Sequence record: LR597660
Source of the DNA: Escherichia phage T4_ev151
Direction: 5' to 3' (one strand)
Length of the DNA stretch: 64,000 nt
Position numbers and translations under genes: made by a program. Positions 1 through 64,000 of this stretch are shown here, piece by piece. Positions within the stretch are counted from its first letter, which is position 1; each line of letters starts with the position of its first letter. A model generated the notes under the pieces. The model did no database searches. It saw only the letters and a list, made by a program, of their open reading frames with translations, and was not told the origin of the DNA.

Positions 1-1010
1 GTACAGTATATCTGCAAGCTACAGAAGTTAAACAAATTGATTCAGGCGCATCTGACGCAGACAAATTAGATGCTGAAATTAAGAAACAAATGGAAGCTGG
101 TGTACTGGTAGAAATCGCTGAAGGTATGGCTACTTCTATCGCTGAACTTCAGGAAGGTTTTAACGGTTCTACCGATAACCCATGGAATGAAATGGGCTTC
201 CGTATCGATAAGCAAGTTATCGAAGCTAAATCTCGTCAGCTGAAAGCTGCTTACTCTATTGAATTAGCACAAGACCTTCGCGCTGTTCACGGTATGGATG
301 CTGATGCTGAACTGTCTGGTATTCTGGCTACCGAAATTATGCTGGAAATCAACCGCGAAGTTGTTGATTGGATTAACTACTCCGCTCAGGTTGGTAAATC
401 TGGTATGACCCTGACTCCGGGTTCTAAAGCTGGTGTATTTGACTTCCAGGATCCAATTGATATTCGTGGTGCTCGCTGGGCGGGTGAATCCTTTAAAGCT
501 CTGTTGTTCCAGATTGACAAAGAAGCAGTTGAAATTGCTCGTCAGACTGGTCGTGGTGAAGGTAACTTCATTATCGCTTCCCGTAACGTAGTTAACGTTC
601 TGGCTTCAGTTGATACCGGCATTTCTTATGCTGCACAGGGTCTGGCTACCGGCTTTAACACTGATACTACCAAGTCAGTATTTGCTGGTGTTCTGGGTGG
701 TAAATACCGTGTATATATCGACCAGTATGCTAAACAGGATTATTTCACTGTAGGTTATAAAGGTCCGAACGAAATGGATGCTGGTATTTACTATGCTCCA
801 TATGTAGCTCTGACTCCGCTGCGTGGTTCCGATCCGAAGAACTTCCAACCGGTAATGGGATTCAAAACTCGTTACGGTATCGGTATCAACCCATTTGCAG
901 AATCCGCTGCTCAGGCTCCGGCTTCTCGCATCCAGAGCGGTATGCCTTCTATTCTGAATAGCCTTGGTAAGAACGCTTACTTTAGACGTGTATATGTTAA
1001 AGGTATCTAA
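1..1010 (+). CDS. 23: major capsid protein gp23, C-terminal part (5' end outside window)
   Basis: Frame-3 ORF open from window start; translation (...AEIKKQMEAGVLVEIAEGMATSIAELQEGFNG ... FRRVYVKGI) matches recalled T4 gp23 C-terminus; stop at 1008-1010. Confidence 0.95.
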   Translation, partial: TVYLQATEVKQIDSGASDADKLDAEIKKQMEAGVLVEIAEGMATSIAELQEGFNGSTDNPWNEMGFRIDKQVIEAKSRQLKAAYSIELAQDLRAVHGMDADAELSGILATEIMLEINREVVDWINYSAQVGKSGMTLTPGSKAGVFDFQDPIDIRGARWAGESFKALLFQIDKEAVEIARQTGRGEGNFIIASRNVVNVLASVDTGISYAAQGLATGFNTDTTKSVFAGVLGGKYRVYIDQYAKQDYFTVGYKGPNEMDAGIYYAPYVALTPLRGSDPKNFQPVMGFKTRYGIGINPFAESAAQAPASRIQSGMPSILNSLGKNAYFRRVYVKGI

Positions 1011-1025
1011 TCTTTGACGATTTAA

Positions 1026-1047
1026 GGGACCTTCGGGTCCCTTTAGT
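1026..1047 (+). terminator. rho-independent terminator after gene 23
   Basis: GGGACC-TTCG-GGTCCC stem with UUCG tetraloop followed by T-rich tract. Confidence 0.75.
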
Positions 1048-1058
1048 TGTTTTTATGG

Positions 1059-1066
1059 TATAAATA
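1059..1066 (+). promoter_or_regulatory. late promoter TATAAATA upstream of gene 24
   Basis: Exact TATAAATA about 28 nt upstream of the gene 24 ATG; SD AAAGGAAA. Confidence 0.6.
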
Positions 1067-1093
1067 AATCATATAAACCAAAAGGAAAGCGCA

Positions 1094-2377
1094 ATGGCTA
1101 AAATCAACGAACTTCTGCGCGAATCAACCACAACGAATAGCAACTCAATCGGTCGCCCAAATCTCGTTGCTTTGACTCGCGCTACCACTAAATTAATATA
1201 TTCTGACATTGTAGCAACGCAAAGAACTAATCAACCTGTTGCTGCTTTTTATGGTATCAAATACCTTAACCCAGACAATGAATTTACATTTAAAACTGGT
1301 GCTACTTATGCTGGCGAAGCTGGATATGTAGACCGAGAACAAATCACAGAATTAACAGAAGAGTCTAAATTAACTCTCAATAAAGGCGATTTATTCAAAT
1401 ATAATAATATCGTTTATAAAGTATTAGAAGATACACCATTTGCTGATATTGAAGAAAGCGATTTAGAATTGGCTCTTCAGATTGCAATTGTTCTTTTAAA
1501 GGTTCGTCTATTTTCTGACGCAGCGTCAACAAGCAAATTTGAAAGCTCTGATAGTGAAATTGCGGATGCTAGATTCCAGATTAATAAATGGCAAACCGCA
1601 GTTAAATCTCGCAAACTTAAAACTGGTATCACAGTTGAATTAGCACAAGATTTAGAAGCAAATGGATTCGATGCTCCTAATTTCTTGGAAGATTTGCTTG
1701 CAACTGAAATGGCAGATGAAATCAATAAAGATATTCTGCAGTCTTTGATTACAGTGTCAAAACGCTATAAAGTTACAGGAATTACTGATACTGGATTCAT
1801 CGATTTGAGTTATGCATCTGCACCTGAAGCTGGTCGTTCATTATACCGAATGGTATGTGAAATGGTTTCGCATATCCAAAAAGAATCAACTTATACAGCA
1901 ACGTTCTGTGTTGCTTCTGCTCGTGCCGCTGCGATTCTTGCTGCTTCAGGTTGGTTAAAACATAAACCAGAAGATGACAAATATCTTTCACAAAATGCCT
2001 ATGGGTTTTTAGCTAATGGTTTACCACTTTATTGCGATACTAACAGCCCATTAGATTATGTAATCGTTGGCGTAGTAGAAAATATCGGTGAAAAAGAAAT
2101 TGTTGGATCAATTTTCTATGCTCCGTATACAGAAGGTCTCGACTTAGATGACCCTGAACATGTAGGTGCATTTAAAGTTGTTGTTGATCCAGAAAGCTTG
2201 CAACCGTCTATCGGTTTATTAGTTAGATATGCTTTATCTGCAAATCCTTACACCGTAGCAAAAGATGAAAAAGAAGCAAGAGTAATTGATGGTGGAGACA
2301 TGGATAAAATGGCGGGTCGTTCAGATTTGTCTGTTTTATTAGGTGTTAAGCTACCAAAAATTATCATTGATGAATAA
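1094..2377 (+). CDS. 24: head vertex protein gp24
   Basis: 427 aa ORF, ATG start with SD; sequence and length match recalled T4 gp24; directly downstream of gene 23. Confidence 0.92.
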   Translation: MAKINELLRESTTTNSNSIGRPNLVALTRATTKLIYSDIVATQRTNQPVAAFYGIKYLNPDNEFTFKTGATYAGEAGYVDREQITELTEESKLTLNKGDLFKYNNIVYKVLEDTPFADIEESDLELALQIAIVLLKVRLFSDAASTSKFESSDSEIADARFQINKWQTAVKSRKLKTGITVELAQDLEANGFDAPNFLEDLLATEMADEINKDILQSLITVSKRYKVTGITDTGFIDLSYASAPEAGRSLYRMVCEMVSHIQKESTYTATFCVASARAAAILAASGWLKHKPEDDKYLSQNAYGFLANGLPLYCDTNSPLDYVIVGVVENIGEKEIVGSIFYAPYTEGLDLDDPEHVGAFKVVVDPESLQPSIGLLVRYALSANPYTVAKDEKEARVIDGGDMDKMAGRSDLSVLLGVKLPKIIIDE

Positions 2378-2383
2378 AACAAA

Positions 2384-2405
2384 GGGACCGAAAGGTCCCT
2401 TTTTA
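2384..2405. terminator. stem-loop terminator between convergent genes 24 and rnlB
   Basis: GGGACC-GAAA-GGTCCC with GNRA loop followed by TTTTTATTT. Confidence 0.7.
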
Positions 2406-2406
2406 T

Positions 2407-3411
2407 TTAACTTACCAATTCAATCCAAGCCGGACGAAGTACATCTTGTACCATTTTAACTAATTCCTTTTTAACTAAAGAAGGATTATCTGCTTGAGTT
2501 AGAGTAATACCTTCACGAGAAGTTTCTTCCAAAATATCTTGAACAGTTAGTCCCATCACCTTTCCAAAATCTTTTGGACCAATTTCGCCAATTTTAGAAA
2601 TAACGTTATTTACTCGGTTTAGTGTAACGTAACAAGCTAAAATCCCCACCAATTTGTTATCAGCTTCTGACAGTTCAACTTTAGCTTTAATAAGCTTATC
2701 AGACTTTTTCTTTTCACTAAATTTAGAATTCTTGCATTTGATGGCTACACGATTTCCATTATGAAGCCAAGAAGGATAACAAGGTTTCAATACATATCCT
2801 TCAGCGGTAAATACTTCGCCTTTGGCTTCAGCTTTCCAAACGCATTTATTTGCATCAACTAATCCAGCATGGTCTACTGTAAAATTATAATCTTGGACGA
2901 CAGAATCTAAATCATTTGGCAATTTAATAAGCTCTTCAAATTTACCGCGACCTAAAAGTGGAGCCATTTTAAATTTAAATGTATTGCAGAATGATTCCAT
3001 CATATAATCGTCGACATAAGTCACATCACCACTTTCTGTAGTGACAATAATGTCAAATACATAAAAATCTTTATCACCATAATCAACATTCTTCTGAATG
3101 CCAGGTCCAGCGAATTCGCCAAAGACTTGATAAGATACAACCGCTGAGGTTTCCATAATATTTTGTACTGCTTTAATGGAATCAGCGTAATTCTTTAAAA
3201 TAATTTCATAACCGAAGAAATCTTCAGCAGGAAGAATCGGTCCAGTACGTTTAGCACAAGTTACTTTATCACGCTCAATAATCAATGAGAAATTTGTGCC
3301 GTGAATCTTTTCACGAGCTACCCATTCGCCGCCAGTCAATCCTAAGCTATAAAGTTTTTCAATAAATTTAGAGTTGTAATGATTTTCAAGACTGCTATAC
3401 TTTTTAAACAT
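2407..3411 (-). CDS. rnlB: RNA ligase 2 (Rnl2)
   Basis: 334 aa; N-terminus [21 protein letters not shown] with KxHG nucleotidyltransferase lysine motif; length equals T4 Rnl2. Confidence 0.9.
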
Positions 3412-3420
3412 AATTAATCC

Positions 3421-3699
3421 TCAAAATGTAATTTCTAACCAATCACCATCACGCTGATCACTATTGACTTTAAAGCTGAATCCTTCTTTTCTCAGCCAAT
3501 CACCAATTTCTTCAGTAATCAATTTATCACGAGCAATACAATAATAATTAAAATGTGTTTTACCTTGTTCAGCTGCTTTATTAGCAAGTTCCGAAAAATC
3601 TTTAATAAAACACTCTAGTTTAAACTGTTTACTTTTTAATGCTTTTTCACGTAATTGATTAGCAAAAGATTCATTTTCATAAAAATCATACTGTTCCAT
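3421..3699 (-). CDS. hypothetical protein (T4 24.2 position)
   Basis: 92 aa ORF between rnlB and hoc on the same strand as flanking genes. Confidence 0.6.
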   Translation of the reverse strand: MEQYDFYENESFANQLREKALKSKQFKLECFIKDFSELANKAAEQGKTHFNYYCIARDKLITEEIGDWLRKEGFSFKVNSDQRDGDWLEITF

Positions 3700-3901
3700 T
3701 TTTCACCTTTTTATTAATATGTCTTTTTCTATAGACAACTTTTTCTCGAGTTTCAAATTTATTCTTAGCAGTCATAGCTCGAGCCCATAATACAGCCACT
3801 TCTTTTGCCTGTAAGTTCAATTCACGAGCAATTTCAATGAATGACTTTCCAGACTCATGAAGAGTAAACACCACAACCTCAGTTCTCATAATCAATCTCA
3901 T
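3686..3901 (-). CDS. hypothetical small protein (T4 24.3 position); start uncertain
   Basis: 71 aa ORF overlapping the previous ORF; start codon not checked. Confidence 0.5.
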   Translation of the reverse strand: MRLIMRTEVVVFTLHESGKSFIEIARELNLQAKEVAVLWARAMTAKNKFETREKVVYRKRHINKKVKNGTV

Positions 3902-3967
3902 GTTATCGAGTTGGTGCCATTATATACATCATTTTCTGAGTGTGTTTTGTGTGCTTTCAAAATGAAG

Positions 3968-3986
3968 AAAGGGGCCGAAGCCCCTT
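3968..3986 (-). terminator. stem-loop downstream of hoc
   Basis: AAAGGGGC-CGAA-GCCCCTT hairpin immediately 3' of the hoc stop on the - strand. Confidence 0.5.
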
Positions 3987-3990
3987 ATGA

Positions 3991-5697
3991 TTATGGATAG
4001 GTATAGATGATACCAGTTTCTAAAGCAGTTTTATGAATGATGTATCCATTACGCGATTCTTGGACATCAACTTCTGGATAATCTTTCATCATCTTCTGGA
4101 GAGTGTAACGATGCAAGTAGTACTTACTATCTGGATCGTCAGTTTTCCAATCTTTACCTTCTTCGGTCATTTTTTGGATTTCATCCATAACCCACCAACC
4201 GCACCAGATATAAGCCGAAGTACGATGTGGAAGAGGATGAACATAAGGCAATTCACCTTCTGGTTCTGGAGCAACTTTATCAGTTACCTGAACTTGACCT
4301 TCTGCTGTGATAGTTTTGCTATCATAATCAGTAGCAGTAACAGTTGCAGTAACTTCAATAGTTTGACTTCCAATAGATGATGTATCAACAGTGTATACAT
4401 TAGTTGACCCTTCTACTGGAGAAGAATCTTTCTTCCATGAATATTCGATTTGTGCTTCTTCTGGAGCATCCGTAACATTAGCAGTAAATGTAGCCGAAGC
4501 ATCTTGCTGAACGTTAATAGAAGGAGGAGTCAATGTAACCCGTGGATTCATTGTTTTCTTATTAACAGTCAATGATACTTCATTAGAAGTAACTTCCTTT
4601 TCATTGTAATTTTCTGCAGTTACTTGCGCTACACACTTAACTGTTTTAGCTCCAACTGTGGTAGGAGTATAGTTAAATGTAGTAGTAGTTTCTCCATCGA
4701 CCAGAGAACCGTCAACATACCACTGATACGTAGCAGACGCTCCTGGTGGCTGTGAAGCCAAGGCAGCAGTAAATTGAACTGGGGTTCCAATTACTGCTGC
4801 AGCAGGATTAGCAGGAGTTACGGCTAACGTAGTTGTCTGTGTTTTCTTATTAACTGTTAATGATACTTCATTAGAAGTAACTGTTTTTGCGTCATAATCT
4901 GTTGCTGTTACTTGGGCTACGCATTTAATTCTTTTAACCCCACTTGTAGTTGGAGTGTAATTGAACGTAGCATTAGTTTCTCCACCAACTTGTGAATCAT
5001 CTACATACCACTGATACGTAGCAGATGCTCCTAGCGGCTGCGAAGCTAAGGCAGCAGTAAATTGAACTGGGGTTCCAATTACTCCTGCTGGAGGACTATC
5101 AGGAGTTACTGCCAAAGTAGTTGTCTGCTCCTTTTTATTAACAGTCAGTGATACTTCATTAGAAGTAACGCTTAGTGCATCATAATCTGTCGCAGTTACT
5201 TGAGCTACACACTTGATTTTTTTAACTCCGCTTGTGTCAGGAGTGTAATTGAATGTAGCGTCAGTTGCTTCGTCTACAGGAGAACCGTCAACGTACCACT
5301 GATATGTGGCGTTTGCGCCAGATGGCTGCGAAGCTAAGGCAGCGGTAAATTCAATTGGAGTTCCAATCACTCCAGCATCAGGGCTACCAGGAGTTACAGC
5401 TAAAGTAGTTGTTTGTGTCTTATTTTGAACTGTGATAGTTGTACTAATTTCAGCTGTTTCAGCTTCACTGTCAGGAACTGGATTTGTTGCAACTACTTTA
5501 ATAGTTTTCTGGCCTGCAGGCCCCTTTAATACATAACTAAAAGTTGCTGACGTTTCTTCCTGTGGAGCACCGTCTACAGTCCAAGCATATGTAATAGGTC
5601 CATCTCCAGTTTGACCACTGGGTGTAGCAGTAAACTGCTGAGTCTGATCTATAACTCCAGTAGGTGTTTTAGGAGTTATATCAACTGTAAAAGTCAT
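3991..5697 (-). CDS. hoc: outer capsid decoration protein Hoc, extended variant with extra Ig-like repeats
   Basis: 568 aa; C-terminal capsid-binding tail (...YIWCGWWVMDEIQKMTEEGKDWKTDDPDSKYYLHRYTLQKMMKDYPEVDVQESRNGYIIHKTALETGIIYTYP) matches recalled T4 Hoc; preceded by repeated ~96-aa Ig-like modules; ATG with AAGGA SD. Confidence 0.85.
   Translation of the reverse strand: MTFTVDITPKTPTGVIDQTQQFTATPSGQTGDGPITYAWTVDGAPQEETSATFSYVLKGPAGQKTIKVVATNPVPDSEAETAEISTTITVQNKTQTTTLAVTPGSPDAGVIGTPIEFTAALASQPSGANATYQWYVDGSPVDEATDATFNYTPDTSGVKKIKCVAQVTATDYDALSVTSNEVSLTVNKKEQTTTLAVTPDSPPAGVIGTPVQFTAALASQPLGASATYQWYVDDSQVGGETNATFNYTPTTSGVKRIKCVAQVTATDYDAKTVTSNEVSLTVNKKTQTTTLAVTPANPAAAVIGTPVQFTAALASQPPGASATYQWYVDGSLVDGETTTTFNYTPTTVGAKTVKCVAQVTAENYNEKEVTSNEVSLTVNKKTMNPRVTLTPPSINVQQDASATFTANVTDAPEEAQIEYSWKKDSSPVEGSTNVYTVDTSSIGSQTIEVTATVTATDYDSKTITAEGQVQVTDKVAPEPEGELPYVHPLPHRTSAYIWCGWWVMDEIQKMTEEGKDWKTDDPDSKYYLHRYTLQKMMKDYPEVDVQESRNGYIIHKTALETGIIYTYP
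4558..5421. repeat. three tandem copies of a ~288-bp unit inside hoc
   Basis: Landmark string cttattaac(a/t)gt(c/t)a(a/g)tgatacttcattagaagtaac recurs at ~4558, ~4846, ~5134 (period 288 bp = 96 codons); protein shows SNEVSLTVNKK...TTLAVTP...ATYQWYVD...IKCVAQVTATDYD repeated. Confidence 0.85.
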
Positions 5698-5706
5698 AAG
5701 TTATCC

Positions 5707-6387
5707 TTATTTTAATGTTACGAAAGAAGAATTGCGTGTTTCACGAATTAAAACTGATCCGTCACGGTTAATGTAATAAATTAAGCTAAATAAAGTTTGG
5801 TGTGCTGACGCGTGTTCAAAACTAGTTGGGTGAGATTTCCAATCCGGAGTTTCAGCTATCCATTGATAAATCCACCAAGGAACGGTGCAGAATCCTGGAT
5901 TTTTTCCAATCAACTGAAGATTCGGGCTAAAGTTTTCCGGAAGAGTAAATACAGACGGCTTTTCAGATTCAATAATCTCAGCTACAGCCTGTTCAAATTT
6001 TTCTTCAACAAAAGGAGTATCTTCAATCAAAACATCGGCATTTTCGGGAATTTTATCCGTTTCTACTACTTCAATTTTAATGTCAGATTTAACCGGAGAA
6101 TCAATCAGAAGTGCTGCTTCTGGATTGACTTCTTCATCGTCATATTTTAATCCCTCTGCAGCATCAGCAGCATCAATTAAGTCTTTAATAGATAACCCAT
6201 CAGTCTCTGGCATAGGTTCACTAGCGAGCTTCTGGAGGGCTTCTTCAATATCAACAACGATATTATCAAAAGATTTATTCTTTTTGACCTTTATACCAAA
6301 CTGTTCAGCATATTCAGCTAATTTAGCTTTAGCTTCTTTGTTATCATCAAGAGCCTTCAGCTCTGCAATATAATCTTTATCTATCAT
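5707..6387 (-). CDS. inh: inhibitor of prohead protease (Inh)
   Basis: 226 aa acidic protein between hoc and segD, as in T4; ATG start verified. Confidence 0.75.
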   Translation of the reverse strand: MIDKDYIAELKALDDNKEAKAKLAEYAEQFGIKVKKNKSFDNIVVDIEEALQKLASEPMPETDGLSIKDLIDAADAAEGLKYDDEEVNPEAALLIDSPVKSDIKIEVVETDKIPENADVLIEDTPFVEEKFEQAVAEIIESEKPSVFTLPENFSPNLQLIGKNPGFCTVPWWIYQWIAETPDWKSHPTSFEHASAHQTLFSLIYYINRDGSVLIRETRNSSFVTLK

Positions 6388-6400
6388 AATATTTCCTCAG

Positions 6401-6408
6401 TATAAATA
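6401..6408 (+). promoter_or_regulatory. late-promoter-like TATAAATA upstream of segD
   Basis: Exact TATAAATA 29 nt upstream of the segD ATG. Confidence 0.45.
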
Positions 6409-6436
6409 TAGATATATTTATTACTCGGAAAATAGT

Positions 6437-7054
6437 ATGTACCACTTTGTATATGAAACAACAAATCTAATAAACGGTAAAAAGTATATAGGAAAACACT
6501 CTACTGATGACTTGAATGATGGTTACCTTGGTTCCGGTAAGGCAATTCAGCAGGCTATAAAGAAATATGGTGAAAACAATTTCTCTAGAACAATATTAAA
6601 AGAGTTTAAAACTTCTGAAGAAGCGTACATGTATGAAGAAGAAATTATAACTCCTGAAATAATAAAAAGCAAAAATTATTATAATATGAAACCTGGTGGA
6701 ATTGGTGGAATTGTTATGACTACAGAGGTTATAGCAAAGATGAAAGAATCTTCCGCTAAGAGATTTGAAAACTCACCGGGCACGGTATTAGGTACAACTT
6801 GTTACACCAATGGAACTAAAAATATTTTTATTAAACCTGGAGAACTTGTTCCAGAAGGATTTGTAAAAGGAATGGTTCATCCTAATAGAAAGTCCAGAAA
6901 AGGATGTAAAGTCAAACCGACTACCACAGGAACTTTTTGGGTCAATAACGGTGCAATAAATAAATTAATACAACCAGACGGTATTATTCCCGACGGATTT
7001 ATTAAAGGTCGTCTCATGAAAAGAGATTCTAAAGGCAAATTTAGTAAGGCATAA
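6437..7054 (+). CDS. segD: free-standing GIY-YIG homing endonuclease (Seg family)
   Basis: 205 aa; N-terminal ...VYETTNLINGKKYIGKHS... GIY-YIG-type motif; C-terminal duplicated I(P)xGF(V/I)KG DNA-binding-like repeats; sits between inh and uvsW as T4 segD. Confidence 0.75.
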   Translation: MYHFVYETTNLINGKKYIGKHSTDDLNDGYLGSGKAIQQAIKKYGENNFSRTILKEFKTSEEAYMYEEEIITPEIIKSKNYYNMKPGGIGGIVMTTEVIAKMKESSAKRFENSPGTVLGTTCYTNGTKNIFIKPGELVPEGFVKGMVHPNRKSRKGCKVKPTTTGTFWVNNGAINKLIQPDGIIPDGFIKGRLMKRDSKGKFSKA

Positions 7055-7056
7055 TT

Positions 7057-8565
7057 ATGGATATTAAAGTACATTTTCACGACTTCAGCCATGTACGCAT
7101 CGATTGTGAAGAGAGCACGTTCCACGAATTAAGAGATTTCTTTTCGTTTGAGGCCGATGGATATAGGTTTAATCCTCGCTTCAGATATGGCAACTGGGAT
7201 GGACGAATCCGTCTTTTAGATTATAATCGTCTTCTTCCATTTGGCTTGGTCGGGCAAATTAAAAAGTTCTGTGATAACTTTGGCTATAAAGCCTGGATTG
7301 ACCCACAAATTAACGAAAAAGAAGAATTATCAAGAAAAGATTTTGATGAATGGCTTTCTAAATTAGAAATCTATTCAGGAAATAAAAGAATTGAACCACA
7401 CTGGTATCAAAAAGATGCAGTGTTCGAAGGATTAGTTAATCGTCGTAGAATTCTTAATCTTCCAACATCTGCAGGTAAATCGTTAATTCAAGCTCTGCTT
7501 GCTCGGTATTATTTGGAAAATTATGAAGGTAAAATTCTTATCATTGTTCCAACAACTGCTCTAACAACTCAGATGGCTGATGACTTCGTTGACTATCGTT
7601 TATTCAGTCATGCAATGATAAAGAAAATTGGTGGCGGAGCATCAAAAGATGATAAATATAAAAATGATGCACCAGTCGTTGTTGGTACATGGCAAACTGT
7701 AGTAAAACAACCGAAAGAATGGTTCTCACAGTTTGGAATGATGATGAATGATGAATGCCATCTTGCTACAGGAAAAAGTATTTCATCTATCATATCAGGT
7801 TTAAATAACTGCATGTTCAAATTTGGTCTATCTGGTTCATTACGTGATGGCAAAGCCAATATCATGCAGTATGTTGGAATGTTTGGTGAAATATTTAAGC
7901 CAGTAACGACTTCTAAGTTAATGGAAGATGGACAAGTAACTGAGCTAAAAATTAATAGTATTTTTCTTCGCTATCCCGATGAGTTCACTACTAAATTAAA
8001 GGGAAAAACTTATCAAGAAGAAATAAAAATTATTACTGGGCTCAGTAAAAGAAATAAATGGATCGCTAAATTAGCTATTAAGCTTGCGCAAAAAGATGAA
8101 AACGCTTTTGTCATGTTTAAACATGTATCGCACGGTAAAGCTATTTTCGATTTAATTAAAAATGAATACGATAAAGTTTATTACGTATCAGGGGAAGTTG
8201 ATACCGAAACCCGCAATATAATGAAAACTTTAGCTGAAAATGGTAAAGGAATAATTATAGTAGCTAGTTATGGTGTATTTTCTACTGGTATTTCAGTTAA
8301 AAATCTACATCACGTTGTTTTAGCGCACGGTGTTAAATCAAAAATCATTGTATTACAAACAATCGGTCGTGTATTACGTAAGCATGGTTCTAAGACAATA
8401 GCAACAGTCTGGGACCTCATAGATGATTGTGGTGTTAAGCCAAAATCTGCTAATACGAAAAAGAAATATGTTCATTTGAACTATCTTTTAAAACACGGCA
8501 TTGATCGTATTCAGCGCTACGCAGATGAAAAATTTAATTACGTAATGAAAACAGTTAATTTATAA
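7057..8565 (+). CDS. uvsW: UvsW DNA/RNA helicase
   Basis: 502 aa; Walker A (LPTSAGKS) and DECH box (MMNDECH); T4 position between segD and uvsY. Confidence 0.9.
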   Translation: MDIKVHFHDFSHVRIDCEESTFHELRDFFSFEADGYRFNPRFRYGNWDGRIRLLDYNRLLPFGLVGQIKKFCDNFGYKAWIDPQINEKEELSRKDFDEWLSKLEIYSGNKRIEPHWYQKDAVFEGLVNRRRILNLPTSAGKSLIQALLARYYLENYEGKILIIVPTTALTTQMADDFVDYRLFSHAMIKKIGGGASKDDKYKNDAPVVVGTWQTVVKQPKEWFSQFGMMMNDECHLATGKSISSIISGLNNCMFKFGLSGSLRDGKANIMQYVGMFGEIFKPVTTSKLMEDGQVTELKINSIFLRYPDEFTTKLKGKTYQEEIKIITGLSKRNKWIAKLAIKLAQKDENAFVMFKHVSHGKAIFDLIKNEYDKVYYVSGEVDTETRNIMKTLAENGKGIIIVASYGVFSTGISVKNLHHVVLAHGVKSKIIVLQTIGRVLRKHGSKTIATVWDLIDDCGVKPKSANTKKKYVHLNYLLKHGIDRIQRYADEKFNYVMKTVNL

Positions 8566-8590
8566 GGGCTTCGGCCCTTTGGAGAAAAAG

Positions 8591-8824
8591 ATGTTACTAG
8601 AATTTAAACAATTTCTTTATGAAGCTTCTATTGATGAATTTATGGGTAAAATTGCCTCTTGTCAAACATTAGAAGGTTTAGAAGAACTTGAAGCTTATTA
8701 TAAGAAAAGAGTTAAAGAAACTGAATTAAAAGATACTGATGACATCTCTGTGAGAGATGCTTTGGCAGGAAAAAGAGCTGAATTAGAAGATTCAGACGAT
8801 GATGAAGTAGAAGAAAGTTTTTAA
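8591..8824 (+). CDS. uvsW.1: UvsW.1-like small acidic protein
   Basis: Track ORF begins at TTG 8579; first ATG at 8591 is preceded by GGAG SD at 8581-8584, giving 77 aa. Confidence 0.7.
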   Translation: MLLEFKQFLYEASIDEFMGKIASCQTLEGLEELEAYYKKRVKETELKDTDDISVRDALAGKRAELEDSDDDEVEESF

Positions 8825-8878
8825 ATAAAAAAGGCCCAACCAAAAAGGAAGGGCCAAAACTATAGACTAAAGGTCACA

Positions 8879-9046
8879 CTATAGCAAAAGTTGTGTTTCA
8901 TTTAATTGTTCTTCCGAACTTTCTGAAACTGGTAGTTCTTTAATGTAATTATAGCAAGGCCCAGGATGTACAGGACCTTTGTCTGTTTCAACAACCAATG
9001 CAGAATCGATTGGAGTTTTACAGACAACACAAATCTTATCTGACAT
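8879..9046 (-). CDS. small Cys-containing protein (T4 uvsY.-2 position)
   Basis: Hand-translated 55 aa ORF (MSDKICVVCKTPIDSALVVETDKGPVHPGPCYNYIKELPVSESSEEQLNETQLLL), below the 60-aa track cutoff; ATG preceded by GGAGA SD. Confidence 0.6.
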   Translation of the reverse strand: MSDKICVVCKTPIDSALVVETDKGPVHPGPCYNYIKELPVSESSEEQLNETQLLL

Positions 9047-9071
9047 GATTGTCTCCTCTGAATTATATATC

Positions 9072-9079
9072 TATTTATA
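9072..9079 (-). promoter_or_regulatory. late promoter TATAAATA (- strand) upstream of the 55-aa ORF
   Basis: TATTTATA on + strand = TATAAATA on - strand, 26 nt upstream of ATG at 9046. Confidence 0.5.
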
Positions 9080-9169
9080 ACCCCATCTTAAAACGCATTT
9101 CTTGTACACGCTTTAAACATGCTTCCATTTCTGCTAAAAGTCTAAATACTTCTTTATAATTTGTCATAT

Positions 9170-9397
9170 TTACCCCATATCTCTCATATGCATATCAATG
9201 CCCATATCTTTAGAATAAAAATATTCATCAAGATATCCGGCAAATTTTCCTTTAATATAAAGGACATCTTCACCACACGGGTGGTCGGCCAGGATACGAA
9301 TATCCTGACGCTTAATATTATGCTTTTTCATTAAGAATTGAATTTCCGTTTCAAATTCTTCTTCATAATTAAAAGCATCATCAATGTTATATCTCAT
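9170..9397 (-). CDS. hypothetical protein (T4 uvsY.-1 position)
   Basis: 75 aa ORF; ATG at 9397 overlaps the uvsY stop (TAATG). Confidence 0.65.
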   Translation of the reverse strand: MRYNIDDAFNYEEEFETEIQFLMKKHNIKRQDIRILADHPCGEDVLYIKGKFAGYLDEYFYSKDMGIDMHMRDMG

Positions 9398-9810
9398 TAT
9401 TTTCCAGCCTCAAATGCTCGCATGTCTTGAATATGCTTAATAGCAAATCCACGTGATTTAATAGCATCAAGAGCTCCGCTACAGAAATCTAATAAAATCC
9501 CCCAATACTGTAACGAGGTATCAACCTTTAAAACATCCTTATCAGCTGATAGAACTGTCTTCATTTCTGATTTCTCGTAACGATCCATACTAAATTCATC
9601 ACCATCTCCTCGTCCCGAGTAGTAGTCTAATTTAGCTTTAAGAGCAACTTTTTTCTGTGCGTCAATTCTAAGCATTTCCTTTTTAATACTTGAATGCTTA
9701 TTAAGCCATTTACTATATAACATCACATTATTAGCTGCTTCATACTGTAATTTAGTCGAATCTATAAACACATCTTTCTTCAATTCTTCTTGAAGATCTT
9801 CTAATCTCAT
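9397..9810 (-). CDS. uvsY: recombination mediator UvsY
   Basis: 137 aa, same length as T4 UvsY; ATG verified; position upstream of gene 25. Confidence 0.85.
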   Translation of the reverse strand: MRLEDLQEELKKDVFIDSTKLQYEAANNVMLYSKWLNKHSSIKKEMLRIDAQKKVALKAKLDYYSGRGDGDEFSMDRYEKSEMKTVLSADKDVLKVDTSLQYWGILLDFCSGALDAIKSRGFAIKHIQDMRAFEAGK

Positions 9811-9876
9811 ATTGTTCTCTATTCAATTGTTATTGGATGGACTTAGATTCATTATACCACGTTTTAACGTGAAGCA

Positions 9877-10275
9877 TTATACTCTATTACTGGAAGCCAG
9901 TTGCAGTTTTATCTGCTCAATATCATCGGGGTTATCGATGACCGAAAAGCGTATTTCTACTATCAGAGTATAATCATCATAAACCGGTATTACATTAACT
10001 GCTAATTTATCAATACGTGGCTCATAGTTTCTTACTGCGCTTTCGATGTTACGCTCAACCGTATCAGCAGTAAGAGGAGTCATATTTTCAAAAAGCTGAT
10101 CTGATAAATCACATCCAAATTCAGGGTCAAATGGTCTTGAACCTTTTCTTGTTGTAATAATTCCTAAAAGACTGTTTTTAATTGACCTTAATCCAAGCGA
10201 TCTGGAAACGTCTTTGTTCCAATCCATTTTCATTTCCGGGTCAATGTCAGAATAAAGCTTATTAATATTTGACAT
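9877..10275 (-). CDS. 25: baseplate wedge protein gp25
   Basis: 132 aa (T4 gp25 length); start overlaps gene 26 stop (TAATG). Confidence 0.88.
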   Translation of the reverse strand: MSNINKLYSDIDPEMKMDWNKDVSRSLGLRSIKNSLLGIITTRKGSRPFDPEFGCDLSDQLFENMTPLTADTVERNIESAVRNYEPRIDKLAVNVIPVYDDYTLIVEIRFSVIDNPDDIEQIKLQLASSNRV

Positions 10276-10901
10276 TATAGTAACTCAAAGAACTCTTTGA
10301 GGCCTCTTATTACGTGAGCATGGGTTTTTCCACACTCTGGACACTTAATTGGAACAGCCAAATAAACGGTAGGTTTTAAAAGCATATCTTTTATAGCTAC
10401 AATATCTGACTCTGTGATGATAGAATATAAATCTTCTAGTTCCTTTTCATTTAAGTCTTCAACTGGAATGCTTTCCCCGTTAGCATGAATCGTTTCTATG
10501 CATGATACTATCATGTGGGCTATATTTTTATCATCAAAAATTTTAGGGTATCGGAATTTAATTTTAATGTCACCCAGTGTATACCAGAGGTCTTCTGGTG
10601 CATCTATTTGTGTATGTAATAGATTTATATGGGTTGGTATTTCAGTTCCACAGGTGCACTTCCAGGAGTTTTCGTGATTAACTTCACCGAGAGAATGTGC
10701 CCATAAATGAATCAACAATAGTTCTGATTCTTGGCGGTTTAAATCTTTTGCATTTGTGCAGTCTTTGATTAGCTTTTTAACAATTACTTCTACGGAACCA
10801 TTATTTTTGGCAGTAATAAGTTCTAGATATTCTTTAAGCGTGAATGCGCGACAATTGATTATTTTAGAACCAACTCTCACATCAAATTTGTATTCATACA
10901 T
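10275..10901 (-). CDS. 26: baseplate hub protein gp26
   Basis: 208 aa; ATG with AGGAG SD; divergent from gene 51. Confidence 0.82.
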
Positions 10902-10922
10902 ATTTAGCTCCTTTATTTATCA

Positions 10923-10934
10923 TATTTATAAATA
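10923..10934. promoter_or_regulatory. overlapping divergent late promoters (TATTTATAAATA) for genes 26 (-) and 51 (+)
   Basis: - strand TATAAATA (10923-10930) 22 nt from the gene 26 ATG; + strand TATAAATA (10927-10934) 18 nt from the gene 51 ATG. Confidence 0.6.
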
Positions 10935-10951
10935 GAATAAAAGGAGCATCT

Positions 10952-11701
10952 ATGGCAAACATTATTCGTTGTAAATTACCAGATGGTGTTCATCGTTTTA
11001 AACCATTTACGGTAGAAGATTATCGAGATTTTTTGTTAGTTCGAAACGATATAGAACATCGGTCACCGCAAGAACAAAAAGAAATAATTACTGATTTAAT
11101 TGATGATTATTTTGGAGACTATCCGAAGACTTGGCAACCATTTATATTTTTGCAGGTATTTGTAGGGTCGATAGGTAAAACTAAAGTACCGGTCACATTT
11201 GTATGTCCAAAATGTAAAAAAGAAAAGACAGTTCCATTTGAAATATACCAAAAAGAATTAAAGGAACCTGTTTTTGATGTAGCTAATGTTAAAATTAAAT
11301 TAAAGTTTCCTTCTGAGTTTTATGAAAATAAAGCAAAGATGATTACTGAAAATATTCATTCTGTTCAAGTAGATGAAATTTGGTATGATTGGAAGGAAAT
11401 TAGCGAATCCAGTCAAATAGAACTCGTTGACGCCATCGAGATAGAAACATTAGAAAAAATTCTCGATGCAATGAATCCTATTAATTTAACTCTACATATG
11501 TCATGCTGTAATAAGTACATTAAAAAATACACTGATATAGTAGATGTGTTTAAGCTATTAGTTAACCCAGATGAGATATTTACTTTTTATCAAATTAACC
11601 ACACACTTGTAAAAAGCAATTATAGCTTAAATTCAATAATGAAAATGATTCCTGCCGAGCGCGGATTCGTATTAAAACTGATTGAGAAGGATAAACAATA
11701 A
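10952..11701 (+). CDS. 51: baseplate hub assembly protein gp51
   Basis: 249 aa; AAGGAG SD; T4 order 26-51-27. Confidence 0.85.
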
Positions 11702-12876
11702 TGAGTATGTTGCAACGCCCCGGATATCCAAATCTCAGCGTTAAATTATTTGATAGCTACGACGCTTGGAGTAATAATAGATTTGTTGAATTAGCTGCTA
11801 CTATTACCACATTAACTATGCGGGATTCTCTTTATGGCCGAAATGAAGGAATGCTGCAGTTTTATGATTCTAAAAACATCCATACAAAAATGGATGGAAA
11901 TGAAATAATTCAGATTTCTGTAGCTAATGCAAATGATATTAATAATGTTAAAACACGAATTTATGGATGTAAGCATTTTTCCGTGTCAGTAGATTCAAAA
12001 GGTGATAACATCATTGCTATTGAATTGGGAACTATTCATTCTATAGAAAATCTTAAATTCGGTAGACCATTTTTCCCTGATGCAGGTGAATCTATAAAAG
12101 AAATGCTTGGTGTCATTTATCAGGATCGCACATTATTAACTCCAGCAATAAATGCTATAAATGCTTATGTTCCTGATATTCCGTGGACTAGCACATTTGA
12201 AAACTATTTGTCATATGTAAGAGAAGTTGCTCTAGCTGTAGGAAGCGACAAATTTGTATTTGTATGGCAAGACATCATGGGAGTTAACATGATGGACTAT
12301 GATATGATGATAAATCAAGAACCATATCCAATGATTGTCGGTGAGCCATCTTTAATAGGTCAATTTGTCCAAGAATTAAAATATCCATTAGCATATGATT
12401 TCGTTTGGTTGACTAAATCGAATCCTCACAAACGTGACCCAATGAAAAATGCTACTATCTATGCTCATTCATTTTTAGATTCTTCACTGCCAATGATTAC
12501 TACAGGAAAGGGCGAAAACTCTATTGTAGTGTCAAGGTCAGGTGCTTATTCTGAAATGACTTATAGGAATGGATATGAAGAAGCCATTCGTCTTCAAACT
12601 ATGGCACAATATGACGGTTATGCTAAATGTTCTACTGTCGGTAATTTTAACTTGACTCCTGGTGTTAAAATTATTTTTAATGATAGTAAAAACCAATTTA
12701 AAACAGAATTTTACGTTGATGAAGTCATCCATGAATTATCAAATAATAATTCGGTAACTCATCTATATATGTTCACTAATGCAACGAAACTGGAAACAAT
12801 AGACCCAGTTAAGGTTAAAAATGAATTTAAATCTGATACTACCACTGAAGAAAGTAGTTCTTCCAATAAGCAATAA
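11701..12876 (+). CDS. 27: baseplate hub protein gp27
   Basis: 391 aa (T4 gp27 length); ATG overlaps gene 51 stop. Confidence 0.9.
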
Positions 12877-13354
12877 AGAAGTTTCTATTCCTAAAATGGG
12901 TCTTAAACATTATAACATTTTAAAAGATGTTAAAGGTCCTGATGAAAATTTAAAACTTCTTATTGATTCTATTTGCCCGAATTTGTCACCAGCAGAAGTT
13001 GATTTCGTTTCTATTCATTTATTGGAATTTAATGGAAAGATTAAATCTCGTAAAGAAATAGATGGTTATACTTATGACATTAATGATGTTTATGTATGCC
13101 AAAGATTAGAATTTCAATACCAAGGAAATACATTTTATTTTAGACCTCCTGGAAAATTTGAACAATTTTTAACGGTGAGCGATATGTTATCCAAATGCTT
13201 GCTTAAGGTCAATGATGAAGTTAAAGAAATTAATTTTCTTGAGATGCCAGCATTCGTTTTAAAATGGGCAAATGATATTTTTACAACTTTAGCAATTCCT
13301 GGCCCTAATGGTCCAATAACTGGAATTGGCAATATTATTGGATTATTTGAATGA
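12821..13354 (+). CDS. 28: baseplate hub distal subunit gp28
   Basis: 177 aa; overlaps the gene 27 3' end in another frame; ATG verified. Confidence 0.8.
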
Positions 13355-15123
13355 AAAAGCCACAAGAAATGCAAACGATGCGTAGAAAAGTTATTTCAGA
13401 TAATAAACCAACACAGGAAGCGGCTAAATCCGCTTCTAATACTTTATCTGGGCTTAATGACATTTCTACGAAATTGGATGATGCTCAAGCTGCTTCTGAA
13501 TTAATAGCTCAAACTGTCGAAGAAAAATCGAATGAAATAGTTGGAGCAATTGGTAACGTAGAAAGCGCAGTGAGTGATACTACTGCCGGTTCTGAGTTAA
13601 TTGCTGAAACTGTCGAAATTGGCAACAATATTAATAAAGAAATCGGTGAATCACTCGGAAGCAAATTAGATAAATTAACAAGTTTACTAGAGCAAAAAAT
13701 TCAGACAGCTGGAATTCAACAGACTGGAACTAGTTTAGCTACAGTTGAAAGCGCTATTCCTGTTAAAGTCGTTGAGGATGATACTGCTGAATCTGTGGGT
13801 CCTTTATTACCAGCTCCCGAAGCAGTTAATAATGATCCTGACGCTGATTTTTTCCCTACTCCTCAGCCAGTTGAACCCAAGCAAGAATCGCCAGAAGAAA
13901 AACAGAAAAAAGAAGCATTTAACTTAAAATTATCTCAAGCTTTAGATAAATTAACGAAGACTGTTGATTTTGGATTTAAGAAATCCATTTCAATTACTGA
14001 TAAAATATCAAGCATGCTATTTAAGTACACCGTCAGTGCTGCTATTGAAGCTGCTAAAATGACTGCAATGATATTGGCTGTTGTTGTTGGAATAGACCTG
14101 TTGATGGTTCATTTTAAATACTGGTCAGATAAATTTTCAAAAGCCTGGGATTTATTTAATACTGACTTTACTAAATTCTCTAGCGAAACCGGAACATGGG
14201 GTCCTTTATTACAGAGCATCTTTGATTCTATTGATAAAATTAAACAACTTTGGGAAGCGGGAGATTGGGGTGGATTGACAACAGCTATCATAGAAGGACT
14301 TGGAAGTGTTCTTTTTAATTTAGGAGAGCTTATTCAATTAGGTATGGCTAAATTATCTGCAGCAATTCTTCGAGTCATTCCTGGTATGAAGGATACTGCT
14401 GATGAAGTAGAAGGAAGAGCATTGGAAAATTTCCAAAATTCTACTGGAGCATCTCTCAATAAAGAAGACCAAGAAAAAGTTGCAAATTATCAAGATAAAC
14501 GAATGAACGGAGACCTTGGTCCGATAGCAAAAGGATTAGATAAAATTGCTAATTGGAAAACTCGTGCATCTAATTGGATTCGTGGAGTTGATAATAAAGA
14601 AGCACTAACTACCGACGAAGAACGCGCAGCAGAAGAAGAAAAATTAAAGCAACTTTCACCTGAAGAAAGAAAAAATGCTTTAATGAAGGCTAATGAAGCC
14701 CGTGCCGCAATGATTCGCTTTGAAAAATATGCTGATTCAGCTGATATGAGTAAAGACTCAACGGTTAAATCTGTTGAATCTGCCTATGAAGACCTTAAAA
14801 AACGGATGGATGACCCGGATTTAAACAATTCACCGGCAGTTAAAAAAGAACTTGCTGCTAGATTTTCTAAAATTGATGCTACTTATCAAGAGCTCAAGAA
14901 AAATCAGCCTAATGCCAAACCTGAAACTTCTGCTAAATCGCCAGAAGCGAAACAGGTCCAGGTTATTGAAAAGAACAAAGCACAGCAAGCTCCTGTTCAG
15001 CAAGCATCTCCTTCAATCAATAATACTAATAATGTTATTAAGAAAAATACTGTCGTTCATAATATGACACCCGTAACGAGCACGACTGCTCCTGGTGTAT
15101 TTGATGCGACTGGAGTTAATTAA
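13351..15123 (+). CDS. 29: baseplate hub / tail length determinator gp29
   Basis: 590 aa; start overlaps gene 28 stop (ATGA). Confidence 0.85.
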   Translation: MKKPQEMQTMRRKVISDNKPTQEAAKSASNTLSGLNDISTKLDDAQAASELIAQTVEEKSNEIVGAIGNVESAVSDTTAGSELIAETVEIGNNINKEIGESLGSKLDKLTSLLEQKIQTAGIQQTGTSLATVESAIPVKVVEDDTAESVGPLLPAPEAVNNDPDADFFPTPQPVEPKQESPEEKQKKEAFNLKLSQALDKLTKTVDFGFKKSISITDKISSMLFKYTVSAAIEAAKMTAMILAVVVGIDLLMVHFKYWSDKFSKAWDLFNTDFTKFSSETGTWGPLLQSIFDSIDKIKQLWEAGDWGGLTTAIIEGLGSVLFNLGELIQLGMAKLSAAILRVIPGMKDTADEVEGRALENFQNSTGASLNKEDQEKVANYQDKRMNGDLGPIAKGLDKIANWKTRASNWIRGVDNKEALTTDEERAAEEEKLKQLSPEERKNALMKANEARAAMIRFEKYADSADMSKDSTVKSVESAYEDLKKRMDDPDLNNSPAVKKELAARFSKIDATYQELKKNQPNAKPETSAKSPEAKQVQVIEKNKAQQAPVQQASPSINNTNNVIKKNTVVHNMTPVTSTTAPGVFDATGVN

Positions 15124-15131
15124 GGAATAAT

Positions 15132-16226
15132 ATGGCAATTGTTAAAGAAATAACTACTGATTTAATTAAAAAGTCCGGTGAGAAAATTTCAGCCGGACAG
15201 AGCACTAAATCAGAAGTAGTAACTAAAACATACACTGCCCAGTTTCCAACTGGGCGTGCTAGTGGTAATGACACTACAGGGGACTTCCAGGTAACAGATC
15301 TATATAAGAATGGATTATTATTTACTGCATACAATATGTCATCTAGGGATTCTGGAAGTCTTAGAACGATGAGATCTAACTACTCTTCTTCATCTTCGAG
15401 TATTTTACGTACAGCCAGAAACACTATCAGTAGTACAGTATCAAAACTATCAAATGGATTAATATCAAATAATAATTCAGGAACAATAAGTAAAGCTCCT
15501 GTCGCAAACATTCTTTTACCGAGATCTAAATCTGATGTTGACACATCATCACATAGATTTAATGATGTTCAAGAAAGTCTTATCAGCAGAGGCGGAGGTA
15601 CTGCTACTGGTGTGCTAAGTAATGTTGCTTCAACCGCAGTATTTGGGGCACTGGAAAGTATAACACAAGGTATAATGGCTGATAATAATGAACAGATTTA
15701 TACGACAGCCAGAAGTATGTATGGTGGTGCTGAAAATAGAACTAAAGTGTTTACATGGGATTTGACTCCACGTTCAACAGAAGATTTAATGGCTATTATT
15801 AATATCTATCAATATTTTAACTATTTTTCTTATGGTGAAACAGGTAAATCTCAACACACTGCTGAAATAAAGGGGTATTTAGATGATTGGTATCGTTCTA
15901 CGTTAATTGAACCTTTATCTCCGGAAGACGCAGCTAAAAATAAAACACTATTTGAGAAAATGACAGCAAGTTTAACGAACGTTCTTGTAGTTTCAAACCC
16001 GACAGTTTGGATGGTGAAAAACTTTGGTGCAACATCTAAGTTTGATGGAAAAACGGAAATATTTGGTCCATGCCAAATACAGAGCATTAGATTTGATAAA
16101 ACACCTAATGGTAACTTTAACGGATTAGCTATTGCTCCAAACCTCCCTAGTACATTTACTCTCGAGATTACTATGAGAGAAATTATCACGTTAAACCGTG
16201 CTTCTTTATATGCGGGGACTTTTTAA
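15132..16226 (+). CDS. 48: baseplate tail-tube cap gp48
   Basis: 364 aa; T4 order 29-48-54. Confidence 0.85.
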   Translation: MAIVKEITTDLIKKSGEKISAGQSTKSEVVTKTYTAQFPTGRASGNDTTGDFQVTDLYKNGLLFTAYNMSSRDSGSLRTMRSNYSSSSSSILRTARNTISSTVSKLSNGLISNNNSGTISKAPVANILLPRSKSDVDTSSHRFNDVQESLISRGGGTATGVLSNVASTAVFGALESITQGIMADNNEQIYTTARSMYGGAENRTKVFTWDLTPRSTEDLMAIINIYQYFNYFSYGETGKSQHTAEIKGYLDDWYRSTLIEPLSPEDAAKNKTLFEKMTASLTNVLVVSNPTVWMVKNFGATSKFDGKTEIFGPCQIQSIRFDKTPNGNFNGLAIAPNLPSTFTLEITMREIITLNRASLYAGTF

Positions 16227-17191
16227 TGTATTCTTTAGAGGAATTTAATAATCAAGCAATAAACGCAGATTTCCAACGTAATAATATGTTTAGCTGCGTT
16301 TTTGCAACAACTCCATCAACTAAAAGCTCTTCGTTGATAAGTTCAATTAGCAACTTTTCTTATAATAACTTGGGCCTAAATTCAGATTGGTTAGGATTAA
16401 CTCAAGGCGATATTAATCAGGGAATTACCACGCTAATTACAGCTGGCACACAAAAACTGATAAGAAAATCAGGGGTTAGTAAATATCTTATTGGTGCCAT
16501 GAGTCAACGTACAGTTCAAAGTTTATTAGGCTCATTTACAGTTGGTACATATTTAATTGACTTCTTTAACATGGCATATAACTCATCTGGATTGATGATA
16601 TACTCTGTAAAAATGCCAGAGAATAGATTATCCTATGAAACTGACTGGAACTATAATTCTCCTAATATTCGTATAACTGGGAGAGAATTAGACCCTTTGG
16701 TTATTTCATTTAGAATGGATTCAGAAGCTTGTAACTATCGTGCAATGCAAGACTGGGTTAACTCTGTTCAAGACCCAGTAACTGGATTGCGTGCTTTGCC
16801 ACAAGATGTCGAGGCAGATATTCAGGTTAATCTTCATTCTCGCAATGGATTACCTCATACTGCGGTGATGTTCACTGGATGCATTCCAGTGTCAGTGAGC
16901 GCTCCTGAGTTATCATATGATGGAGATAACCAAATAACTACATTTGATGTTACTTTTGCGTATAGAGTGATGCAGGCTGGAGCAGTTGATAGGCAAGCTG
17001 CGCTTGAATGGCTTGAATCTGCTGCTATAAATGGTATTCAAAGCGTTCTTGGAAATAGTGGAGGTGTTACTGGACTATCTAATTCGCTTTCACGACTTAG
17101 TAGATTAGGAGGGACTGCAGGAAGCATTTCAAACATTAATACTATGACAGGGATTGTCAATTCGCAAAGTAAAATATTAGGAGCAATATAA
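16226..17191 (+). CDS. 54: baseplate tail-tube initiator gp54
   Basis: 321 aa; start overlaps gene 48 stop (TAATG). Confidence 0.85.
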   Translation: MYSLEEFNNQAINADFQRNNMFSCVFATTPSTKSSSLISSISNFSYNNLGLNSDWLGLTQGDINQGITTLITAGTQKLIRKSGVSKYLIGAMSQRTVQSLLGSFTVGTYLIDFFNMAYNSSGLMIYSVKMPENRLSYETDWNYNSPNIRITGRELDPLVISFRMDSEACNYRAMQDWVNSVQDPVTGLRALPQDVEADIQVNLHSRNGLPHTAVMFTGCIPVSVSAPELSYDGDNQITTFDVTFAYRVMQAGAVDRQAALEWLESAAINGIQSVLGNSGGVTGLSNSLSRLSRLGGTAGSISNINTMTGIVNSQSKILGAI

Positions 17192-17195
17192 CAAT

Positions 17196-17219
17196 GGGGA
17201 CCTTTCGGTCCCCATATTT
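17196..17219. terminator. stem-loop terminator between convergent genes 54 and the alt-downstream ORF
   Basis: GGGGACC-TTTC-GGTCCCC followed by ATATTTTTATTT. Confidence 0.7.
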
Positions 17220-17510
17220 TTATTTACGGAATGAAATGAAAGCAGAAACTGAAGCAACTAAACTGTCTTCAATATAAACTTCAATTTTTACCGGAGCTTC
17301 TGACTCAAATTTACCTGTTACTACACCCTGAAAAATACTTTCAGTTTGTTCTGGCTTTGAAAAATTTTCAGAAGGAAAAATTCCGAACTTTTTATCTGTT
17401 CCAAAAATTTTAATAAATTCATCGTAAACTGCTTCATTAAAAGCATTATCAGCAGGAATAACGCCTTCAACTACAAGTTCTTGACCCAAAAAGCGCAAAG
17501 AAGATTTCAT
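17220..17510 (-). CDS. hypothetical protein (T4 alt.-3 position)
   Basis: 96 aa; ATG verified; preceded by GAGGA SD supplied by the 54-bp repeat. Confidence 0.65.
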   Translation of the reverse strand: MKSSLRFLGQELVVEGVIPADNAFNEAVYDEFIKIFGTDKKFGIFPSENFSKPEQTESIFQGVVTGKFESEAPVKIEVYIEDSLVASVSAFISFRK

Positions 17511-17517
17511 TTTGTGT

Positions 17518-17571
17518 TCCTCATGTTATGTCAGTAAGACTACTATAACACAACACGAGGGACTTGTAAAC
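17518..17571 (-). promoter_or_regulatory. 54-bp repeat copy A: early promoter (GTTTAC, 18 nt, TGnTATAGT) plus leader and SD
   Basis: Identical to 31151-31204; - strand reads GTTTAC-AAGTCCCTCGTGTTGTGT-TATAGT...GAGGA; the downstream gene ATG is 7 nt past the repeat. Confidence 0.6.
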
Positions 17572-17746
17572 TACATTTTGAACTTTTTAGTACGCGTAAT
17601 AGGCATGCGTCGATTTTATACTGTTTCATTGTTTGAAGAGCAGTATCAAAAACAGCATTAATGACACCAATTGGATTTCCACCCAAGTTTTTAAGCTTAA
17701 CTAATGATAGTTTCTCATTAACACCTATCATTACGATATGCATCAT
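17543..17746 (-). CDS. Alt N-terminal paralogue, distal fragment (T4 alt.-2 position)
   Basis: 67 aa MMHIVMIGVNEKLSLVKLKNLGGNPIGVINAVFDTALQTMKQYKIDACLLRVLKS... aligns with Alt residues ~63-125 (MMHIVPFTLTAKGSIAKLKGLGPSPINYINSVFTVAMQTMRQYKIDACMLRILKS); start overlaps the upstream ORF stop (ATGA). Confidence 0.6.
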   Translation of the reverse strand: MMHIVMIGVNEKLSLVKLKNLGGNPIGVINAVFDTALQTMKQYKIDACLLRVLKSSKCSLQVPRVVL

Positions 17747-17928
17747 TTTGTCGCCTGGTTTAACGTTTTATCTGTATCACCGCCAGAGGTGTATGTACAA
17801 AATCTAAATCCAGGAAGCACGCTTTCTTCGCCGGCTTGAATAGCAAAAATTTGTGGTATTTTATGCTTAGGATTTAAGTTAACAACCGGCGCCGAAGCGC
17901 CGTCAAATAATTCTGTAATAAGTTCCAT
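17743..17928 (-). CDS. Alt N-terminal paralogue, proximal fragment (T4 alt.-1 position)
   Basis: 61 aa MELITELFDGASAPVVNLNPKHKIPQIFAIQAGEESVLPGFRFCTYTSGGDTDK... aligns with Alt residues 1-60. Confidence 0.6.
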   Translation of the reverse strand: MELITELFDGASAPVVNLNPKHKIPQIFAIQAGEESVLPGFRFCTYTSGGDTDKTLNQATK

Positions 17929-17931
17929 GAT

Positions 17932-20019
17932 TTATCCTTGAACGAACTTGTAAGGCATATTTGTAATATCTATGCAAGACGCAATAATTCCAAGAGATGA
18001 TTCTACTTTCTGTTTAACATTTGACGAAACAAATGATGCAAAGTCAACTCTATTTTCTATATAGCCTGTCATTGTAACCAATTCACCAGTTTCCATTAAA
18101 CGGTCTCCGTCATAGATTACCGATTCGGTGAGTTCTTCTGTGGTCATAACTTCAGCTTGAATGAGTTTTGTATTATTAGATGTTGTTCCGTCATTATTAG
18201 AAGCATCAGTTATTTTATTAACTTTGACCATCAATCCACGCGGTAGAATAACTTCAGCTTCAGTTGCTATTCCGAGATTTCCTGGATATACAACATTAAC
18301 TTTATGTGCGCCGTCAATAGCCCATCCTATTTGAACTTTAACGTATTCAGGATTTTCTTTATACGCTCTTATTTCGTTTGGATTAATAGTTATTCCTTCT
18401 TCATTTTTATCAACTGTTAATTCATTGCGAGCTTCTGGTTCTAAAAGACCAATACCAGCATGTGTAATTCCAAAACGTCCAAAAATGATAGGAGTTAAAG
18501 AAGTAGATACAAAATTTCTGAAATAGAATACTTTATTTTTAACTAGTGCTTCGTATATAGGAGCAGTCATACTTTGAGCACGATAAACTGTAATGCCTTC
18601 TGGTATACGATCACCATTTTCAAAAGCATAATCTAAATTAGTTATAGCAGCTTCAATTTCTTTTTCACTCATTACTTCATAACGTTCTGGATCATAACGA
18701 CCCAAAAGAAGATTATTGATGTCAGTATACCCTGAACCACAATACTCTCTAATGCCGCGCTTTTGTGATGGAGTATATTTAGAACCATCACGGGCAATAG
18801 TAATATCAATCATTGGACCTGCACCAATTCCAGAAAAACTATAAATCATTCTTTTGAGGAATTTAGTTTTTGCTGCGTTCCAGGAATTTTTAGTCATTTC
18901 TTCCCAGACTTCATCTGGCTGCCCTTTACGAGTTTTATTATGTTTATCAAGCCAATTATCTTTATATTCTTCAAAGAGTTGATTAACAGCTGCTGCGTAT
19001 TTCTCTAAACATTTTATTGAAGTAGTTGGTTCATTTTTAATTGCATTAAAAATTACTTCTTTAATTTTTTCTGAAACTTCACCGACTTGACTCATTGGAA
19101 AGAATTTATAATCATAGTGAAGTTCATCTGCCGTTCCTTCAGCAATAATTTTTGCTGCCTTTGTTTTAGAAGCTAATGAATTAATTCCAATTTTCATTTC
19201 TTCTGCTTCGGGAATTAAAGGTGCAGTAGCTGGTTTATTAAAATTAGCTGCTGTAGATTCATACTTCTGGAATAATTCACTTTCAAATCTAGAAGATTCC
19301 AATGATTGACTTTGCGCAATTGCTCTACGGGAAATTTTAACTTTAACGATTACAGCTTGGTCAGAACGTTTATCATTTTCTTGTGCAATAGATGCTGCAA
19401 TTGCCTCATTTTTAGTTACTTGAGCTCCAGTATCTTTATTGATGTAAACATCGCCGACTTTCGATTCAACTTTAGTAAAGAGCTCGGTACTAATTTCCGG
19501 AACTCCTGGAATGTCTTCTAGTGATACATTTTTGCGATGTATAAGAATATATGCATACTTTTTATCATAATCCCAGAGTTCCTTAAGAAGGACGTATCTG
19601 CCACCTGAACGGCTACGGATAAGTCTATCAGCAATAACTTGAATTTGTCGAGCTTGACCAGCGGTTTTAGACTTAAGAATACGAAGCATACAAGCATCAA
19701 TTTTATACTGACGCATTGTTTGCATTGCAACAGTAAAAACTGAATTGATATAATTAATTGGGCTTGGACCAAGACCTTTTAATTTAGCAATTGAACCTTT
19801 AGCAGTTAATGTAAAAGGAACAATGTGCATCATTTTATCGCCCATCTTTAAATCGCGATTAGTATCACCTCCAGATGTATAGGTACATAAACGAAAGCCT
19901 GGTTGTTCAATTGCATCATCAACATGAACTGAAAAAATTTGCGGTATTTTCTTCTTTGGATTTAAGTTTGTAATCGGAAGAGTAGTATCTTCGTCAAATA
20001 ATTCTGTAATGAGTTCCAT
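17932..20019 (-). CDS. alt: ADP-ribosyltransferase Alt (virion-packaged)
   Basis: 695 aa; position upstream of gene 30 and the late promoter; the N-terminal 125 aa are shared with the two downstream fragments; function from recalled T4 Alt. Confidence 0.85.
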   Translation of the reverse strand: MELITELFDEDTTLPITNLNPKKKIPQIFSVHVDDAIEQPGFRLCTYTSGGDTNRDLKMGDKMMHIVPFTLTAKGSIAKLKGLGPSPINYINSVFTVAMQTMRQYKIDACMLRILKSKTAGQARQIQVIADRLIRSRSGGRYVLLKELWDYDKKYAYILIHRKNVSLEDIPGVPEISTELFTKVESKVGDVYINKDTGAQVTKNEAIAASIAQENDKRSDQAVIVKVKISRRAIAQSQSLESSRFESELFQKYESTAANFNKPATAPLIPEAEEMKIGINSLASKTKAAKIIAEGTADELHYDYKFFPMSQVGEVSEKIKEVIFNAIKNEPTTSIKCLEKYAAAVNQLFEEYKDNWLDKHNKTRKGQPDEVWEEMTKNSWNAAKTKFLKRMIYSFSGIGAGPMIDITIARDGSKYTPSQKRGIREYCGSGYTDINNLLLGRYDPERYEVMSEKEIEAAITNLDYAFENGDRIPEGITVYRAQSMTAPIYEALVKNKVFYFRNFVSTSLTPIIFGRFGITHAGIGLLEPEARNELTVDKNEEGITINPNEIRAYKENPEYVKVQIGWAIDGAHKVNVVYPGNLGIATEAEVILPRGLMVKVNKITDASNNDGTTSNNTKLIQAEVMTTEELTESVIYDGDRLMETGELVTMTGYIENRVDFASFVSSNVKQKVESSLGIIASCIDITNMPYKFVQG

Positions 20020-20042
20020 TATATCCTCTCTAGTGTTTATTC

Positions 20043-20050
20043 TATTTATA
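20043..20050 (-). promoter_or_regulatory. late promoter TATAAATA (- strand) upstream of alt
   Basis: TATTTATA on + strand, 23 nt upstream of the alt ATG; SD GAGAGGA. Confidence 0.55.
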
Positions 20051-20055
20051 AAATT

Positions 20056-20073
20056 AAAGGCCCGAAGGCCTTT
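20056..20073 (-). terminator. stem-loop terminator after the ORF at 20072-20260
   Basis: AAAGGCC-CGAA-GGCCTTT overlapping the stop codon, followed on the - strand by a T/A-rich tract. Confidence 0.55.
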
Positions 20074-20260
20074 AATAATCTATTGGTAAGAGAGTACGAT
20101 ATATTTCAAACTTTGGACCTTTTTCATAAGCATCAAAAGTTTCTGTGAATTTATTATAAGCATATGCATCTATAAATTCAATCATGATTTGTGATACAGA
20201 AGTAGAAACATCTCCACCTTCTTTTTGAGCCACGACAATTGTTTCTAAGTAAGCTTTCAT
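20072..20260 (-). CDS. hypothetical protein
   Basis: 62 aa; ATG overlaps the DNA ligase stop (ATGA). Confidence 0.6.
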   Translation of the reverse strand: MKAYLETIVVAQKEGGDVSTSVSQIMIEFIDAYAYNKFTETFDAYEKGPKFEIYRTLLPIDY

Positions 20261-21720
20261 AGACCAGTTACCTCATGAAAATCACCAAATACATCTTCGA
20301 ATGTATTAGCTTTAGTTTTATCTTCACGTAAACGAATCGCAATCGGAAGAAATAATTTAACGTAATCAGTGCGGCCATCAGATTTTAACCAACCGTTGCA
20401 TTCGCACTCTAGAATTTTTCCAATATAATAATTTTGGTTTTCCATAATGCGAGTACGGTCAAGTTCATGTGATTTTACACCGGCTTTATCTTTTAAGCCT
20501 GAACCAGCATTCACCTTAATTTTTCCACACTCTGACTCAAGAATAAATCCACCTGCTTTAGTAGGGTCTTTACGGTGAGGATAAATTCCTACAATTTTTA
20601 AATCAACATCAATTACTTCTTTAAATTTATAGAGATTTTTTGAACGAGCATTTTCCCATAATCCATCGATATTTTTGAGAATAATACCTTCAAGACCTTG
20701 GTCAATATACTTTTTATAAATTACCTTAGCTTCATCTAGGTTATTTACTACTTGGTTTTCAATTAAAATTACTTTATCATAACCTGATGTCATTTGTTCT
20801 AATTTAGAAAAACGGACATCATATTTCAAACGAAATGTAGGAAGACCGTATATTTCTATCAACGGTACATAATCCCAGACCTGAAACTTCATGCATTGTG
20901 CTTCTTTTTCAGAAATTGTTCCCTTTAAAGATTTATTGGCGATGCCATTAGAAGCAGTACGTGATTCAGCTACTTCGGCGAATTCTTTAGCTTTACTATT
21001 TTCAGGATAAGCATCAAAAAGAAAATCTAGGCCTTCTGGCTCCTTTTTAACTTGCTCATGGTATACCAATTCGCCATCAATTAACACACCTTCTGGATGA
21101 ATCTGGCGGGCTTCAGCGGTCATTTTGATTAACTCTTCCTTAAGAAGATCTAATCCTAGGTATTCATTACCAGCTCGTGATAAAAGACGAACATCATCTA
21201 ATTCATCACCTCTGACTTCAGCAAAGCACCGAGCCCCATCAGCTTTTAACTGGGCAAAGGCTGGAAATTTGATATTCTTATTAATGCCTTTTTCATCATA
21301 AGAACTTGCAAGCATTTGAGGTTGTTCAGGAATTAAACCTGGCCAAACTTTGTTTGCAATAGATACTGAAGCACCACATTCAAGGTCTCGCATCATCACT
21401 CGACGCAAAACTTCAACATCATCTTTTTTACCATCGGTGATATATCCAGTTAATTCCTCAATTGCTGCATTTCCAGTCAATTTCCGAGTAGCTAACGTGA
21501 ATTCAATAAAATCAAGCATATCGGTAAGAGTCAACATTCCAAAACTCTGGGTAGCAATACCAGGTTTAGGCCATTTCTTGATATAATACTGTAACCCACG
21601 AGAATAAGTCAGACGATATACTCGTTTAAGCAATTCATTATCTTTATTCTTTTCAAGAATTGCTTGCTTCTGCTTAGTTGAACCAATAGATGCTATTTCG
21701 TTCAGAATTTTAAGAATCAT
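20257..21720 (-). CDS. 30: ATP-dependent DNA ligase
   Basis: 487 aa; sequence matches recalled T4 DNA ligase including the KADG adenylation motif (..FAQLKADGARCF..). Confidence 0.95.
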   Translation of the reverse strand: MILKILNEIASIGSTKQKQAILEKNKDNELLKRVYRLTYSRGLQYYIKKWPKPGIATQSFGMLTLTDMLDFIEFTLATRKLTGNAAIEELTGYITDGKKDDVEVLRRVMMRDLECGASVSIANKVWPGLIPEQPQMLASSYDEKGINKNIKFPAFAQLKADGARCFAEVRGDELDDVRLLSRAGNEYLGLDLLKEELIKMTAEARQIHPEGVLIDGELVYHEQVKKEPEGLDFLFDAYPENSKAKEFAEVAESRTASNGIANKSLKGTISEKEAQCMKFQVWDYVPLIEIYGLPTFRLKYDVRFSKLEQMTSGYDKVILIENQVVNNLDEAKVIYKKYIDQGLEGIILKNIDGLWENARSKNLYKFKEVIDVDLKIVGIYPHRKDPTKAGGFILESECGKIKVNAGSGLKDKAGVKSHELDRTRIMENQNYYIGKILECECNGWLKSDGRTDYVKLFLPIAIRLREDKTKANTFEDVFGDFHEVTGL

Positions 21721-21986
21721 TGTTCATCCTTTAGAGTTTGGTTTACAGCTCTATTATAAATCAATTCATCATTAAGCTCAGTCAAAGACCTGTGGTACGT
21801 TGTTCTAACTTTATTTCCTTGCATCCAGTGCTTGACGTAAATGAAACCTTGCTCTACACATTTTTTAAAAATTCGTTCGTCTTTTTGAGCTCGGAATTCT
21901 GGATTGCATCTAAAAAATTGATTTACGTGACCGTAATCACGTGTAGTATTACCTTCATTTTCATAAATAGTGTGAACAACAAACAT
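21717..21986 (-). CDS. hypothetical protein (T4 30.1 position)
   Basis: 89 aa; ATG verified; overlaps neighbours by 1-4 nt. Confidence 0.65.
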   Translation of the reverse strand: MFVVHTIYENEGNTTRDYGHVNQFFRCNPEFRAQKDERIFKKCVEQGFIYVKHWMQGNKVRTTYHRSLTELNDELIYNRAVNQTLKDEQ

Positions 21987-22822
21987 TAGAATGCTCCTTG
22001 GAAAATATTATCACCACTAGTAGGTCTATTATACAAATACTCTATGCCACCGGGTTTAATATAATTCCATGTCTGAAACGGATGCGTCTGATATGGATGA
22101 TATGGATTATAAGGATTAAATCCAGGAGTTCTCCAGGTAGTGTTCCAAGGAAAAGAATCGTTTTTAATCATCTTCTCGATTGCATCTTTTATAGCTTTTT
22201 CACTATCAAAACTTTCTTTATTTTCCTTCGGTGAAAAAAGCTTATTTTCTACATCATTCCATGTATAAACTCGCTGTGCAGTTTTTGGAATACTGTCACG
22301 CTCCCCTCGAGCCATCCAATAAACAGGAACATTTAATATTTCACTCGCGTGATCGCAGTGGTGAGCGAGATCGTCAATATAACAAATTACGTTATATTTT
22401 TCTTTTGCCTTTTTGAACAGCTCTTCTTTTGAAGAATCATGACCACACATCATTACTTCTGAGAAGGCACCAGGAAAAAGAGCATTCAAATTAAATTGAC
22501 GATTCAGCAGAGCGTCAATAGAATCACCCAATGCTGTAACAGCTACAAAATTATAATCTTCTTTTAATTTGTTAATTACACACAGAGCATCTTTATATGG
22601 AGACAAGTAACGAATAAAATCTGAACGATTGTATTTTTCAATTAACTTGACGCCAAGTTCTTCATCACAATTAAAGAGTTTACCAGGAGAAATAAATTTC
22701 TCATCTTGGATCATTTTTAAAATATGTTCTAACGGAAGATTATATTTCTGAGCAAAATAAGGAAGACCTGATTGCCAGCTTAAACATACTCCATCAATAT
22801 CAGTTAAAATAGTAGGCTTCAT
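21986..22822 (-). CDS. HAD-superfamily-like protein (T4 30.2 position)
   Basis: 278 aa; N-terminal ILTDIDGV (DxDG motif I of HAD phosphatases); C-terminal NPYNPYHPYQTHP repeats. Confidence 0.65.
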   Translation of the reverse strand: MKPTILTDIDGVCLSWQSGLPYFAQKYNLPLEHILKMIQDEKFISPGKLFNCDEELGVKLIEKYNRSDFIRYLSPYKDALCVINKLKEDYNFVAVTALGDSIDALLNRQFNLNALFPGAFSEVMMCGHDSSKEELFKKAKEKYNVICYIDDLAHHCDHASEILNVPVYWMARGERDSIPKTAQRVYTWNDVENKLFSPKENKESFDSEKAIKDAIEKMIKNDSFPWNTTWRTPGFNPYNPYHPYQTHPFQTWNYIKPGGIEYLYNRPTSGDNIFQGAF

Positions 22823-23277
22823 AGAGAGTCTCTTAATAGGTTTAACACATCAATAAATTCAGCTTCGGTTAGTATTGTATCATCTTTTGTTAGACCACTA
22901 GCCATGCTGTGCTTCAAAACTTTTCCTTTCGAGGCTAGTAATGCATCACGAAAGCCCTTGTTTTGGATTGCTGCTTCAAAATATGCATTTGTGTATAATT
23001 CTTTCCACGCTGGGGAGTATCTTGAAAACGGAACTCCAAGCCAGAAGAGGGTCCCACGGTCCTGAGCTCTAGCATAAGACCTTCCAGCTTGTTGGGCGGC
23101 AAGCCCGGATAACCCAAATATACGTCTTTGCTGTTCAACATTTTTCACCTTACATCCTTGGAGGAATCCTTCAAGACCTCCAAATTGAATGCCATCCATA
23201 ACGAAAGGCCATTGGGCAAAATTACTTAATGCACATGATGGCCATTTAAAATTGCTTCTAATCTCTAACTCAGACAT
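22819..23277 (-). CDS. NADAR/YbiA-like domain protein (T4 30.3 position)
   Basis: Track start is TTG; first ATG gives ~152 aa MSELEIRSNFKWPSCALSNFAQWPF...; LSNF motif and size resemble NADAR (DUF1768) proteins; assignment from memory. Confidence 0.55.
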   Translation of the reverse strand: MSELEIRSNFKWPSCALSNFAQWPFVMDGIQFGGLEGFLQGCKVKNVEQQRRIFGLSGLAAQQAGRSYARAQDRGTLFWLGVPFSRYSPAWKELYTNAYFEAAIQNKGFRDALLASKGKVLKHSMASGLTKDDTILTEAEFIDVLNLLRDSL

Positions 23278-23476
23278 TTTCAATACTTATAATTTCAACA
23301 TCAGCCCAATGACCATAGTTTGGTAGACGAAATTCAACTGGCCAGTCACTGCCTTTTTCTAATATAATAGACTTAACTTGTGGTTCTTCGTGTTCATCAG
23401 TATACGGATTTTTATCTGTTACTTTATATGTTACCTTAATGTACTGAATTCCAAAAATCTTATTAATTATATTCAT
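23270..23476 (-). CDS. hypothetical protein
   Basis: 68 aa; ATG verified. Confidence 0.55.
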   Translation of the reverse strand: MNIINKIFGIQYIKVTYKVTDKNPYTDEHEEPQVKSIILEKGSDWPVEFRLPNYGHWADVEIISIENV

Positions 23477-23670
23477 ACTAATTCCTTTAATCCGTAGATA
23501 GGAGATAATTCATCACCCATACGAAGGTCTTCATTCCCATCTACCCAAGAAACAATATAAGCCTCTTTTACTTGAACATCTCCCAATTTAAATGCGGGTA
23601 AAACCTTAGAAATTAATCCAGGTATACCAACTCCCTTTAATTCAACAGTTTGGCCTAAAAAGAATTTCAT
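23473..23670 (-). CDS. hypothetical protein
   Basis: 65 aa; ATG verified; ATGA overlap. Confidence 0.55.
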   Translation of the reverse strand: MKFFLGQTVELKGVGIPGLISKVLPAFKLGDVQVKEAYIVSWVDGNEDLRMGDELSPIYGLKELV

Positions 23671-23957
23671 TAAAACCTCATCTGAAAACCATGCGATTTA
23701 ACATTACCGCCATTAATATCAGAACTATTAATTTCACGTGCAATTGAGGGATCAATGTCAATTTCGCCATTAAGTTTAATGATAGACAAAGTATCACGCC
23801 CATTTACTGTGCGGAACTCTAAAGGGCAGACTGCATTAACATAGTTTTTAATCGATTCACTGGTAGGCTGCAAATGAGCAGGAAGGTCTTTAGGCGCCTT
23901 TGAGAAAACTACTTCACAGAAATTTTTGCGGGTGTCAAAATAAGTAGTCATAAACAT
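23670..23957 (-). CDS. hypothetical protein
   Basis: Track ORF starts at TTG inside a hairpin; ATG at 23957 with GAGGAAAA SD gives ~95 aa. Confidence 0.55.
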   Translation of the reverse strand: MFMTTYFDTRKNFCEVVFSKAPKDLPAHLQPTSESIKNYVNAVCPLEFRTVNGRDTLSIIKLNGEIDIDPSIAREINSSDINGGNVKSHGFQMRF

Positions 23958-23973
23958 AATATTTTCCTCAGTA

Positions 23974-23989
23974 AGGGGCCGAAGCCCCT
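23974..23989. terminator. intergenic stem-loop AGGGGC-CGAA-GCCCCT
   Basis: Perfect hairpin between two - strand ORFs; T-run is on the + strand side. Confidence 0.4.
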
Positions 23990-23997
23990 GTTTTATT

Positions 23998-24363
23998 TTA
24001 AATATCAAATTCGTTAAGAACTACATCAAAGATTGCTTCAAGATGCTCAGGTTTAGCTTTGTTACTCAGAATATGACGAATCCAAGTTTTAACCAGAAGC
24101 TTACGATTGACGCCATTCCAGCAAGGATGAGTCCCTAAATCACGTTGACGAAAATCATCATCCAAAGCGATTTTAAAAGAAGAACCTTCTTTCGTGATTG
24201 AAACCGTGATGCCATTTTCAAATCGCATATAAACGTAATTAGGAGTCATATACTGTTCAATTTCGCATACTGATCCATTTTGATGTTTCCAAAGGCAGAT
24301 AGTATCAATAGAACCTGCAATACCATTAGAAACATATTTACGTTCAAAGTTGATGTAGTTCAT
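23998..24363 (-). CDS. hypothetical protein
   Basis: Track start is TTG; ATG at 24363 preceded by GGAG gives ~121 aa. Confidence 0.6.
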   Translation of the reverse strand: MNYINFERKYVSNGIAGSIDTICLWKHQNGSVCEIEQYMTPNYVYMRFENGITVSITKEGSSFKIALDDDFRQRDLGTHPCWNGVNRKLLVKTWIRHILSNKAKPEHLEAIFDVVLNEFDI

Positions 24364-24388
24364 TTTATTCTCCAAGATGTTTAATTGC

Positions 24389-24428
24389 GGTACAGGTATA
24401 TAATATCATATCCTGTACCAAAGTAAAC
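24389..24428 (-). promoter_or_regulatory. early-type promoter (GTTTAC ... TATTAT) with embedded perfect dyad GGTACAGG-N15-CCTGTACC
   Basis: GTAAAC at ~24423-24428 on + strand; 8-bp inverted repeat arms at 24389-24396 and 24412-24419 span the -10 region. Confidence 0.45.
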
Positions 24429-24430
24429 AA

Positions 24431-24763
24431 TTATTTTACTACTTTCCAATGTTGCATGTCAAGTTTACCAACTTTTTTCATCTTCTCAATTAAGCGTTCT
24501 GCACGTTGGCGAGCTGTAACATAATGCCATTCGCCTAATTCATTTTGTTCAATTTTTCCAACGATTACTGTATTCAATTCATAAATCCAACCAGTAAAGA
24601 AATTATGAACTTGAATTGTAAAGGTGAAATCTGTTCCCATACCTTCTGTTGTTTCTACTTCAATAATATCACCTTCAACTGCCATTAAGAACCACATAGT
24701 TTCATTATATTTACCATTGAAGCATTTAGTTTTAACTGTAGCGTTCAGATTAATCGTTTTCAT
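24431..24763 (-). CDS. hypothetical protein
   Basis: 110 aa; ATG with AGGAGAA SD. Confidence 0.6.
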   Translation of the reverse strand: MKTINLNATVKTKCFNGKYNETMWFLMAVEGDIIEVETTEGMGTDFTFTIQVHNFFTGWIYELNTVIVGKIEQNELGEWHYVTARQRAERLIEKMKKVGKLDMQHWKVVK

Positions 24764-24873
24764 TTTATTCTCCTTTGTTTGTGTAAGATAATACTATCAC
24801 AAAGGAGCTATACTGTAAACAACTTTGTGCAATCTTTGGAAAATAAAAAAGGACTCCCGAAGGAGTCCTCAAC

Positions 24874-25050
24874 TTATGCTTTCTGCTTACCAAAACGAGA
24901 AGCATCATCTCGAAGAACCGCACGTGCTCGGCGCATGATCTTCTCAACAGTTTGATTGATACGAGAGTTCGACCCACGCTTGTAACCAGCGCGTTTAGAA
25001 TCACCAACTTTCTTTTCAACTGCTTTCTTTGCTTTAGCTTGTTTTGCCAT
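24874..25050 (-). CDS. small basic protein (T4 30.9 position)
   Basis: ATG at 25050 gives 58 aa MAKQAKAKKAVEKKVGDSKRAGYKRGSNSRINQTVEKIMRRARAVLRDDASRFGKQKA; the upstream extension in the track lacks an ATG. Confidence 0.5.
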   Translation of the reverse strand: MAKQAKAKKAVEKKVGDSKRAGYKRGSNSRINQTVEKIMRRARAVLRDDASRFGKQKA

Positions 25051-25338
25051 TATAAATTCTCTTTTAAATGAAAATGCAGGACTTATTGGCATTGCCTGCG
25101 CAAGCCCTCAAGGGGAACATAGGTTTTGAATATTTACCGACAGGATAACCATAAACCTCGTCATCATACCACCAAGACTTACACAGATAACACTTTTCTG
25201 ACGCATGATAGTAACATTCAAGAGGTACACCATAAAACTGCCGGGGTCTTAAAACTATAATGATTCGCAAATCATTAATCAGACAGTTCGATGGCTCCTC
25301 GATTTTAGCTCACACTAAGGCAGTGAATCTCCAATAAA

Positions 25339-25587
25339 TTACTTCAGTGTTACCACAAAGTGACGAACTGCTTTTCGTGCAGCAGAAGCCAAAGGCTTAG
25401 CATATTTAAGTTCATCTTTTTCCTGAAGCTCAGCAGCTAATGCAGTTTGAGCAGGATTCAGATGTTTGAAATAACGCAGGATTTCAAGAGCTTCGGCTTC
25501 AACATCAATAGATGCGCCATAGTTTTCGTGACCATTATTCCATGCGTTTCGTTGCAGTTCAAGAGCGTGTTGTAATTGTTTAATCAT
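25339..25587 (-). CDS. rIII: lysis-inhibition accessory protein RIII
   Basis: 82 aa (T4 RIII length); location between the gene 30 block and gene 31. Confidence 0.8.
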   Translation of the reverse strand: MIKQLQHALELQRNAWNNGHENYGASIDVEAEALEILRYFKHLNPAQTALAAELQEKDELKYAKPLASAARKAVRHFVVTLK

Positions 25588-25734
25588 TTAAAAATTCTCG
25601 TTAGAGATTAAAACTCGGTAGTCACGTTCTTCTGAATTTCATCTTCTTTCGACAGATCTCTCAGTTGTAGACTACCACATAGAATTGTTCGGTTAACTTA
25701 TTATTCCGACACCCAATTCATATTATTATTTATA

Positions 25735-26070
25735 TCACTTATAAAGACACGGAATAGCTTTATAGTGACAAGTGACGAATTTTTGTTTAATTTCTTTTGG
25801 CTGCTTAAGACCCAGAGCTACAAAAGGATGTGGAACATTTCGAATTTGACCAACTGGAAGAGAAGTCAAATCACCAACTTCGCAGAAACCTTCAGGAACA
25901 TCAGGACCGACAGAGTGAACTACACATAGTTCAGGAACTTCACCTTGAACACGTTTACCGATAATAAGTCCTGATTCTGTAACTTCTTCATCACCAGCCT
26001 GTGCAGGTTCAGAAACTAAAATAACATATTCACCGACAGCACGAATTGGTAGCTGTTGTACTTCAGACAT
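25735..26070 (-). CDS. 31: GroES-like co-chaperonin gp31
   Basis: 111 aa; [21 protein letters not shown]... matches recalled T4 gp31. Confidence 0.92.
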
Positions 26071-26126
26071 CGTTTTTCCTTTTTGTTAACAGATGAATTA
26101 ATAATAACAAATAATTCTTAAAGCAT

Positions 26127-26435
26127 TTATTTACCAATAATTTGAAGCAAATGCTCAACTTTCATACCATTAACAGAAATCAATTTGTCAATAGAAAAAC
26201 CTCGCCATGCGCCAAGTTCAACATCAAATACTGGAATCATGTCAGTAGATTCTTTCCGAGTAGATTCAGTCAATTTACCAGTTTGCATGGTTGGCATAAA
26301 GTCTGCATCACGAGTACCTTTCATAATACGAATAGTACCATCAGATTTTTCAAAAACTACGTTTGAAACACCCATGGACAGTTTAGTTTTCAAAATTTCG
26401 CGAATTGCTACTTTCTGCTCAGTTGTCAGTTTCAT
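26127..26435 (-). CDS. hypothetical protein (T4 31.1 position)
   Basis: 102 aa; ATG verified. Confidence 0.6.
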   Translation of the reverse strand: MKLTTEQKVAIREILKTKLSMGVSNVVFEKSDGTIRIMKGTRDADFMPTMQTGKLTESTRKESTDMIPVFDVELGAWRGFSIDKLISVNGMKVEHLLQIIGK

Positions 26436-26672
26436 TTATTTACCTATTACAGTTTTAATATGAGTTGTTCCACGTTCTTTAAGGGTGGAAAGTAATTTTT
26501 GGCATTTTTCTAAATCAGATTTCCAACTATATGGTCTATCAATACTAGTCCAATCAGTTTTATAATACTGTTTCCATTTAGAGAAAAAATATTTCTTATA
26601 CTCTACAGCAAACGAGATGTTCTCATTAGAATAAGAACTAATTGCTGTGAGCTTTACCAAACGAAATTTCAT
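26436..26672 (-). CDS. hypothetical protein (T4 31.2 position)
   Basis: 78 aa; start overlaps cd stop (TAATG). Confidence 0.6.
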   Translation of the reverse strand: MKFRLVKLTAISSYSNENISFAVEYKKYFFSKWKQYYKTDWTSIDRPYSWKSDLEKCQKLLSTLKERGTTHIKTVIGK

Positions 26673-27253
26673 TATTCACCACAGAATTCGTTGATATTTT
26701 CCCAGTTTAACTTATTCAAGTTTTTCTTAGGAACATTAAACACTTCAATACCTGCATTTCGCAGAATATCATCCCAGCCAGGTTTATTTTTATCGTATGT
26801 TTCGCAATAAACCAGCTTTTTAATACCAGATTGAGCTATTGCTTTTGCACAATCTGGACAGGGAGAAAGTGTTACATACATAGTAGCACCTTCAATAGAA
26901 GAACCATTTCGTGCAGCAAACAAAATTGCATTTAGTTCAGCATGAATTTCATTTTTAGACGACCATTCAGAGTGAGCGCTACGGTGTTCTTTCGCCAAGA
27001 CAAAACGATCAGTTGAACCAAATGATACACATTCAGGCTTATGACCTTGGATGATAGTGTGTTTAGGCTTATTCAACAACCATCCTTGCTCAGCAGCATA
27101 ATCACAACAGTTCACACCCCCTGCGGGGGAACCATTATACCCAGTAGAAATAATACGTCCATTCTTTTCAATTACTGCTCCTACCTTCCAGGAGCAACAT
27201 TTTGATTCTTGTGATACTAAATATGCAATTTGAAGTACTGTACTCGCTTTCAT
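26672..27253 (-). CDS. cd: dCMP deaminase
   Basis: 193 aa; zinc-binding HAE...PCxxC deaminase motifs (HAELNAILFAAR ... SPCPDCAKAI). Confidence 0.92.
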   Translation of the reverse strand: MKASTVLQIAYLVSQESKCCSWKVGAVIEKNGRIISTGYNGSPAGGVNCCDYAAEQGWLLNKPKHTIIQGHKPECVSFGSTDRFVLAKEHRSAHSEWSSKNEIHAELNAILFAARNGSSIEGATMYVTLSPCPDCAKAIAQSGIKKLVYCETYDKNKPGWDDILRNAGIEVFNVPKKNLNKLNWENINEFCGE

Positions 27254-27588
27254 TTCATAATCACCAGATAAGCAGATTTAGCAGTTTCAACACGATAAAT
27301 TTCGTGACGAAGTTTAGTTATACTTTTAATAACAGAACTAATTATATTCTGCCCATCTTTAAAGCGGTTTTTCTTATCAATAAAAATTGCGCCAACCATC
27401 TTTTTGTGAAGCTCAACTGGATACTTCGTCACAATAATAGCATCATATACAGAAGGATGAATACTATTTACTAGAGTGTCATTCATTAAAGTTATTCTAA
27501 TAAACTGTGCTGTTTCAGAGTCAAGCGCTCTATGATCGCCAGTATCATTTTCAAGACAATTATCAATTATATCAGTTAAATTCATCAT
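27250..27588 (-). CDS. hypothetical protein (cd.1 position)
   Basis: 112 aa; ATG verified; ATGA overlap. Confidence 0.55.
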   Translation of the reverse strand: MMNLTDIIDNCLENDTGDHRALDSETAQFIRITLMNDTLVNSIHPSVYDAIIVTKYPVELHKKMVGAIFIDKKNRFKDGQNIISSVIKSITKLRHEIYRVETAKSAYLVIMK

Positions 27589-27824
27589 AGTACGCCATAC
27601 ACCCTTTGTGCTTCAACTAATCCATCAAAATCCAGTTTAAGATGCGATATTTGATCGCCATCACCTGGATTCACAATTACTAATACTGAACGAGGAGTTT
27701 CGGTAATAACACGAACCGATGTTTCAGGAAATCGTTCAGAAACCTTATTTACCAATTCCTGAGCAAATAGTTTAACTTTTTCTTGGAATTCTTTAACAGT
27801 AATTGGTTTTTCACTTAGCAGCAT
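27585..27824 (-). CDS. hypothetical protein (cd.2 position)
   Basis: 79 aa; ATG verified. Confidence 0.55.
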   Translation of the reverse strand: MLLSEKPITVKEFQEKVKLFAQELVNKVSERFPETSVRVITETPRSVLVIVNPGDGDQISHLKLDFDGLVEAQRVYGVL

Positions 27825-27885
27825 TTTGTTTTCCTCATTTATTTGGTAGAGCTATAATATCACAACTCTACCGTAAAGTAAACCA

Positions 27886-28161
27886 TTAAATCGCTTTGAA
27901 TTCCGCAGTTTGAGATTCAAAGCGAATGTCGCCTTTGATAACTAACTCAGCATCAAGACCGAATACGACAATGATATGCGCGGAACCTGGATACAGCGTA
28001 ATGGCAACAGAATCCACCTGGTCTGGAAGCAAAGTGTTTAATACATGAGTCACTTGAGCATGGATTCGAAGTTCGGCTGCGTTATCAAGTTTTTCAAACA
28101 TATTATTAGCGATAATTTGGCTAAACACTACTTCTACGATTTTAGAATAAGTCGGAAACAT
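27886..28161 (-). CDS. hypothetical protein (cd.3 position)
   Basis: 91 aa; ATG verified. Confidence 0.55.
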   Translation of the reverse strand: MFPTYSKIVEVVFSQIIANNMFEKLDNAAELRIHAQVTHVLNTLLPDQVDSVAITLYPGSAHIIVVFGLDAELVIKGDIRFESQTAEFKAI

Positions 28162-28163
28162 AT

Positions 28164-28364
28164 TTACCTCACATAATTTTCTTCAAGCCAATCGATAACA
28201 TCCAAAGCGTTATCAAAAGTTGAACCATCTACTTTGTCTTCTGTTTCATAATCAAGAACATCTAAACCTACTCTTCCATCAACAATAGGCCATAAACAAA
28301 ATAGATATTTCTTTTCTTTTTCAATTTTATCACAAAGACGATAAATCTTTTCTAGATTATTCAT
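28164..28364 (-). CDS. hypothetical protein (cd.4 position)
   Basis: 66 aa; ATG verified. Confidence 0.55.
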   Translation of the reverse strand: MNNLEKIYRLCDKIEKEKKYLFCLWPIVDGRVGLDVLDYETEDKVDGSTFDNALDVIDWLEENYVR

Positions 28365-28553
28365 AAGTTTTCCATGGTAAAGGCAGTTTAGTTTTCTTTA
28401 CTGTTAGTTCAACATCAGGATTCTTTTCTCTCAATTTAAGACATTCCTCCCAAGCTCTGATTTCACTAGTGAATACACAAAATTGCCCATTACTAGTACC
28501 GACTAAACCACTATTTACAATAATAATAGCCCAAGTTTCATGATGCCACGCCA

Positions 28554-28554
<1 letters not shown>
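28357..28554 (-). CDS. hypothetical protein (cd.5 position)
   Basis: 65 aa; ATG verified; overlaps pseT stop. Confidence 0.55.
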
Positions 28555-29772
<1,218 letters not shown>

Positions 29773-29776
<4 letters not shown>

Positions 29777-30009
29777 TTATTTTTCTCAACTAATGATTGA
29801 ATATAATCATGCAGATCTTTAGATGCCTTACCCCACTTATTTTGATATTCATTTTTAAGATTAGCACGTGATTGAGCTAATAAAACATCATTAGTTGGAG
29901 GTAAAGATTCTAATCGTTGAATCTGTCGTCCATAAATCATTGCAGCCATCTCGGATTCATAAATTAATCCTTTTAAATGTTCAAATTGATACCAAGAAAT
30001 CATTTGCAT
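29773..30009 (-). CDS. hypothetical protein
   Basis: 78 aa; ATG verified. Confidence 0.5.
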
Positions 30010-30299
30010 TTATCCTCTTTTAACTCTTGACGATAATAACATATCATAGTTTTCTGGTCGTGTACATATCGTTTTACATCATTAAGCCAAATACGAAATT
30101 CCTGAGAATCTTCAAATGGCATACCGACCCAAGCTTTACCATCAATAACTTTAACTTGCCAAGATAATTTAGCTTCGTCATATGACTTTATTTGTACAGG
30201 CCAATTAGGATGAACTGTTTCTTTCTTTACTTCTAGAGGCTTTGTCGAACAACCAACTAGAAGACCAATAGATAATATTACTGCTGATAGTTTAATCAT
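30000..30299 (-). CDS. putative o-spanin (outer-membrane lipoprotein)
   Basis: 99 aa; N-terminal signal peptide with lipobox (ILSIGLLVGCSTKP); adjacent to and overlapping the i-spanin-like gene. Confidence 0.6.
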   Translation of the reverse strand: MIKLSAVILSIGLLVGCSTKPLEVKKETVHPNWPVQIKSYDEAKLSWQVKVIDGKAWVGMPFEDSQEFRIWLNDVKRYVHDQKTMICYYRQELKEDKCK

Positions 30300-30649
30300 T
30301 TAGAAAGGTCCTGGATGTCTTCTGCGAACTTGTTGAAGGAGTTGTTGATTTGTTTTTCAACCAATCCTGGCTTATGAGCCACCACATCCGCCTTCTTTGC
30401 GTCTTTGCGCAGTTTTTCATTTTCACGCTCAATAGCAGCAATTGCCTCACGATTTTTATTATTCATCGCGTCAATATAATTATACTGAATTCGCAAATTA
30501 TTTAATGCTAAGGCGTTTTCATTGGCCGTTTTTGTAATTTCTACAACAGACGTTTCTAATCTTTCAATTTTATTTTTTAAAATTAAAGAAGTTCCGCCCA
30601 ATGCAATTACAATTAATAGCAAGCCTGTTGTCGTATTACTTAATTGCAT
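30296..30649 (-). CDS. putative i-spanin (N-terminal TM helix plus coiled coil)
   Basis: 117 aa; hydrophobic N-terminus TGLLLIVIALGGTSLIL followed by a charged helical region. Confidence 0.6.
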   Translation of the reverse strand: MQLSNTTTGLLLIVIALGGTSLILKNKIERLETSVVEITKTANENALALNNLRIQYNYIDAMNNKNREAIAAIERENEKLRKDAKKADVVAHKPGLVEKQINNSFNKFAEDIQDLSK

Positions 30650-31146
30650 AAAGTTTTAATAACCTCTATAATATCGTCTTGAGAAAGACCGTTAATTAAA
30701 ATATGATGTTCAGCCGGAGATTTAGAAATTTTAAAGCACGCCGCAACATCTTCTGCCATATCCGATGCGCTACGATTTGGATTACTAATTCCAAGACGAT
30801 GCTTTCCTGTCAAAGGATTAACGATGATATAGCATTTGCAGCTATTGATATGAACATTAGGTTGAGTCTGATTAATAAACACTTCACAATCATACTTAGC
30901 GAGTTGATTTTCTAAAAAGACTTTCATCTCCTCAACCGCATCAGGAAGCATATCACGGGCTTGCTCAAGACGACGATTTCGATATTCTTTAATGGTCGTT
31001 TTCCGCTTGACTTGCTTAGCTAAATCTTTCTTAAGATCGGTGATATATCCAACTCGACGATTTCCTTTGAATACAGAAATCCCATCTGTAGTATCACCGT
31101 ATGCTTCAACGACCATTTCAGTAGTAATAAGCTGCAAATCCATCAT
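30640..31146 (-). CDS. alc: Alc (host transcription unfoldase/terminator) candidate
   Basis: 168 aa ORF immediately downstream of rnlA as in T4; assignment by position and length only. Confidence 0.7.
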   Translation of the reverse strand: MMDLQLITTEMVVEAYGDTTDGISVFKGNRRVGYITDLKKDLAKQVKRKTTIKEYRNRRLEQARDMLPDAVEEMKVFLENQLAKYDCEVFINQTQPNVHINSCKCYIIVNPLTGKHRLGISNPNRSASDMAEDVAACFKISKSPAEHHILINGLSQDDIIEVIKTLCN

Positions 31147-31150
31147 AAAG

Positions 31151-31204
31151 TCCTCATGTTATGTCAGTAAGACTACTATAACACAACACGAGGGACTTGT
31201 AAAC
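31151..31204 (-). promoter_or_regulatory. 54-bp repeat copy B: early promoter plus leader and SD upstream of alc
   Basis: 100% identical to 17518-17571; alc ATG is 5 nt beyond the repeat. Confidence 0.6.
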
Positions 31205-31207
31205 AGC

Positions 31208-32795
<1,588 letters not shown>

Positions 32796-32803
32796 AATAA
32801 AAT

Positions 32804-32817
32804 GGGCCTTGCGGCCC
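32804..32817 (-). terminator. stem-loop after nrdB
   Basis: GGGCC-TTGC-GGCCC hairpin followed on the - strand by ATTTTATT. Confidence 0.5.
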
Positions 32818-32822
32818 ACTCC

Positions 32823-34001
32823 TTAAAAGTATTTTTTAAAACTCATCATAACTTTATCATCAACATCATTATCAATCTGTGCAACAAGATAAGATGACAG
32901 TTCTACTTCTTGCGGCGCGGATTGAACATTATCAGAATTAAGGTATTCACGAATCCAAGGATATGGATGTTTAACCGGAGCATCGGTAATCGGGCATGGA
33001 AGACCACACTGTTTCATACGAGATACAGTTAAGTAATCAATAAAGCTCCACATGCTATTTGTATTTAATCCAGGAACATCGCCATCTTTAAATAAATGAA
33101 CTGCCCAATCTTTTTCTTGGCGGTTAACTTCCATGAAAATATCAACTGCTTCTTGTTCACACTCTTTGGCAATTTTAACCCATTCATCGCCATCAGTACC
33201 GGATTGAAGTTGACGAATAATATATTGTGTACCTTTAAGATGAAGCTGCTCATCACGTGCAATAAATTTCATAATCTTCGCATTACCTTCCATGATTTCC
33301 ATGTTCTTATGGAAGTTGAAAGTACATGCAAAGGATACATAAAAACGAATAGCTTCCAGAGCATTGATAACGTGCAGACAGAGATAAAGCGACTTCATCA
33401 GGTCTCGTTTACATTCTTCCAAATGAGTGAGACTGTTTGAATATGCTTCTAAATCATATTCATTTTCAGCAAAATAACTAAAGTTTTCTTTGGCGTTTTC
33501 CCAAATACGTGTCTTGTCCAGAACATCATCATAATAACGACCAATAGATTCAGCACGTTTCATGATAGCTTTATCTAATACAATCTCATCAAATACCTTT
33601 GACGGATCAGTATAAAGATTTCGCATAATATGAGTGTATGAACGACTGTGAATGGTTTCACTAAAAGTCCATGTAGCAACCCATGTATCAAGGCTTGGGT
33701 CTGAAATCAATGACATAAGTACAGCAGACGGTGCACGACCCTGAATGCTATCCAGAAGTGATTGATACTTCAGATTATTAGTAAAAATATTCTGCTGATA
33801 TTGAGGAAGCTTATTAAACTGTGCAGCATCCATCATTAAGTTTACTTCTTCAGGACGCCAGAAAAATGACAACTGCTTTTCGGTTAAATCTTCAAAAACT
33901 TTATGACGTTGAATATCATAACGCGCAATACCAAGACCTGAACCAAAAAACATAGGTTCTTTTAAAACATCAACTGGATTTGTATTAAAAACTGTAGACA
34001 T
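32823..34001 (-). CDS. nrdB: ribonucleotide reductase small subunit NrdB (uninterrupted)
   Basis: ATG at 34001 with AGAGGA SD gives 392 aa MSTVFNTNPVDV...; one continuous ORF, no intron; start overlaps mobE stop (TAATG). Confidence 0.92.
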   Translation of the reverse strand: MSTVFNTNPVDVLKEPMFFGSGLGIARYDIQRHKVFEDLTEKQLSFFWRPEEVNLMMDAAQFNKLPQYQQNIFTNNLKYQSLLDSIQGRAPSAVLMSLISDPSLDTWVATWTFSETIHSRSYTHIMRNLYTDPSKVFDEIVLDKAIMKRAESIGRYYDDVLDKTRIWENAKENFSYFAENEYDLEAYSNSLTHLEECKRDLMKSLYLCLHVINALEAIRFYVSFACTFNFHKNMEIMEGNAKIMKFIARDEQLHLKGTQYIIRQLQSGTDGDEWVKIAKECEQEAVDIFMEVNRQEKDWAVHLFKDGDVPGLNTNSMWSFIDYLTVSRMKQCGLPCPITDAPVKHPYPWIREYLNSDNVQSAPQEVELSSYLVAQIDNDVDDKVMMSFKKYF

Positions 34002-34732
34002 TAATTTTTCCTCTTTAAAATTCTGCCGCGTTTCCAACCTGGCGGTATAATATCATCTTTACCTATAAGCGTGCATTCACTTCCATTATTAATCCATTTC
34101 TTACCGCGGATTCCTTTATAATCTCTTGGTTGTATTTTATCAAACTTTGCATCAAGTTGATATGACCATCTAAATCCATAGGCATATTGAAATTTACCCT
34201 CAGCACAATATTTGATATTTGACCCGTTTCCATTAACTGACCTGGACGCTGCCGCAATAGAGTGAAAGGTTTCTATGAAATCCCCATCTAATGAGAATTT
34301 ATGTATTTCGATAGATGGGCATGCATACCTATTCACGTTTGATACATGTTGTTTAGTTTCGTTTTTATGATGCTTGCCTAACATTCCTCTAGGATGAGGA
34401 TTATTTTTCCAATATTTCTTAAAGAAATCAGAATTAGCTTTAGCAAATAATTTTCTGTGCAAGCTATACAATCTGTTATTAATTCTATTACCAGCTTTAT
34501 CTGTTACCATTAACGTTAACGCAGAGGCAAGCCCAAAATGGCCTTCATTTATCTTACATAGTAATAGATGCGCTATAAAATGTTCTCTAGCTGTTAATTC
34601 AACTAAATTTTCTTTATCATCAGAACCTCCCATGCATTTAGGGACTATATGATGTGTCTCTTTATATTCAGATAAAGGTTCCCGAGCCTGAGCTCGGGAA
34701 ATTAGGTCATTATAGATTTTTTGATAATTCAT
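34001..34732 (-). CDS. mobE: free-standing HNH homing endonuclease
   Basis: 243 aa; HNH motif (HHIVPKCMGGSDDKENLVELTAREHFIAH); C-terminal IPPGWKRG DNA-binding-like motif; TAATG overlaps with nrdA stop and nrdB start. Confidence 0.8.
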   Translation of the reverse strand: MNYQKIYNDLISRAQAREPLSEYKETHHIVPKCMGGSDDKENLVELTAREHFIAHLLLCKINEGHFGLASALTLMVTDKAGNRINNRLYSLHRKLFAKANSDFFKKYWKNNPHPRGMLGKHHKNETKQHVSNVNRYACPSIEIHKFSLDGDFIETFHSIAAASRSVNGNGSNIKYCAEGKFQYAYGFRWSYQLDAKFDKIQPRDYKGIRGKKWINNGSECTLIGKDDIIPPGWKRGRILKRKN

Positions 34733-36996
34733 TACAATTTACACGCTGCACAATCGTCGGCTTTAGGAGTTTCTATTTCATAATCATCAGTACCAGAACC
34801 ATCACGGGTATTATGATAATAGAAATTTTTAATGCCATAATACCATCCGTATAGCATGTCATCAATCATTATTGACATTGGAACCTTGCCTTTAGGGAAG
34901 ATTTGGGGGTCATAGTATGTATTCGCTGAAGCTGATTGACATACCCATTTCAGCATAATAGCTACCTGCGTAAGATAAGGTTTATTACCTTTCTTAGCTA
35001 ATTTCCATGTATAATCATATAGGTCTATGTTATGTTCAATATTGGGCACGACTTGATTAAAGGAACCCTCTTTTGATTCTTTAACAGAGACTGGTCCACG
35101 TGGAGGCTCGATACCGTTTGTACTGTTAGAAACTTGGGAAGATGACTCACATGGCATAAGTGCTGATAGTGTGCTATTACGGATGCCAAAGAGCTTAAGG
35201 TCTTCCCGCAGCGACGACCAGTCACAAACGTATTTTGGAGCTGCGATTTGGTCAATCTTTTTATTGTACCAGTCGATAGGTAATTCGCCTCGAGACCAAC
35301 GAGTGTCTGAATAATATTCGCAAGGTCCTTTTTCTTTGGCGAGCTTAATGGATGCTTTAATGAGTCCATACTGTAATCTCTCAAATAGTTCATGTGTTAA
35401 ATCGTTAGCATCTTCATAAGAAGCAAAGTTACTTGCCAACCAAGCTGCATAGTTAGTAACACCTACACCGAGGTTACGACGCTTTTTAGCTTTTTCTGCT
35501 TCAGGAACCGGATATCCTTGGTAATCCAAAAGATTATCAAGAGCACGAACCTGGACTTCTGCCAATTCATTAATTTTATCTTGGTCTTGCCAGTCAAAAT
35601 TATCCAGTACGAATGCAGAGAGAGTACACAATCCAATTTCAGCATCAGGACTATTCACATCATTTGTTGGAATAGCAATTTCACAACACAAGTTACTCTG
35701 ACGAATAGGTGCCTTTTCACGAATAAACGGAGTATAGTTATTCGTATTATCAATGAACTGCACATAAATCCTTGCGGTTCCTGAACGTTCAGTCATGAGC
35801 AATTCAAATAGTTCACGGGCTTTAATACGCTTTTTACGAATATTAGGGTCTTTTTCTGCTGCTTCGTATAATTCACGGAAACGGTTTTGGTCTTTAAAAT
35901 AAGAATAATAAAGCTCGCCACCCATTTCATGTGGACTGAACAAAGTAATGTAATCGTTCTTTCCGAATCGTTCCATCATCAAATCATTCAGTTGAACACC
36001 ATAATCCATATGACGAATGCGGTTTTCTTCTACGCCTTTGTTATTTTTCAAAACAAGAAGATTTTCAACTTCCAAATGCCAAATAGGATAATAAGCAGTA
36101 GCAGCGCCGCCACGAATTCCACCCTGTGAGCATGATTTAACAGCAGTCTGAAAATGTTTCCAAAAAGGAATAACACCAGTATGGCGTACTTCACCCATGC
36201 CAATCTTAGAACCTTCAGCACGAATCATACCAACGTTAATACCAATTCCAGCACGTTTAGAGATATATTCAACAATTGAAGCGGAAGCCTTATTGATAGA
36301 CTTCAATGAATCTCCTGCCTCAATAACAACGCATGAACTAAACTGTCGAGTCGGAGTACGACAACCAGCCATAATAGGAGTTGGCAGTGAAATCTGTCGA
36401 GTAGATACTGCTTCATAAAAACGAATAACATGTTTTAATCTGTCAACAGGTTCATCTTGATGCAATGCCATTCCAATAGTCATAAATGCAAACTGTGGAG
36501 TTTCATAAATTTGACCAGTGGTTTTATCTTTAACGAGATATTTTTCTTTTAATTGCATCGCCCCGGAATAAGTAAATTCCATATCCCGCTCGTGCTTAAT
36601 TTTTGATTCTAAAAATGTAATTTCTTCTGCAGAATATTTTGACAACAATTCAGGGTCGTATTTACCTTCATTTACACAGTAAGAAATATGGTCAATAAAT
36701 GAACGTGGTTCATATTGTCCGTAAACATGCTTACGAAGAGCAAACATTAAACAGCGTGCAGCTACGTATTGATAATCAGGCTCTTCAACTGAAATAGAAT
36801 TCGCAGCAGCCTTAATTACAATGGTTTGAATGTCATCAGTGGTCATTCCATCACGGAGATATGATTTAATATTTTCATATAATTCATAAGGATCTACAGA
36901 TGTTCCTTCAGCTGCCCAAGATAAAACTTTAATAATTTTTTGCGGGTCAAAGCTCTGAGAAACACCACTACTTTTGATAACATTAATTAATTGCAT
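34732..36996 (-). CDS. nrdA: ribonucleotide reductase large subunit NrdA
   Basis: 754 aa; class I RNR alpha features including a C-terminal Cys pair (..CAACKL). Confidence 0.93.
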   Translation of the reverse strand: MQLINVIKSSGVSQSFDPQKIIKVLSWAAEGTSVDPYELYENIKSYLRDGMTTDDIQTIVIKAAANSISVEEPDYQYVAARCLMFALRKHVYGQYEPRSFIDHISYCVNEGKYDPELLSKYSAEEITFLESKIKHERDMEFTYSGAMQLKEKYLVKDKTTGQIYETPQFAFMTIGMALHQDEPVDRLKHVIRFYEAVSTRQISLPTPIMAGCRTPTRQFSSCVVIEAGDSLKSINKASASIVEYISKRAGIGINVGMIRAEGSKIGMGEVRHTGVIPFWKHFQTAVKSCSQGGIRGGAATAYYPIWHLEVENLLVLKNNKGVEENRIRHMDYGVQLNDLMMERFGKNDYITLFSPHEMGGELYYSYFKDQNRFRELYEAAEKDPNIRKKRIKARELFELLMTERSGTARIYVQFIDNTNNYTPFIREKAPIRQSNLCCEIAIPTNDVNSPDAEIGLCTLSAFVLDNFDWQDQDKINELAEVQVRALDNLLDYQGYPVPEAEKAKKRRNLGVGVTNYAAWLASNFASYEDANDLTHELFERLQYGLIKASIKLAKEKGPCEYYSDTRWSRGELPIDWYNKKIDQIAAPKYVCDWSSLREDLKLFGIRNSTLSALMPCESSSQVSNSTNGIEPPRGPVSVKESKEGSFNQVVPNIEHNIDLYDYTWKLAKKGNKPYLTQVAIMLKWVCQSASANTYYDPQIFPKGKVPMSIMIDDMLYGWYYGIKNFYYHNTRDGSGTDDYEIETPKADDCAACKL

Positions 36997-37313
36997 AAGT
37001 CCTCAACTTGAAAATCGTCTTTAAACAATCGGTTAACTATATGAGCTATTATATCACCATGACACGGCTTTGGTTTACATGTGCATCCTAGCCTCATTCC
37101 ACGTAAAGGCTCTAAATGTGCTTTAGTTATTTCTCCGGATTTAATTCGACGTATAAAATCTTTTTTGAATAATTCAATGGCAGCCGGAAGGCTGCCAGCA
37201 TCTTTACCGACGTAATTTCCCCAAAATGTACCGCGGTGAATATTAACATCAAAGTCGGATTTATATTTATTCACTACCCGGCATAGACGGCCCGCGCGGT
37301 GATAATTCGGCAT
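36987..37313 (-). CDS. hypothetical protein (T4 nrdA.1 position)
   Basis: 108 aa; ATG verified. Confidence 0.6.
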
Positions 37314-37530
37314 ATTGTTTTTCCGTTAAAACAGTAATATCATAATAACAATCAGAAGAAGTTTTAACTGTAGAAATTTTATTATCAAAATACTCACGAG
37401 TCATTTTATGAGTATAATATTTTTTGCCATAAATGATAATAGGCTGATTTGGTCCTGGAACTTCTAACTCACTTGGGTTAGGAAGTGTAAAAAGAACTAC
37501 ACCAGAAGTATCTTTAAATCGTAAAATCAT
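37267..37530 (-). CDS. hypothetical protein (T4 nrdA.2 position)
   Basis: 87 aa; ATG verified. Confidence 0.55.
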
Positions 37531-37553
37531 AAATCCTCACAATTAAATTAAAA

Positions 37554-37865
37554 TTACACCGCCATTTTTCCTTTCAAGACGCCGTGGGACTGATAATCTT
37601 TGAGAACGAAATCTTTAGGCCTGAGTTTAAGAATGTATTCCAATTGTTCTTTAGTAGAAAGATAGCGGAATTTATAAGGCAATCCGCCTATTACCAGTTC
37701 ACAAAGCTCTTTAGGTTCACGACGCAAAATTTCTTTACATTGTTCTACGTGATTCATATAGATATGAGTATTACCGCCAGAAAATATCAAATCTCCAGGA
37801 ATAAGATTACACATCTTAGCTACAATATGAACTAACGCAGCATATGATGCAATATTAAATGGAAG
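37554..37865 (-). CDS. td: thymidylate synthase, exon 2
   Basis: Encodes LPFNIASYAALVHIVAKMCNLIPGDLIFSGGNTHIYMNHVEQ... (TS C-terminal region); the 3' splice site follows ...UCUGAACAUAAUG on the - strand. Confidence 0.9.
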   Translation of the reverse strand, partial: LPFNIASYAALVHIVAKMCNLIPGDLIFSGGNTHIYMNHVEQCKEILRREPKELCELVIGGLPYKFRYLSTKEQLEYILKLRPKDFVLKDYQSHGVLKGKMAV

Positions 37866-38881
37866 CATTATGTTCAGATAAGGTCGTTAATCTTACCCCG
37901 GAATTATATCCAGCTGCATGTCACCATGCAGATCAGACTATATCTCCAACTTGTTAAAGCAAGTTGTCTATCGTTTCGAGTCACTTGACCCTACTCCCCA
38001 AAGGGATAGTCGTTAGGCATTTATGTAGAACCAATTCCATTTATCAGATTTTACACGATAAGTAACTAATCCAGACGAAATTTTAAAATGTCTAGCTGCA
38101 TCTGCTGCACAATCAAAAATAACCCCATCACATGAAATCTTTTTAATATTACTAGGCTTTTTACCTTTCATCTTTTCTGATATTTTAGATTTAGTTATGT
38201 CTGAATGCTTATGATTAAAGAATGAATTATTTTCACCTGAACGATTTCTGCATTTACTACAAGTATAAGCAGAAGTTTGTATGCGAACACCGCACTTACA
38301 AAACTTATGGGTTTCTGGATTCCAACGCCCGTTTTTACTTCCGGGTTTACTGTAAAGAGCTTTCCGACCATCAGGTCCAAGTTTAAGCATCTTAGCTTTA
38401 ACAGTTTCAGAACGTTTCTTAATAATTTCTTCTTTTAATGGATGCGTAGAACATGTATCACCAAACGTTGCATCAGCAATATTGTATCCATTAATTTTAG
38501 AATTAAGCTCTTTAATCCAAAAATTTTCTCGTTCAATAATCAAATCTTTCTCATATGGAATTTCTTCCAAAATAGAACATTCAAACACATTACCATGTTT
38601 GTTAAAAGACCTCTGAAGCTTTATAGAAGAATGGCATCCTTTTTCTAAATCTTTAAAATGCCTCTTCCATCTCTTTTCAAAATCTTTAGCACTTCCTACA
38701 TATACTTTATTGTTTAAAGTATTTTTAATCTGATAAATTCCGCTTTTCATAAATACCTCTTTAAATATAGAAGTATTTATTAAAGGGCAGTCCTACAATT
38801 TAGCACGGGATTGTCTACTAGAGAGGTTCCCCGTTTAGATAGATTACAAGTATAAGTCACCTTATACTCAGGCCTCAATTA
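37866..38881 (-). mobile_element. group I self-splicing intron in td (1016 nt) carrying I-TevI
   Basis: Exon 1 frame hits UAA at the first intron codon (...VDVFLG then UAAUUGAGGCCUGAGUAUAAGGUG...); 1016 nt, the length I recall for the T4 td intron. Confidence 0.9.
38013..38750 (-). CDS. I-TevI: intron-encoded GIY-YIG homing endonuclease I-TevI
   Basis: 245 aa MKSGIYQIKNTLNNKVYVGSAKDFEKRWKRHFKDLEKGCHSSIKLQRSFNKHGNVFECSILEEIPYEKDLIIERENFWIKELNSKINGYNI... matches recalled I-TevI. Confidence 0.95.
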   Translation of the reverse strand: MKSGIYQIKNTLNNKVYVGSAKDFEKRWKRHFKDLEKGCHSSIKLQRSFNKHGNVFECSILEEIPYEKDLIIERENFWIKELNSKINGYNIADATFGDTCSTHPLKEEIIKKRSETVKAKMLKLGPDGRKALYSKPGSKNGRWNPETHKFCKCGVRIQTSAYTCSKCRNRSGENNSFFNHKHSDITKSKISEKMKGKKPSNIKKISCDGVIFDCAADAARHFKISSGLVTYRVKSDKWNWFYINA

Positions 38882-39430
38882 ACCCAAGAAAACATCTACT
38901 GATCGTTGATACCACTGCAAATCCAAATAGCCATTACGCACATTAAACTGATAGAACATATGACAAGGCGGTAATGCCATCTGCTTGAGTTCAGCTGGAT
39001 TCCATGCTGAAACAATTTGACGCCTATCATTTGGCAATTTTTTAATACGATCAACAACTTCTATAATTTGGTCTACACCGCCAAAATCGCGCCATTGTTT
39101 TCCATAAATTGGACCAAGTTCACCGCTATGGTATCCTAAATCTTTTGCTTGATTTTCGTAATTTTCATCCCAGACTGTTTTGCCTTGGATTAACGAATCA
39201 TGCTGAATTACTCGTAAATCATTGACATTTGTGCTTCCCGATAAAAACCATATTAGCTCAGCAATGCAAGCTTTCCAGGCGAGCTTTTTAGTTGTTACTG
39301 CAGGAAAACCTTTACTTAAATCCCAGCGTAATTTAGTACCGAACAAAGCAATTGTTCCTGTGCCCGTTCGGTCATCGGTTTCATAGCCATTTTCAAAAAT
39401 GTCTTTAATTAAATCTTGGTATTGTTTCAT
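38882..39430 (-). CDS. td: thymidylate synthase, exon 1
   Basis: 183 codons MKQYQDLIKDIFENGYETDDRTGTGTIALFGTKLRWDL...; with exon 2 gives a 286-aa TS. Confidence 0.92.
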
Positions 39431-39475
39431 TTAGTACCTTATATAAATTATAATACATTTTATGAAGCTAAATAA

Positions 39476-39835
39476 TCAATACGGTTTAGCATCAAATTTT
39501 CTCTCAATTTCAGGCGTGAAATATAATTCTTTACCGCGTTTGGAAAAGCGACCAATAATATGATAATTATTCTCATCAAACGCGATATTACCAATATCCA
39601 TAGCTTTCAACCAAATATCGATATTTCTATCCAGCTTTATATCAAAATTCCAATACGGAGAACTATTACCGAAAATACTACAAGCGGATTCAGTGAAACA
39701 GCTACTATAAATCTTGTCTTTAGGAACTACTAATTGATAGACACCTTTAATAAACTGAGGACCTTGCCATTTTGGCTGTTTCACGTCTTTTTCTAATAGA
39801 ATAGGGTAATAATTAAAATTCATATTTTCCGCCAC
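39476..39835 (-). CDS. hypothetical protein inserted between frd and td (no T4 counterpart recalled)
   Basis: 119 aa from GTG 39835, or 115 aa from ATG 39823; no recognised motifs; fills a ~410-bp gap where I recall T4 frd and td overlapping. Confidence 0.5.
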   Translation of the reverse strand: MAENMNFNYYPILLEKDVKQPKWQGPQFIKGVYQLVVPKDKIYSSCFTESACSIFGNSSPYWNFDIKLDRNIDIWLKAMDIGNIAFDENNYHIIGRFSKRGKELYFTPEIERKFDAKPY

Positions 39836-39843
39836 GCGTTATT

Positions 39844-40664
<821 letters not shown>

Positions 40665-40673
40665 TATATTTCC

Positions 40674-40916
40674 TCAAACAGACTTTTTCACAATTTTCCA
40701 ATCAGCTTTAAACTGATCGACGTCAGAGTGATAAATCCAAAATCCTGCGCTTTCACCGTCTTCATAAAGCGGACACCCATCACATTCATCTTCCCATCCC
40801 ATGCCACGTAAAAGGTGTTCAGCTTTTTCAACAAGTTCAGAATCTTTACCGATGATATTAAAATACCATTTACCTTTAACTTCTGAATCTTTGATGCTCT
40901 GGCGTTGTAATCTCAT
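40674..40916 (-). CDS. hypothetical protein (frd.2 position)
   Basis: 80 aa; ATG with AGGAGAA SD; contains a CxxC pair (EDECDGCPLYEDGE). Confidence 0.6.
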   Translation of the reverse strand: MRLQRQSIKDSEVKGKWYFNIIGKDSELVEKAEHLLRGMGWEDECDGCPLYEDGESAGFWIYHSDVDQFKADWKIVKKSV

Positions 40917-40926
40917 TTTATTCTCC

Positions 40927-40995
40927 TTAGCAAGCTTTAATCAAAAGATATAAACAGACCAACATAACTGCTGCCATAATATAAGGTGCGAACAT
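40927..40995 (-). CDS. possible 22-aa hydrophobic micro-protein
   Basis: Hand-found ATG preceded by GGAGAAAAG; MFAPYIMAAVMLVCLYLLIKAC; downstream of a GTTTAC early-promoter-like site. Confidence 0.3.
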   Translation of the reverse strand: MFAPYIMAAVMLVCLYLLIKAC

Positions 40996-41054
40996 TTTCT
41001 TTTCTCCATTAGTTTTGATAGGGTAATAGTATCACACTACTACCCTTCTGTAAA

Positions 41055-41450
41055 CTACTTTTTGAAAGTTTTTCGCAAAAGTTCAATGATTTCATCTACA
41101 TTGTTTTCGTCAACAATGCAGTGAATTTTTGTTACGCCAGAAACTGGGGTCTTATTAATGAAATCTATGGGTTGAAATGATTCTGGAGATACTTCAACAA
41201 AGTATTTGAATTCGTCTTCATATATTTCAAAAAATGAACCCGGTTTGCCGGCAGCATAAAATTTACTGCCGTCTTGCATAGTAACTCCTGTTACGAATGA
41301 TATGTTGTCATCATCAACAACCATATCATTGACAGTAAAACTAGGACCATGAATCTCAATCAAAGATACCATATCAGCATTTTGTGGGCATTCATCAGCA
41401 AAAGTAGCTTTGCATATAGGATTAATGATATAAGTTTTTCCGATTTTCAT
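41055..41450 (-). CDS. hypothetical protein (frd.3 position)
   Basis: 131 aa; ATG verified. Confidence 0.6.
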   Translation of the reverse strand: MKIGKTYIINPICKATFADECPQNADMVSLIEIHGPSFTVNDMVVDDDNISFVTGVTMQDGSKFYAAGKPGSFFEIYEDEFKYFVEVSPESFQPIDFINKTPVSGVTKIHCIVDENNVDEIIELLRKTFKK

Positions 41451-41494
41451 TTATTTTCTCTCATTTTAATAGGGGCTTGATAGCCCCTTGATAA

Positions 41495-41722
41495 TTACTG
41501 CTCAATAAATCCTGTGTAAAATTCTACATCTTCATCATCCATACCGTCACAGTATTCATTAACCATAAACTGTTTAAGACGATTTAAAGGACCTTCAATA
41601 ACAACTGAAACATTGCAATTAGGATCATTTAGTGCGCTTATGATATTAAGTTCAGGATAACGATTACGAATAATTTCTTCAAAATATTCAAAATCAATAA
41701 CATCAATATCAACTTTAGCCAT
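41495..41722 (-). CDS. hypothetical acidic protein
   Basis: Track starts at 41743 without SD; ATG at 41722 preceded by AGAGGAAAAC gives ~75 aa [17 protein letters not shown]... Confidence 0.55.
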
Positions 41723-41765
41723 ATTGTTTTCCTCTTTAATCATCAGCAGTATTGCCGATAGTTGT

Positions 41766-41795
41766 ATAGTACCATAAAGCTTTATGCTTGTAAAC
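41766..41795 (-). promoter_or_regulatory. early promoter (GTTTAC, 18 nt, TGGTACTAT) downstream of gene 32
   Basis: - strand reads AAAATTTTTCACAAAACGGTTTACAAGCATAAAGCTTTATGGTACTATACAAC; A/T-rich upstream element. Confidence 0.55.
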
Positions 41796-41820
41796 CGTTT
41801 TGTGAAAAATTTTTGAAATA

Positions 41821-41844
41821 AAAAAGGGGACCTCTAGGGTCCCC
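41821..41844 (-). terminator. gene 32 terminator
   Basis: GGGGACC / GGTCCCC stem followed on the - strand by TTTTT, 22 nt 3' of the gene 32 stop. Confidence 0.7.
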
Positions 41845-41866
41845 AATTAATTAGTAATATAATCTA

Positions 41867-42775
41867 TTAAAGGTCATTCAAAAGGTCATCCAGGTCCGTG
41901 TCATCAGCACTAGATGAACTGCCAGAGCTTGAGCTCATAAAATCATCTTCAGTTTTTGTATTGAAGTCATCAACATTGAATGCATCCAAATCATCAGCAA
42001 CTTTATCAGCTTTCTTAGCGGCAGTTGCTGCGGCACCGCCCATAGCAGCAGTTCCCATAACTTGACTGAACTTAGTGCTCAGTTCTTCAAACGATTTGAA
42101 TTTATCTTTAGAAGTCATTTCAGAAAGGTCAACCATTTGTTCGAACAGTTCTTTCTGGAAAGATTCATCATCAATGTTTGGAATCGCAGATTGATTCAGG
42201 AATTTAGATTCGTCGTAGTTACTAAAACCAGAAACTTGTTTAACTTTCAGTACAAAGTTAGCACCTTCCCACGGGCAAGTTACATCAACCGGAGTTTCAC
42301 CCATTTCAACATCAACTGCAATCATTGCATTGATTTTATCCCAGATTTTCTTACCGAAACGATATTTAAATACTTTACCTTCATTTTCTGGAGCAGCTGG
42401 GTCTTTTACTACAAGAATGTTAGCCCAGTAAGAAGTTTTACGTTTAACAAGACTATACTCTTTATTGTCAGTGTTGTACAGATCATTTTTACTGATATAC
42501 TGACATACTGGACAAGAATCGTAATCACCGTGGGTAGATGAACATGTTTCAATATACCATTTACCATTTTTCTTGAAACCGTGATTTACAAGAATTGCGA
42601 ATGGTGCTTGTTCATCATTTTTAGACGGAAGAAAACGAATTACTGCTTGACCGTTACCCGCATTATCGAGTTTCAGTTTCCACTCGCCTTTATCTTCAGA
42701 AGAAAAACCACCTTTATTGCCATTCAGTTTAGCCATTTGTGCAGCGAGTTCAGCAGTAGATTTACGTTTAAACAT
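41867..42775 (-). CDS. 32: single-stranded DNA-binding protein gp32
   Basis: 302 aa [75 protein letters not shown]... with acidic C-terminal tail; matches recalled T4 gp32. Confidence 0.95.
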
Positions 42776-42874
42776 TTTTATTTCCTTTTTAATTTAATTA
42801 ACAGTTGGTGCTATGACGATGTATGACCTCATAGCTGGTCAGTGAGATAATTATAATCTATTTATAATAAGCAA

Positions 42875-43528
42875 TTAATACTTGCAAGATTTCACAGTTT
42901 CAATGAAAACACTTTTAGCTTTCTGTGAATCAATATTTAAAATTTTTCTATAAGCCTTTAACTTTATAGAATAATTATTCCAGACTAAATTATCAGTCTG
43001 TTCATCATGTTTATCGATTATATTTAAAAACGAATCAAGCAAGATAAACGTCTCAAACGAAATTATATTCGATTGTAGAAGTTTAAAAATATAACTTGAC
43101 TGAACCTTTGGATTATATTCAAAGATTTCTTTAAAAGCAGAAACTTCAACTTTTTTACTAAAATAATAAATGTTGCGAATATCTTCTTCAAACTTAAATT
43201 TAATTTGCTTTAAGCGTCCGATATATTCACGATAAAACACAAGTGCATCAGCGTCAGAGATGTCACCAATCCAAGCATCTTGGTTAGCAACCAGATTGCT
43301 TATAAAGATTAAAGCAAGTTCCTTTAATTTATATTTTTCTGATAACTTCTGGAAAAAATACTTATCCCTTCGCTTTTGATAAGCGGCATCAGACACCCGC
43401 ATGCACCAATTATACTTAATTACATCATACTTTCCGTTCATATGTTGTTTTATCATTAAGTATAATTTATAAACTGATTTACCATCAATGTATCTTTCAC
43501 CACCAGCAGGCATGCGGAGTTTAATCAT
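42875..43528 (-). CDS. 59: helicase loader gp59
   Basis: 217 aa (T4 gp59 length); position between 32 and 33. Confidence 0.85.
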   Translation of the reverse strand: MIKLRMPAGGERYIDGKSVYKLYLMIKQHMNGKYDVIKYNWCMRVSDAAYQKRRDKYFFQKLSEKYKLKELALIFISNLVANQDAWIGDISDADALVFYREYIGRLKQIKFKFEEDIRNIYYFSKKVEVSAFKEIFEYNPKVQSSYIFKLLQSNIISFETFILLDSFLNIIDKHDEQTDNLVWNNYSIKLKAYRKILNIDSQKAKSVFIETVKSCKY

Positions 43529-43863
43529 AGCAGAAAATCTAATGTATTAGTTTTTTCACAACGAACAACAGAAGGACGTAAAAGATTTTCGTCAATAGCT
43601 TCTGATTGAATTTTTTCAATTATACCCGAAGGAATAAATTTAGCAAATTGAGTTTCAGGAATAGAGTTTTCTTCCAAGAATGCTGTTGTAGCTTCAAGAT
43701 AACTCATTCCAAACTCTTCTACCATTTTTTCAATAATAAATCCATTTTCTTGACGATCAAGAAGCTTTGCTATTTCATCCTTTTCTTTCTTTATTGAAAG
43801 TTCTTTTTCTGAAAGACCGGTCTCATCGACCGGACGAATATCATTTAGAGAAAACTGTGTCAT
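43525..43863 (-). CDS. 33: late transcription co-activator gp33
   Basis: Track starts at TTG; ATG at 43863 gives 112 aa MTQFSLNDIRPVDETGLSEKELSIKKEKDEIAKLL... Confidence 0.85.
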   Translation of the reverse strand: MTQFSLNDIRPVDETGLSEKELSIKKEKDEIAKLLDRQENGFIIEKMVEEFGMSYLEATTAFLEENSIPETQFAKFIPSGIIEKIQSEAIDENLLRPSVVRCEKTNTLDFLL

Positions 43864-44110
43864 AAAGTTCAACTACCTCTTCAGTTTCAGCTTCAAACAC
43901 ATCACGGTTATCTTTATGATACAGAGCTAATAGACGATTAAACATCTTACCATCAACGCCAAGTTCATCTTTAGCACGAATTCGAATATCTTTAATCAGT
44001 TCATTATAACCGGAAATTTTCAGTTTATGATCAGATGCTTCTTTAATAAATTTAGCCAAGTCTTCACCGTGGATAGCTTCATCAAATTCAACCATTTCTT
44101 TTTTAGCCAT
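43841..44110 (-). CDS. dsbA: dsDNA-binding protein DsbA
   Basis: 89 aa; position between rnh and 33. Confidence 0.8.
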   Translation of the reverse strand: MAKKEMVEFDEAIHGEDLAKFIKEASDHKLKISGYNELIKDIRIRAKDELGVDGKMFNRLLALYHKDNRDVFEAETEEVVELYDTVFSK

Positions 44111-44118
44111 TATTCACC

Positions 44119-45036
44119 TCAAAATTCATTAATGCTATTAGTTAATTTAGAAAGACCCGCTTTTACAAAATATGAATAAATTTTGCCACGCGGTGGTAAT
44201 TTATATGAATTATAGTAATTCACAATGTTTGAAGCAATATTATCAGGAATATAATCAAAATCAATTAGAACTAAATTTTCTTTATAACGATTATACTCAG
44301 ATTCTGAGAGAAGCACCTTAGCTTGCTCACGGTCATTAGCAATAGCTTCAACGATTGAAGTTTTCATTGAAGGAGTTCGTTCACCTTCAACTCTGGTAAA
44401 CCAAAAGTCAGATCGTACTTTAACTGAAGCAACGTTATCCTTTTTGTCGCCTTTAAGGATTTTAGTCATACAGTCAATTTCAGCAGAACCGCTTTTAATT
44501 TTAACCCATTTCTTATGCATCGGTGACCATTGCTTAACATTTGGATATTTGTGAAGCTGTGTAAAGTCACCATCCGACGAAATGATTAAAATCTTGTGTC
44601 CTTCTAAAGAGAACTTTTTAACAAGAACAGCAATATGGTCATCTGCTTCATACTTATCAATATCCATAACAATGTATGGCATATAAGCTTTCAATTCATC
44701 TATAACTTTATGGCTGGATTCAAAATAACCTTCCCAGTCCCAAGTAGATTCTTCTCGTGCTTTTCCACGGTTTTTCTTATAATAATAAGCAAAATCACGA
44801 CGCCAGTATCCAGATTTCGCGTTATCAATACACAGTACAATTTTAGTGTATCCAAGCATTTTTGCTTTTTTGACATTAAACTTAATTGAGTTCAATATCA
44901 AATGACGAACCATTGATAAATTAATTTTTTCTTTATCTGGGAAGTTTACCAAAGCAGTTGAAAGCGCAATTTGACTAAAGTCAATTAAGCAGATTCCTTC
45001 TTTGTAATCTTCATCCAGCATCATTTCTAAATCCAT
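44119..45036 (-). CDS. rnh: RNase H / 5'-3' flap exonuclease
   Basis: Track starts at TTG 45051; ATG at 45036 with GAGG SD gives 305 aa MDLEMMLDEDYKEGICLIDFSQIALSTA... Confidence 0.9.
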   Translation of the reverse strand: MDLEMMLDEDYKEGICLIDFSQIALSTALVNFPDKEKINLSMVRHLILNSIKFNVKKAKMLGYTKIVLCIDNAKSGYWRRDFAYYYKKNRGKAREESTWDWEGYFESSHKVIDELKAYMPYIVMDIDKYEADDHIAVLVKKFSLEGHKILIISSDGDFTQLHKYPNVKQWSPMHKKWVKIKSGSAEIDCMTKILKGDKKDNVASVKVRSDFWFTRVEGERTPSMKTSIVEAIANDREQAKVLLSESEYNRYKENLVLIDFDYIPDNIASNIVNYYNSYKLPPRGKIYSYFVKAGLSKLTNSINEF

Positions 45037-45098
45037 ATGAACCTCGTTCAATTAGTGAGATTTCTATTATATACCATCCAAATCTTAAAGTAAACAGG

Positions 45099-45106
45099 TA
45101 TAAATA
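45099..45106 (+). promoter_or_regulatory. late promoter TATAAATA for the tail-fibre genes
   Basis: Exact TATAAATA 35 nt upstream of the gene 34 ATG; SD GGAG. Confidence 0.6.
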
Positions 45107-45140
45107 CTTATTATTGAAAACACAATAGGAGCCCGGGAGA

Positions 45141-48100
45141 ATGGCCGAGATTAAAAGAAAGTTCAGAGCAGAAGATGGTCTGGACGCAGGTGGCGATAAA
45201 ATAATCAACGTAGCTTTAGCTGATCGTACCGTAGGAACTGACGGTGTTAACGTTGATTACTTAATTCAAGAAAACACAGTTCAGCAATATGACCCAACTC
45301 GTGGATATTTAAAAGATTTTGTAATCATTTATGATAACCGCTTTTGGGCTGCTATAAATGATATTCCAAAACCGGCAGGAGCTTTTAATAGCGGACGCTG
45401 GAGAGCATTACGTACCGACGCAAACTGGATCACAGTTTCATCCGGTTCGTATCAATTAAAATCTGGCGAAGCAATTTCGGTTAATACTGCAGCTGGAAAT
45501 GACATCACATTTACTTTACCATCTACTCCAATTGATGGTGATACTATCGTTCTCCAAGATATTGGAGGAAAACCTGGAGTTAACCAAGTTTTAATTGTAG
45601 CTCCAGTGCAAAGTATTGTAAACTTTAGAGGTGAACAGGTACGTTCAGTACTAATGACTCATCCAAAGTCACAGCTAGTTTTAATTTTTAGTAATCGTCT
45701 GTGGCAAATGTATGTTGCTGATTATAGTAGAGAAGCTGTAATTGTAACACCAGCAAGTCTCTATCAGGCGCAATCTAATGATTTTATCGTACGTAGATTT
45801 ACTTCTGCTGCACCAATTAATATTAAACTTCCAAGATTTGCTAATCATGGCGATATTATTAATTTCGTCGATTTGGATAAATTAAATCCACTTTATCATA
45901 CAATTGTTACTACATACGATGAAACGACTTCAGTACAAGAAGTTGGAACTCATTCCATTGAAGGCCGTACATCGATTGACGGTTTCTTGATGTTTGATGA
46001 TAATGAGAAATTGTGGAGATTGTTTGACGGGGATAGTAAAGCACGTTTACGCATTATAACGACTAATTCTAATATTCGTCCAAACGAAGAAGTTATGGTA
46101 TTTGGTGCGAATAACGGAACAACTCAGACAATTGAACTTCAGCTTCCGACTGATATTTCTGTTGGTGATACTGTTAAAATTTCCATGAATTACATGAGAA
46201 AAGGACAAACAGTTAAAATCAAAGCTGCCGGTGAAGATAAAATTGCTTCTTCAGTTCAATTGCTGCAATTCCCAAAACGTTCAGAGTATCCGCCTGAAAC
46301 TAAATGGGTTACAGTCCAAGAATTAGTTTTTAATGGTGAAACTAATTATGTTCCAGTTTTACAGCTTGCTTATATAGAAGATTCTGATGGAAAATACTGG
46401 GTTGTACAACAAAACGTTCCAACTGTAGAAAGAGTTGATTCTTTAAATGATTCTACTAGAGCAAGATTAGGCGTAATTGCTTTAGCTACACAAGCTCAAG
46501 CTAATGTCGATTTAGAAAATTCTCCACAAAAAGAATTAGCAATTACTCCAGAAACGTTAGCTAATCGTACTGCTACTGAAACTCGCAGAGGTATTGCAAG
46601 AATAGCAACTACTGCTCAAGTGAATCAGAACACCACATTCTCTTTTGCAGATGACCTTATCATTACTCCTAAAAAGCTGAATGAAAGAACTGCTACAGAA
46701 ACTCGCAGAGGTGTCGCAGAAATTGCTACGCAGCAGGAAACTAATACAGGTACTGATGATACTACAATCATTACTCCTAAAAAGCTTCAAGCTCGTCAAG
46801 GTTCTGAGTCATTATCTGGTATTGTAACTTTTGTATCTACTGCAGGTGCTACTCCAGCTTCTAGCCGTGAATTAAATGGTACGAATGTTTATAATAAAAA
46901 CACTAATAATTTAGTTGTTTCACCTAAAGCTTTGGATCAGTATAAAGCTACTCCAACACAGCAAGGTGCAGTAATTTTAGCAGTTGAAAGTGAAGTAATT
47001 GCTGGACAAAGTCAAGAAGGATGGGCAAATGCGGTTGTAACACCAGAAACATTACATAAAAAGACATCAACTGATGACAGAATTGGTTTAATTGAAATTG
47101 CTACGCAAAGTGAAGTTAATACAGGAACTGATTATACTCGTGCAGTTACTCCTAAAACTTTAAATGACCGTAAAGCAACCGAAAGTTTAAGTGGTATAGC
47201 TGAAATTGCTACACAAGTTGAATTCGACGCAGGCGTCGACGATACTCGTATCTCTACACCATTAAAAATTAAAACCAGATTTAATAGTACTGATCGTACT
47301 TCTGTTGTTGCTTTATCTGGATTAGTTGAATCAGGAACTCTCTGGGACCATTATACCCTTGATATTCTTGAAGCAAATGAGACACAGCGTGGTACACTTC
47401 GTGTGGCTACACAAGTTGAAGCTGCTGCAGGAACATTAGATAATGTTTTAATAACTCCTAAAAAGCTTTTAGGTACTAAATCTACTGAAGCACAGGAAGG
47501 TGTTATTAAAGTTGCAACTCAGTCTGAAACTGTGACTGGAACGTCAGCAAATACTGCTGTATCTCCAAAAAATTTAAAATGGATTGTGCAGAGTGAACCT
47601 ACTTGGGCAGCTACTACTTCGATAAGAGGTTTTGTTAAAACTTCATCTGGTTCAATTACATTCGTTGGTAATGATACAGCTGGTTCCACGCAGGACTTAG
47701 AACTATACGAGAAAAATAGCTATGCAGTATCACCATATGAATTAAACCGTGTATTAGCAAATTATTTACCATTAAAAGCAAAAGCTGCTGATACAAATTT
47801 ATTGGATGGTCTAGATTCATCTCAGTTCATTCGTAGGGATATTGCACAGACGGTTAATGGTTCACTAACCTTAACCCAACAAACGAATCTGAGTGCCCCT
47901 CTTGTATCATCTAGTACTGCTACGTTTGGTGGTTCAGTTTCGGCAAATAGTACATTAACTATTTCTAATACTGGAACAGCAACTCGATTGATTTTTGAGA
48001 AAGGACCTCAAACTGGAACAAACCCGGCTCAAACGATGACTGTCAGAGTATGGGGAAATCAATATAGTGGGGAATCAGACACAACACGTTCTACCGTATT

Positions 48101-49010
48101 TGAAGTTAGCGATGAAACATCTAGTCATTTTTATTCTCAGCGCAATAAAGCTGGAAATATAACATTTAATATCAACGGTACAGTAACTCCGATAAATGTT
48201 AATGCTTCAGGAACATTGAATGCAAATGGTGTAGCAACATTTGGTAATTCAGTTACTGCTAATGGCGAATTTATCGGCAAGTCTGCAAATGCTTTCAGAG
48301 CAATAAACGGTGATTATGGATTCTTTATCAGGAATGATGGCGGCAGCACATATTTTATGCTCACTGCATCGGGTGATCAGAGTGGCGGATTTAATGGATT
48401 ACGTCCATTAGCTATTAATAATGCATCTGGTCAAGTAACGATTGGTGAAAGCTTAATCATCGCCAAAGGTGCTACTATAAATTCAGGTGGTTTGACTGTT
48501 AACTCGAGAATTCGTTCTCAGGGTACTAAAACCTCTGATTTATATACCCGTGCGCCAACATCTGATACAGTAGGATTCTGGTCAATCGATATTAATGATT
48601 CAGCCACTTATAACCAGTTCCCGGGTTATTTTAAAATGGTTGAAAAAACTAATGAAGTGACTGGACTTCCATACTTAGAACGTGGTGAAGAAGTTAAATC
48701 TCCTGGTACATTGACTCAGTTTGGTAACACACTTGATTCACTTTACCAAGATTGGATTACTTATCCAACGACCCCAGAAGCACGTACCACTCGCTGGACA
48801 CGTACATGGCAGAAAACCAAAAACTCTTGGTCAAGTTTTGTTCAGGTATTTGACGGAGGTAACCCTCCTCAACCTTCAGATATAGGAGCGATCCCATCTG
48901 ATAATGGAATAATAGGTAATCTTACTATTCGCGATTTCTTGCGAATTGGTAATGTTCGCATTATTCCTGACCCAGTGAATAAAACTGTTAAATTTGAGTG
49001 GATTGAATAA
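45141..49010 (+). CDS. 34: long tail fibre proximal subunit gp34
   Basis: 1289 aa (T4 gp34 length); repeated ...ATETRRG(I/V)A(R/E)IAT... fibre motifs. Confidence 0.92.
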   Translation: MAEIKRKFRAEDGLDAGGDKIINVALADRTVGTDGVNVDYLIQENTVQQYDPTRGYLKDFVIIYDNRFWAAINDIPKPAGAFNSGRWRALRTDANWITVSSGSYQLKSGEAISVNTAAGNDITFTLPSTPIDGDTIVLQDIGGKPGVNQVLIVAPVQSIVNFRGEQVRSVLMTHPKSQLVLIFSNRLWQMYVADYSREAVIVTPASLYQAQSNDFIVRRFTSAAPINIKLPRFANHGDIINFVDLDKLNPLYHTIVTTYDETTSVQEVGTHSIEGRTSIDGFLMFDDNEKLWRLFDGDSKARLRIITTNSNIRPNEEVMVFGANNGTTQTIELQLPTDISVGDTVKISMNYMRKGQTVKIKAAGEDKIASSVQLLQFPKRSEYPPETKWVTVQELVFNGETNYVPVLQLAYIEDSDGKYWVVQQNVPTVERVDSLNDSTRARLGVIALATQAQANVDLENSPQKELAITPETLANRTATETRRGIARIATTAQVNQNTTFSFADDLIITPKKLNERTATETRRGVAEIATQQETNTGTDDTTIITPKKLQARQGSESLSGIVTFVSTAGATPASSRELNGTNVYNKNTNNLVVSPKALDQYKATPTQQGAVILAVESEVIAGQSQEGWANAVVTPETLHKKTSTDDRIGLIEIATQSEVNTGTDYTRAVTPKTLNDRKATESLSGIAEIATQVEFDAGVDDTRISTPLKIKTRFNSTDRTSVVALSGLVESGTLWDHYTLDILEANETQRGTLRVATQVEAAAGTLDNVLITPKKLLGTKSTEAQEGVIKVATQSETVTGTSANTAVSPKNLKWIVQSEPTWAATTSIRGFVKTSSGSITFVGNDTAGSTQDLELYEKNSYAVSPYELNRVLANYLPLKAKAADTNLLDGLDSSQFIRRDIAQTVNGSLTLTQQTNLSAPLVSSSTATFGGSVSANSTLTISNTGTATRLIFEKGPQTGTNPAQTMTVRVWGNQYSGESDTTRSTVFEVSDETSSHFYSQRNKAGNITFNINGTVTPINVNASGTLNANGVATFGNSVTANGEFIGKSANAFRAINGDYGFFIRNDGGSTYFMLTASGDQSGGFNGLRPLAINNASGQVTIGESLIIAKGATINSGGLTVNSRIRSQGTKTSDLYTRAPTSDTVGFWSIDINDSATYNQFPGYFKMVEKTNEVTGLPYLERGEEVKSPGTLTQFGNTLDSLYQDWITYPTTPEARTTRWTRTWQKTKNSWSSFVQVFDGGNPPQPSDIGAIPSDNGIIGNLTIRDFLRIGNVRIIPDPVNKTVKFEWIE

Positions 49011-49018
49011 GAGGTATT

Positions 49019-50134
49019 ATGGAAAAATTTATGGCAGAGTTTGGACAAGGATATGTCCAAACGCCATTTTTATCGGAAAGCAATTCAGTAAGATATAAAA
49101 TAAGCATAGCGGGTTCTTGCCCGCTTTCTACTGCGGGGCCATATGTTAAATTTCAGGATAATCCCGTTGGAAATCAAACATTTAGTGCAGGTCTTCATTT
49201 AAGAGTTTTTGACCCTTCTACGGGAGCATTAGTTGATAGCAAGTCATATGCTTTTTCTGCTTCAAACAATACAACATCTGCCGCTTTTGTCAGTTTCATG
49301 AATTCTTTGTCAAACAATAGACTTGTTGCTATATTAACTAGCGGAAAGGTTAATTTTCCTCCTGAAGTGGTATCTTGGTTAAGAACCGCCGGAACGTCTG
49401 CTTTTCCATCTGACTCTATATTGTCAAGATTTGATGTATCATATGCTGCTTTTTATACTTCTTCTAAAAGAGCTATTGCATTAGAGCATGTTAAATTAAG
49501 TAATAGAAAAAGCACAGATGATTATCAAACTATTTTAGATGTTGTATTTGACAGTTTAGAAGACGTTGGAGCTACCGGGTTTCCAAGAAGAACATATGAA
49601 AGCGTTGAGCAGTTTATGTCAGCGGTTGGTGGAACTAATAACGAAATTGCACGTCTACCAACTTCATCCGCGATAAGTAAACTTTCTGACTACAATTTAA
49701 TTCCTGGCGATGTTCTTTATCTTAAAGCACAACTATATGCTGATGCCGATTTACTTGCTCTTGGAACTACGAATATATCCATTAGATTTTATAATGAATC
49801 GGATGGATATATTTCTTCAACACATGCTGAGTTTACTGGTCAAGCTGGGTCATGGGAATTAAAGGAAGACTATGTAGTTGTTCCTGAAAATGCGGTAGGA
49901 TTTACGATATATGCACAAAGAACTGCCCAAGCAGGTCAAGGAGGCATGAGAAATTTAAGTTTTTCTGAAGTATCAAGAAATGGCGGCATTTCAAAACCTG
50001 CTGAATTCGGCGTCAATGGTATTCGTGTTAATTATATCTGTGAATCTGCTTCACCTCCGGATATAATGGTACTTCCTACACAAGCATCGTCTAAAACTGG
50101 TAAAGTGTTTGGGCAAGAATTTAGAGAAGTTTAA
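49019..50134 (+). CDS. 35: long tail fibre hinge connector gp35
   Basis: 371 aa; immediately downstream of gene 34. Confidence 0.85.
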   Translation: MEKFMAEFGQGYVQTPFLSESNSVRYKISIAGSCPLSTAGPYVKFQDNPVGNQTFSAGLHLRVFDPSTGALVDSKSYAFSASNNTTSAAFVSFMNSLSNNRLVAILTSGKVNFPPEVVSWLRTAGTSAFPSDSILSRFDVSYAAFYTSSKRAIALEHVKLSNRKSTDDYQTILDVVFDSLEDVGATGFPRRTYESVEQFMSAVGGTNNEIARLPTSSAISKLSDYNLIPGDVLYLKAQLYADADLLALGTTNISIRFYNESDGYISSTHAEFTGQAGSWELKEDYVVVPENAVGFTIYAQRTAQAGQGGMRNLSFSEVSRNGGISKPAEFGVNGIRVNYICESASPPDIMVLPTQASSKTGKVFGQEFREV

Positions 50135-50139
50135 ATTGA

Positions 50140-50166
50140 GGGAGCCTTCGGGTTCCCTTTTTCTTT
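50140..50166 (+). terminator. stem-loop terminator after gene 35
   Basis: GGGAGCC-TTCG-GGTTCCC (one G-U pair) followed by TTTTTCTTT. Confidence 0.65.
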
Positions 50167-50173
50167 ATAAATA
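50166..50173 (+). promoter_or_regulatory. late promoter TATAAATA for genes 36-37-38-t
   Basis: Exact TATAAATA 24 nt upstream of the gene 36 ATG. Confidence 0.6.
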
Positions 50174-50196
50174 CTATTAAAATAAAGGGGCATACA

Positions 50197-50853
50197 ATGG
50201 CTGATTTAAAAGTAGGTTCAACAACCGGAGGCTCTGTCATTTGGCATCAAGGAAATTTTCCATTGAATCCAGCCGGTGACGATGTACTCTATAAATCATT
50301 TAAAATATATTCAGAATATAATAAACCACAAGCTGCTGATAACGATTTCGTTTCTAAAGCTAATGGCGGTACTTATTTAAATAAAGTAATTTTTAATAAA
50401 GGAATGACTGTTCCTGGCGCAGGGTCAGGTGATAATGGTATTTTTGCTGGTCCTGGTGATAGTGCCACGTATGATACTACAAATATGGATATTGTTTCGT
50501 GGTATGGTATTGGTTTTAAATCATCACAAGGAACAGCAGGTAGAACTGTAGTAATTAACACACGAAATGGAGATATTAGCTCAAAGGGCGTAATTGAAGC
50601 ATCACAAATCCGTGTAACTTCGTTATCACCAGTAAATAATTATGACCTTACGCGGAAAGATTATGTTGATGGAGCAATAAATATTGTTACAGCAAACGCA
50701 AACTCTAGGGTATTACGCTCTGGAGACACTATGACAGGAAATTTAACTGCGCCAAACCTTTTTTCACAGAATCCTGCATCTCAACCCTCGCATGTTCCAC
50801 GATTTGACCAAATTGTTATTAAGGATTCTGTTCAAGATTTCGGCTATTATTAA
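50197..50853 (+). CDS. 36: long tail fibre distal connector gp36
   Basis: 218 aa; AAGGGG SD. Confidence 0.85.
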   Translation: MADLKVGSTTGGSVIWHQGNFPLNPAGDDVLYKSFKIYSEYNKPQAADNDFVSKANGGTYLNKVIFNKGMTVPGAGSGDNGIFAGPGDSATYDTTNMDIVSWYGIGFKSSQGTAGRTVVINTRNGDISSKGVIEASQIRVTSLSPVNNYDLTRKDYVDGAINIVTANANSRVLRSGDTMTGNLTAPNLFSQNPASQPSHVPRFDQIVIKDSVQDFGYY

Positions 50854-50861
50854 GAGGACTT

Positions 50862-53800
50862 ATGGCTACTTTAAAACAAATACAATTTAAAAGAAGCAAA
50901 ACTGCAGGAGCACGTCCTGCCGCTTCAGTATTAGCCGAAGGTGAATTGGCTATAAACTTAAAAGACCGTGTACTTTTTACTAAAGATGACCAAGGAAATA
51001 TTATTGATCTGGGTTTTGCTAAAGGCGGTAGTATTGACGGGAATGTTATTCATACAGGCAATTATAACCAAACTGGCGATTATATTTTAAATGGTGTCTT
51101 CACTCAGACTGGTAATTTTAATTTAACCGGTATTGCTCGAGTAACTCGCGATATTATTGCCGCTGGGCAGATTATGACTGAAGGCGGAGAACTTATTACA
51201 AAAAGTTCAGGTACAGCGCATGTTCGTTTTTTCGATAACAATAGTCGCGAACGCGGAATCATTTATGCCCCGGCTAATGATGGTTTAACTACACAAGTAC
51301 TTAATATCAGGGTTCAAGACTACGCCGCTGGTAGCGAAAGCACTTATGCATTTTCAGGCAGTGGACTATTTACTTCACCTGAAGTATCAGCATGGAAATC
51401 TATTTCGTCTCCACAAATTCTAACCAACAAAGTCATTACTAATAATAAATCTACGGGTGATTATGACATCTATTCGATGGCAGACAATGTTCCATTGTCT
51501 GAAAGCACTACTGCTATTAATCATCTTCGTGTCATGCGTAATGCCGTTGGTTCTGGTATTTTCCATGAAGTTAAAGATAATGATGGAATAACTTGGTATG
51601 CAGGTGATGGACTTGACACCTATCTTTGGTCATTTACTTGGAGCGGCGGAATTAAATCAAGTCACTCAATTTCTATTGGTTTAACACCTGGTAATAAAGA
51701 TTATTCAATATTAGGACCATCTAGTATTGCTTTAGGAGATAATGATACTGGATTTAAATGGCATCAAGATGGATATTATTTTAGCGTTAATAATGGAACA
51801 AAAACGTTTTTATTTAGTCCTAGCGAAACAACTAGCCTAAGAAAATTTGTAGCTGGATATTCTACTAACGGAACCGATTTAACTACTCCTCCAACTGAAA
51901 ACTATGCTCTCGCTACTGTCGTGACATATCACGATAATAACGCGTTTGGAGATGGTCAGACTCTTTTAGGATATTATCAAGGCGGTAACTATCATCATTA
52001 TTTCCGCGGCAAGGGTACCACAAACATTAATACTCACGGCGGTTTGTTAGTTACTCCTGGTAATATTGACGTTATTGGTGGTTCTGTTAATATCGATGGT
52101 AGAAATAATGCTTCTACACTGATGTTTAGAGGTAACACAACTGGTAGCAGTTCAGTTGATAATATGACAATTTCCGTGTGGGGTAATACCTTTACTAATC
52201 CTAGCGAAGGCACCCGTAAAAATGTCATGGAAATTTCTGACGCAACTAGTTGGATGAGCTATATTCAACGAACAACTGCAGGTAAAGTCGAATCGGTTAT
52301 AAATGGCACCCAGATTGTTAATGAAAACTTGACAGTAGTAAAAAATGCTACATTTGACGGTACAATCAGCGCAGCCGGTGAAATCGCGACAAATGCTGTA
52401 AATGGTCTTCGCATTTGGAACGCAGATTATGGAGCTATTTTTAGACGTTCAGAAGGAAGTCTTCATATTATTCCAACTGCTTACGGTGAAGGTAAATATG
52501 GCGATATCGGTCCACTTCGCCCGTTTAGTATGGCTTTAGATACTGGTAAAGTTACTATTCCAGATTTACAATCAAGTTACAATACGTTCGCTGCTAACGG
52601 TTATATTAAATTTGTTGGTCATGGAGCGGGTGCCGGCGGTTATGACATTCAATATGTTCAAGCGGCTCCTATTTTCCAGGAAATCGATGATGATGCTGTA
52701 AGCAAATATTATCCTATTGTTAAACAGAAGTTTCTAAACGGTAAATCCGTTTGGTCTTTAGGTACTGAAATTAATTCGGGTACATTGGTTATTCATCATC
52801 TGAAAGAAGATGGATCACAAGGCCATACGTCTCGTTTTAATCAAGACGGTACTGTTAACTTCCCTGATAACGTTCAGGTCGGCGGCGGTGAAGCTACTAT
52901 TGCTCGTAATGGTAATATTTTCTCGGATATTTGGAAATCGTTCACTTCAGCAGGAGACACTACAAATATTCGTGACGCAATAGCTACCCGTGTTGCCAAA
53001 GAAGGTGATACGATGACCGGCAAGTTGATTATTAGAAGAGATTCTGACGCTATTAACTTAGCTGCGCCTTCAGCAACTGATGCAAGTTACCTTCTTTCTA
53101 CTGGCGGTGGAGAAAATCAATGGTATATTGGTAAAGGCGGCGCTGATAATACTGTATCATTCTACAACTATAAAACCAACGGGGCTGTGCAAATTAACTC
53201 TATTGGTGAAATCGCGCTGATTCCACAAGGTGCTGCAACATTTAACTTTAACCGCGATCGTCTCCATATAAATGGGACTCAATGGACTGCACATCAAGCT
53301 GGTGACTGGGGTAACCAATGGCGTCAAGAAGCTCCTATATTTGTGGATTTTGGTAGTGTCGGTAATGATAGTTATTATCCTATTATTAAAGGAAAATCTG
53401 TTATTACGAATGAAGGATACGTATCTGGTGTTGATTTCGGTATGCGACGCATTCCTAATAACTGGGCTCAGGCTATTATCCGTGTTGGTAACCAGGAAAA
53501 TGCTAGCGATCCGCAAGCTATCTTCGAATTCCACTATAATGGAAACATGTACGTTCCTGACATGGTTAAAGCTGGAGTAAGAATATCAGCTGGTGGAGGT
53601 GACCCTGTATGGACAGGCGCATGTGTTGTTATTGGTGATAATGATACCGGATTAGTTCATGGTGGTGACGGCCGAATCAATATGGTTGCAAATGGAATGC
53701 ATATTGCTTCATGGTCGTCCGCTTACCATCTCCATGAAGGTCTTTGGGATACCACTGGTGCTTTGTGGACTGAACAAGGAAGAGCTATTATTTCTTTTGG

Positions 53801-54194
53801 TCATTTAGTCCAACAGAGCGATGCCTATTCCACATTTGTTCGAGATGTTTATGTCCGTTCTGATATTCGTGTTAAAAAAGACCTTGTTAAATTTGAAAAT
53901 GCTTCTGAGAAGCTTTCCAAAATTAACGGTTACACTTATATGCAGAAGCGAGGCCTAGATGAAGAAGGCAATCAGAAATGGGAACCTAACGCCGGTTTAA
54001 TTGCTCAAGAAGTTCAAGCTATTTTACCAGAATTAGTTGAAGGTGACCCTGATGGCGAAGCTTTACTTCGTTTGAACTATAACGGTATAATTGGTTTAAA
54101 TACAGCTGCAATCAATGAGCATACTGCAGAAATTGCAGAACTTAAATCAGAAATCGAAGAACTTAAAGCATTAGTTAAATCATTGTTAAAATAA
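50862..54194 (+). CDS. 37: long tail fibre distal subunit gp37 with C-terminal intramolecular-chaperone-like domain
   Basis: 1110 aa versus 1026 aa recalled for T4; the C-terminal ~111 aa begin SDIRVKKDL and end in a coiled coil ([22 protein letters not shown]). Confidence 0.88.
53859..54191 (+). other. putative auto-cleaved intramolecular chaperone domain of gp37
   Basis: S-D-x-R-x-K motif at residue 1000 (SDIRVKK), resembling the cleavage/catalytic motif of phage fibre and endosialidase chaperone domains; assignment from memory. Confidence 0.55.
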
Positions 54195-54198
54195 TAAG

Positions 54199-54214
54199 AG
54201 GGGCTTCGGCCCCT
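54199..54214. terminator. stem-loop between genes 37 and 38
   Basis: AGGGGC-TTCG-GCCCCT hairpin immediately after the gene 37 stop and just upstream of the GGAGG SD of gene 38. Confidence 0.45.
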
Positions 54215-54225
54215 TGGAGGTTTAT

Positions 54226-55002
54226 ATGGCAGTAGCAGGACCGTGGATAGGAACTTCTGCATTGGCACAGACTGGAGACCATTGGATGGCAGGAGCAGCC
54301 GCAAGATTAAGAATGGGCGTTCCGTTTTGGATGAGTAATATGATAGGTCGATCTGTTGAAGTAATTCACACGCTTGGAGCAGACCATAACTTCAATGGTC
54401 AATGGTTCCGAGATAGATGTTTTGAGGCAGGTAGTGCACCTATAGTGTTTAATATCACTGGAGATTTAGTATCATATTCTAAAGATGTTCCTTTATTCTT
54501 CATGTATGGAGATACACCGAATGAATATGTTCAGTTGAATATACACGGCGTAACGATGTATGGACGTGGCGGTAATGGCGGTAGCAATAGTCCTGGCTCA
54601 GCTGGAGGTCATTGTATTCAAAACGATATTGGTGGGAGACTAAGAATCAATAATGGCGGAGCTATTGCAGGCGGCGGTGGCGGCGGTGGCGGCGGATATT
54701 ATTCTCCTTTTTCACAAATGAGATTGACCTTTGGTGGTGGTGGCGGTCGTCCTTTTGGTGCGCCAGGCGGATCTATTGATATGCAATCAGGCGCAACTGC
54801 TGGTACTATTTCTGCGCCTGGCGCAGGGTCTGTGAACGGTATCTATAATGGCGGGAATGGTGGTGAAGTTGGCTCCGCAGGAGGTAGATGCAATATTCGC
54901 GGTCAAGGATCTGAATATAATGGCGGCGATGCTGGTTATGCTGTTATAGGGTCTGCTCCAACGTGGATAAATGTTGGAGCAATATATGGTCCAAGAGTAT
55001 AA
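54226..55002 (+). CDS. 38: T2/T6-type tail-fibre adhesin gp38 with glycine-rich motifs
   Basis: Track starts at TTG 54214; ATG at 54226 follows GGAGG; 258 aa with glycine-rich segments ([61 protein letters not shown]) separated by variable segments. Confidence 0.8.
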
Positions 55003-55032
55003 TTTGAATAAATATCCTTAAAAGGAGGGTCT

Positions 55033-55689
55033 ATGGCAGCACCTAGAATATCATTTTCGCCCTCTGATATTCTATTTGGTGTTCTAGATCGCTTGTTCAA
55101 AGATAACGCTACCGGGAAAGTTCTTGCTTCCCGGGTAGCTGTCGTAATTCTTTTATTTATGATGGCGATTGTTTGGTATAGGGGAGATAGTTTCTTTGAG
55201 TACTATAAGCAATCAAAGTATGAAACATACAGTGAAATTATTGAAAAGGAAAGAAATGCACGCTTTGAATCTGTCGCCCTGGAACAACTCCAGATAGTTC
55301 ATATATCATCTGAGGCAGACTTTAGTGCGGTGTATTCTTTCCGCCCTAAAAACTTAAACTATTTTGTTGATATTATAGCATATGAAGGAAAATTACCTTC
55401 AACAATAAGTGAAAAATCACTTGGAGGATATCCTGTTGATAAAACTATGGATGAATATGCAGTTCATTTAAATGGACGTCATTATTATTCCAACTCAAAA
55501 TTTGCTTTTTTACCAACTAAAAAGCCTACTCCCGAAATAAACTACATGTACAGTTGTCCATATTTTAATTTGGATAATATCTATGCTGGAACGATAACCA
55601 TGTACTGGTATAGAAATGATCATATAAGTAATGACCGCCTTGAATCAATATGTGCTCAGGCGGCCAGAATATTAGGAAGGGCTAAATAA
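55033..55689 (+). CDS. t: holin / lysis-inhibition sensor T
   Basis: 218 aa MAAPRISFSPSDILFGVLDRLFKDNATGKVLASRVAVVILLFMMAIVWYR...; single TM segment and large periplasmic domain; matches recalled T4 T. Confidence 0.93.
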   Translation: MAAPRISFSPSDILFGVLDRLFKDNATGKVLASRVAVVILLFMMAIVWYRGDSFFEYYKQSKYETYSEIIEKERNARFESVALEQLQIVHISSEADFSAVYSFRPKNLNYFVDIIAYEGKLPSTISEKSLGGYPVDKTMDEYAVHLNGRHYYSNSKFAFLPTKKPTPEINYMYSCPYFNLDNIYAGTITMYWYRNDHISNDRLESICAQAARILGRAK

Positions 55690-55962
55690 TTATTTGTTCG
55701 TATACATCTCTAGATATCGATATACACCCTCAAAACCCTCGTTGAATTCGTCGATGAGGGTTTTCTTATCTTCTTGGGTTAATTCAGAAACAATTTTACG
55801 GAATGAATTCTGATTTAACTTTCTACCTTCATGCGTTACTCCAATCTCATTCAGAAATGCAATAAAATTAGCACGATTCTCAACAATATCTTCTCTGGAA
55901 AATTTAATCAAAATAGACGCAACAGTAATAATTTCACGAACTGTATCAATATTTTTATTCAT
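55690..55962 (-). CDS. asiA: anti-sigma-70 factor AsiA
   Basis: 90 aa MNKNIDTVREIITVASILIKFSREDIVENRANFIAFLNEIGVTHEGRKLNQNSFRKIVSELTQEDKKTLIDEFNEGFEGVYRYLEMYTNK matches recalled T4 AsiA. Confidence 0.95.
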   Translation of the reverse strand: MNKNIDTVREIITVASILIKFSREDIVENRANFIAFLNEIGVTHEGRKLNQNSFRKIVSELTQEDKKTLIDEFNEGFEGVYRYLEMYTNK

Positions 55963-55968
55963 TAACTA

Positions 55969-56127
55969 TACCACTCAATTAGTTGACTTTGTTATAATAT
56001 CATCAGACGCTTGATTTGTAAACTGGTCTGTGGTATTTTCTTCAAAAATTTTTTCTACGAATTCCTTGAACGACTTACGTTCCTGAGCTACATTATGCTC
56101 GATTACTTTTTCAAGATTATGACTCAT
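55969..56127 (-). CDS. possible 52-aa ORF between arn and asiA
   Basis: Hand-found; ATG overlaps the arn stop (ATGA); MSHNLEKVIEHNVAQERKSFKEFVEKIFEENTTDQFTNQASDDIITKSTN. Confidence 0.4.
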
Positions 56128-56402
56128 TCGAAATAATCTTCAATTTCATAATCAAGAACATAAATCATTATAGTTTTTAATACATCATCAATACTTTTTC
56201 CAGGAGCTGGAATTACGTAAAAATATCCTGCTTTTGAGAGGTCTTTATAAGTTCCAACCAAGAAATCATTATTCTCAAGATGCAGTTCTTCAACTAATTC
56301 ATTAACAATTGAGTGGTATAAATTTGGTAGAAACTTATATAGCTTTTCTAGAATATCAATTTTGATTGTGTATTGAACCACAGACTGAGAATCAATAATC
56401 AT
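56124..56402 (-). CDS. arn: anti-restriction nuclease (Arn) candidate
   Basis: 92 aa acidic protein at the T4 arn position and with the T4 Arn length; assignment by position and size. Confidence 0.65.
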   Translation of the reverse strand: MIIDSQSVVQYTIKIDILEKLYKFLPNLYHSIVNELVEELHLENNDFLVGTYKDLSKAGYFYVIPAPGKSIDDVLKTIMIYVLDYEIEDYFE

Positions 56403-56568
56403 AGACCTTCCCCTTATGTTTCTGTTTGCGATTAGATTCTTTAAACGCTTTCTTCTTATCTTTGTGGACAGAAGCTTTATTAAAATTATGTTTTGCGACT
56501 AAATTGTTCATAGTGCTGAATTACCTCTCTCAAACATTTGCATGTGAATGAAAACTTTTTAATATTCA

Positions 56569-57030
56569 TTAGTAAAGGTCCTCAGAGTAAAGTTCTTTTT
56601 CATTACCACCACGTTCAATACGTACTTGTCCAGCGTAAGTTGCAATAATCATTGCTTCTTCACGTGTCCAATAATTACTATATTGGTCAATAAACCCTTG
56701 GTCATCATCACAAACTTGTTGAGTAACTAATTGAGGTTTAACTACATCTAAAACTTCTGCCATATCTTTAGAATAATGACGAGCACCTGGAATAATAAGA
56801 GTTTGTCCATCTTTTAATTTAAAACGGTTGGCTGCACAGACAATTCGTCGTTGATACTTTTGGTTTTCATCCCAATACGCAGTCTGCCAACAGATTTCAG
56901 GAACTTCTTTCAGAATATCTTCTTCTGCGCATTTATAACCATGCGCTTTAAATTTTTCAACAAGACTTTCTGGAGTTTCACGAGATAAAGGAACATTCAG
57001 CATTTTTAAACGATTAATAAATGGGTTCAT
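56569..57030 (-). CDS. hypothetical protein
   Basis: 153 aa; ATG verified; no recognised motifs; region corresponds to the arn.x/motA.1 block in T4 but with different ORF sizes. Confidence 0.6.
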
Positions 57031-57356
57031 TTAAACCATCCTTTAATACGTTGCCACAAAGTTTTCTGCTGAGCTTTGTTAACACCAATTGAACGAATAA
57101 CCGGTTGAGATTCCTGGAATTCTTTATAATCGGCAAGGTAAATTTCGTAAGCTGCATCCGTAAATGAACTTATCGCTGCCATAAAATTATTGCGAATACC
57201 TACTGGAGCATCTTTACTTTCACGAATAATCATGTATTTACCAGTCTTAATCTTTACGATAGTTCCAAGATAAGCTCCATGGTACCAGATGTCCCACCCC
57301 TCTTGAGTGGGTTCTGCACAACGACGAAGTTCATTGACAATTTCTAACTTGTTCAT
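57027..57356 (-). CDS. hypothetical protein
   Basis: 109 aa; ATG verified; ATGA overlap with the downstream ORF. Confidence 0.6.
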
Positions 57357-57366
57357 TATTTATTCC

Positions 57367-58002
57367 TCACAGTTCAGATGCTACAGTGATTACAGCTTCA
57401 ATGTTTTCTGCCGAGCGTTTAATGTCAAGATACACATTACCGTTTTTAGCGATTTTACATGACATTCCGATGTCAGTAAATTTCTGAATATGATGTTCCA
57501 TCATTTTGTATCCAAAAATTCGCATATTTCCATTGTTGTTAATTTCAAAATTACGAATTCCGTGAGTGCGTTTTTCTAAAATAGCGAGATAGTTACTGCG
57601 GTAAGTTTCAACCTTTTTAAGAACAAATCCATTTTCATCTAAAAGTTTTAACATGAGGTCTTTATCTTCTTCCATATCAGAAGTAATCTCACGAGCTTTA
57701 CGAGTTGCTCGTTTTTTCAGTAGTTCCGGAGCATTTTCCTGTGCATATAAAGTTGCTGCATTTGAAATAATATCCTGAGCTTCACCAGTAATGATTAATC
57801 CATCACCAGATTTCTCCACCAGGCCTTTTTTAATCAATACCCCAATATTACTATTAACTACTGCGTTACCTAAATCTGGATGCACCTCACGAACTTCTGC
57901 AGCTGTAATGAAATCTTTCTTAGCAATAGTAATTAAAATCGCAGCAGTTTTTTCATTCAGAACATCGTTAGAAGCTTTGATGATGTAAGTTACTTTAGAC
58001 AT
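57367..58002 (-). CDS. motA: middle-transcription activator MotA
   Basis: 211 aa MSKVTYIIKASNDVLNEKTAAILITIAKKDFITAAEVREVHPDLGNAV... matches recalled T4 MotA. Confidence 0.92.
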   Translation of the reverse strand: MSKVTYIIKASNDVLNEKTAAILITIAKKDFITAAEVREVHPDLGNAVVNSNIGVLIKKGLVEKSGDGLIITGEAQDIISNAATLYAQENAPELLKKRATRKAREITSDMEEDKDLMLKLLDENGFVLKKVETYRSNYLAILEKRTHGIRNFEINNNGNMRIFGYKMMEHHIQKFTDIGMSCKIAKNGNVYLDIKRSAENIEAVITVASEL

Positions 58003-58043
58003 TTTCTAATCTCCGTAATTCTGTATCAGTAGTTGATAGTTGT

Positions 58044-58073
58044 ATAGTACCACAGTATGCTTTGGTTGTAAAC
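58044..58073 (-). promoter_or_regulatory. early promoter (GTTTAC, 18 nt, TGGTACTAT) upstream of motA
   Basis: - strand GGTTTACAACCAAAGCATACTGTGGTACTATACAAC. Confidence 0.55.
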
Positions 58074-58097
58074 CGTTTTGTGAAAAAATTTTAAAAT

Positions 58098-58123
58098 AAA
58101 AAAGGGAGAGCCGAGGCTCTCCC
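58098..58123 (-). terminator. terminator downstream of the gene 52 operon
   Basis: GGGAGAGCC / GGCTCTCCC stem followed on the - strand by TTTTTTATTTT. Confidence 0.65.
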
Positions 58124-58128
58124 TAAAA

Positions 58129-58278
58129 TTACTGCATGACTGTGATAACTGTCATGATAACACGTTGAATTCCGAACGCAAGAAGACCTCCTGCTACGGC
58201 TGGAACAACGCCTAAACCCGCCAGTAAAATGCTACCAGATACTAATGCAGCGCTTGTAATACCAATGAATGGACTCAT
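58129..58278 (-). CDS. 49-aa hydrophobic micro-protein
   Basis: Hand-translated MSPFIGITSAALVSGSILLAGLGVVPAVAGGLLAFGIQRVIMTVITVMQ; ATG overlaps the gene 52 stop (ATGA); followed by the terminator. Confidence 0.45.
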   Translation of the reverse strand: MSPFIGITSAALVSGSILLAGLGVVPAVAGGLLAFGIQRVIMTVITVMQ

Positions 58279-59603
58279 TTTATTTCCTCTAAATCTTTGG
58301 TGTATTCTGTAACTACATCAGTAGTTTTCCAATATTCGTTTTCTTCTTTTTTAGCTTTAGCTTCTTCAGCAAGTTTCTTTGCTTCATCGGAAGTCATATG
58401 AAAAATATTCATTCCAACCAGTTTATCAACATAAGAAGAATACATATCGATTTTCGAAAGTTCTTCGGTCAGTTCTTTACGAGTTTTACCTTGTACAACA
58501 ATTTCACCTGAAATTACTTTCTTAATGAAATGTGCCTTGGCAAAGGCTAAACGAAAAGCTGATTCAGTTTCTTTAATTTTGTTATCAATTCGTTTTTGAA
58601 CATAAGTTTTACGAACTTCAACAAAGTCTTTAATTAAATCAACTACGTTATCGTAAACTTGTAGTTTTCCTTTCTCATTAATAACCGTAATATTCTGAGA
58701 ACGACGCTCAATCAACCCGAAGTCTTTCATAATTTTTGCATGACGTTCTTCTTCATTATCGCTCAAAGAATATTCTTTGCGGAATTTAACTTTGAATCCA
58801 AAACCGTGCTCACCGCAAGCATCATCCCATGTAATGAAGCCTTTATCTTCAAGTGGGTCTAAGATTTTACTCACGTAAGTTTCACGATCATACTTATACG
58901 GAATCTCAGTGATATGCATTTGAGTTCGTGAAGTAAACTTATATGTTCCACGAATTTCATACTGCCCATCAATTTCAACAACTTCACCACGAAATTCTGG
59001 GAATTCTACCTTCGGTTTAGTTACTTTCTTTCCTTGAAGAGCTTGCAGTACAGCTTTCCTGACAGAAGAAACACTATGAGGAAGAATGTAAGTTGCATAA
59101 CCAGTTGCAATACCGGAAACACCATTAAGAAGAACAGTAGGAATAATAGGCAAATAGAAAGCAGGCGGAATGTGTTCTTTATCTTGATGTACCGGAGCAT
59201 ATTCAGTATCTTTATATACGTTATAGAAATTTTTACTTACACGAGCAAAAATATAACGACTTGCCGCTGCTTTTTGAACGGTACGAGAACCAAAGTTTCC
59301 TTGACCATCTAACAAAGGAAAGTTATTATTCCAAGTGTTAGCCATCAAAGCTCCCGCATCTTGCGCAGAGTTTTCACCATGATGATATCCAAGGTCCGCT
59401 ACACCACCTGCAATAGAAGCGAGTTTGTGAAACTTATCTTTATTCCCTCGTGCCAAATCAAGAGCTCGAGCAATAACAAATCGTTGAACTGGCTTAAATC
59501 CATCAATCATATTTGGAATAGCACGATTTTCAACCGTGTACATAGCATAAGCCAATGCTTCATTATCAATGATACTTTTTAAATCGCGATTATTCAGTTG
59601 CAT
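58275..59603 (-). CDS. 52: DNA topoisomerase II medium subunit gp52
   Basis: 442 aa (T4 gp52 length); topoisomerase A-subunit-like N-terminal region (..PNMIDGFKPVQRF..). Confidence 0.92.
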   Translation of the reverse strand: MQLNNRDLKSIIDNEALAYAMYTVENRAIPNMIDGFKPVQRFVIARALDLARGNKDKFHKLASIAGGVADLGYHHGENSAQDAGALMANTWNNNFPLLDGQGNFGSRTVQKAAASRYIFARVSKNFYNVYKDTEYAPVHQDKEHIPPAFYLPIIPTVLLNGVSGIATGYATYILPHSVSSVRKAVLQALQGKKVTKPKVEFPEFRGEVVEIDGQYEIRGTYKFTSRTQMHITEIPYKYDRETYVSKILDPLEDKGFITWDDACGEHGFGFKVKFRKEYSLSDNEEERHAKIMKDFGLIERRSQNITVINEKGKLQVYDNVVDLIKDFVEVRKTYVQKRIDNKIKETESAFRLAFAKAHFIKKVISGEIVVQGKTRKELTEELSKIDMYSSYVDKLVGMNIFHMTSDEAKKLAEEAKAKKEENEYWKTTDVVTEYTKDLEEIK

Positions 59604-59740
59604 AAATTTACCATACTAGTGAATGTAGTGCCATAATAACATCAGAAATGAAAAGCACGACTTGAATTAATCCGAACATTACTCCATAATATAGTGCTAC
59701 CAATAAAGTAGCAAGGGCTAATGAATAGCCCAAGATTTTC

Positions 59741-59899
59741 TTAATCATTAGTAGATAACAACACAAATGTTAAATATGCACACATACCCTGGGCTAAAGC
59801 CTGCGAAAACACACTGCTAGCATCGATACAGATAGTTAAAACACATGCTACTATCCAACAAATAAATGAAATAACTCCTAATAATTTTGCAATATTCAT
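59741..59899 (-). CDS. 52-aa membrane micro-protein (T4 ac/52.1-like)
   Basis: Track starts at TTG; ATG at 59899 with GAGGAG SD; MNIAKLLGVISFICWIVACVLTICIDASSVFSQALAQGMCAYLTFVLLSTND. Confidence 0.5.
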   Translation of the reverse strand: MNIAKLLGVISFICWIVACVLTICIDASSVFSQALAQGMCAYLTFVLLSTND

Positions 59900-59909
59900 A
59901 ATATTCTCC

Positions 59910-60065
59910 TCAACTATTTTTAGAACCAATGTACGCGAATAATGATAAAATCGCTAATACGCCCTGAGCTGATGCTTGCAAAAATACTGAAGTTTCTCCA
60001 GTTATTACCGTTCCGGCGAATAAAAAGGACCAACAGAAAAAAGTTATACCATAAACAAGTTTCAT
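59910..60065 (-). CDS. 51-aa membrane micro-protein, paralogue of the preceding ORF (T4 ac-like)
   Basis: Hand-translated MKLVYGITFFCWSFLFAGTVITGETSVFLQASAQGVLAILSLFAYIGSKNS; shares the ...SVF.QA.AQG... core with the downstream ORF. Confidence 0.5.
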   Translation of the reverse strand: MKLVYGITFFCWSFLFAGTVITGETSVFLQASAQGVLAILSLFAYIGSKNS

Positions 60066-60072
60066 ATTTTCC

Positions 60073-60153
60073 TCACTGGCGTCCGAAGACGCCTTTAGTT
60101 TTAAGATTGTTACGATAGAACTGCATCACATGTTCGTTATGGAAATTACTCAT
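60073..60153 (-). CDS. stp: Stp peptide (anticodon-nuclease PrrC activator)
   Basis: Hand-translated 26 aa [26 protein letters not shown] matches recalled T4 Stp; ATG overlaps the ndd stop (TAATG). Confidence 0.85.
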
Positions 60154-60608
60154 TAATATGCCTGCAAAACAAATTTAAAGTTATCAGCCAACATACGGTT
60201 CATTTCTTCAAGTGTTTGATACTCAGAATGATGATTACGAGTAAATGCCAAAGCTAACTGACCTTTACCAAATCCTGTCGTCAGAGGTTTCATCTTAGAA
60301 GCAGGCAGATAAAACACTGTATATGGAACATTGTTATTTGCAATAGTACGCGCAAGCTGAGACCGGCGTTGACGAATATGACTTAAAACCGCACTGAATC
60401 CTTGCTTAGAACGCTGATTACCTACATAAAATCGTGCAGATACGCATGGACTACTAAATGGACCACCGAGTTTACTCACTAAAAAGTAAAATCCAGGTTT
60501 AGACAAAATGTCTTTATGCGGGGTTCCCAAAAACCATTCACCACCCTTAATTGTACCAATAACGGTAGCGCCTGCATTGTTCAGATCAGTAACAGTCATA
60601 TATTTCAT
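60153..60608 (-). CDS. ndd: nucleoid disruption protein Ndd
   Basis: Track starts at GTG 60656; ATG at 60608 gives 151 aa [52 protein letters not shown]... Confidence 0.9.
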
Positions 60609-60668
60609 ATTAATTTCCTCTAAATTATTTTCTACTCCATGGCCGCATGAATACACACGGCCATTAAA

Positions 60669-60884
60669 TTAATCGTCGCAGTCGACGCTCAATTCCCAAA
60701 ACTCTTCTACAGTATAAGTTTCAGTATCATTTTCAATACAGAAACGTTCATTACTGTTATTTGCTAAAGTAGCATTAACTGTCATTTTCTCGCTGGTGCT
60801 CTTAAGAGGTGAAATACGAATTAACTGATCACCGTTATCTAAACAAAAAATTTCACCAACTTTTACATCTTTAAAACTTTTCAT
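60669..60884 (-). CDS. hypothetical protein (ndd.1 position)
   Basis: 71 aa; ATG with GAGG SD. Confidence 0.55.
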   Translation of the reverse strand: MKSFKDVKVGEIFCLDNGDQLIRISPLKSTSEKMTVNATLANNSNERFCIENDTETYTVEEFWELSVDCDD

Positions 60885-60892
60885 AATTCACC

Positions 60893-61003
60893 TCAAGGAG
60901 TATAAAATCCAAATGCAGTTGTTGACCATCCCATCCAATATGGGAAATTTGCACCAATGTAAAACATAAGAATATAAAACCAACCACTCAGCAAATTCAT
61001 CAT
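60893..61003 (-). CDS. 36-aa hydrophobic micro-protein
   Basis: Hand-translated MMNLLSGWFYILMFYIGANFPYWMGWSTTAFGFYTP; ATG overlaps the upstream stop (ATGA). Confidence 0.4.
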   Translation of the reverse strand: MMNLLSGWFYILMFYIGANFPYWMGWSTTAFGFYTP

Positions 61004-61197
61004 TTTACACCATTCCAAATTGTTTCAACTACGGATTTTAAACCATTCTGATGAATATCCATTCCGACTACCGCCATCAAATAGATTCCAACTACAACTG
61101 AACCTAAGGCAAAAATCAGCATGAAAATGAATAAAGCCGGAAAAATATTATCGAAAAACCATTCAATAAATGTAAAAGCACTGCGTTTACGCTTCAT
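61000..61197 (-). CDS. 65-aa membrane protein
   Basis: Track starts at TTG; ATG at 61197 with GAGGAA SD; MKRKRSAFTFIEWFFDNIFPALFIFMLIFALGSVVVGIYLMAVVGMD... Confidence 0.5.
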   Translation of the reverse strand: MKRKRSAFTFIEWFFDNIFPALFIFMLIFALGSVVVGIYLMAVVGMDIHQNGLKSVVETIWNGVK

Positions 61198-61204
61198 ATT
61201 TTCC

Positions 61205-61318
61205 TCACATAAATCCAAAGTAAACGTTTAATACATCAATCATTAAAACGATTGGGAATATACTCAAAACTATTAGTATTATAACTACATTCCATATAGC
61301 TTTAACAATCTTTTTCAT
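61205..61318 (-). CDS. 37-aa membrane micro-protein
   Basis: ATG at 61318 preceded by GGAGGA; MKKIVKAIWNVVIILIVLSIFPIVLMIDVLNVYFGFM; the longer track ORF (to 61453) would run through a promoter. Confidence 0.45.
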   Translation of the reverse strand: MKKIVKAIWNVVIILIVLSIFPIVLMIDVLNVYFGFM

Positions 61319-61346
61319 TTTGTGTTCCTCCGTAGTTGATAGGGTA

Positions 61347-61376
61347 ATAGTACCACGGAGGAACAGTCTTGTAAAC
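61347..61376 (-). promoter_or_regulatory. early promoter (GTTTAC, 18 nt, TGGTACTAT) with inverted repeat reaching the downstream SD
   Basis: - strand GTTTACAAGACTGTTCCTCCGTGGTACTATTAC; 9-bp arms TTCCTCCGT (61324-61332) and ACGGAGGAA (61356-61364). Confidence 0.5.
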
Positions 61377-61383
61377 AACTTTT

Positions 61384-61482
61384 TTAAAAATATTCGTAAT
61401 AAATGTGAATACCAACTACTACCGCTGAAACCTGTGCAACCCACCATGCACACGCAATAAGTACAGAATTCAAAATTTTCAT
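61384..61482 (-). CDS. 32-aa hydrophobic micro-protein
   Basis: Hand-translated MKILNSVLIACAWWVAQVSAVVVGIHIYYEYF; GAGG SD; ATG overlaps the upstream stop (ATGA). Confidence 0.4.
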   Translation of the reverse strand: MKILNSVLIACAWWVAQVSAVVVGIHIYYEYF

Positions 61483-61565
61483 AATAACCTCATCACAAAA
61501 GTAAATGTTAAACAAATTACTGGAATACTAATTAACCAAACAAAACACCACCATAATGAACTCAT
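61479..61565 (-). CDS. 28-aa hydrophobic micro-protein
   Basis: Hand-translated MSSLWWCFVWLISIPVICLTFTFVMRLL; ATG overlaps the upstream stop (ATGA). Confidence 0.4.
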   Translation of the reverse strand: MSSLWWCFVWLISIPVICLTFTFVMRLL

Positions 61566-61825
61566 AGTTCAATCTCAACGATTTCCAAGTGTTTTTGTTT
61601 TATTGCCTTTTTAACACAATCATGGACTAAATATGACCATGAATCATTATATTCTCCATTAACTAATCGTTGGAGATCTTCACGTGATGATAAGTAAGGT
61701 TGATCTGATTCCCATTTTGATAAAAATACTGCAGTAAAAATATCTCCTTCATCTGTAGTTGAAGTCGTAAATGCAATAAATTCACCGGTAATTTTATGTT
61801 TAGCGTAATAAAATTTAAATTTCAT
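61562..61825 (-). CDS. hypothetical protein
   Basis: ATG at 61825 preceded by GGAGGAG gives ~87 aa MKFKFYYAKHKITGEFIAFTTSTTDEGDIF...; an early promoter lies just upstream. Confidence 0.55.
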   Translation of the reverse strand: MKFKFYYAKHKITGEFIAFTTSTTDEGDIFTAVFLSKWESDQPYLSSREDLQRLVNGEYNDSWSYLVHDCVKKAIKQKHLEIVEIEL

Positions 61826-61898
61826 TTTTACTCCTCCGTAGCTGATAGTTGTATAGTACCACAGTCCTTGTGGTATGTAAACCATTTTGTGAAATTTT

Positions 61899-62456
61899 TT
61901 AAATGGAAAGATACCATCCGTTGTAGTTGCTTTTTCTTACAACCTTACGAAGGTCTTCTCTATCACCGATGAACTTCGGAGTGTACTGGATGACACCTGG
62001 ATGAATTTCTTTAGTGTTGAATATAATTATACAGTCAGCGACTTGATGATTTAGAATGGGCCCTAGATTTATTCCAGAACCATATGGATACTCTCCGCTG
62101 CATCCTGTTGTTACAGAAATCCAACGTGAGTCAGTTTGGTGTGTCTTAACTTCTACACGAAGCCCACAGTATCTTGGATGTGCCAAAACATCCCATGCAT
62201 ATGTGTACGGATCATCGACATCTTCTTGACCTTTATTGACATATCCGCTTAGCCAATCTGCCACAAAAAACTCTGCGTACACAGCGATACGGCATCTTTC
62301 GATAACTTCTGCCTTATCCTGATTTGGGTTTTGTTTTAAAGAGTATCTTGCAGTATCAGCAATTTTGACCTTCATTTCACTAGTCAAGTCACTGTTCGAT
62401 AGGGTAAATGTCGGAATCTGAAATAGTCTCTGCAAACCCGGATTCGTTTTCTGCAT
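61899..62456 (-). CDS. denB: endonuclease IV (DenB)
   Basis: 185 aa (T4 DenB length); position between ndd block and rIIB; ATG verified. Confidence 0.8.
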   Translation of the reverse strand: MQKTNPGLQRLFQIPTFTLSNSDLTSEMKVKIADTARYSLKQNPNQDKAEVIERCRIAVYAEFFVADWLSGYVNKGQEDVDDPYTYAWDVLAHPRYCGLRVEVKTHQTDSRWISVTTGCSGEYPYGSGINLGPILNHQVADCIIIFNTKEIHPGVIQYTPKFIGDREDLRKVVRKSNYNGWYLSI

Positions 62457-62538
62457 TTAAACTTTCCTTTATGTCGGAATCACTGATATTCATATAAATC
62501 ATAATTTCTCTTAAAACAAAAGGGCCGAAGCCCTTATT

Positions 62539-62733
62539 TTATTTGAATTGTGCAATTCTTTTCTCTAGACATTCAGCATAAGATTTCATTGAGATGAACT
62601 GTGAAAGTAGCAGTTCTTGCTCAACTGCACTAACTGTTAGAAACTTTGCGCTTTCTAAAAATTTGCTCAGTGCATTAATTTTGAGCATTAATTGATCGTA
62701 TTCTTCTTTTACTCGTGCTTGATAACCTAACAT
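62539..62733 (-). CDS. hypothetical protein flanked by two near-identical hairpins
   Basis: 64 aa; ATG with AAGGAAA SD. Confidence 0.5.
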   Translation of the reverse strand: MLGYQARVKEEYDQLMLKINALSKFLESAKFLTVSAVEQELLLSQFISMKSYAECLEKRIAQFK

Positions 62734-62761
62734 AATTTTCCTTAGTTAAGGGCCGAAGCCC

Positions 62762-63700
62762 TTATTTAAATTGTTCAGTAACGTCTTCAACTACTTCGTA
62801 TTGGCAGGTACGCATTTTAGCATCGTTGTAATCAATCGGAATTGATACTACATCGCGAGGATGAACCTTAACTTTTACAACTCGGCTAGTTGAACTGCCA
62901 AAGTGACGAATATAAGATTTAGAACACACATGCAGACCACGAGAACAAGTTTGTGTATCATCGTCATTCACACGAGTACGTGGCATTTTAACTACTTTAC
63001 CCGGACTGTTATCAAAGGTGTTTGAGTGACAGTCAAAGTAATTGCTGCGAACTACTTTCCAAGCATAGAAGTAGCCATCTTCTGTAATTTCAATATCATT
63101 TGCTACCAAGAAATCAAAGAGTCGAGATACCGCTTTTTGGCTTGGGTTTTCCAGCAGATTTTCCAAGAACGGAAAATAAAATTCAAAGTTTTCACCTTTT
63201 TCCATCGAGTCGAGAATACGATCAACCAAACCAGATCGCAATTCAATATTTTGATAGAACAAGCTTTCACCTTCAATTCGAACATCACCGGAAATATATT
63301 TTTCAACAGCGCGACGAACATCAATTTTTTGCGCAGCTTCTTCCAGTTTATCCGCTACAAGCAGATTAAGAATTTCCTGGAAGTTTGAATGAGTATTAGG
63401 AGTTGCGTTATAAGTTACACCGTCAACAGTAATTGAAATGAATTTTTTAGATGCATTCCAAATAATGTCAGATTTAGCAACTGGAGCAATAACTGCATCG
63501 CTATTAACTTTAACTGTAATATCACCGCTAATAGTAACTTTAGAGCGTTTAGCTTCTTCAGCATTTTTCAAAACACGACGGATTGTATCAACCGATACAC
63601 CTTGCCAATCAGCCAATTCCTGTTGGGTGTAATTACCACTTGAATACAGCTTAACAATTTCAGCTTGTTCGTTTTTGGTCAGGCATTTAATATTGTACAT
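62762..63700 (-). CDS. rIIB: rapid-lysis / Rex-exclusion protein RIIB
   Basis: 312 aa (T4 rIIB length); ATG preceded by AAGGAAA; position downstream of rIIA. Confidence 0.9.
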   Translation of the reverse strand: MYNIKCLTKNEQAEIVKLYSSGNYTQQELADWQGVSVDTIRRVLKNAEEAKRSKVTISGDITVKVNSDAVIAPVAKSDIIWNASKKFISITVDGVTYNATPNTHSNFQEILNLLVADKLEEAAQKIDVRRAVEKYISGDVRIEGESLFYQNIELRSGLVDRILDSMEKGENFEFYFPFLENLLENPSQKAVSRLFDFLVANDIEITEDGYFYAWKVVRSNYFDCHSNTFDNSPGKVVKMPRTRVNDDDTQTCSRGLHVCSKSYIRHFGSSTSRVVKVKVHPRDVVSIPIDYNDAKMRTCQYEVVEDVTEQFK

Positions 63701-63711
63701 AATTTTCCTTA

Positions 63712-64000
63712 TTAGGCCGCAAGGGCCTTCATAGTTTTAGCGATTTGAGAAACTTCATCATCACTTAAAGAGTTGCGATAACCGATGAAGTCGGAAACAA
63801 TACGGAATTTCTTGGTAAACTCAGCAACCATTTTATCACTATTTTTTGAAGCATTACGTGATAATTCATCAAAGAGATTAGTTACTGTCCAGATATCATG
63901 ACCGATGGTATCTTTTCCACCATTGAAATACACACCGCGTAATGAACTAACCATATTACCAAGTCGTGTATATTCTTCAGAAACTTCATCTGTACTGAAG
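63712..64000 (-). CDS. rIIA: RIIA, C-terminal part (5' end outside window)
   Basis: ORF open to the window end, ending ...AKTMKALAA; stop immediately upstream of the rIIB SD. Confidence 0.8.

Follow-up and report, generated by a model that had tools for sequence, protein, structure and literature searches.

The interval between motA and asiA in Escherichia phage T4_ev151 is very probably a T-even arn operon that encodes orthologues of T4 Arn.3 and Arn.4 and has lost 415 bp by deletion between short direct repeats, with expression independent of the host small RNA ArcZ as the predicted outcome. We analysed a 64,000-nucleotide stretch of this phage (sequence record LR597660), referred to here as the window. 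As judged by alignment, the region has the same structure as in T4, T2 and about 480 further Tequatroviruses except for the 415-bp deletion. The initial annotation had reported a layout unlike that of T4, which is borne out by the deletion because it removes arn.1 and arn.2. It had located the difference in two open reading frames (ORFs) of 153 and 109 amino acids (aa), and in this it was mistaken, as these align with Arn.3 and Arn.4 of T4.

The arn operon between motA and asiA

The closest database records are 98% identical to the window at this locus and about 96% identical over 24 kb; by nucleotide identity, the source of the window is a Tequatrovirus. All of the ORFs claimed for the region were found, and all lie on the minus strand. 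The upstream neighbour of the operon is motA (57367..58002; 211 aa; Pfam MotA_activ, E=4.7e-61, and MotCF, E=2.6e-67). It is followed by arn.4 in a full-length 109-aa form (57027..57356; Pfam PF26821, Phage_T4_Y16F; PHROG 1594, E=2.5e-54) and by arn.3 (56569..57030; 153 aa; Pfam PF26092, T4_Y16D; PHROG 839, E=1.1e-72). The Pfam copy that we scanned directly is older and lacks PF26092 and PF26821, which are assigned to identical proteins on a public contig. Of the two small ORFs called in the initial annotation, both are real: that of 39 aa is a basic DUF7230 gene (56392..56511; pI 10.2; Pfam PF23876, 44.9 bits against a cut-off of 27; PHROG 1359, E=5e-23), and the supposed 52-aa ORF is the 50-aa asiA.1 (55975..56127; PHROG 3762, E=3e-37), whose product matches T4 AsiA.1 at 48 of 50 residues. 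Between them lies the 92-aa candidate for arn (56124..56402), which is confirmed by a match to Pfam DM_Arn (PF22134; E=2.9e-52, 175.3 bits against a cut-off of 26) and by identity to T4 Arn at 88 of 92 residues, and whose product the family match identifies as a putative DNA-mimic inhibitor of McrBC. The 90-aa asiA (55690..55962; Pfam AsiA, E=1e-42) forms the downstream boundary.

In T4, the annotated order is asiA, asiA.1, arn, arn.1 (43 aa), arn.2 (98 aa), arn.3 (152 aa), arn.4 (68 aa) and motA. [quoted passage not shown] The 153-aa protein is identical to T4 Arn.3 at 148 of 153 positions (97%), and the 109-aa protein is identical to the corresponding T4 reading frame at 108 of 109 (99%), the sole difference being codon 1, which is ATG in the window and ATA in T4. 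Because T4 has ATA at this codon, its Arn.4 is annotated as a 68-aa protein that starts at an internal methionine. On this protein alignment, one ORF is the orthologue of T4 Arn.3 and the other that of Arn.4 at its full length. The comparison also corrects the T4 annotation, in which arn.4 is really 109 aa and from which the conserved 39-aa DUF7230 gene is absent.

The absence of a recognisable motif in either ORF, together with their location between asiA, arn and motA and the statement in the initial annotation that T4 has several smaller arn.x ORFs here, could suggest that the phage had swapped those small ORFs for two different, novel anti-host genes. Alignment with T4 refutes this proposal, to which we attach virtually no credence: T4 has arn.3 and arn.4 at the same position, their products share the high identity given above with those of the window, and both genes are found in hundreds of Tequatroviruses. 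As genes, the two add nothing new: they recur in hundreds of genomes, and Pfam already lists them as uncharacterised families. The initial annotation had set orthology to T4 ORFs of assigned function against its own proposal; the orthology is clear, but those ORFs have no assigned function. Its description of the two proteins as lacking an assigned function agrees with our searches, in which no library gave a named function, and with a recent study of phage T2, which states the functions of arn.1 to arn.4 as unknown (10.64898/2026.06.19.733364).

In the operon the order of the genes is conserved, as are stop/start overlaps and ribosome-binding sites. Each gene has either a plausible ribosome-binding site, such as the GAGG upstream of arn.4, or an overlap with the stop codon of the preceding gene, such as the 4-nt overlap between the arn.4 stop and the arn.3 start. 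On the minus strand there is a sigma-70-like promoter match between 58044 and 58072, a terminator-like hairpin at 58124–58103 and a promoter-like site within asiA.1 at 56022–55994. No MotA-box consensus turned up, either upstream of arn.4 or in the operon, in a regular-expression search. Substitutions by codon position number 0/0/13 in arn.4 and 0/0/4 in the DUF7230 gene, both relative to T4, and 2/2/12 in arn.3 relative to phage KMB42. This third-position bias indicates real genes under purifying selection. The DUF7230 protein is identical in the window, T4 and KMB42, with all four nucleotide differences third-position and synonymous.

The 415-bp deletion and its end-points

A three-way alignment of the window with T4 and KMB42 contains one gap, at 56551/56552 of the window, where positions 2241–2655 of the T4 locus (L003; 415 bp) are missing; both flanks of the gap are 96–98% identical at the nucleotide level. 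No 10-mer other than AAACTTTTTA is repeated within positions 2101–2750 of the T4 locus. The copies of AAACTTTTTA start at 2241 and 2656, exactly 415 bp apart and at both end-points of the deletion, and the sole remaining copy in the window marks the junction (56552..56561). End-points at the only repeated 10-mer are the hallmark of deletions that form between short direct repeats, and illegitimate recombination or replication slippage between the two AAACTTTTTA copies would account for the loss. Deletions of this kind are well known in T4 from the classical rII deletions. As in those, a single copy of the 10-bp repeat is kept at the junction, the parental repeats here being 415 bp apart; the rII deletions, however, are laboratory mutants, whereas the arn-region deletion belongs to a natural isolate or metagenome variant.

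The deleted segment comprises arn.2 codons 7–98, arn.1 codons 1–22 and, between them, 70 nt with an intergenic annotation, so that arn.2 codon 6 is joined in frame to arn.1 codon 23. The resulting 27-aa remnant (56486..56569, minus strand; Arn.2 residues 1–6 followed by Arn.1 residues 23–43) retains the ribosome-binding site and ATG of arn.2 and the stop codon of arn.1. Consistent with this translation, a tblastn search with T4 Arn.1 residues 20–43 matched 56560–56489 at 96%. The whole window contains no second copy of arn.2.

Among sequenced relatives, the undeleted form is the rule. The best 30–40 database matches all align with the window in two pieces and carry about 415 extra bases, and in a spread sample every Tequatrovirus record that spans the whole region (H121–H136) likewise has about 415 bp more. 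Phage records covering at least 80% of the region number 483, and 483 is also the number of records with at least 80% of the 415-bp segment. The junction sequence was not found in IMG/VR or JGI metagenome contigs. By comparison with these records, the deletion variant is new among sequenced Tequatroviruses. The exact Arn.3 protein of the window was found on two contigs, ENA ERZ28599232 scaffold_787 and a Logan contig from SRR14000777, both of which have the deletion and are 100% identical to the window. The name of the ENA scaffold carries SAMN18354169. The two contigs appear to derive from one metagenome sample, and the window probably comes from the same reads.

The observation of the deletion only in what appears to be one sample, and its absence from about 480 genomes and two contig collections, raise the question of whether assembly created the gap artificially, or whether the deletion belongs to a minority variant of the sample rather than to its dominant genome. 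We consider this quite improbable, because the identical junction came out of two different assembly pipelines and shows the structure typical of genuine deletions between direct repeats. Moreover, the 10-bp repeat is shorter than the k-mers that assemblers usually use, which makes collapse during assembly unlikely.

ArcZ and RNase E elements of the arn transcript

[quoted passage not shown] The T2 titre is about two-fold lower without ArcZ, and the defect on the arcZ deletion host is suppressed by deletion of mcrC (10.64898/2026.06.19.733364). This work is an unreviewed preprint of June 2026, with ArcZ data from plasmid constructs and T2.

The operon in the window is the same as that controlled by ArcZ and RNase E in T2, and its T4-type relatives carry both sites exactly as reported. 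In T4, arn.2 reads CCAGGGAAAT at +285 to +294, and the 70-nt stretch that follows arn.2 has GGCATT at its end, then 11 nt, then the arn.1 ATG. The perfect complement of CCAGGGAAAT, AUUUCCCUGG, is found in Escherichia coli ArcZ (Rfam RF00081, 117.6 bits). A third correction to the T4 annotation concerns arn.1, whose product is probably 69 aa long and starts at a TTG that overlaps the ArcZ site. The window, by contrast, is without both defining elements, which lie inside the deleted segment. The RNase E motif GCAUU falls within positions 2241–2655 of the T4 locus, the pairing site CCAGGGAAAT, which T4 and KMB42 have at the 3' end of arn.2, is missing from the entire window, and CCAGGGAAA occurs nowhere in the window. 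A search with RNAduplex for other possible ArcZ sites was too unselective to tell T4 and the window apart, and its output was set aside.

Because the ArcZ and RNase E sites are both deleted, ArcZ-independent expression of arn is predicted. The transcript containing arn.4, arn.3, the DUF7230 gene and arn would no longer be cut at the RNase E site, and DUF7230, arn and asiA.1, which lie downstream of the junction, would be expressed without a need for ArcZ or Hfq. The price of this independence would be the loss of Arn.1 and Arn.2. Construct II of the T2 study, in which the intergenic region was removed and expression became ArcZ-independent (10.64898/2026.06.19.733364), is similar to the window, but the window is also without arn.2.

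A deletion that is real may nevertheless be neutral, having removed two dispensable accessory genes, with the loss of the ArcZ and RNase E sites as an incidental by-product. We regard this as a serious possibility, albeit one that falls short of an even chance. The exact ArcZ site is present only in the T4/T2 clade, being absent from JK45-type Tequatroviruses and from other genera, and ArcZ dependence is therefore clade-specific. In addition, arn.2 is missing in several natural Tevenvirinae lineages (loci L033/34, L051–53, L055 and L057/58), and in Klebsiella phage MY02 arn.3 directly adjoins the DUF7230 gene. Given the restriction of the ArcZ site and these natural absences of arn.2, loss of the module may be near-neutral rather than adaptive. 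Against neutrality, about 480 of 480 genomes of the clade retain the segment, which argues for selection on it, and T2 shows the titre defect described above when ArcZ is missing.

Conservation and possible roles of Arn.3 and Arn.4

We compared the gene content of the region across 79 IMG/VR loci, of which about 40 contain motA and asiA. In every one of the latter, arn.4 and arn.3 lie between motA and asiA, and the DUF7230 gene is present in nearly all (about 40 of 41 loci examined). The occurrence of arn.2 and arn.1 varies across the 79 loci, only in close Tequatroviruses can arn be detected, and outside the T4/T2 clade the region is mosaic. The conserved core thus consists of Arn.4, Arn.3 and DUF7230, and not of Arn. 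Such a pattern would be expected if the three proteins formed a module for the takeover of host transcription with MotA and AsiA, as opposed to one for anti-restriction or anti-defence, and it would fit the Arn.4 family, whose 55 clusters at 90% identity have named members from T4-like phages only. We nonetheless hold this to be unlikely. The argument is one of synteny only, the Arn.3 domain is common in phages without MotA and AsiA (Vi1-like phages, jumbo phages and Agrobacterium phage 7-7-1), and no DNA-binding or RNA-polymerase-binding fold was detected in Arn.3 or Arn.4. The anti-defence role proposed in the initial annotation for these two proteins is a plausible candidate function.

Searches for function were otherwise negative. 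Sequence and profile comparisons of Arn.3 and Arn.4 with PDB chains gave nothing beyond chance-level matches to TNF ligands (E about 0.2), and no fold relatives of Arn.3 were found in the PDB. Neither protein showed fold similarity to solved anti-defence proteins (such as Acb1/Acb2, Tad1/Tad2, Apyc1, Ocr and Arn) or similarity above threshold to PADLOC models, and no nuclease or anti-restriction family was found for them in Pfam, NCBIfam or PADLOC. From these three libraries we disregarded sub-threshold matches to Prok-E2_B (E=0.05), a Nif11 leader (E=0.054) and REase_II (E=0.0033); a match to PD-T4-9_B over an N-terminal helix (E=0.0025) was likewise sub-threshold and was disregarded. The label 'anti-restriction nuclease' that databases often give to arn.1–arn.4 had no support in any search and appears to follow from the gene names alone. 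A literature search on the identifiers of arn.3 and arn.4, asiA.1, DUF7230 and Y16D found only the T2 preprint (10.64898/2026.06.19.733364).

The AlphaFold2 model of Arn.3 is confident (pLDDT 89.8, pTM 0.76) and has three N-terminal helices followed by a core of β-hairpin, helix, strand and helix. The conserved unit is the C-terminal part, of about 95 residues. A profile search recovered 3373 clusters at 50% identity; many of the relatives are stand-alone proteins of 90–110 aa, and some have long N-terminal extensions in which there are no Pfam domains. Additions to the domain are N-terminal only, never C-terminal. Of the Arn.3 residues, H85 and R123 are invariant in 147 remote members, and V64, A66, A67, R84, Q111, G112, F113, D115, A126, A130, Q135, L147, S149, E150, L152 and Y153 are at least 90% conserved. 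In 141 of these 147 members, the last two residues are [LI][YHW], preceded by L(F/Y)SEx.

In BFVD, the structural relatives of Arn.3 come from T4-like, Vi1-like and jumbo phages and Agrobacterium phage 7-7-1 and are uncharacterised proteins. The domain hardly occurs outside phages: three MAG contigs were all that encoded it among 185,579 species genomes, and hence there is no cellular homologue to learn from. A Pfam scan of the 147 remote relatives and 10 multidomain members revealed no partner domain, and no recurrent partner gene was found across about 45 loci outside T4-like phages. MazG-, NADAR- and metallophosphatase-like neighbours, identified by eye, recur only within one related phage group. 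Over about 95 residues, the Arn.3 model aligns with three entries of 767–1354 aa whose UniProt descriptions name them large polyvalent proteins, the matches being weak (Foldseek E=3e-3 to 7e-2, about 25% identity). Unlike the LPD domains of such proteins, the Arn.3-type domain stands alone or at the C terminus, and neither Arn.3 nor the 147 relatives have a Pfam LPD match. Assignments of Arn.3 to the ADP-ribosyltransferases, Nudix proteins, 2H-phosphoesterases or PD-(D/E)XK enzymes were considered and rejected, as the motifs misfit by eye and there was no fold match.

For Arn.4, the AlphaFold2 model is fair (pLDDT 82.9) and comprises a helix, a five-strand antiparallel meander and two helices, with a low-confidence linker at about residues 84–99 that leads into a short basic amphipathic C-terminal helix of 11 residues. 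The closest folds are YkuJ (PDB 2ffg), 1ylx and MmoD, at borderline scores and 3–11% sequence identity; YkuJ and 1ylx are without known function, so nothing can be transferred from them to Arn.4. The genes arn.4 and arn.3 are adjacent even in the distant phage EcS1 (gp164 and gp165), and in Tequatroviruses the arn.4 stop overlaps the arn.3 start. As a tentative best guess, Arn.4 may be a Tevenvirinae-specific accessory protein that is made with Arn.3 by translational coupling.

For the Y16D domain of Arn.3, our best guess, offered with low confidence, is a small catalytic or ligand-binding module whose target is common to many hosts. We infer that the pattern seen in Arn.3 would be easier to reconcile with a small enzyme or ligand-binding module whose target does not depend on the host than with a rapidly evolving inhibitor directed at a single protein of the host. 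A more ambitious reading is speculative and, taken as a whole, probably does not hold. Here Y16D would found a very large and nearly phage-specific family whose members, small enzymes or binders of ligands, share a fold unseen in the PDB; its strictly C-terminal position and its invariant L(F/Y)SExLY-COOH end would be functional, as an active-site carboxylate or as a host-docking peptide; and Arn.3, the coupled Arn.4 and DUF7230 would form a host-takeover or counter-defence module between motA and asiA that the deletion has freed from ArcZ.

The Arn.3 domain represents a large phage-restricted family without a known fold and is worth a structure and a phenotype screen. The deletion is a natural counterpart of the engineered construct of the T2 study, with the ArcZ and RNase E sites gone and arn kept. 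With a phage that carries it, the importance of ArcZ dependence in a real phage can readily be tested.

Start codons of arn.4 and arn.1

At the arn.4 start position the T4 reference reads ATA (3455-3457 of the NC_000866 locus, L003), whereas an ATG is found at window 57354-57356 and in most relatives. The remaining 108 codons of the window and T4 genes encode identical residues, with all 13 nucleotide differences (13/13) at third positions. From this comparison, the annotated 68 aa of T4 Arn.4 do not look like the natural length of the gene; recent loss of the start codon, or initiation at ATA, seems the likelier explanation.

The 70-nt arn.2/arn.1 'intergenic region' of T4 and T2 is open in the arn.1 frame (T4 L003 2307-2390) and belongs to the stretch that the window has lost at 56551/56552. 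Translation of this upstream open frame gives ...SKSDYFNSLNDKDKNLIRHFIVE, a match to the N-terminus of JK45 phage Arn.1 (72 aa; phrog_4452), and the differences between T4 and KMB42 in the 70-nt stretch are confined to third positions. Initiation at a TTG codon preceded by AAGGTGA would yield a 69-aa Arn.1. Because the first codons of this candidate (TTG GCC AGG GAA ATT) overlap the pairing site of the host small RNA ArcZ, ArcZ may act on the translation start.

The DUF7230 gene and the nuclease label

A 39-aa DUF7230 gene lies at window 56392-56511 (T4 L003 2081-2200); it shares 11 nt with the start of arn and 26 nt with the end of arn.1, including its stop. It is annotated in neither the T4 reference nor JK45, although the T4 protein is 100% identical. 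Residues 1-25 have further matches in several PHROG families of longer proteins (phrog_5724, 4586 and 31895), and no paralogue of the gene was found within the window.

Many GenBank and UniRef entries (H25, H59, H62 and others) name Arn.1 to Arn.4 'anti-restriction nuclease', a label that appears to have spread from the gene names. Sequence, profile and fold searches found no nuclease or anti-restriction similarity for Arn.3 or Arn.4.

Putative flanking transcription signals and tail-fibre gene

On the minus strand, a promoter-like site before motA (window 58072-58044; TTTACA, 17 nt, TACTAT, with TG) has immediately upstream of it a strong terminator-like hairpin (58124-58103; 9 pairs, 6 of them G-C, then a T-run). 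This arrangement suggests that transcription of gene 52/motA.1 is kept from running into the motA-to-arn unit.

The gene at window 54214-55002, upstream of the holin gene t, has a glycine-rich product with GGGGGG runs and a length of about 262 aa. For its last bases (55000-55002), which the queried stretch included, database matches carry the annotation tail-fibre adhesin. The product is probably a T2-type gp38 and not the T4-type gp38 chaperone, so that receptor recognition by T4_ev151 is probably T2-like.

Gene neighbourhoods across lineages

In an uncultured phage contig (L008 4555-5486), an SspB-like (PF04386) gene has its stop codon overlapped by an Arn.3-domain gene, with NadR-like and PnuC-like genes nearby; in other contigs (L006, L009) dUTPase/DCD genes lie close to the Arn.3-domain gene. 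No neighbour of these kinds recurred across the lineages compared.

Klebsiella phage MY02 belongs to a genus with a gene order different from that of T4: arn.4, a 59-aa ORF, a long arn.1, arn.3, DUF7230 and arn (L012 1391-2658), with arn.2 absent from this interval. Judged by gene order and the absence of arn.2, the asiA-motA interval is a putative shuffling hot-spot for small genes across the Tevenvirinae.

Follow-up and report, generated by a model that had tools for sequence, protein, structure and literature searches.

The stp gene and accompanying tRNA-repair enzymes in the T4-like genome of Escherichia phage T4_ev151

The 64,000-nucleotide stretch of Escherichia phage T4_ev151 analyzed here (record LR597660; hereafter the window) carries, on the minus strand at 60073..60153, a 26-codon reading frame which, judged by comparison with T4, is almost certainly the stp gene of a T4-like (Tequatrovirus) genome and belongs to the phage arm of the prr circuit. 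The interplay of Stp, PrrC, Pnkp and Rnl1 is the founding case both of defence by the sensing of an anti-restriction factor and of the repair, by a phage, of the tRNA damage that follows. The stp gene and RNA-repair set described here are already known T4 biology in one more T4-like genome; the intact module confirms its high conservation only and brings no new biology.

In the published model, Stp inhibits the type Ic restriction enzyme EcoprrI, latent PrrC becomes active, and Pnk and Rnl1 repair the cleaved tRNA-Lys (PMC3014915, PMC1484252, PMC12707154, PMC12409349). On prr+ E. coli, T4 is restricted when pnk or rnlA is mutated, the stp locus is defined by suppressor mutations, and it is on prr+ hosts that the genetics of stp, pseT and rnlA were defined (PMC3014915). 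Stp relieves restriction by both EcoprrI and EcoR124I (type Ic) with modification unaffected, EcoR124I being a system without PrrC, and Stp made from a plasmid suffices for activity (PMC3014915). Loss-of-function stp suppressors cluster at residues 4-14, and removal of the 8 C-terminal codons reduces activity only moderately, which leaves the N-proximal 18 residues as the functional core (PMC3014915). For its activation PrrC further requires dTTP, hydrolysis of GTP and DNA with unmodified EcoprrI targets (PMC3014915, PMC1484252, PMC12707154), the role of dTTP being documented in two of these sources (PMC1484252, PMC12707154). The prr locus itself is optional and sporadic among bacteria (PMC1484252). 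How Stp inhibits EcoprrI was still described as unknown in a 2025 review (PMC12707154), and no structure of Stp bound to EcoprrI or PrrC was found in the literature search.

Identity and setting of stp

The gene is defined as follows.

stp, 60073..60153, minus strand: 26-aa peptide and TGA stop codon; identical to T4 Stp, PF08133, phrog_6763

The original prediction recognized this frame as T4 Stp but did not state its strand. The minus-strand translation is identical to T4 Stp (NC_000866 165505..165585; NP_049878) over 26/26 residues, or 100%, and the DNA differs from that of T4 at one of 81 bases, a synonymous change at His8 (CAT versus CAC). Translation of 60073-60153 on the plus strand is meaningless. 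The peptide matches PF08133, the anticodon nuclease activator family, along profile positions 1-26 of 26 with 75.3 bits (E 2e-21) against a gathering cut-off of 25 bits, and it also matches phrog_6763 (E 4.4e-21). Divergence of Stp that would abolish its activity, which the original prediction had named as one ground for doubt, was not found: comparison with T4 Stp shows the N-proximal 18-residue core intact, including residues 4-14. Peptides at least 99% identical to it occur in 422 of 817 matching phage records.

The T-even setting of the gene has also been kept. By the T4 annotation, blastn and the protein identities of Ndd, Ac and 52.1, stp directly follows ndd and precedes ac, 52.1 and gene 52, and the order ndd-stp-ac-52.1-52 is the same as in T4. 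The minus-strand region 3′ of stp holds two paralogous membrane ORFs of 51 and 52 aa (59910-60065 and 59741-59899) of the ac (acridine resistance) family, phrog_2501. The window thus has two copies of this family versus one in T4, and the copy directly after stp is identical to T4 Ac at 19/51 residues. On the other side of stp, a 107-aa minus-strand ORF (61562-61885, phrog_2390) lies between the ndd.x genes and denB; the segment 61588-61834, which holds this ORF region, has no T4 counterpart.

The ndd-stp junction and the hairpin within stp

Three features of the minus strand describe the junction and the 3′ part of stp.

ndd, 60153..60608, minus strand: nucleoid disruption protein, 151 aa; PF06591, E 2.3e-91; 149/151 identical to T4 Ndd
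TAATG junction, 60151..60155, minus strand: ndd stop and stp start sharing one A
Hairpin, 60078..60093, minus strand: GGCGUC-UUCG-GACGCC tetraloop with a 6-bp stem, within stp codons 21-26

The stop codon of ndd (TAA, 60155..60153) overlaps the start codon of stp (ATG, 60153..60151), and the same junction is found in T4. The original prediction described stp as translationally coupled to ndd through TAATG; the overlap is real and can be read directly from the sequence, while coupling is a step beyond it. Ahead of the stp ATG there is only a weak CAGG motif resembling a Shine-Dalgarno sequence, and translation of stp probably falls to ribosomes that have just finished ndd at the overlapping stop codon. 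The stp homologues of siphoviruses differ in this respect, as they have a GGAG or GAGG Shine-Dalgarno sequence of their own and no overlap with ndd.

The hairpin in the last codons of stp is locally stable (−11.5 kcal/mol, z −3.25) and ends 4 nt ahead of the GAGG and ATG of the next, ac-like gene. It is identical in T4, is found in VR7 with the stem kept and a UUUG loop, and is missing from T2, K1ind2 and Rtp. Over the window, CTTCGG sites are over-represented (32 versus 13.6 ± 3.8 expected). The 161-nt ndd/stp/ac junction as a whole folds no better than shuffled sequences (z −0.67), and an Rfam scan at gathering thresholds returned zero matches. Read on the plus strand, the stp hairpin precedes a T-rich run, and a scan marked it as terminator-like. 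A promoter scan of 59400-62600 gave 14 sites versus 13.9 expected, with no excess over chance.

RNA-repair enzymes

The window encodes a polynucleotide kinase/phosphatase and two RNA ligases, all on the minus strand.

pseT/pnk, 28554..29459, minus strand: polynucleotide 5′-kinase/3′-phosphatase, 301 aa from the first ATG; PF13671 and PF25109; PDB 1LTQ
rnlA, 31208..32332, minus strand: RNA ligase 1, 374 aa; PF09511 and PF20819; PDB 2C5U, E 5e-254
rnlB, 2407..3411, minus strand: RNA ligase 2, 334 aa; PF09414 and PF18043; PDB 2HVQ, E 1.7e-223

The original prediction had located pnk and rnlA correctly. Pnkp, whose T4-equivalent ATG is at 29456, matches PDB 1LTQ with E 3.6e-187 and is identical to the T4 protein at 274/301 residues (91%). 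Its AAA_33 kinase domain with the P-loop (PF13671) covers residues 6-148 and its HAD_PNKP phosphatase domain (PF25109) residues 159-301. The catalytic residues checked, chosen after structural work on T4 Pnkp, are kept in 12/12 cases (K15, S16, D35, R38, R126, D165, D167, R176, R213, D254, D277 and D278). Differences from T4 are unevenly distributed: 20 of the 27, including a one-residue deletion, are crowded into one part of the kinase domain (T4 residues 55-109), and the phosphatase domain is nearly identical. This patch looks like a mosaic or recombinant segment, and the catalytic residues are unaffected by it. Between pseT.1 and pseT, a 106-aa minus-strand ORF absent from T4 has been inserted (29456-29776), its TGA stop and the pnk start sharing bases in ATGATGA. 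The ORF is a member of phrog_2364 and adjoins pseT in 708 phage records. A Pfam scan of this ORF and of the 107-aa ORF near ndd gave no match, and both match only PHROGs to which no function is assigned.

Rnl1 is even closer to its T4 equivalent, with 370/374 residues identical, the motif I lysine K99 (KEDG), E159, E227, K240 and K242 kept, and the Rnl1-specific C-terminal domain (PF20819) present beside the nucleotidyltransferase domain (PF09511). Rnl2, which the original prediction added to the repair arm without giving its position, is indeed present (328/334 residues identical to T4; K35 conserved along with every other residue checked; Rnl2 nucleotidyltransferase and C-terminal domains both recognized), but no evidence was found for a role of this ligase in the circuit or in the repair of PrrC-cut tRNA-Lys. 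T4 rnlA mutants are restricted on prr+ hosts (PMC3014915) though T4 carries rnlB, which argues that Rnl2 is no substitute for Rnl1.

Proposed working of the circuit in this phage

What has been published on T4 Stp can be carried over directly to this peptide, as the two are identical. The claim of the original prediction that Stp inhibits EcoprrI and thereby releases latent PrrC agrees with the published T4/prr model (PMC3014915, PMC1484252, PMC12707154) and, by sequence identity, would extend to this phage. The N-proximal 18 residues of Stp would act on EcoprrI, EcoR124I and similar type Ic complexes, whose cleavage of DNA would be blocked and whose methylation would be spared. In the rare hosts with prrC in a type Ic locus, this disturbance would unmask PrrC in combination with GTP hydrolysis, dTTP and the binding of unmodified target DNA; PrrC would then cut tRNA-Lys 5′ of the wobble base to leave a 2′,3′-cyclic phosphate and a 5′-OH. 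Pnkp (28554..29459) would then heal the tRNA-Lys ends and Rnl1 (31208..32332) seal them, so that infection proceeds. All the phage parts are present in the window, in their T4 positions, with high sequence identity to T4 and with their catalytic residues intact; that the biochemical steps established for T4 also operate in this phage is what this identity suggests. Nothing in the sequence contradicts the reading of these genes as the phage side of the prr circuit.

The original prediction went further and called both trigger and repair arms of the circuit complete. This holds on the phage side only, since the remaining part, prr, belongs to the host, where it is optional, and does not occur in the window. 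The phage may also contribute to the activation of PrrC by another route, through the genes of its dTMP pathway (cd, td, frd and nrdAB in the window), which may feed the rise in dTTP that co-activates PrrC. The first of these is given here.

cd, 26672..27253, minus strand: dCMP deaminase; 192/193 identical to T4 Cd

A tRNA scan of the window found no tRNA gene, and there is therefore no bypass by a phage tRNA-Lys within the window. One consideration counts against the prr reading as the best explanation. The DNA of T-even phages carries glucosyl-hydroxymethylcytosine and is largely immune to type I restriction, so that the retention of Stp in a phage with modified DNA is left unexplained by the prr model.

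Stp homologues and their distribution

Stp homologues above the PF08133 cut-off are found in siphoviruses of ~45-50 kb, namely Rtp (rtp6), U136B (U136B_009), P818, STGO-35-1 and K1ind2. The phages and loci concerned are the following.

Rtp, U136B and P818: Drexlerviridae
STGO-35-1: Caminolopintovirus
K1ind2: Kagunavirus
K1ind2 stp, NC_041898 40077..40154 (L003 1501-1578): unannotated ORF
P818 stp, L008 1501-1578: unannotated ORF
Rtp stp/phosphatase pair: L002 495-1034 and 1483-1575
U136B stp/phosphatase pair: L006 1501-1581 and 2151-2714
Other T1-like loci with stp and a HAD phosphatase: L032, L040, L048, L050, L051, L053, L055, L056, L058, L059, L061-L063 and L070

Nine positions are invariant among eight Stp sequences, drawn from T4-like phages and siphoviruses (M1, S2, H5, N6, H8, M10, Q11, R14 and K18), and the sequences diverge past residue 18, with a family core of the form S-x-[FWH]-H-N-[EG]-H-[VI]-M-Q-[FWL]-[YH]-R-x-x-[LI]-K. 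The weakest tblastn and Pfam matches reach residues 1-18 or 1-19 only. This conserved core, residues 2-18, coincides with the region of the suppressor mutations. T4 Stp and the peptide of K1ind2 are 92% identical, and between K1ind2 and the window codons 2-18 show 8 synonymous and 0 amino-acid changes, that is, 8 of the 17 core codons differ synonymously. On this comparison of sequences, it is the stp peptide on which selection acts.

The surroundings of stp were explored by scanning IMG/VR with the Stp alignment, which returned 60 loci, and by examining 10 kb around stp in each. A Pnkp kinase domain, Rnl1 or Rnl2 was found within this distance at 0/60 loci. A stand-alone HAD phosphatase does lie 0.5-1.3 kb from stp in 15 T1-like contigs, including Rtp; this phosphatase is related to the phosphatase domain of Pnkp. 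The genes of Rtp and U136B named ‘polynucleotide kinase’ encode the HAD phosphatase domain only, without a kinase domain, and no RNA ligase is listed in the full Rtp annotation. Stp travels without a linked repair arm in these siphoviruses, which fits anti-restriction as its primary role. The full set of trigger and repair genes was found here only in T-even phages.

What Stp is kept for

These distributions bear on a reading in which Stp is kept mainly for a role outside prr, be it general anti-restriction against type Ic enzymes or action on another host target. The retention of Pnkp and Rnl1 would in the same way be due mainly to other tasks, for instance the healing of RNA ends in mRNA decay and tail-fibre attachment, and the PrrC circuit would be an occasional side effect in rare hosts. 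Such a reading would account for Stp homologues above the PF08133 cut-off in small siphoviruses, for the lack of Pnkp kinase, Rnl1 and Rnl2 within 10 kb of stp in IMG/VR, and for the ligase-free annotation of Rtp and the phosphatase-only ‘kinases’ of Rtp and U136B. It is also in line with the inhibition of EcoR124I, which has no PrrC (PMC3014915), with the sporadic occurrence of PrrC in bacteria (PMC1484252), with the processing of RegB-cut mRNA by Pnk (PMC3014915) and with the annotation of T4 rnlA as a tail-fibre attachment catalyst. However, a role of this kind complements the prr circuit and does not exclude it, the genetics of the three genes come from prr+ hosts (PMC3014915), and no second target of Stp was found in the literature searched. 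As the main reason for keeping the module it is a real but doubtful possibility.

Two further readings would take the peptide itself out of consideration. That the conserved element is an RNA, either the CUUCGG hairpin or a coupling signal for the ac-like gene, with the ORF incidental, draws on the position of a stable UUCG hairpin in codons 21-26, with the ribosome-binding site of the next gene immediately after it, and on the excess of CTTCGG in the window. The hairpin, however, is confined to the C-terminal codons, a part that Stp can lose and still function. In distant phages the N-terminal core has many synonymous changes and yet its amino acids are conserved; the peptide is present and the hairpin absent in T2, K1ind2 and Rtp, plasmid-expressed Stp is sufficient (PMC3014915), and the 161-nt region does not fold better than its shuffles. 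An RNA element is highly improbable on these grounds and is effectively refuted as a sole explanation. The notion of a chance, unexpressed open frame in AT-rich DNA starts from the abundance of short ORFs: a 3.5-kb stretch here has 50 with 20 aa or more, and a frame of 26 codons is unremarkable in itself. Yet this frame encodes the exact peptide of the experimentally characterized T4 Stp and shows a pattern of purifying selection, and the PF08133 and phrog_6763 matches and the exact T4 synteny exclude chance, the probability of which is negligible. The reading of 60073..60153 as stp, acting in the prr circuit, is therefore preferred.

A further reading may be put forward as an unlikely speculation: that the host target of Stp is broader than, or different from, EcoprrI, and that the dispensable C-terminal codons may in addition have been recruited in the T4 lineage as the CUUCGG hairpin. 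A broader target would explain why Stp is retained under strict purifying selection in a T-even phage with modified DNA, and why it also occurs in small siphoviruses in which a search near stp revealed no repair arm. If this were true, the CUUCGG hairpin would stabilize the ndd-stp transcript or tune translation of the ac-like gene.

The window compared with the T4 genome

The window and T4 105,501..168,903 are collinear, and beyond this the window continues into the beginning of the T4 map; nucleotide identity by blastn is 93-97.5%. The best public matches to two searched regions, ECML-134, wV7 and EC121, are ~97% identical. T4 and the window have different sets of homing endonucleases, the sites concerned being 1022-1081, 33328-34732 and 42838-42874: segD and segG are absent, no I-TevIII intron interrupts nrdB, and the place of nrdB.1/mobE is taken by an endonuclease of the HNH/NUMOD1 type (34001..34732, minus strand). 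The I-TevI ORF is retained at 38013..38750. Surface proteins also differ. Hoc (3991-5697, minus strand) has 568 aa with extra Ig/PKD repeats, versus 376 aa in T4. The distal tail fibre region (50862-55002, plus strand) is T2-like, with a gp38 of the PF05268 adhesin type and a C-terminal Peptidase_S74 chaperone domain in gp37; no T4 match was found for 51029-55007.

Comparison with known systems

The closest system is that of T4 itself, in which stp has the same position between ndd and ac, the same TAATG overlap and the same internal CUUCGG hairpin as in the window. The order of the repair region, cd...pseT...alc-rnlA-denA, is likewise that of T4, and the T4 repair pair Pnkp/Rnl1 has the same domain architecture and checked catalytic residues as the window proteins. 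A difference lies 3′ of the gene, as T4 is without the extra ac-like paralogue (59910..60065) that directly follows stp in the window. Siphovirus homologues share the core of the T4 and window peptide but have different C-termini. Outside the Stp family, the logic of the circuit is shared by T7 Ocr with PARIS or Ronin, defences of the decoy or guard kind set off by an anti-restriction protein, where the host senses the inhibition of restriction and responds by abortive infection. The inhibitors are of different kinds, since Ocr is a DNA mimic whereas Stp has only 26 residues and acts specifically on type Ic enzymes, and, in contrast to the case of Ocr with PARIS or Ronin, T4-like phages carry the repair enzymes that undo the damage.

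Follow-up and report, generated by a model that had tools for sequence, protein, structure and literature searches.

A T4-type ndd.1–ndd.6 early gene cluster, with an 87-codon gene deleted in T4, between ndd and denB of Escherichia phage T4_ev151

Sequence comparison indicates that positions 60669–61825 of the window (the whole stretch of 64,000 nt analyzed here, from record LR597660) hold the catalogued ndd.1–ndd.6 early gene cluster of T4, together with an 87-codon gene (orf87) that is deleted in T4. The present analysis establishes the identity of the genes, the coding selection acting on them, the hydrophobic character of products, the anatomy of the promoters and stop/start overlaps, and the conservation of the cluster. 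It should be noted that the ndd.x ORFs, their hydrophobicity, and their lack of an assigned function were already known, and little is added on those points here.

Gene content and neighborhood

A preliminary description of this DNA had listed seven consecutive ORFs on the minus strand, and every one is present at exactly the coordinates it gave, each starting with ATG (Table 1). The over-extension of the automatic ORF track, which it had also remarked upon, is visible as TTG- and GTG-extended ORFs in the mechanical ORF list. The packing of the array is tight, with about 93% of it coding.

Table 1. Features of the interval between denB and ndd (positions in the window; unit numbers refer to the proposed transcription units)
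Feature	Position	Strand	Description	Family (E-value)	SD or start context
denB	61899..62456		flanking gene		
P1	61853..61881	-	early promoter of PeSL type, TTTACA-17-TACTAT with TG extension; heads the array, just upstream of 60669-61825		
orf87	61562..61825	-	87 aa, soluble alpha/beta; first cistron of unit 1	phrog_2390 (1.8e-43)	GGAGGA
ndd.6	61479..61565	-	28 aa, predicted single-pass membrane peptide	phrog_8851 (1.6e-17)	
ndd.5	61384..61482	-	32 aa, predicted single-pass membrane peptide	phrog_5011 (3.6e-26)	GAGG; ATGA overlap with ndd.6
P2	61347..61375	-	early promoter of PeSL type, TTTACA-17-TACTAT with TG; inside the array's only noncoding gap		
ndd.4	61205..61318	-	37 aa, predicted single-pass membrane peptide; first cistron of unit 2	phrog_3098 (2.9e-21)	GGAGGA
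65-aa ORF	61000..61197	-	65 aa, intact form of T4 ndd.3 + ndd.2a	phrog_2401; Pfam DUF7248 (PF23906)	GAGGA
ndd.2	60893..61003	-	36 aa, uncharged, aromatic-rich	phrog_4135 (1.7e-24)	
ndd.1	60669..60884	-	71 aa, soluble, acidic	phrog_2183 (3.4e-38)	GAGGTGA
RNA hairpin	60639..60664	-	predicted by folding; 9-11 bp stem GGCCG...CGGCC between ndd.1 and ndd, without U-tract		
ndd	60153..60608		flanking gene		

The array is flanked by ndd and denB in the order and on the strand of the T4 annotation, and the closest match of the window is a Tequatrovirus genome (98.2%). In the T4 reference (NC_000866, T4p269–T4p275), ndd.1, ndd.2, ndd.2a/ndd.3, ndd.4, ndd.5, and ndd.6 lie between the same two genes, with strand and order shared. 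The comparison with T4 ndd.1–ndd.6 that the preliminary description had suggested gave 97%–100% protein identity by tblastn for ndd.1, ndd.2, ndd.4, ndd.5, and ndd.6 (100% for ndd.6), and the 65-aa ORF matches T4 at 98% over residues 2–65, in the ndd.2a frame. Six of the seven ORFs therefore correspond to T4 ndd.x genes; the 87-aa ORF is not among them because T4 lost that gene and has no counterpart. Every ORF of the array matches a PHROG family (E 1e-17 to 1e-43), the six ndd.x ORFs with E-values from 1.6e-17 to 3.4e-38, and the accessible part of the CRISPRi-ART table assigns T4 ndd.1, ndd.2, and ndd.2a to the same families as their counterparts here (phrog_2183, 4135, and 2401, respectively; PMC11879866). 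The match to T4 ndd.x, whose products are still listed without function (PMC6071114), is in keeping with the proposal that these are real, functionally uncharacterized host-takeover micro-genes.

In two places the window differs from T4 in a way that bears on annotation. The T4 reference carries a 1-nt deletion after codon 2 of the 65-aa gene and is annotated there with two fragments, ndd.3 and ndd.2a, and T4 ndd.4 is annotated from a T4-specific upstream ATG, whereas the ndd.4 of the window can start only at the conserved ATG. The DUF7248 match of the 65-aa ORF scores 71.9 bits against a gathering cut-off of 27 (residues 6–63), and its relatives also carry PF23906 in precomputed annotation. 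Among 494 phage records matched by this query, 493 reached at least 80% coverage, 490 of those with at least 95% identity. An exhaustive HMMER search of 1.84 billion cluster representatives returned only three true relatives (one of them a 25-aa fragment); the long HMMER matches were rejected as hydrophobic low-complexity sequence. In precomputed annotation ndd.1 is PF26909, and its AF2 model is poor (pLDDT 47, from a shallow alignment).

The remaining gene, orf87, is a full-length match to the RB69ORF270c/RB14ncORF264c family. As in RB51, ime09, Mosigvirus, and Dhakavirus, it occupies the slot that directly follows denB, and precedes ndd.6, in transcriptional order. The window differs from most members of the family in having a rarer allele, to which 113 of 673 records are at least 95% identical, most being about 55% identical. 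The slot, which directly follows P1, is mosaic: the gene is absent from T4, where an 8-codon remnant is found instead, an unrelated 68-aa ORF replaces it in T2 and RB33, both ORFs occur together in ime09, and the 55% allele is found between nearly identical flanks.

Searches for relatives of known function yielded little. Among the array ORFs, Pfam recognized DUF7248 only, NCBIfam and PADLOC gave nothing meaningful, a PDB sequence search with orf87 and ndd.1 found no match, and the predicted fold of orf87 has no PDB counterpart; thus Pfam, NCBIfam, PADLOC, and PDB connect none of the products to a protein of known function. A literature search on DUF7248, PF26909, and RB69ORF270c found nothing relevant. 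Tandem duplication was considered as the origin of the array and rejected, as no two of ndd.2, the 65-aa ORF, ndd.4, ndd.5, and ndd.6 aligned significantly in local alignments compared with shuffles. Incidentally, the only related pair in the pairwise local-alignment tests was ac and its paralogue.

Coding constraint and membrane character

The preliminary description had allowed that the coding signal might belong to a different frame. For ndd.1, ndd.2, the 65-aa ORF, and ndd.5, pN/pS is 0.08–0.15 in the called frames and at least 0.9 off-frame, and comparative sequence data thus place these ORFs under purifying selection in the frames as called. Individual values are 0.03–0.11 for ndd.1, 0.13–0.15 for ndd.2, 0.11–0.13 for the 65-aa ORF, and 0.08–0.09 for ndd.5, in which codon position 3 holds nine of the 12 variable sites. 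ndd.5 is restricted to Tequatrovirus loci. Conservation of ndd.4, ndd.6, ndd.1, and orf87 extends to relatives in Mosigvirus or Dhakavirus. Within Tequatrovirus ndd.4 is nearly invariant, and its Dhakavirus-type homologues are 61% identical (pN/pS 0.09–0.12); the Mosigvirus and Dhakavirus homologues of ndd.6 share the motif W..W...IP.IC..F (pN/pS 0.16). Across genera, at 40%–60% identity, the motifs IP.IC (ndd.6), AIWN...LSIFPI.FMID (ndd.4), and NGLKSVV..IWNG.K (65-aa ORF) are kept.

Most products had been described as strongly hydrophobic. By the Kyte-Doolittle 19-residue maximum (KD19), this holds for four or five of the seven; the first and last products, of 87 and 71 aa, are soluble (GRAVY −0.44 and −0.49, respectively). 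KD19 ranges from 2.17 to 3.06 for ndd.6, ndd.5, ndd.4, and the 65-aa ORF, and the 28-, 32-, 37-, and 65-aa products are, as judged from sequence, clear candidates for single-pass membrane peptides. The fifth, ndd.2, is an aromatic, hydrophobic product that lacks charged residues; with a KD19 of only 1.17, it is not a canonical TM helix. When the 1157-nt region was shuffled 1000 times with dinucleotides preserved, ATG-started ORFs of 25–90 aa with KD19 of at least 2.0 numbered 0.17 on average and two at most, compared with the four observed.

The N-terminus of ndd.4 reads KK..K, with Asp28 on the C-terminal side (KD19 3.06), ndd.5 has Lys2 at its N-terminus and an acidic C-terminus, and the 65-aa product has a KRKR N-terminus, about 28 hydrophobic residues, and a conserved amphipathic C-terminal tail (NGLKSVVxxIWNGxK). 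In ndd.6 there is a lone Arg, near the C-terminus.

Promoters, overlaps, and a model of expression

A single internal early promoter had been proposed at 61347–61376. It is indeed found, at 61375–61347, but a near-identical second site heads the array (P1), so there are two. Both fit the PeSL (promoter-early stem-loop) consensus of T4 and PST, TTTACW-N17-TAYWAT (PMC4122927), and the 31-nt promoter/leader repeat that they share occurs only these two times in 64 kb (zero expected). At both sites, CTACGGAGGA is followed after 6–7 nt by ATG. In phage Lutter the position equivalent to that of P1 carries an annotated promoter. As a side observation, several records annotate a spurious ORF across the internal promoter.

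The ATGA stop/start overlaps noted previously are three in number (orf87/ndd.6, ndd.6/ndd.5, and 65-aa ORF/ndd.2), the last appearing in some phages as TAATG by way of a second ATG at 61000. It had also been stated that most ORFs have an SD, and five of the seven do: GGAGGA before the two first cistrons and a GAGG-type sequence before the 32-, 65-, and 71-aa ORFs. No convincing SD lies ahead of the 28-aa (ndd.6) and 36-aa (ndd.2) ORFs. The NTGA overlap at the start of ndd.6 is kept in 13 of the 13 genomes checked, in three genera, which agrees with the coupling anatomy first suggested. It is retained in Dhakavirus-type loci (CLB_P2, phage 212, L020, and L026), where ndd.6 starts with a weak TTG, and in T4, T2, and RB33, all without orf87 there, it is maintained by the 8-codon remnant ORF (MKIAEIEL and variants). 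With an overlap and a weak or absent SD, ndd.6 and ndd.2 look like termination-reinitiation cistrons, and their translation may be coupled to that of the gene before.

The account that we favor, and consider reasonably probable, combines expression from two early units with a role for the products as membrane-peptide accessory factors. Two sigma-70-type PeSL early promoters, each with the common leader and GGAGGA SD, would direct the transcription of two polycistronic units in the first minutes after infection. Unit 1 would comprise orf87-ndd.6-ndd.5, and unit 2 ndd.4-(65-aa ndd.3/2a)-ndd.2-ndd.1, probably continuing into ndd. Ribosomes would load on the first cistron of each unit through its strong SD and on downstream cistrons through the GAGG-type SDs, except that ndd.6 and ndd.2 would be reached by termination-reinitiation at the NTGA/TAATG overlaps. 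The 28-, 32-, 37-, and 65-aa products would then insert into the host cytoplasmic membrane as single-pass peptides, three of them N-in and ndd.6 N-out by the positive-inside rule, and ndd.2 would be an uncharged, aromatic, membrane-seeking peptide, with orf87 and ndd.1 as small soluble proteins. Acting at the host envelope, the products may be dispensable in laboratory hosts and selected in nature, like their neighbors ac and 52.1. That they have membrane proteins of the host as targets, as the preliminary description proposed, is speculative.

The hairpin between ndd.1 and ndd, strong and conserved, sits away from the promoters. Its stem is kept in all 13 sequence variants, the substitutions being G-U/A-U/G-C compatible.

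Phenotypes and rival readings

In T4, ndd.1–ndd.6 transcripts are classed as early, and ndd.1 is the only ndd.x protein detected during infection, likewise early (PMC9697503 Table S2). Mass spectrometry did not detect ndd.2–ndd.6 in T4 infection (PMC9697503), as is to be expected for hydrophobic peptides of 26–42 aa. A literature search on T4 ribosome profiling found nothing relevant. In CRISPRi-ART, knock-downs of ndd.x genes are all scored “Not Fit”, with no cost to fitness (PMC11879866). The 65-aa gene is broken in T4 and T2 (by frameshift or nonsense), so at least that gene is dispensable in laboratory culture; fFiEco06 carries a duplication within ndd.1. The saDelta9 deletion, from 52.1 to denB, halves the burst and abolishes the stimulation of phospholipid synthesis by T4, and mutants without dCTPase, EndoIV (denB), and Alc likewise fail to stimulate phosphatidylglycerol (PMC6071114). 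The defect of these mutants points away from ndd.x as the source of the saDelta9 phenotype. The phiR1-RT toxicity screen does not mention genes of the array.

An alternative that we regard as unlikely is that the micro-proteins are host-range, anti-defense, or superinfection-exclusion factors, each neutralizing (or avoiding the triggering of) a membrane-associated host or prophage system, in an arsenal shuffled by PeSL-mediated cassette exchange. Host-interaction genes are concentrated nearby (rIIA/rIIB against RexAB, stp and PrrC, ac, and ndd), and the orf87 slot has a mosaic content. On K-12 the genes can be dispensed with, yet they are under purifying selection, and the PeSL literature suggests exactly such an adaptive role for hyperplastic regions (PMC4122927). 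However, neither PADLOC nor any other search gave a match, the HIDEN-SEQ conditional screens of T4 name no ndd.x gene in their main text, and the hydrophobic peptides are almost invariant within the genus, unlike typical arms-race genes, with only orf87 diverse. A further suggestion, which we hold to be doubtful, is a two-part module, conserved in three T-even genera, in which termination-reinitiation yields the soluble, highly polymorphic orf87 protein and ndd.6, an invariant membrane peptide of 28 aa, in a fixed ratio. Alone or with other micro-proteins it would serve a host-specific envelope or anti-defense function, and it might even be the phospholipid determinant of saDelta9.

It is very unlikely, in our judgment, that the hydrophobic peptides are host-shutoff toxins (type I toxin- or holin-like) that depolarize or permeabilize the inner membrane early. 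By analogy they do resemble small membrane toxins such as the Hok/TisB-type peptides in size, in having one hydrophobic helix, and in being expressed early. T4, however, needs an energized membrane during most of infection, and the peptides belong not to a single toxin type but to five unrelated families. Pfam and NCBIfam gave no match to a toxin family, and neither an antisense RNA nor a known toxin RNA family was found (Rfam scan of 59500–63000, no match at E ≤ 1). Knock-down brought neither benefit nor cost (PMC11879866).

The tight packing, the overlaps, and the lack of a knock-down phenotype could also mean that the ORFs are translated spacers, whose ribosomes protect the early polycistronic mRNA and keep Rho-dependent polarity from affecting ndd, stp, and ac, the peptide sequences themselves being functionless; the 8-codon remnant of T4 would then be retained purely as a translated leader. 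We find this very hard to credit, given the strong purifying selection on amino acids (pN/pS about 0.1) and the specific motifs held across genera. Finally, the very short length of the ORFs, the absence of several from GenBank annotations, and the five for which no protein has been detected might suggest chance frames in AT-rich DNA or annotation artifacts, but the excess of hydrophobic ORFs over shuffles, the synonymous bias specific to the called frames, the conservation in three genera, and the existence of PHROG and Pfam families already refute that idea as far as sequence evidence goes.

Annotation value and comparison with known systems

A large number of T4 early genes lack an assigned function, and the ndd.x genes are among them. 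If one of their products were tied to a membrane target of the host, this would explain part of T-even envelope remodeling, and might provide a source of small peptides that inhibit membrane proteins of bacteria; the present finding brings that question no closer. Its practical value lies in annotation: T4 “ndd.3 + ndd.2a” has its true form in the 65-aa gene, the conserved ATG is the start of ndd.4, and ndd.6 is overlooked in most deposited genomes. In GenBank, ndd.6 is annotated in only four of the 12 genomes inspected.

Of the known systems, type I toxin-antitoxin loci (Hok/TisB-like) differ from the array, for which no associated RNA or family signature was found. The membrane peptides are closer in form to T4 Ac and gp52.1, which likewise have 30–65 aa, one hydrophobic helix, and a basic N-terminus; the ac gene lies in this early region as well, 1 kb downstream. 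AcrZ and MgrB, small membrane regulators of bacteria, are of similar size and shape. The resemblance to Ac and gp52.1 does not extend to sequence, as pairwise tests of the array peptides with ac, its paralogue, and 52.1 were all nonsignificant, and an acridine-resistance-type phenotype, as for Ac, is attached to no ndd.x gene.

PeSL cassettes of T4-type phages were reportedly described by Arbiol and colleagues in 2010. The hairpins found directly upstream of the two promoters are weak (−9.5 kcal/mol for P1, −7.4 kcal/mol for P2), and none makes a convincing PeSL stem-loop. P1 and P2 share with PeSLs the consensus and the SD and start codon at the 3′ end (PMC4122927), and they, too, flank cassettes that vary among close relatives; an exchange of the ndd.4/.5 cassette between T4 and PST has been ascribed to PeSLs (Comeau et al. 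2014, Fig. 6A; PMC4122927).

Identity and coding status of the array

The array between ndd and denB (60669-61825, minus strand) belongs to the ndd.x set known from T4, as judged by position, order, and sequence. The T4 reference (NC_000866) has ndd.1, ndd.2, ndd.2a, ndd.3, ndd.4, ndd.5, and ndd.6 annotated on the same strand between these two genes, and the flanking ORFs in the window are gp52, 52.1, ac, stp, ndd, denB, denB.1, and rIIB (the 26-aa stp product is identical to T4 Stp). The surrounding 2.6 kb is matched by 569 phage records, nearly all Tequatrovirus (T4-like coliphages); the array's best match is phage AV119 (98.2%), and its proteins are 94%-100% identical to deposited sequences. 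There is nothing new in kind here, and the useful yield is annotation hygiene and comparative evidence for coupling.

All seven ORFs claimed in the preliminary description are present at the coordinates given there, with ATG starts, and coding sequence occupies ~93% of the 1157 nt, the sole gap containing the internal promoter P2. Full-length PHROG matches were obtained for every ORF (E 1.6e-17 to 1.8e-43); the 65-aa ORF additionally falls in Pfam DUF7248 (71.9 bits vs. a cut-off of 27), and ndd.1 relatives carry PF26909. In a Tequatrovirus alignment (the window plus 12 genomes), variable sites concentrate at codon position 3, and for ndd.1, ndd.2, the 65-aa ORF, and ndd.5, the called frame gives a pN/pS of 0.08-0.15 vs. 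at least 0.9 in the other two, which supports coding in the called frames of these four. Within the genus, ndd.4 and ndd.6 vary too little for pN/pS; both have homologs in Dhakavirus-type loci (ndd.6 also in Mosigvirus), at 61% and 40%-53% identity, respectively, with pN/pS of 0.09-0.16 within those groups. The conserved motifs (W..W...IP.IC..F in ndd.6, AIWN...LSIFPI.FMID in ndd.4, and the C-terminal tail NGLKSVV..IWNG.K of the 65-aa protein) are specific, not just generically greasy. Such selection at the amino acid level contradicts a reading of the ORFs as translated spacers, and chance ORFs are excluded by the sequence evidence.

Features of the array and its neighborhood (window coordinates; KD19, maximum 19-residue Kyte-Doolittle hydrophobicity; SD, ribosome-binding motif)
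Feature	Coordinates	Length (aa)	KD19	SD
P1, early promoter heading the array	61881-61853
orf87	61562-61825	87		GGAGGA
ndd.6	61479-61565		2.33	none found
ndd.5	61384-61482		2.17	GAGG
TTG ORF	61302-61415	37
P2, internal early promoter	61375-61347
ndd.4	61205-61318	37	3.06	GGAGGA
65-aa ORF	61000-61197	65	2.71	GAGGA
ndd.2	60893-61003	36	1.17	none found
ndd.1	60669-60884	71		GAGGTGA
Hairpin GGCCG...CGGCC	60639-60664
ac paralog	59910-60065	51
ac	59741-59899
52.1	59608-59748
ORF at T4 motA.1 position	58129-58278	49

Hydrophobicity, ribosome sites, and proposed coupling

The ORFs had been described as mostly strongly hydrophobic, which holds for ndd.6, ndd.5, ndd.4, and the 65-aa ORF. The two end ORFs, orf87 and ndd.1, are soluble, and ndd.2, rich in Trp, Tyr, and Phe and with zero charged residues, has no textbook TM helix given its KD19. 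Four ORFs of 25-90 aa with KD19 of at least 2 were observed, vs. a mean of 0.17 and a maximum of 2 in 1000 dinucleotide-preserving shuffles of the array region. The five hydrophobic peptides share no detectable relationship, and tandem duplication was thus rejected as the origin of the array. Small hydrophobic ORFs continue beyond ndd (last four rows of the table), and the whole motA.1-to-denB early region (~3.7 kb) encodes nine or more hydrophobic peptides, each 28-65 aa long. The ac ortholog is T4 Ac plus one residue and otherwise identical; the diverged paralog, between ac and stp (z = 10.7 vs. shuffles), is absent from T4. The hairpin between ndd.1 and ndd is strong (stem 9-11 bp, no U-tract) and is kept in 13 sequence variants via pair-compatible changes; it is a candidate processing site, stabilizer, or attenuator.

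GGAGG-type SDs had been reported for most ORFs; five of the seven carry GGAGGA or GAGG-type motifs, and ndd.6 and ndd.2, which carry neither, both start inside ATGA overlaps. The reported stop-start overlaps are three (into ndd.6, into ndd.2, and from ndd.6 to ndd.5). Overlap of the ndd.6 start with the upstream stop (NTGA) occurs in 13/13 genomes, drawn from three genera; the Dhakavirus-type loci (CLB_P2, phage 212, L020, and L026) use a weak TTG as the start. In T4, T2, and RB33, without orf87 at that position, its last eight codons persist as an unannotated mini-ORF (MKIAEIEL, MKIVEIEL, or MKMVEIEL) ending in ATGA, which in T4 (L001 4497-4523) has its own GGAG SD. Conservation of the NTGA lends comparative support to translational coupling, rather than a demonstration of it.

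Gene loss, misannotation, and the orf87 slot

The window carries an intact copy of the 65-aa ORF, as do nearly all relatives: of 494 records, 493 span at least 80% of it, and 490 of those are at least 95% identical. The T4 reference copy (L001 3933-4129) is missing a single G behind codon 2 (ATGAA-CGT), and this deletion accounts for the annotated fragments ndd.3 (frameshifted N terminus) and ndd.2a (internal Met). In T2, the gene is interrupted by a nonsense codon at position 33. A DUF7248 gene intact in ~490 relatives has been lost from both of these classic laboratory phages. Together with a 44-nt duplication in ndd.1 of fFiEco06 and a frameshifted ndd.6 in one IMG/VR contig, these lesions show that array genes can be lost in culture.

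T4's annotated 42-aa ndd.4 opens with an ATG that owes its existence to a C-to-T change, specific to T4, within the SD; with ACG at this site, the window can encode only the conserved 37-aa form. The TTG ORF across the internal promoter and SD, annotated in the Lutter, ime09, and RB33 records (L005, L009, L011), is almost certainly spurious, and ndd.6 is annotated in only four of 12 genomes inspected. In some larger T4-like phages (IMG/VR contigs L029, L030, and L031; match 2201-2386), the ndd.1-like domain forms the N terminus of a ~200-aa protein that has gained a further domain at its C-terminal end.

The exception to the T4 ndd.x set is orf87, which is not a T4 gene and belongs to the RB69ORF270c family. 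Its slot is mosaic, being deleted in T4, occupied by an unrelated 68-aa ORF in T2 and RB33, and holding both in ime09. RB51, PYps14T, and OES_C-1 carry a 55% allele although their flanks are nearly identical, and identity to the window's allele across the phage collection is bimodal (113 records at 95% or above, 551 below 60%). Phage 212 (L015 2238-2764) carries a tandem pair of diverged orf87-family genes that share 29% identity, with ndd.6 coupled to the second one.

Expression, possible roles, and promoter cassettes

The earlier view of the array as functionally uncharacterized agrees with Kutter et al., who list the ndd.1 to ndd.6 products as unknown (PMC6071114). During T4 infection, their transcripts are classed as early, and ndd.1 protein is found early, whereas proteins of ndd.2 to ndd.6 were not detected (PMC9697503 Table S2). 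Knocking down each gene by CRISPRi-ART causes no fitness defect (PMC11879866). With the saDelta9 deletion (52.1 through denB), phage yield falls by half and T4 no longer stimulates phospholipid synthesis (PMC6071114). Loss of phosphatidylglycerol stimulation is also noted for mutants without dCTPase, EndoIV, and Alc (PMC6071114), and the phenotype is therefore not mapped to the micro-genes.

The reading we favor is that the array forms two early polycistronic units, each with a strong SD on its first cistron, downstream cistrons being translated from their own SD or by reinitiation. Four products would be single-pass inner-membrane peptides (ndd.5, ndd.4, and the 65-aa protein probably N-in, given basic N termini; ndd.6 probably N-out, given its single C-terminal Arg); ndd.2 would be an aromatic peptide that seeks the membrane, with orf87 and ndd.1 as soluble proteins, and together they may serve as accessory envelope-directed factors. 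Rival readings make them an anti-defense or host-range arsenal, or membrane toxins.

One internal early promoter had been proposed; P2 (TTTACA-17-TACTAT with TG) is real by consensus, and a second, P1, with the same hexamers, lies upstream of orf87. A 31-nt promoter/leader motif, GTGGTACTAT-N4-CTATCARCTACGGAGGA, is common to both and absent elsewhere in the 64 kb (0 expected). Promoter-early stem-loops (PeSLs) of T4 and PST are composite early-promoter cassettes, TTTACW-N17-TAYWAT followed by SD and start codon, proposed to mediate cassette exchange in hyperplastic regions, with the ndd.4/ndd.5 slot as the Fig. 6A example (Comeau, Arbiol, Krisch, PMC4122927). No convincing stem-loop was found upstream of P1 or P2. 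In the T4 guide off-target table (PMC11879866 supplementary file 25), imm.1 and nrdC.8 guides list ndd.6 and ndd.4 as near-matches, which suggests that the same promoter/leader cassettes recur elsewhere in T4, as the PeSL model predicts. Both P1 and P2 fit the PeSL consensus of T4 and PST.

Follow-up and report, generated by a model that had tools for sequence, protein, structure and literature searches.

We found that the spacer between the -35 and -10 elements of an early promoter could pair, as RNA, with the ribosome-binding site of ndd.4, the small gene downstream of this promoter in a T4-type phage. The DNA analysed is a stretch of 64,000 nucleotides from Escherichia phage T4_ev151 (sequence record LR597660), which is called the window below. 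Among the explanations considered, promoter-dependent translation of ndd.4 is the best supported, and from the folding models and comparisons described here we give it a probability of about 0.6. In this model, RNA polymerase coming from a sister early promoter or from the rIIB/denB promoters would transcribe both arms of an inverted repeat. The two arms would form a 14-bp hairpin that buries the Shine-Dalgarno (SD) sequence GGAGG, and ribosomes would be unable to start on ndd.4. Polymerase starting at the embedded promoter, at about position 61340, would instead produce an RNA that has the SD arm only, is unstructured and is translated. Thus, ndd.4 would be insulated from upstream transcription.

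The ndd.4 locus

The window contains a T4-type early region, in which the translated ORFs around the hairpin follow the gene order rIIB - denB.1 - denB - ndd.6 - ndd.5 - ndd.4 - ndd.3/2a - ndd.2 - ndd.1 - ndd - stp - ac - 52, on the minus strand throughout. All features of the hairpin region are read on this strand, the sense strand of the ndd-region genes (Table 1). A 1.1-kb query matched 502 Tequatrovirus-type phage records with identity of up to 98.4%, and the 121 nt around the hairpin are identical in phage EC128. The product of ndd.4 is a small membrane peptide. Its AUG is at 61318, and 8 nt separate it from GGAGG. The 37-aa ORF, its GGAGG and the two promoter hexamers were all as described in an earlier note made from the sequence of the window. 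Homology search with the 65-aa ORF downstream of ndd.4 returned 5 viral contigs only; relatives of the ndd.4 cassette were gathered by DNA-pattern scans and from an annotated phage collection.

Table 1. Features of the ndd.4 region, in coordinates of the window
Feature	Position	Strand	Basis
Hairpin 5' arm UGUUCCUCCGUGGU, putative anti-SD, in the promoter spacer	61352..61365	-	Repeat and fold analysis
Hairpin loop, 15 nt, holding the -10 box and the predicted start	61337..61351	-	Fold
Hairpin 3' arm ACUACGGAGGAACA, holding the ndd.4 Shine-Dalgarno GGAGG (61331-61327)	61323..61336	-	Repeat and fold analysis
-35 element GTTTAC, T4 early-promoter consensus	61371..61376	-	Promoter scans; SA20RB annotation (OL960581)
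-10 element TACTAT, extended by a preceding TGn, in the hairpin loop	61347..61352	-	Promoter scans
A/T-rich stretch upstream of -35, 88% A+T, UP-element-like	61377..61400	-	Sequence; PeSL description (PMC2839356, PMC4122927)
ndd.5 homologue, upstream gene, 32 aa	61384..61482	-	ORF list, T4 alignment and T4 annotation
ndd.4 homologue, 37-aa hydrophobic peptide	61205..61318	-	ORF list, T4 alignment and annotation
Sister early-promoter cassette before an 87-aa ORF	61820..61882	-	Repeat, fold, promoter and opening-energy analyses
MotA-dependent middle promoter Pndd.3, TATAAT box and start site	61271..61283	-	PMC2988021 Table 1 and T4 alignment

The hairpin region could be transcribed from several places. 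The stop codon of ndd.5 (61386-61384) lies 18 nt upstream of the hairpin, and transcripts that cross the hairpin carry both arms. Ribosomes terminating on ndd.5 at this distance might partly open the stem. The sister cassette, 500 nt upstream of the ndd.4 cassette, is the likely source of read-through RNA over the hairpin; a terminator scan found no terminator-like site between it and 61376. The rIIB middle promoters are farther upstream. The 87-aa ORF behind the sister cassette is present in the window and missing from T4, as shown by T4 alignment. Downstream, the start site of the middle promoter Pndd.3, at 166702 in T4 (PMC2988021, Table 1), corresponds by coordinate transfer via the T4 alignment to 61271 in the window, within the ndd.4 ORF. 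Therefore, middle-mode transcripts skip the ndd.4 start, and expression of ndd.4 is left to two sources, its own early promoter and read-through RNA. With early promoters turned off within minutes and a middle promoter inside the gene, the ndd.4 peptide would be limited to a brief immediate-early burst.

The embedded early promoter

The early-promoter consensus GTTTAC(N14)gtggTAttaT, in the wording of the OL960581 annotation, which cites Miller et al. 2003, is matched before ndd.4 as GTTTAC-aagactgttcctcc-gtgg-TACTAT. The same site in phage SA20RB (OL960581) is annotated as 'similar to phage T4 early promoter', on the basis of similarity and not of mapping. The spacer from GTTTAC to the -10 box is 18 nt long (17 nt if the -35 element is read as TTTACA), has TG at -15/-14, and contains the whole 5' arm of the hairpin. 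An A/T-rich stretch upstream of the -35 element, as found here, is typical of T4 early promoters and of the cassettes known as PeSL, for promoter-early stem-loop (PMC2839356, PMC4122927). A generic sigma-70 scan was uninformative in the window, with 20 sites against 18.6 expected, and we used the T4-specific consensus together with strand bias in its place. Matches to GTTTAC[A/T]-N-TAnnnT number 13 on the early-gene strand of the window and 0 on the other. The late-promoter sequence TATAAATA does not occur in or beside the hairpin, and the embedded promoter is of the sigma-70 type.

From the spacing, we infer that transcription starts at about 61340, some 7 nt after the -10 box and within the hairpin loop. 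The searchable literature on ndd.4, on T4 start-site maps and on early-promoter/SD hairpins contained nothing specific to the ndd.4 promoter and no start-site data for it. The 5' arm lies entirely upstream of the predicted start. Thus, RNA started at this promoter would lack the 5' arm completely.

A predicted 14-bp hairpin covers the Shine-Dalgarno sequence

The earlier note reported two perfect 9-nt inverted repeats at 61324-61332 and 61356-61364. These repeats exist, each displaced by 1 nt from the reported coordinates: TTCCTCCGT is at 61325-61333 and ACGGAGGAA at 61355-61363 on the plus strand. The inverted repeat is therefore present, but 9 nt is too small a size for it, as the stem is 14 bp here and 15 bp in T4. 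The full repeat consists of 14-nt arms that form 13 Watson-Crick pairs and one G·U pair around a 15-nt loop. The single wobble position reads as G·U in minus-strand RNA only; the plus strand has A·C there. The last base of the 5' arm is the first T of the -10 box.

Folding of the minus-strand RNA gave -22.4 kcal/mol with z = -6.2, and none of 200 dinucleotide shuffles folded as well. Perfect 9-nt inverted repeats with a loop of 30 nt or less are not unusual in the window (38 found, against an expectation of about 15). For 14-bp stems with no more than one G·U pair, the expectation is 0.27 per window, both strands taken together, and the ndd.4 stem is the sole case. Comparative conservation is a stronger argument against chance than these repeat statistics, because relatives have retained the same two arms wherever the cassette is intact, before two different genes.

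Other roles for an RNA hairpin at this position were also considered. No Rfam covariance model matched 60900-62100 at E<=1. The stem does not look like an intrinsic terminator; it is followed by CACAAAAUGAAAAAG with no U-run, and a scan detected no terminator-like site here on either strand. An antisense function on the plus strand was rejected, as the plus-strand fold has z = -2.0, the wobble becomes A·C and a U-run is absent nearby. Processing by RNase III was set aside. Typical RNase III substrates are longer than 14 bp, the length of this stem.

Read-through RNA is predicted to hide the ribosome site

We computed the energy needed to open the ribosome site (TIR), defined as AUG-13 to AUG+2. 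The earlier note had claimed that read-through RNA could hide the SD and that promoter-started RNA contains the SD arm only. This claim was borne out in all computational tests: the predicted opening cost of the ndd.4 TIR is 17.6 kcal/mol in read-through RNA and 1.1 kcal/mol in promoter-started RNA, and the 5' arm is upstream of the predicted start. RNA beginning at the predicted start folds at 0 kcal/mol, that is, it is predicted to be unstructured.

T4 has validated hairpins that embed a promoter and block translation (PMC3014915), and these were used for comparison. The opening cost of ndd.4 in T4 is 16.6 kcal/mol. The validated T4 hairpins gave 15.6 for e, 15.4 for segB, 14.8 for 49, 13.3 for I-TevII and 8.0 kcal/mol for soc. 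Thus, the read-through opening cost of ndd.4 is at least as high as those of e, 49, I-TevII and segB, and the gene e hairpin has a 100-fold effect (PMC3014915). A control with fixed truncation (-28) scores the known cases e and soc too low because their 5' arms are closer to the AUG, and we therefore compared absolute opening energies instead.

It was also claimed that the same logic applies inside a 54-bp repeat. This does not extend to the second copy, the sister cassette, in which opening of the SD costs about the same in the two transcript classes (2.2 versus 2.1 kcal/mol). The second copy has the promoter and the CTACGGAGG motif in common with the ndd.4 cassette. Its spacer AUACCACAAGGACUGUGG is not complementary to its own SD and forms a 7-bp internal hairpin instead (UACCACA/UGUGGUA).

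The stem is kept in relatives before two different genes

The complete two-arm cassette is also found before an unrelated gene, nrdC.8, in the same genomes, T4 included. Cassette matches occur at 3-5 places per genome in 561 phage records. Between the window and T4, C is changed to U in each arm, both changes giving G·U pairs, and a flanking C to G change adds the 15th pair. The T4 ndd.4 stem has three G·U positions, which are A·C on the opposite strand. Phage genomes, viral contigs and metagenomes yielded 13 distinct intact variants of the ndd.4/nrdC.8 cassette. Of the cells in this comparison (variants by pair positions), 95.9% are paired. Eight pairs are invariant; five internal pairs vary, on one side only and always to G·U, and just the two outermost pairs are sometimes open. 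The loop is exchanged between two versions (TACCC/ACAAC) among relatives, with the arms unchanged. In hybrid cassettes, this spacer is followed by a different leader (...ACTAATACGGATTTGGAGAATAAAATG), so that a 5' arm is present without a 3' arm. A stem-breaking G to A change (CCATGG) was found only in hybrids that had lost the 3' arm.

These patterns suggest selection on the ndd.4/nrdC.8 stem itself; they suggest it rather than prove it because the changes are one-sided only, to G·U. No double compensatory change was found among the 13 variants. A covariation test within this family was uninformative, since only one-sided changes are available and the shuffle control is degenerate.

Stems at regB and denV show compensatory changes

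Covariation was found at other early genes. The early promoter of regB is experimentally known (PMC3014915), and four lineages, with protein identity as low as 65%, retain a stem between its spacer and SD. In the lineages whose RegB proteins are 77%, 68% and 65% identical, the stem is kept and the sequences differ (UUGACUG/CAGUUAA, UAGUUG/CAACUA, UGUAAG/CUUACA, UUUAUG/CAUAAA). The regB stem has compensatory changes at six positions outside GGAG. These were counted with the arms anchored on GGAG, as RNAalifold on a MAFFT alignment shifted T4 by one column and under-counted them. A similar exchange is seen in the cassettes of denV and nrdC.8. The stem of the 68% nrdC.8 lineage, AUCUCCAGUAG/CUACUGGAGGU, differs from that of the homologous T4 denV cassette, UCUCCUGUAG/CUACAGGAGA, by a swap of U-A to A-U. 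The 83% nrdC.8 lineage has a stem after the -10 box in place of the SD stem.

The form of the regB structure varies among more distant phages. In Karamvirus and Jiaodavirus, an outer helix of the UCUCC/GGAGA type surrounds an inner hairpin, and in a Serratia phage and an Aeromonas phage the AUG region pairs with the -10 or -35 region instead. Two genera have no promoter before regB, and no hairpin was found there. In regB orthologues from eight or more genera or lineages, the SD or the AUG is the 3' partner in every case, and all else changes. What stays constant in these sequences is that promoter sequence pairs with the ribosome site. This is predicted by the translational reading, but not by a hairpin that serves only as a terminator or for stability.

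Predicted spacer-SD pairing recurs at T4-type early promoters

The window and T4 1-100 kb together gave 36 cassettes in which a GTTTAC-type promoter is followed by an SD and ATG, and we set the threshold for occlusion at a read-through-specific TIR occlusion of >=8 kcal/mol. Eleven of them reached it: nrdC.8, ndd.4, regB, modB, motB.2, e.8, denV and mrh.2, and those at 31204, 17571 and 24820 of the window. The distribution is bimodal, most of the others being near zero. When spacers were swapped between cassettes, a mean of 3.1 were occluded, and at most 8 in 20,000 permutations (P<5e-5). In eight cassettes, representing about six independent sequence families, the own spacer ranked first among about 32 unrelated spacers. 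Among control start sites that are preceded by an SD and lack such a promoter, 4 of 141 reached the threshold (odds ratio 15, Fisher p = 4.6e-6).

The imperfect positions of spacer-anchored stems are 11 G·U versus 1 A·C on the sense RNA, under a scoring that is blind to G·T versus A·C. This bias points to sense RNA rather than DNA. It bears on the idea that the inverted repeat acts as DNA, either by binding a dimeric regulator or by forming a cruciform that modulates promoter activity. In favour of this idea, the middle of the repeat coincides with the -10 region, and how T4 early promoters are shut off is incompletely understood (PMC3014915; PMC2988021). However, a palindrome should tolerate G·T and A·C equally, and the three G·U positions of the T4 stem are A·C on the other strand. 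In addition, the arm sequences are wholly different between cassettes, so that they offer no common protein site, and a 15-nt loop disfavours cruciform extrusion. We consider a DNA-level role highly improbable.

The same data speak to whether the repeat has a function at all. It could be a by-product of recombination among cassettes that share GTGGTACTAT...CTATCAACTAC and a pyrimidine-rich spacer, which would match any SD by chance. The inner 5 bp (GUGGU/ACUAC) do belong to motifs that many cassettes share. Recombination between cassettes takes place in the interval from the -10 box to the SD and gives the hybrids with and without a 3' arm, and PeSL-mediated shuffling has been published for exactly the ndd.4/ndd.5 region (PMC4122927, Fig. 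6A legend). The lack of double compensatory changes within the ndd.4/nrdC.8 family also fits. Nevertheless, the complementarity runs 9 bp past the shared motifs and past the SD core. The specificity of the own spacer, the 11:1 bias towards sense-strand G·U, the compensatory covariation in the regB and denV/nrdC.8 cassettes and the 15-fold enrichment over ordinary start sites all argue against a functionless repeat, which we regard as improbable.

Not every early-promoter stem lies on the SD. In about two thirds of the early-promoter cassettes, the stem-loop is off the SD, inside the spacer or just after the -10 box. The 3' arm is on the SD in 8 of about 20 strong stems, which does not clearly exceed the share expected if arms fell at random from the -10 box to the start codon, a share roughly put at about 30% rather than computed. 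Stems of the SD type have long loops of 15-27 nt. At some cassettes, the selected feature may be the hairpin as such, SD overlap being one way of making one. The hybrids that lack a 3' arm and the nrdC.8 lineage with its stem after the -10 box likewise speak against the translational model.

Comparison with known T4 elements

The classical examples of a promoter placed within a hairpin that masks the ribosome-binding site are T4 late promoters, such as those of e, soc, 49, I-TevI and others (PMC3014915). The ndd.4 element resembles them in that the promoter lies in the hairpin, the 3' arm is the ribosome-binding site and the promoter-proximal transcript would be without the 5' arm. Transcripts started upstream are likewise predicted to pair the SD, through the 14-bp stem over GGAGG, and the computed opening cost is similar or larger (17.6 vs 8-15.6 kcal/mol). 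Unlike these hairpins, which have the late TATAAATA, ndd.4 has an early sigma-70-type promoter, GTTTAC-N17-TACTAT, and its 5' arm is in the -35/-10 spacer. The predicted effect also differs: ndd.4 would be translated in the first minutes, whereas the late-promoter hairpins delay translation until late.

The element also belongs with the PeSL cassettes (Arbiol et al. 2010, PMC2839356; Comeau et al. 2014, PMC4122927), which combine an A/T-rich stretch, a strong sigma-70-like promoter, a stem-loop, and an SD and start codon at the 3' end. The PeSL promoter in T4/PST is TTTACW-N17-TAYWAT (PMC4122927). At ndd.4, we found 88% A+T upstream, TTTACA-17-TACTAT, GGAGG-8 nt-ATG and a stable stem-loop. PeSL cassettes are repeated in the genome, lie between small ORFs of the hyperplastic region and are associated with indels. 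The ndd.4 cassette agrees in these respects, with its 3-5 places per genome, its copy before nrdC.8 and the extra 87-aa ORF bounded by the sister cassette. Exchange of ndd.4/ndd.5 between T4 and PST was presented as PeSL-mediated shuffling (PMC4122927, Fig. 6A). The published positions of PeSL stem-loops are upstream of -35, over -35, between -35 and -10, over -10 and just before the start site (PMC2839356, PMC4122927). A 3' arm that contains the SD, as at ndd.4, is absent from these positions. The published function of PeSL is termination/attenuation and recombination. SD pairing and translation go unmentioned there, and the word 'translation' is absent from PMC2839356.

Analogous repeats were recorded as early as 1986 in T4 record X04567 (58.3-65.5 kb early region). 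The imperfect inverted repeats C/C' (denV) and D/D' (ORF 61.9 = regB) have, like that of ndd.4, the -10 box in the loop and the ribosome-binding site in the 3' arm, and both score as SD-sequestering in our cassette scan. They differ from the ndd.4 repeat in being at other loci with unrelated arms, and they were labelled only as 'put. stem-loop structure; pot. transcription terminator' of the upstream gene.

The SD of ndd.4 was also compared with targets of the RegB endoribonuclease. RegB acts on GGAG in the SD of early mRNAs, and secondary structure protects from it (PMC3014915). The ndd.4 SD has GGAG followed by an A-rich tract, which would be exposed in promoter-started RNA and buried in read-through RNA. 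Its sequence GGAGGAACACA matches the strong-site consensus GGAGRAYARAA only partially, with GGAG and 4 of the 7 following positions.

These comparisons raise the possibility that the stem-loop is a terminator/attenuator or an RNA-end-stabilising part of PeSL that acts on upstream transcripts, with incidental SD overlap. PeSL stem-loops occur at various positions in and around the promoter, and PeSL211/210 of RB49/phi1 reduced the activity of a lacZ transcriptional reporter placed downstream to the same extent as rrnB T1 did (PMC2839356). The X04567 label 'pot. transcription terminator' for C/C' and D/D' agrees with this, as does the finding that most early-promoter stems in our data set are off the SD. 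On the other hand, the ndd.4 stem is followed by ACACAAAAUGAAAAAG, with no U-run, and the terminator scan did not report it. The 15-27-nt loops of the SD-type stems would be costly if a hairpin alone were needed. Furthermore, this explanation does not account for the conserved 3' partner at regB, always the SD or the AUG in at least eight genera or lineages. We consider it unlikely that the stem-loop acts in this way with the SD overlap incidental. Terminator and translational functions are not exclusive, as RNA downstream of a hidden SD, being untranslated, would invite Rho.

In summary, at ndd.4 a known T4 mechanism takes an early-promoter form, and it does so in a cassette of a known type, the stem-loops of which had been interpreted as terminators. 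A search of the literature, which did not extend to the main T4 genome review (Miller et al. 2003), gave no statement that an early promoter controls translation in this way; one may have been made earlier.

Implications for T4-like phages

We tentatively extend promoter-dependent translation beyond ndd.4. It is possible, although the balance of probability is against it, that about one third of T4-type early promoters are self-insulating cassettes. In such cassettes the spacer would double as an anti-SD, and the first gene would be translated only from its own promoter and be silent on read-through RNA. The untranslated stretch would be an entry point for Rho or nucleases. Because the promoter, anti-SD and SD travel together, shuffling of genes by these cassettes would carry portable transcriptional and translational control.

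If this is true, entry of Rho or nucleases on untranslated read-through RNA could account for the reported 'terminator/attenuator' activity of PeSL. It could also explain the long-debated boundary between immediate-early and delayed-early transcription of T4, which depends on Rho and on translation, and would connect the hiding of ribosome sites, Rho polarity and the immediate-early/delayed-early distinction in a way that can be tested. Stem-loops regarded as terminators in annotations for 40 years would be reinterpreted, and PeSL cassettes would gain a translational function. The cassette might also find practical use, as it is a natural part, compact at about 60 bp, with which a gene would respond to no promoter but its own. 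The arrangement would be the mirror image of the lysozyme (gene e) paradigm. T4-like phages would then time and insulate many genes of the first minutes by promoter choice that is read at the ribosome-binding site, besides promoter strength and RegB cleavage.

SD-pairing spacers in other early-promoter cassettes

Pairing between the promoter spacer and the initiation region also occurs in early-promoter cassettes other than that of ndd.4 (see table). Another early-promoter cassette (GTTTACAAGTCCCTCGTGTTGTGTTATAGTAGTCTTACTGACATAACATGAGGA...) is present in two copies, separated by 13.6 kb and each preceding a different gene, and in both copies the spacer is paired with the SD/AUG-proximal region over 13-16 bp, including G·U pairs. 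The spacer of an independent cassette (GCUCCUUUGU) and the SD region of that cassette (ACAAAGGAG) are complementary; its architecture is that of the ndd.4 cassette, with unrelated arms. In the regB leaders of the distant Serratia phage WSPA and Aeromonas phage Aes508, the start codon and first codons are paired instead of the SD. In WSPA they pair over 13+ bp with the -10 box together with the spacer's 3' half; in Aes508 their partner is the -35 region. These leaders share the logic of the ndd.4 cassette but have another target inside the initiation region.

An inverted repeat with its 5' arm in the spacer was found at nearly every early promoter. In about two thirds of these repeats, the 3' arm lies not on the SD but within the spacer or right after the -10 box, forming stems of 8-14 bp. 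The translational model, in which read-through RNA hides the SD, does not account for the function of these non-SD stems.

Features of the window and of T4 considered here
Feature	Sequence	Position	Strand
GTTTACAAGTCCCTCGTGTTGTGTTATAGTAGTCTTACTGACATAACATGAGGA... cassette, two copies	window	31204-31145; 17571-17510	minus
Independent early-promoter cassette	window	24820-24750	minus
Early promoters with non-SD stems	window	41055; 27883; 24428; 41795; 61882	minus
Early promoters with non-SD stems	T4	57990; 70612(20612); 73939; 65799	
Pndd.3, published middle promoter (T4 start site 166702)	window	61271-61300	minus
87-aa ORF, 3' of upstream cassette 61820-61882	window	61562-61825	minus
G+C-rich tetraloop hairpins, two	window	62520-62535; 62747-62764	

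Start codon of ndd.4 and the surrounding region

The annotated ndd.4 start of T4 (42 aa) is an ATG that arises from a T4-specific C-to-T change within the SD (ACTATGGAGG; T4 166749-166764). Since the window (61318-61336) and most relatives have ACG at this site, the conserved start is probably the next ATG downstream, which would yield a product of 37 aa, and the T4 annotation is probably five codons too long. Pndd.3 (TATAAT at 61283-61278, with the MotA-box-like AAAGCTATA upstream) maps within the ndd.4 coding sequence, and therefore middle transcripts start downstream of the ndd.4 start.

The 87-aa ORF (MKFKFYYAKHKITGEF...) is present in the window and many relatives but missing from T4, which has a short leader module (ACTGATACGGATTTGGAGAATAAAATGAAAATCGCT...) at this position. 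This leader is also found behind other T4 cassettes (27080, 55384) and in hybrid cassettes, a distribution suggestive of shuffling mediated by the cassettes, with exchange between the -10 box and the SD.

Near-identical T4-type sequence was also observed in two records labelled Pseudomonas phage, PV654520.1 (vB_PSGBLB0006) and OR584013.1 (PsgM02F), with 98% identity over 1.1 kb and 99.3% identity in RegB. This suggests that their hosts are mislabelled or that the records contain contaminating coliphage.

Of the two tetraloop hairpins, AAGGGCUUCGGCCCUU, between denB.1 and denB, is flanked by U/A runs and has a terminator-like score on both strands; UAAGGGCCGAAGCCCUUA, between rIIB and denB.1, has such a score on the plus strand only. 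They would reduce the amount of rIIB-initiated RNA that arrives at the ndd cassettes.
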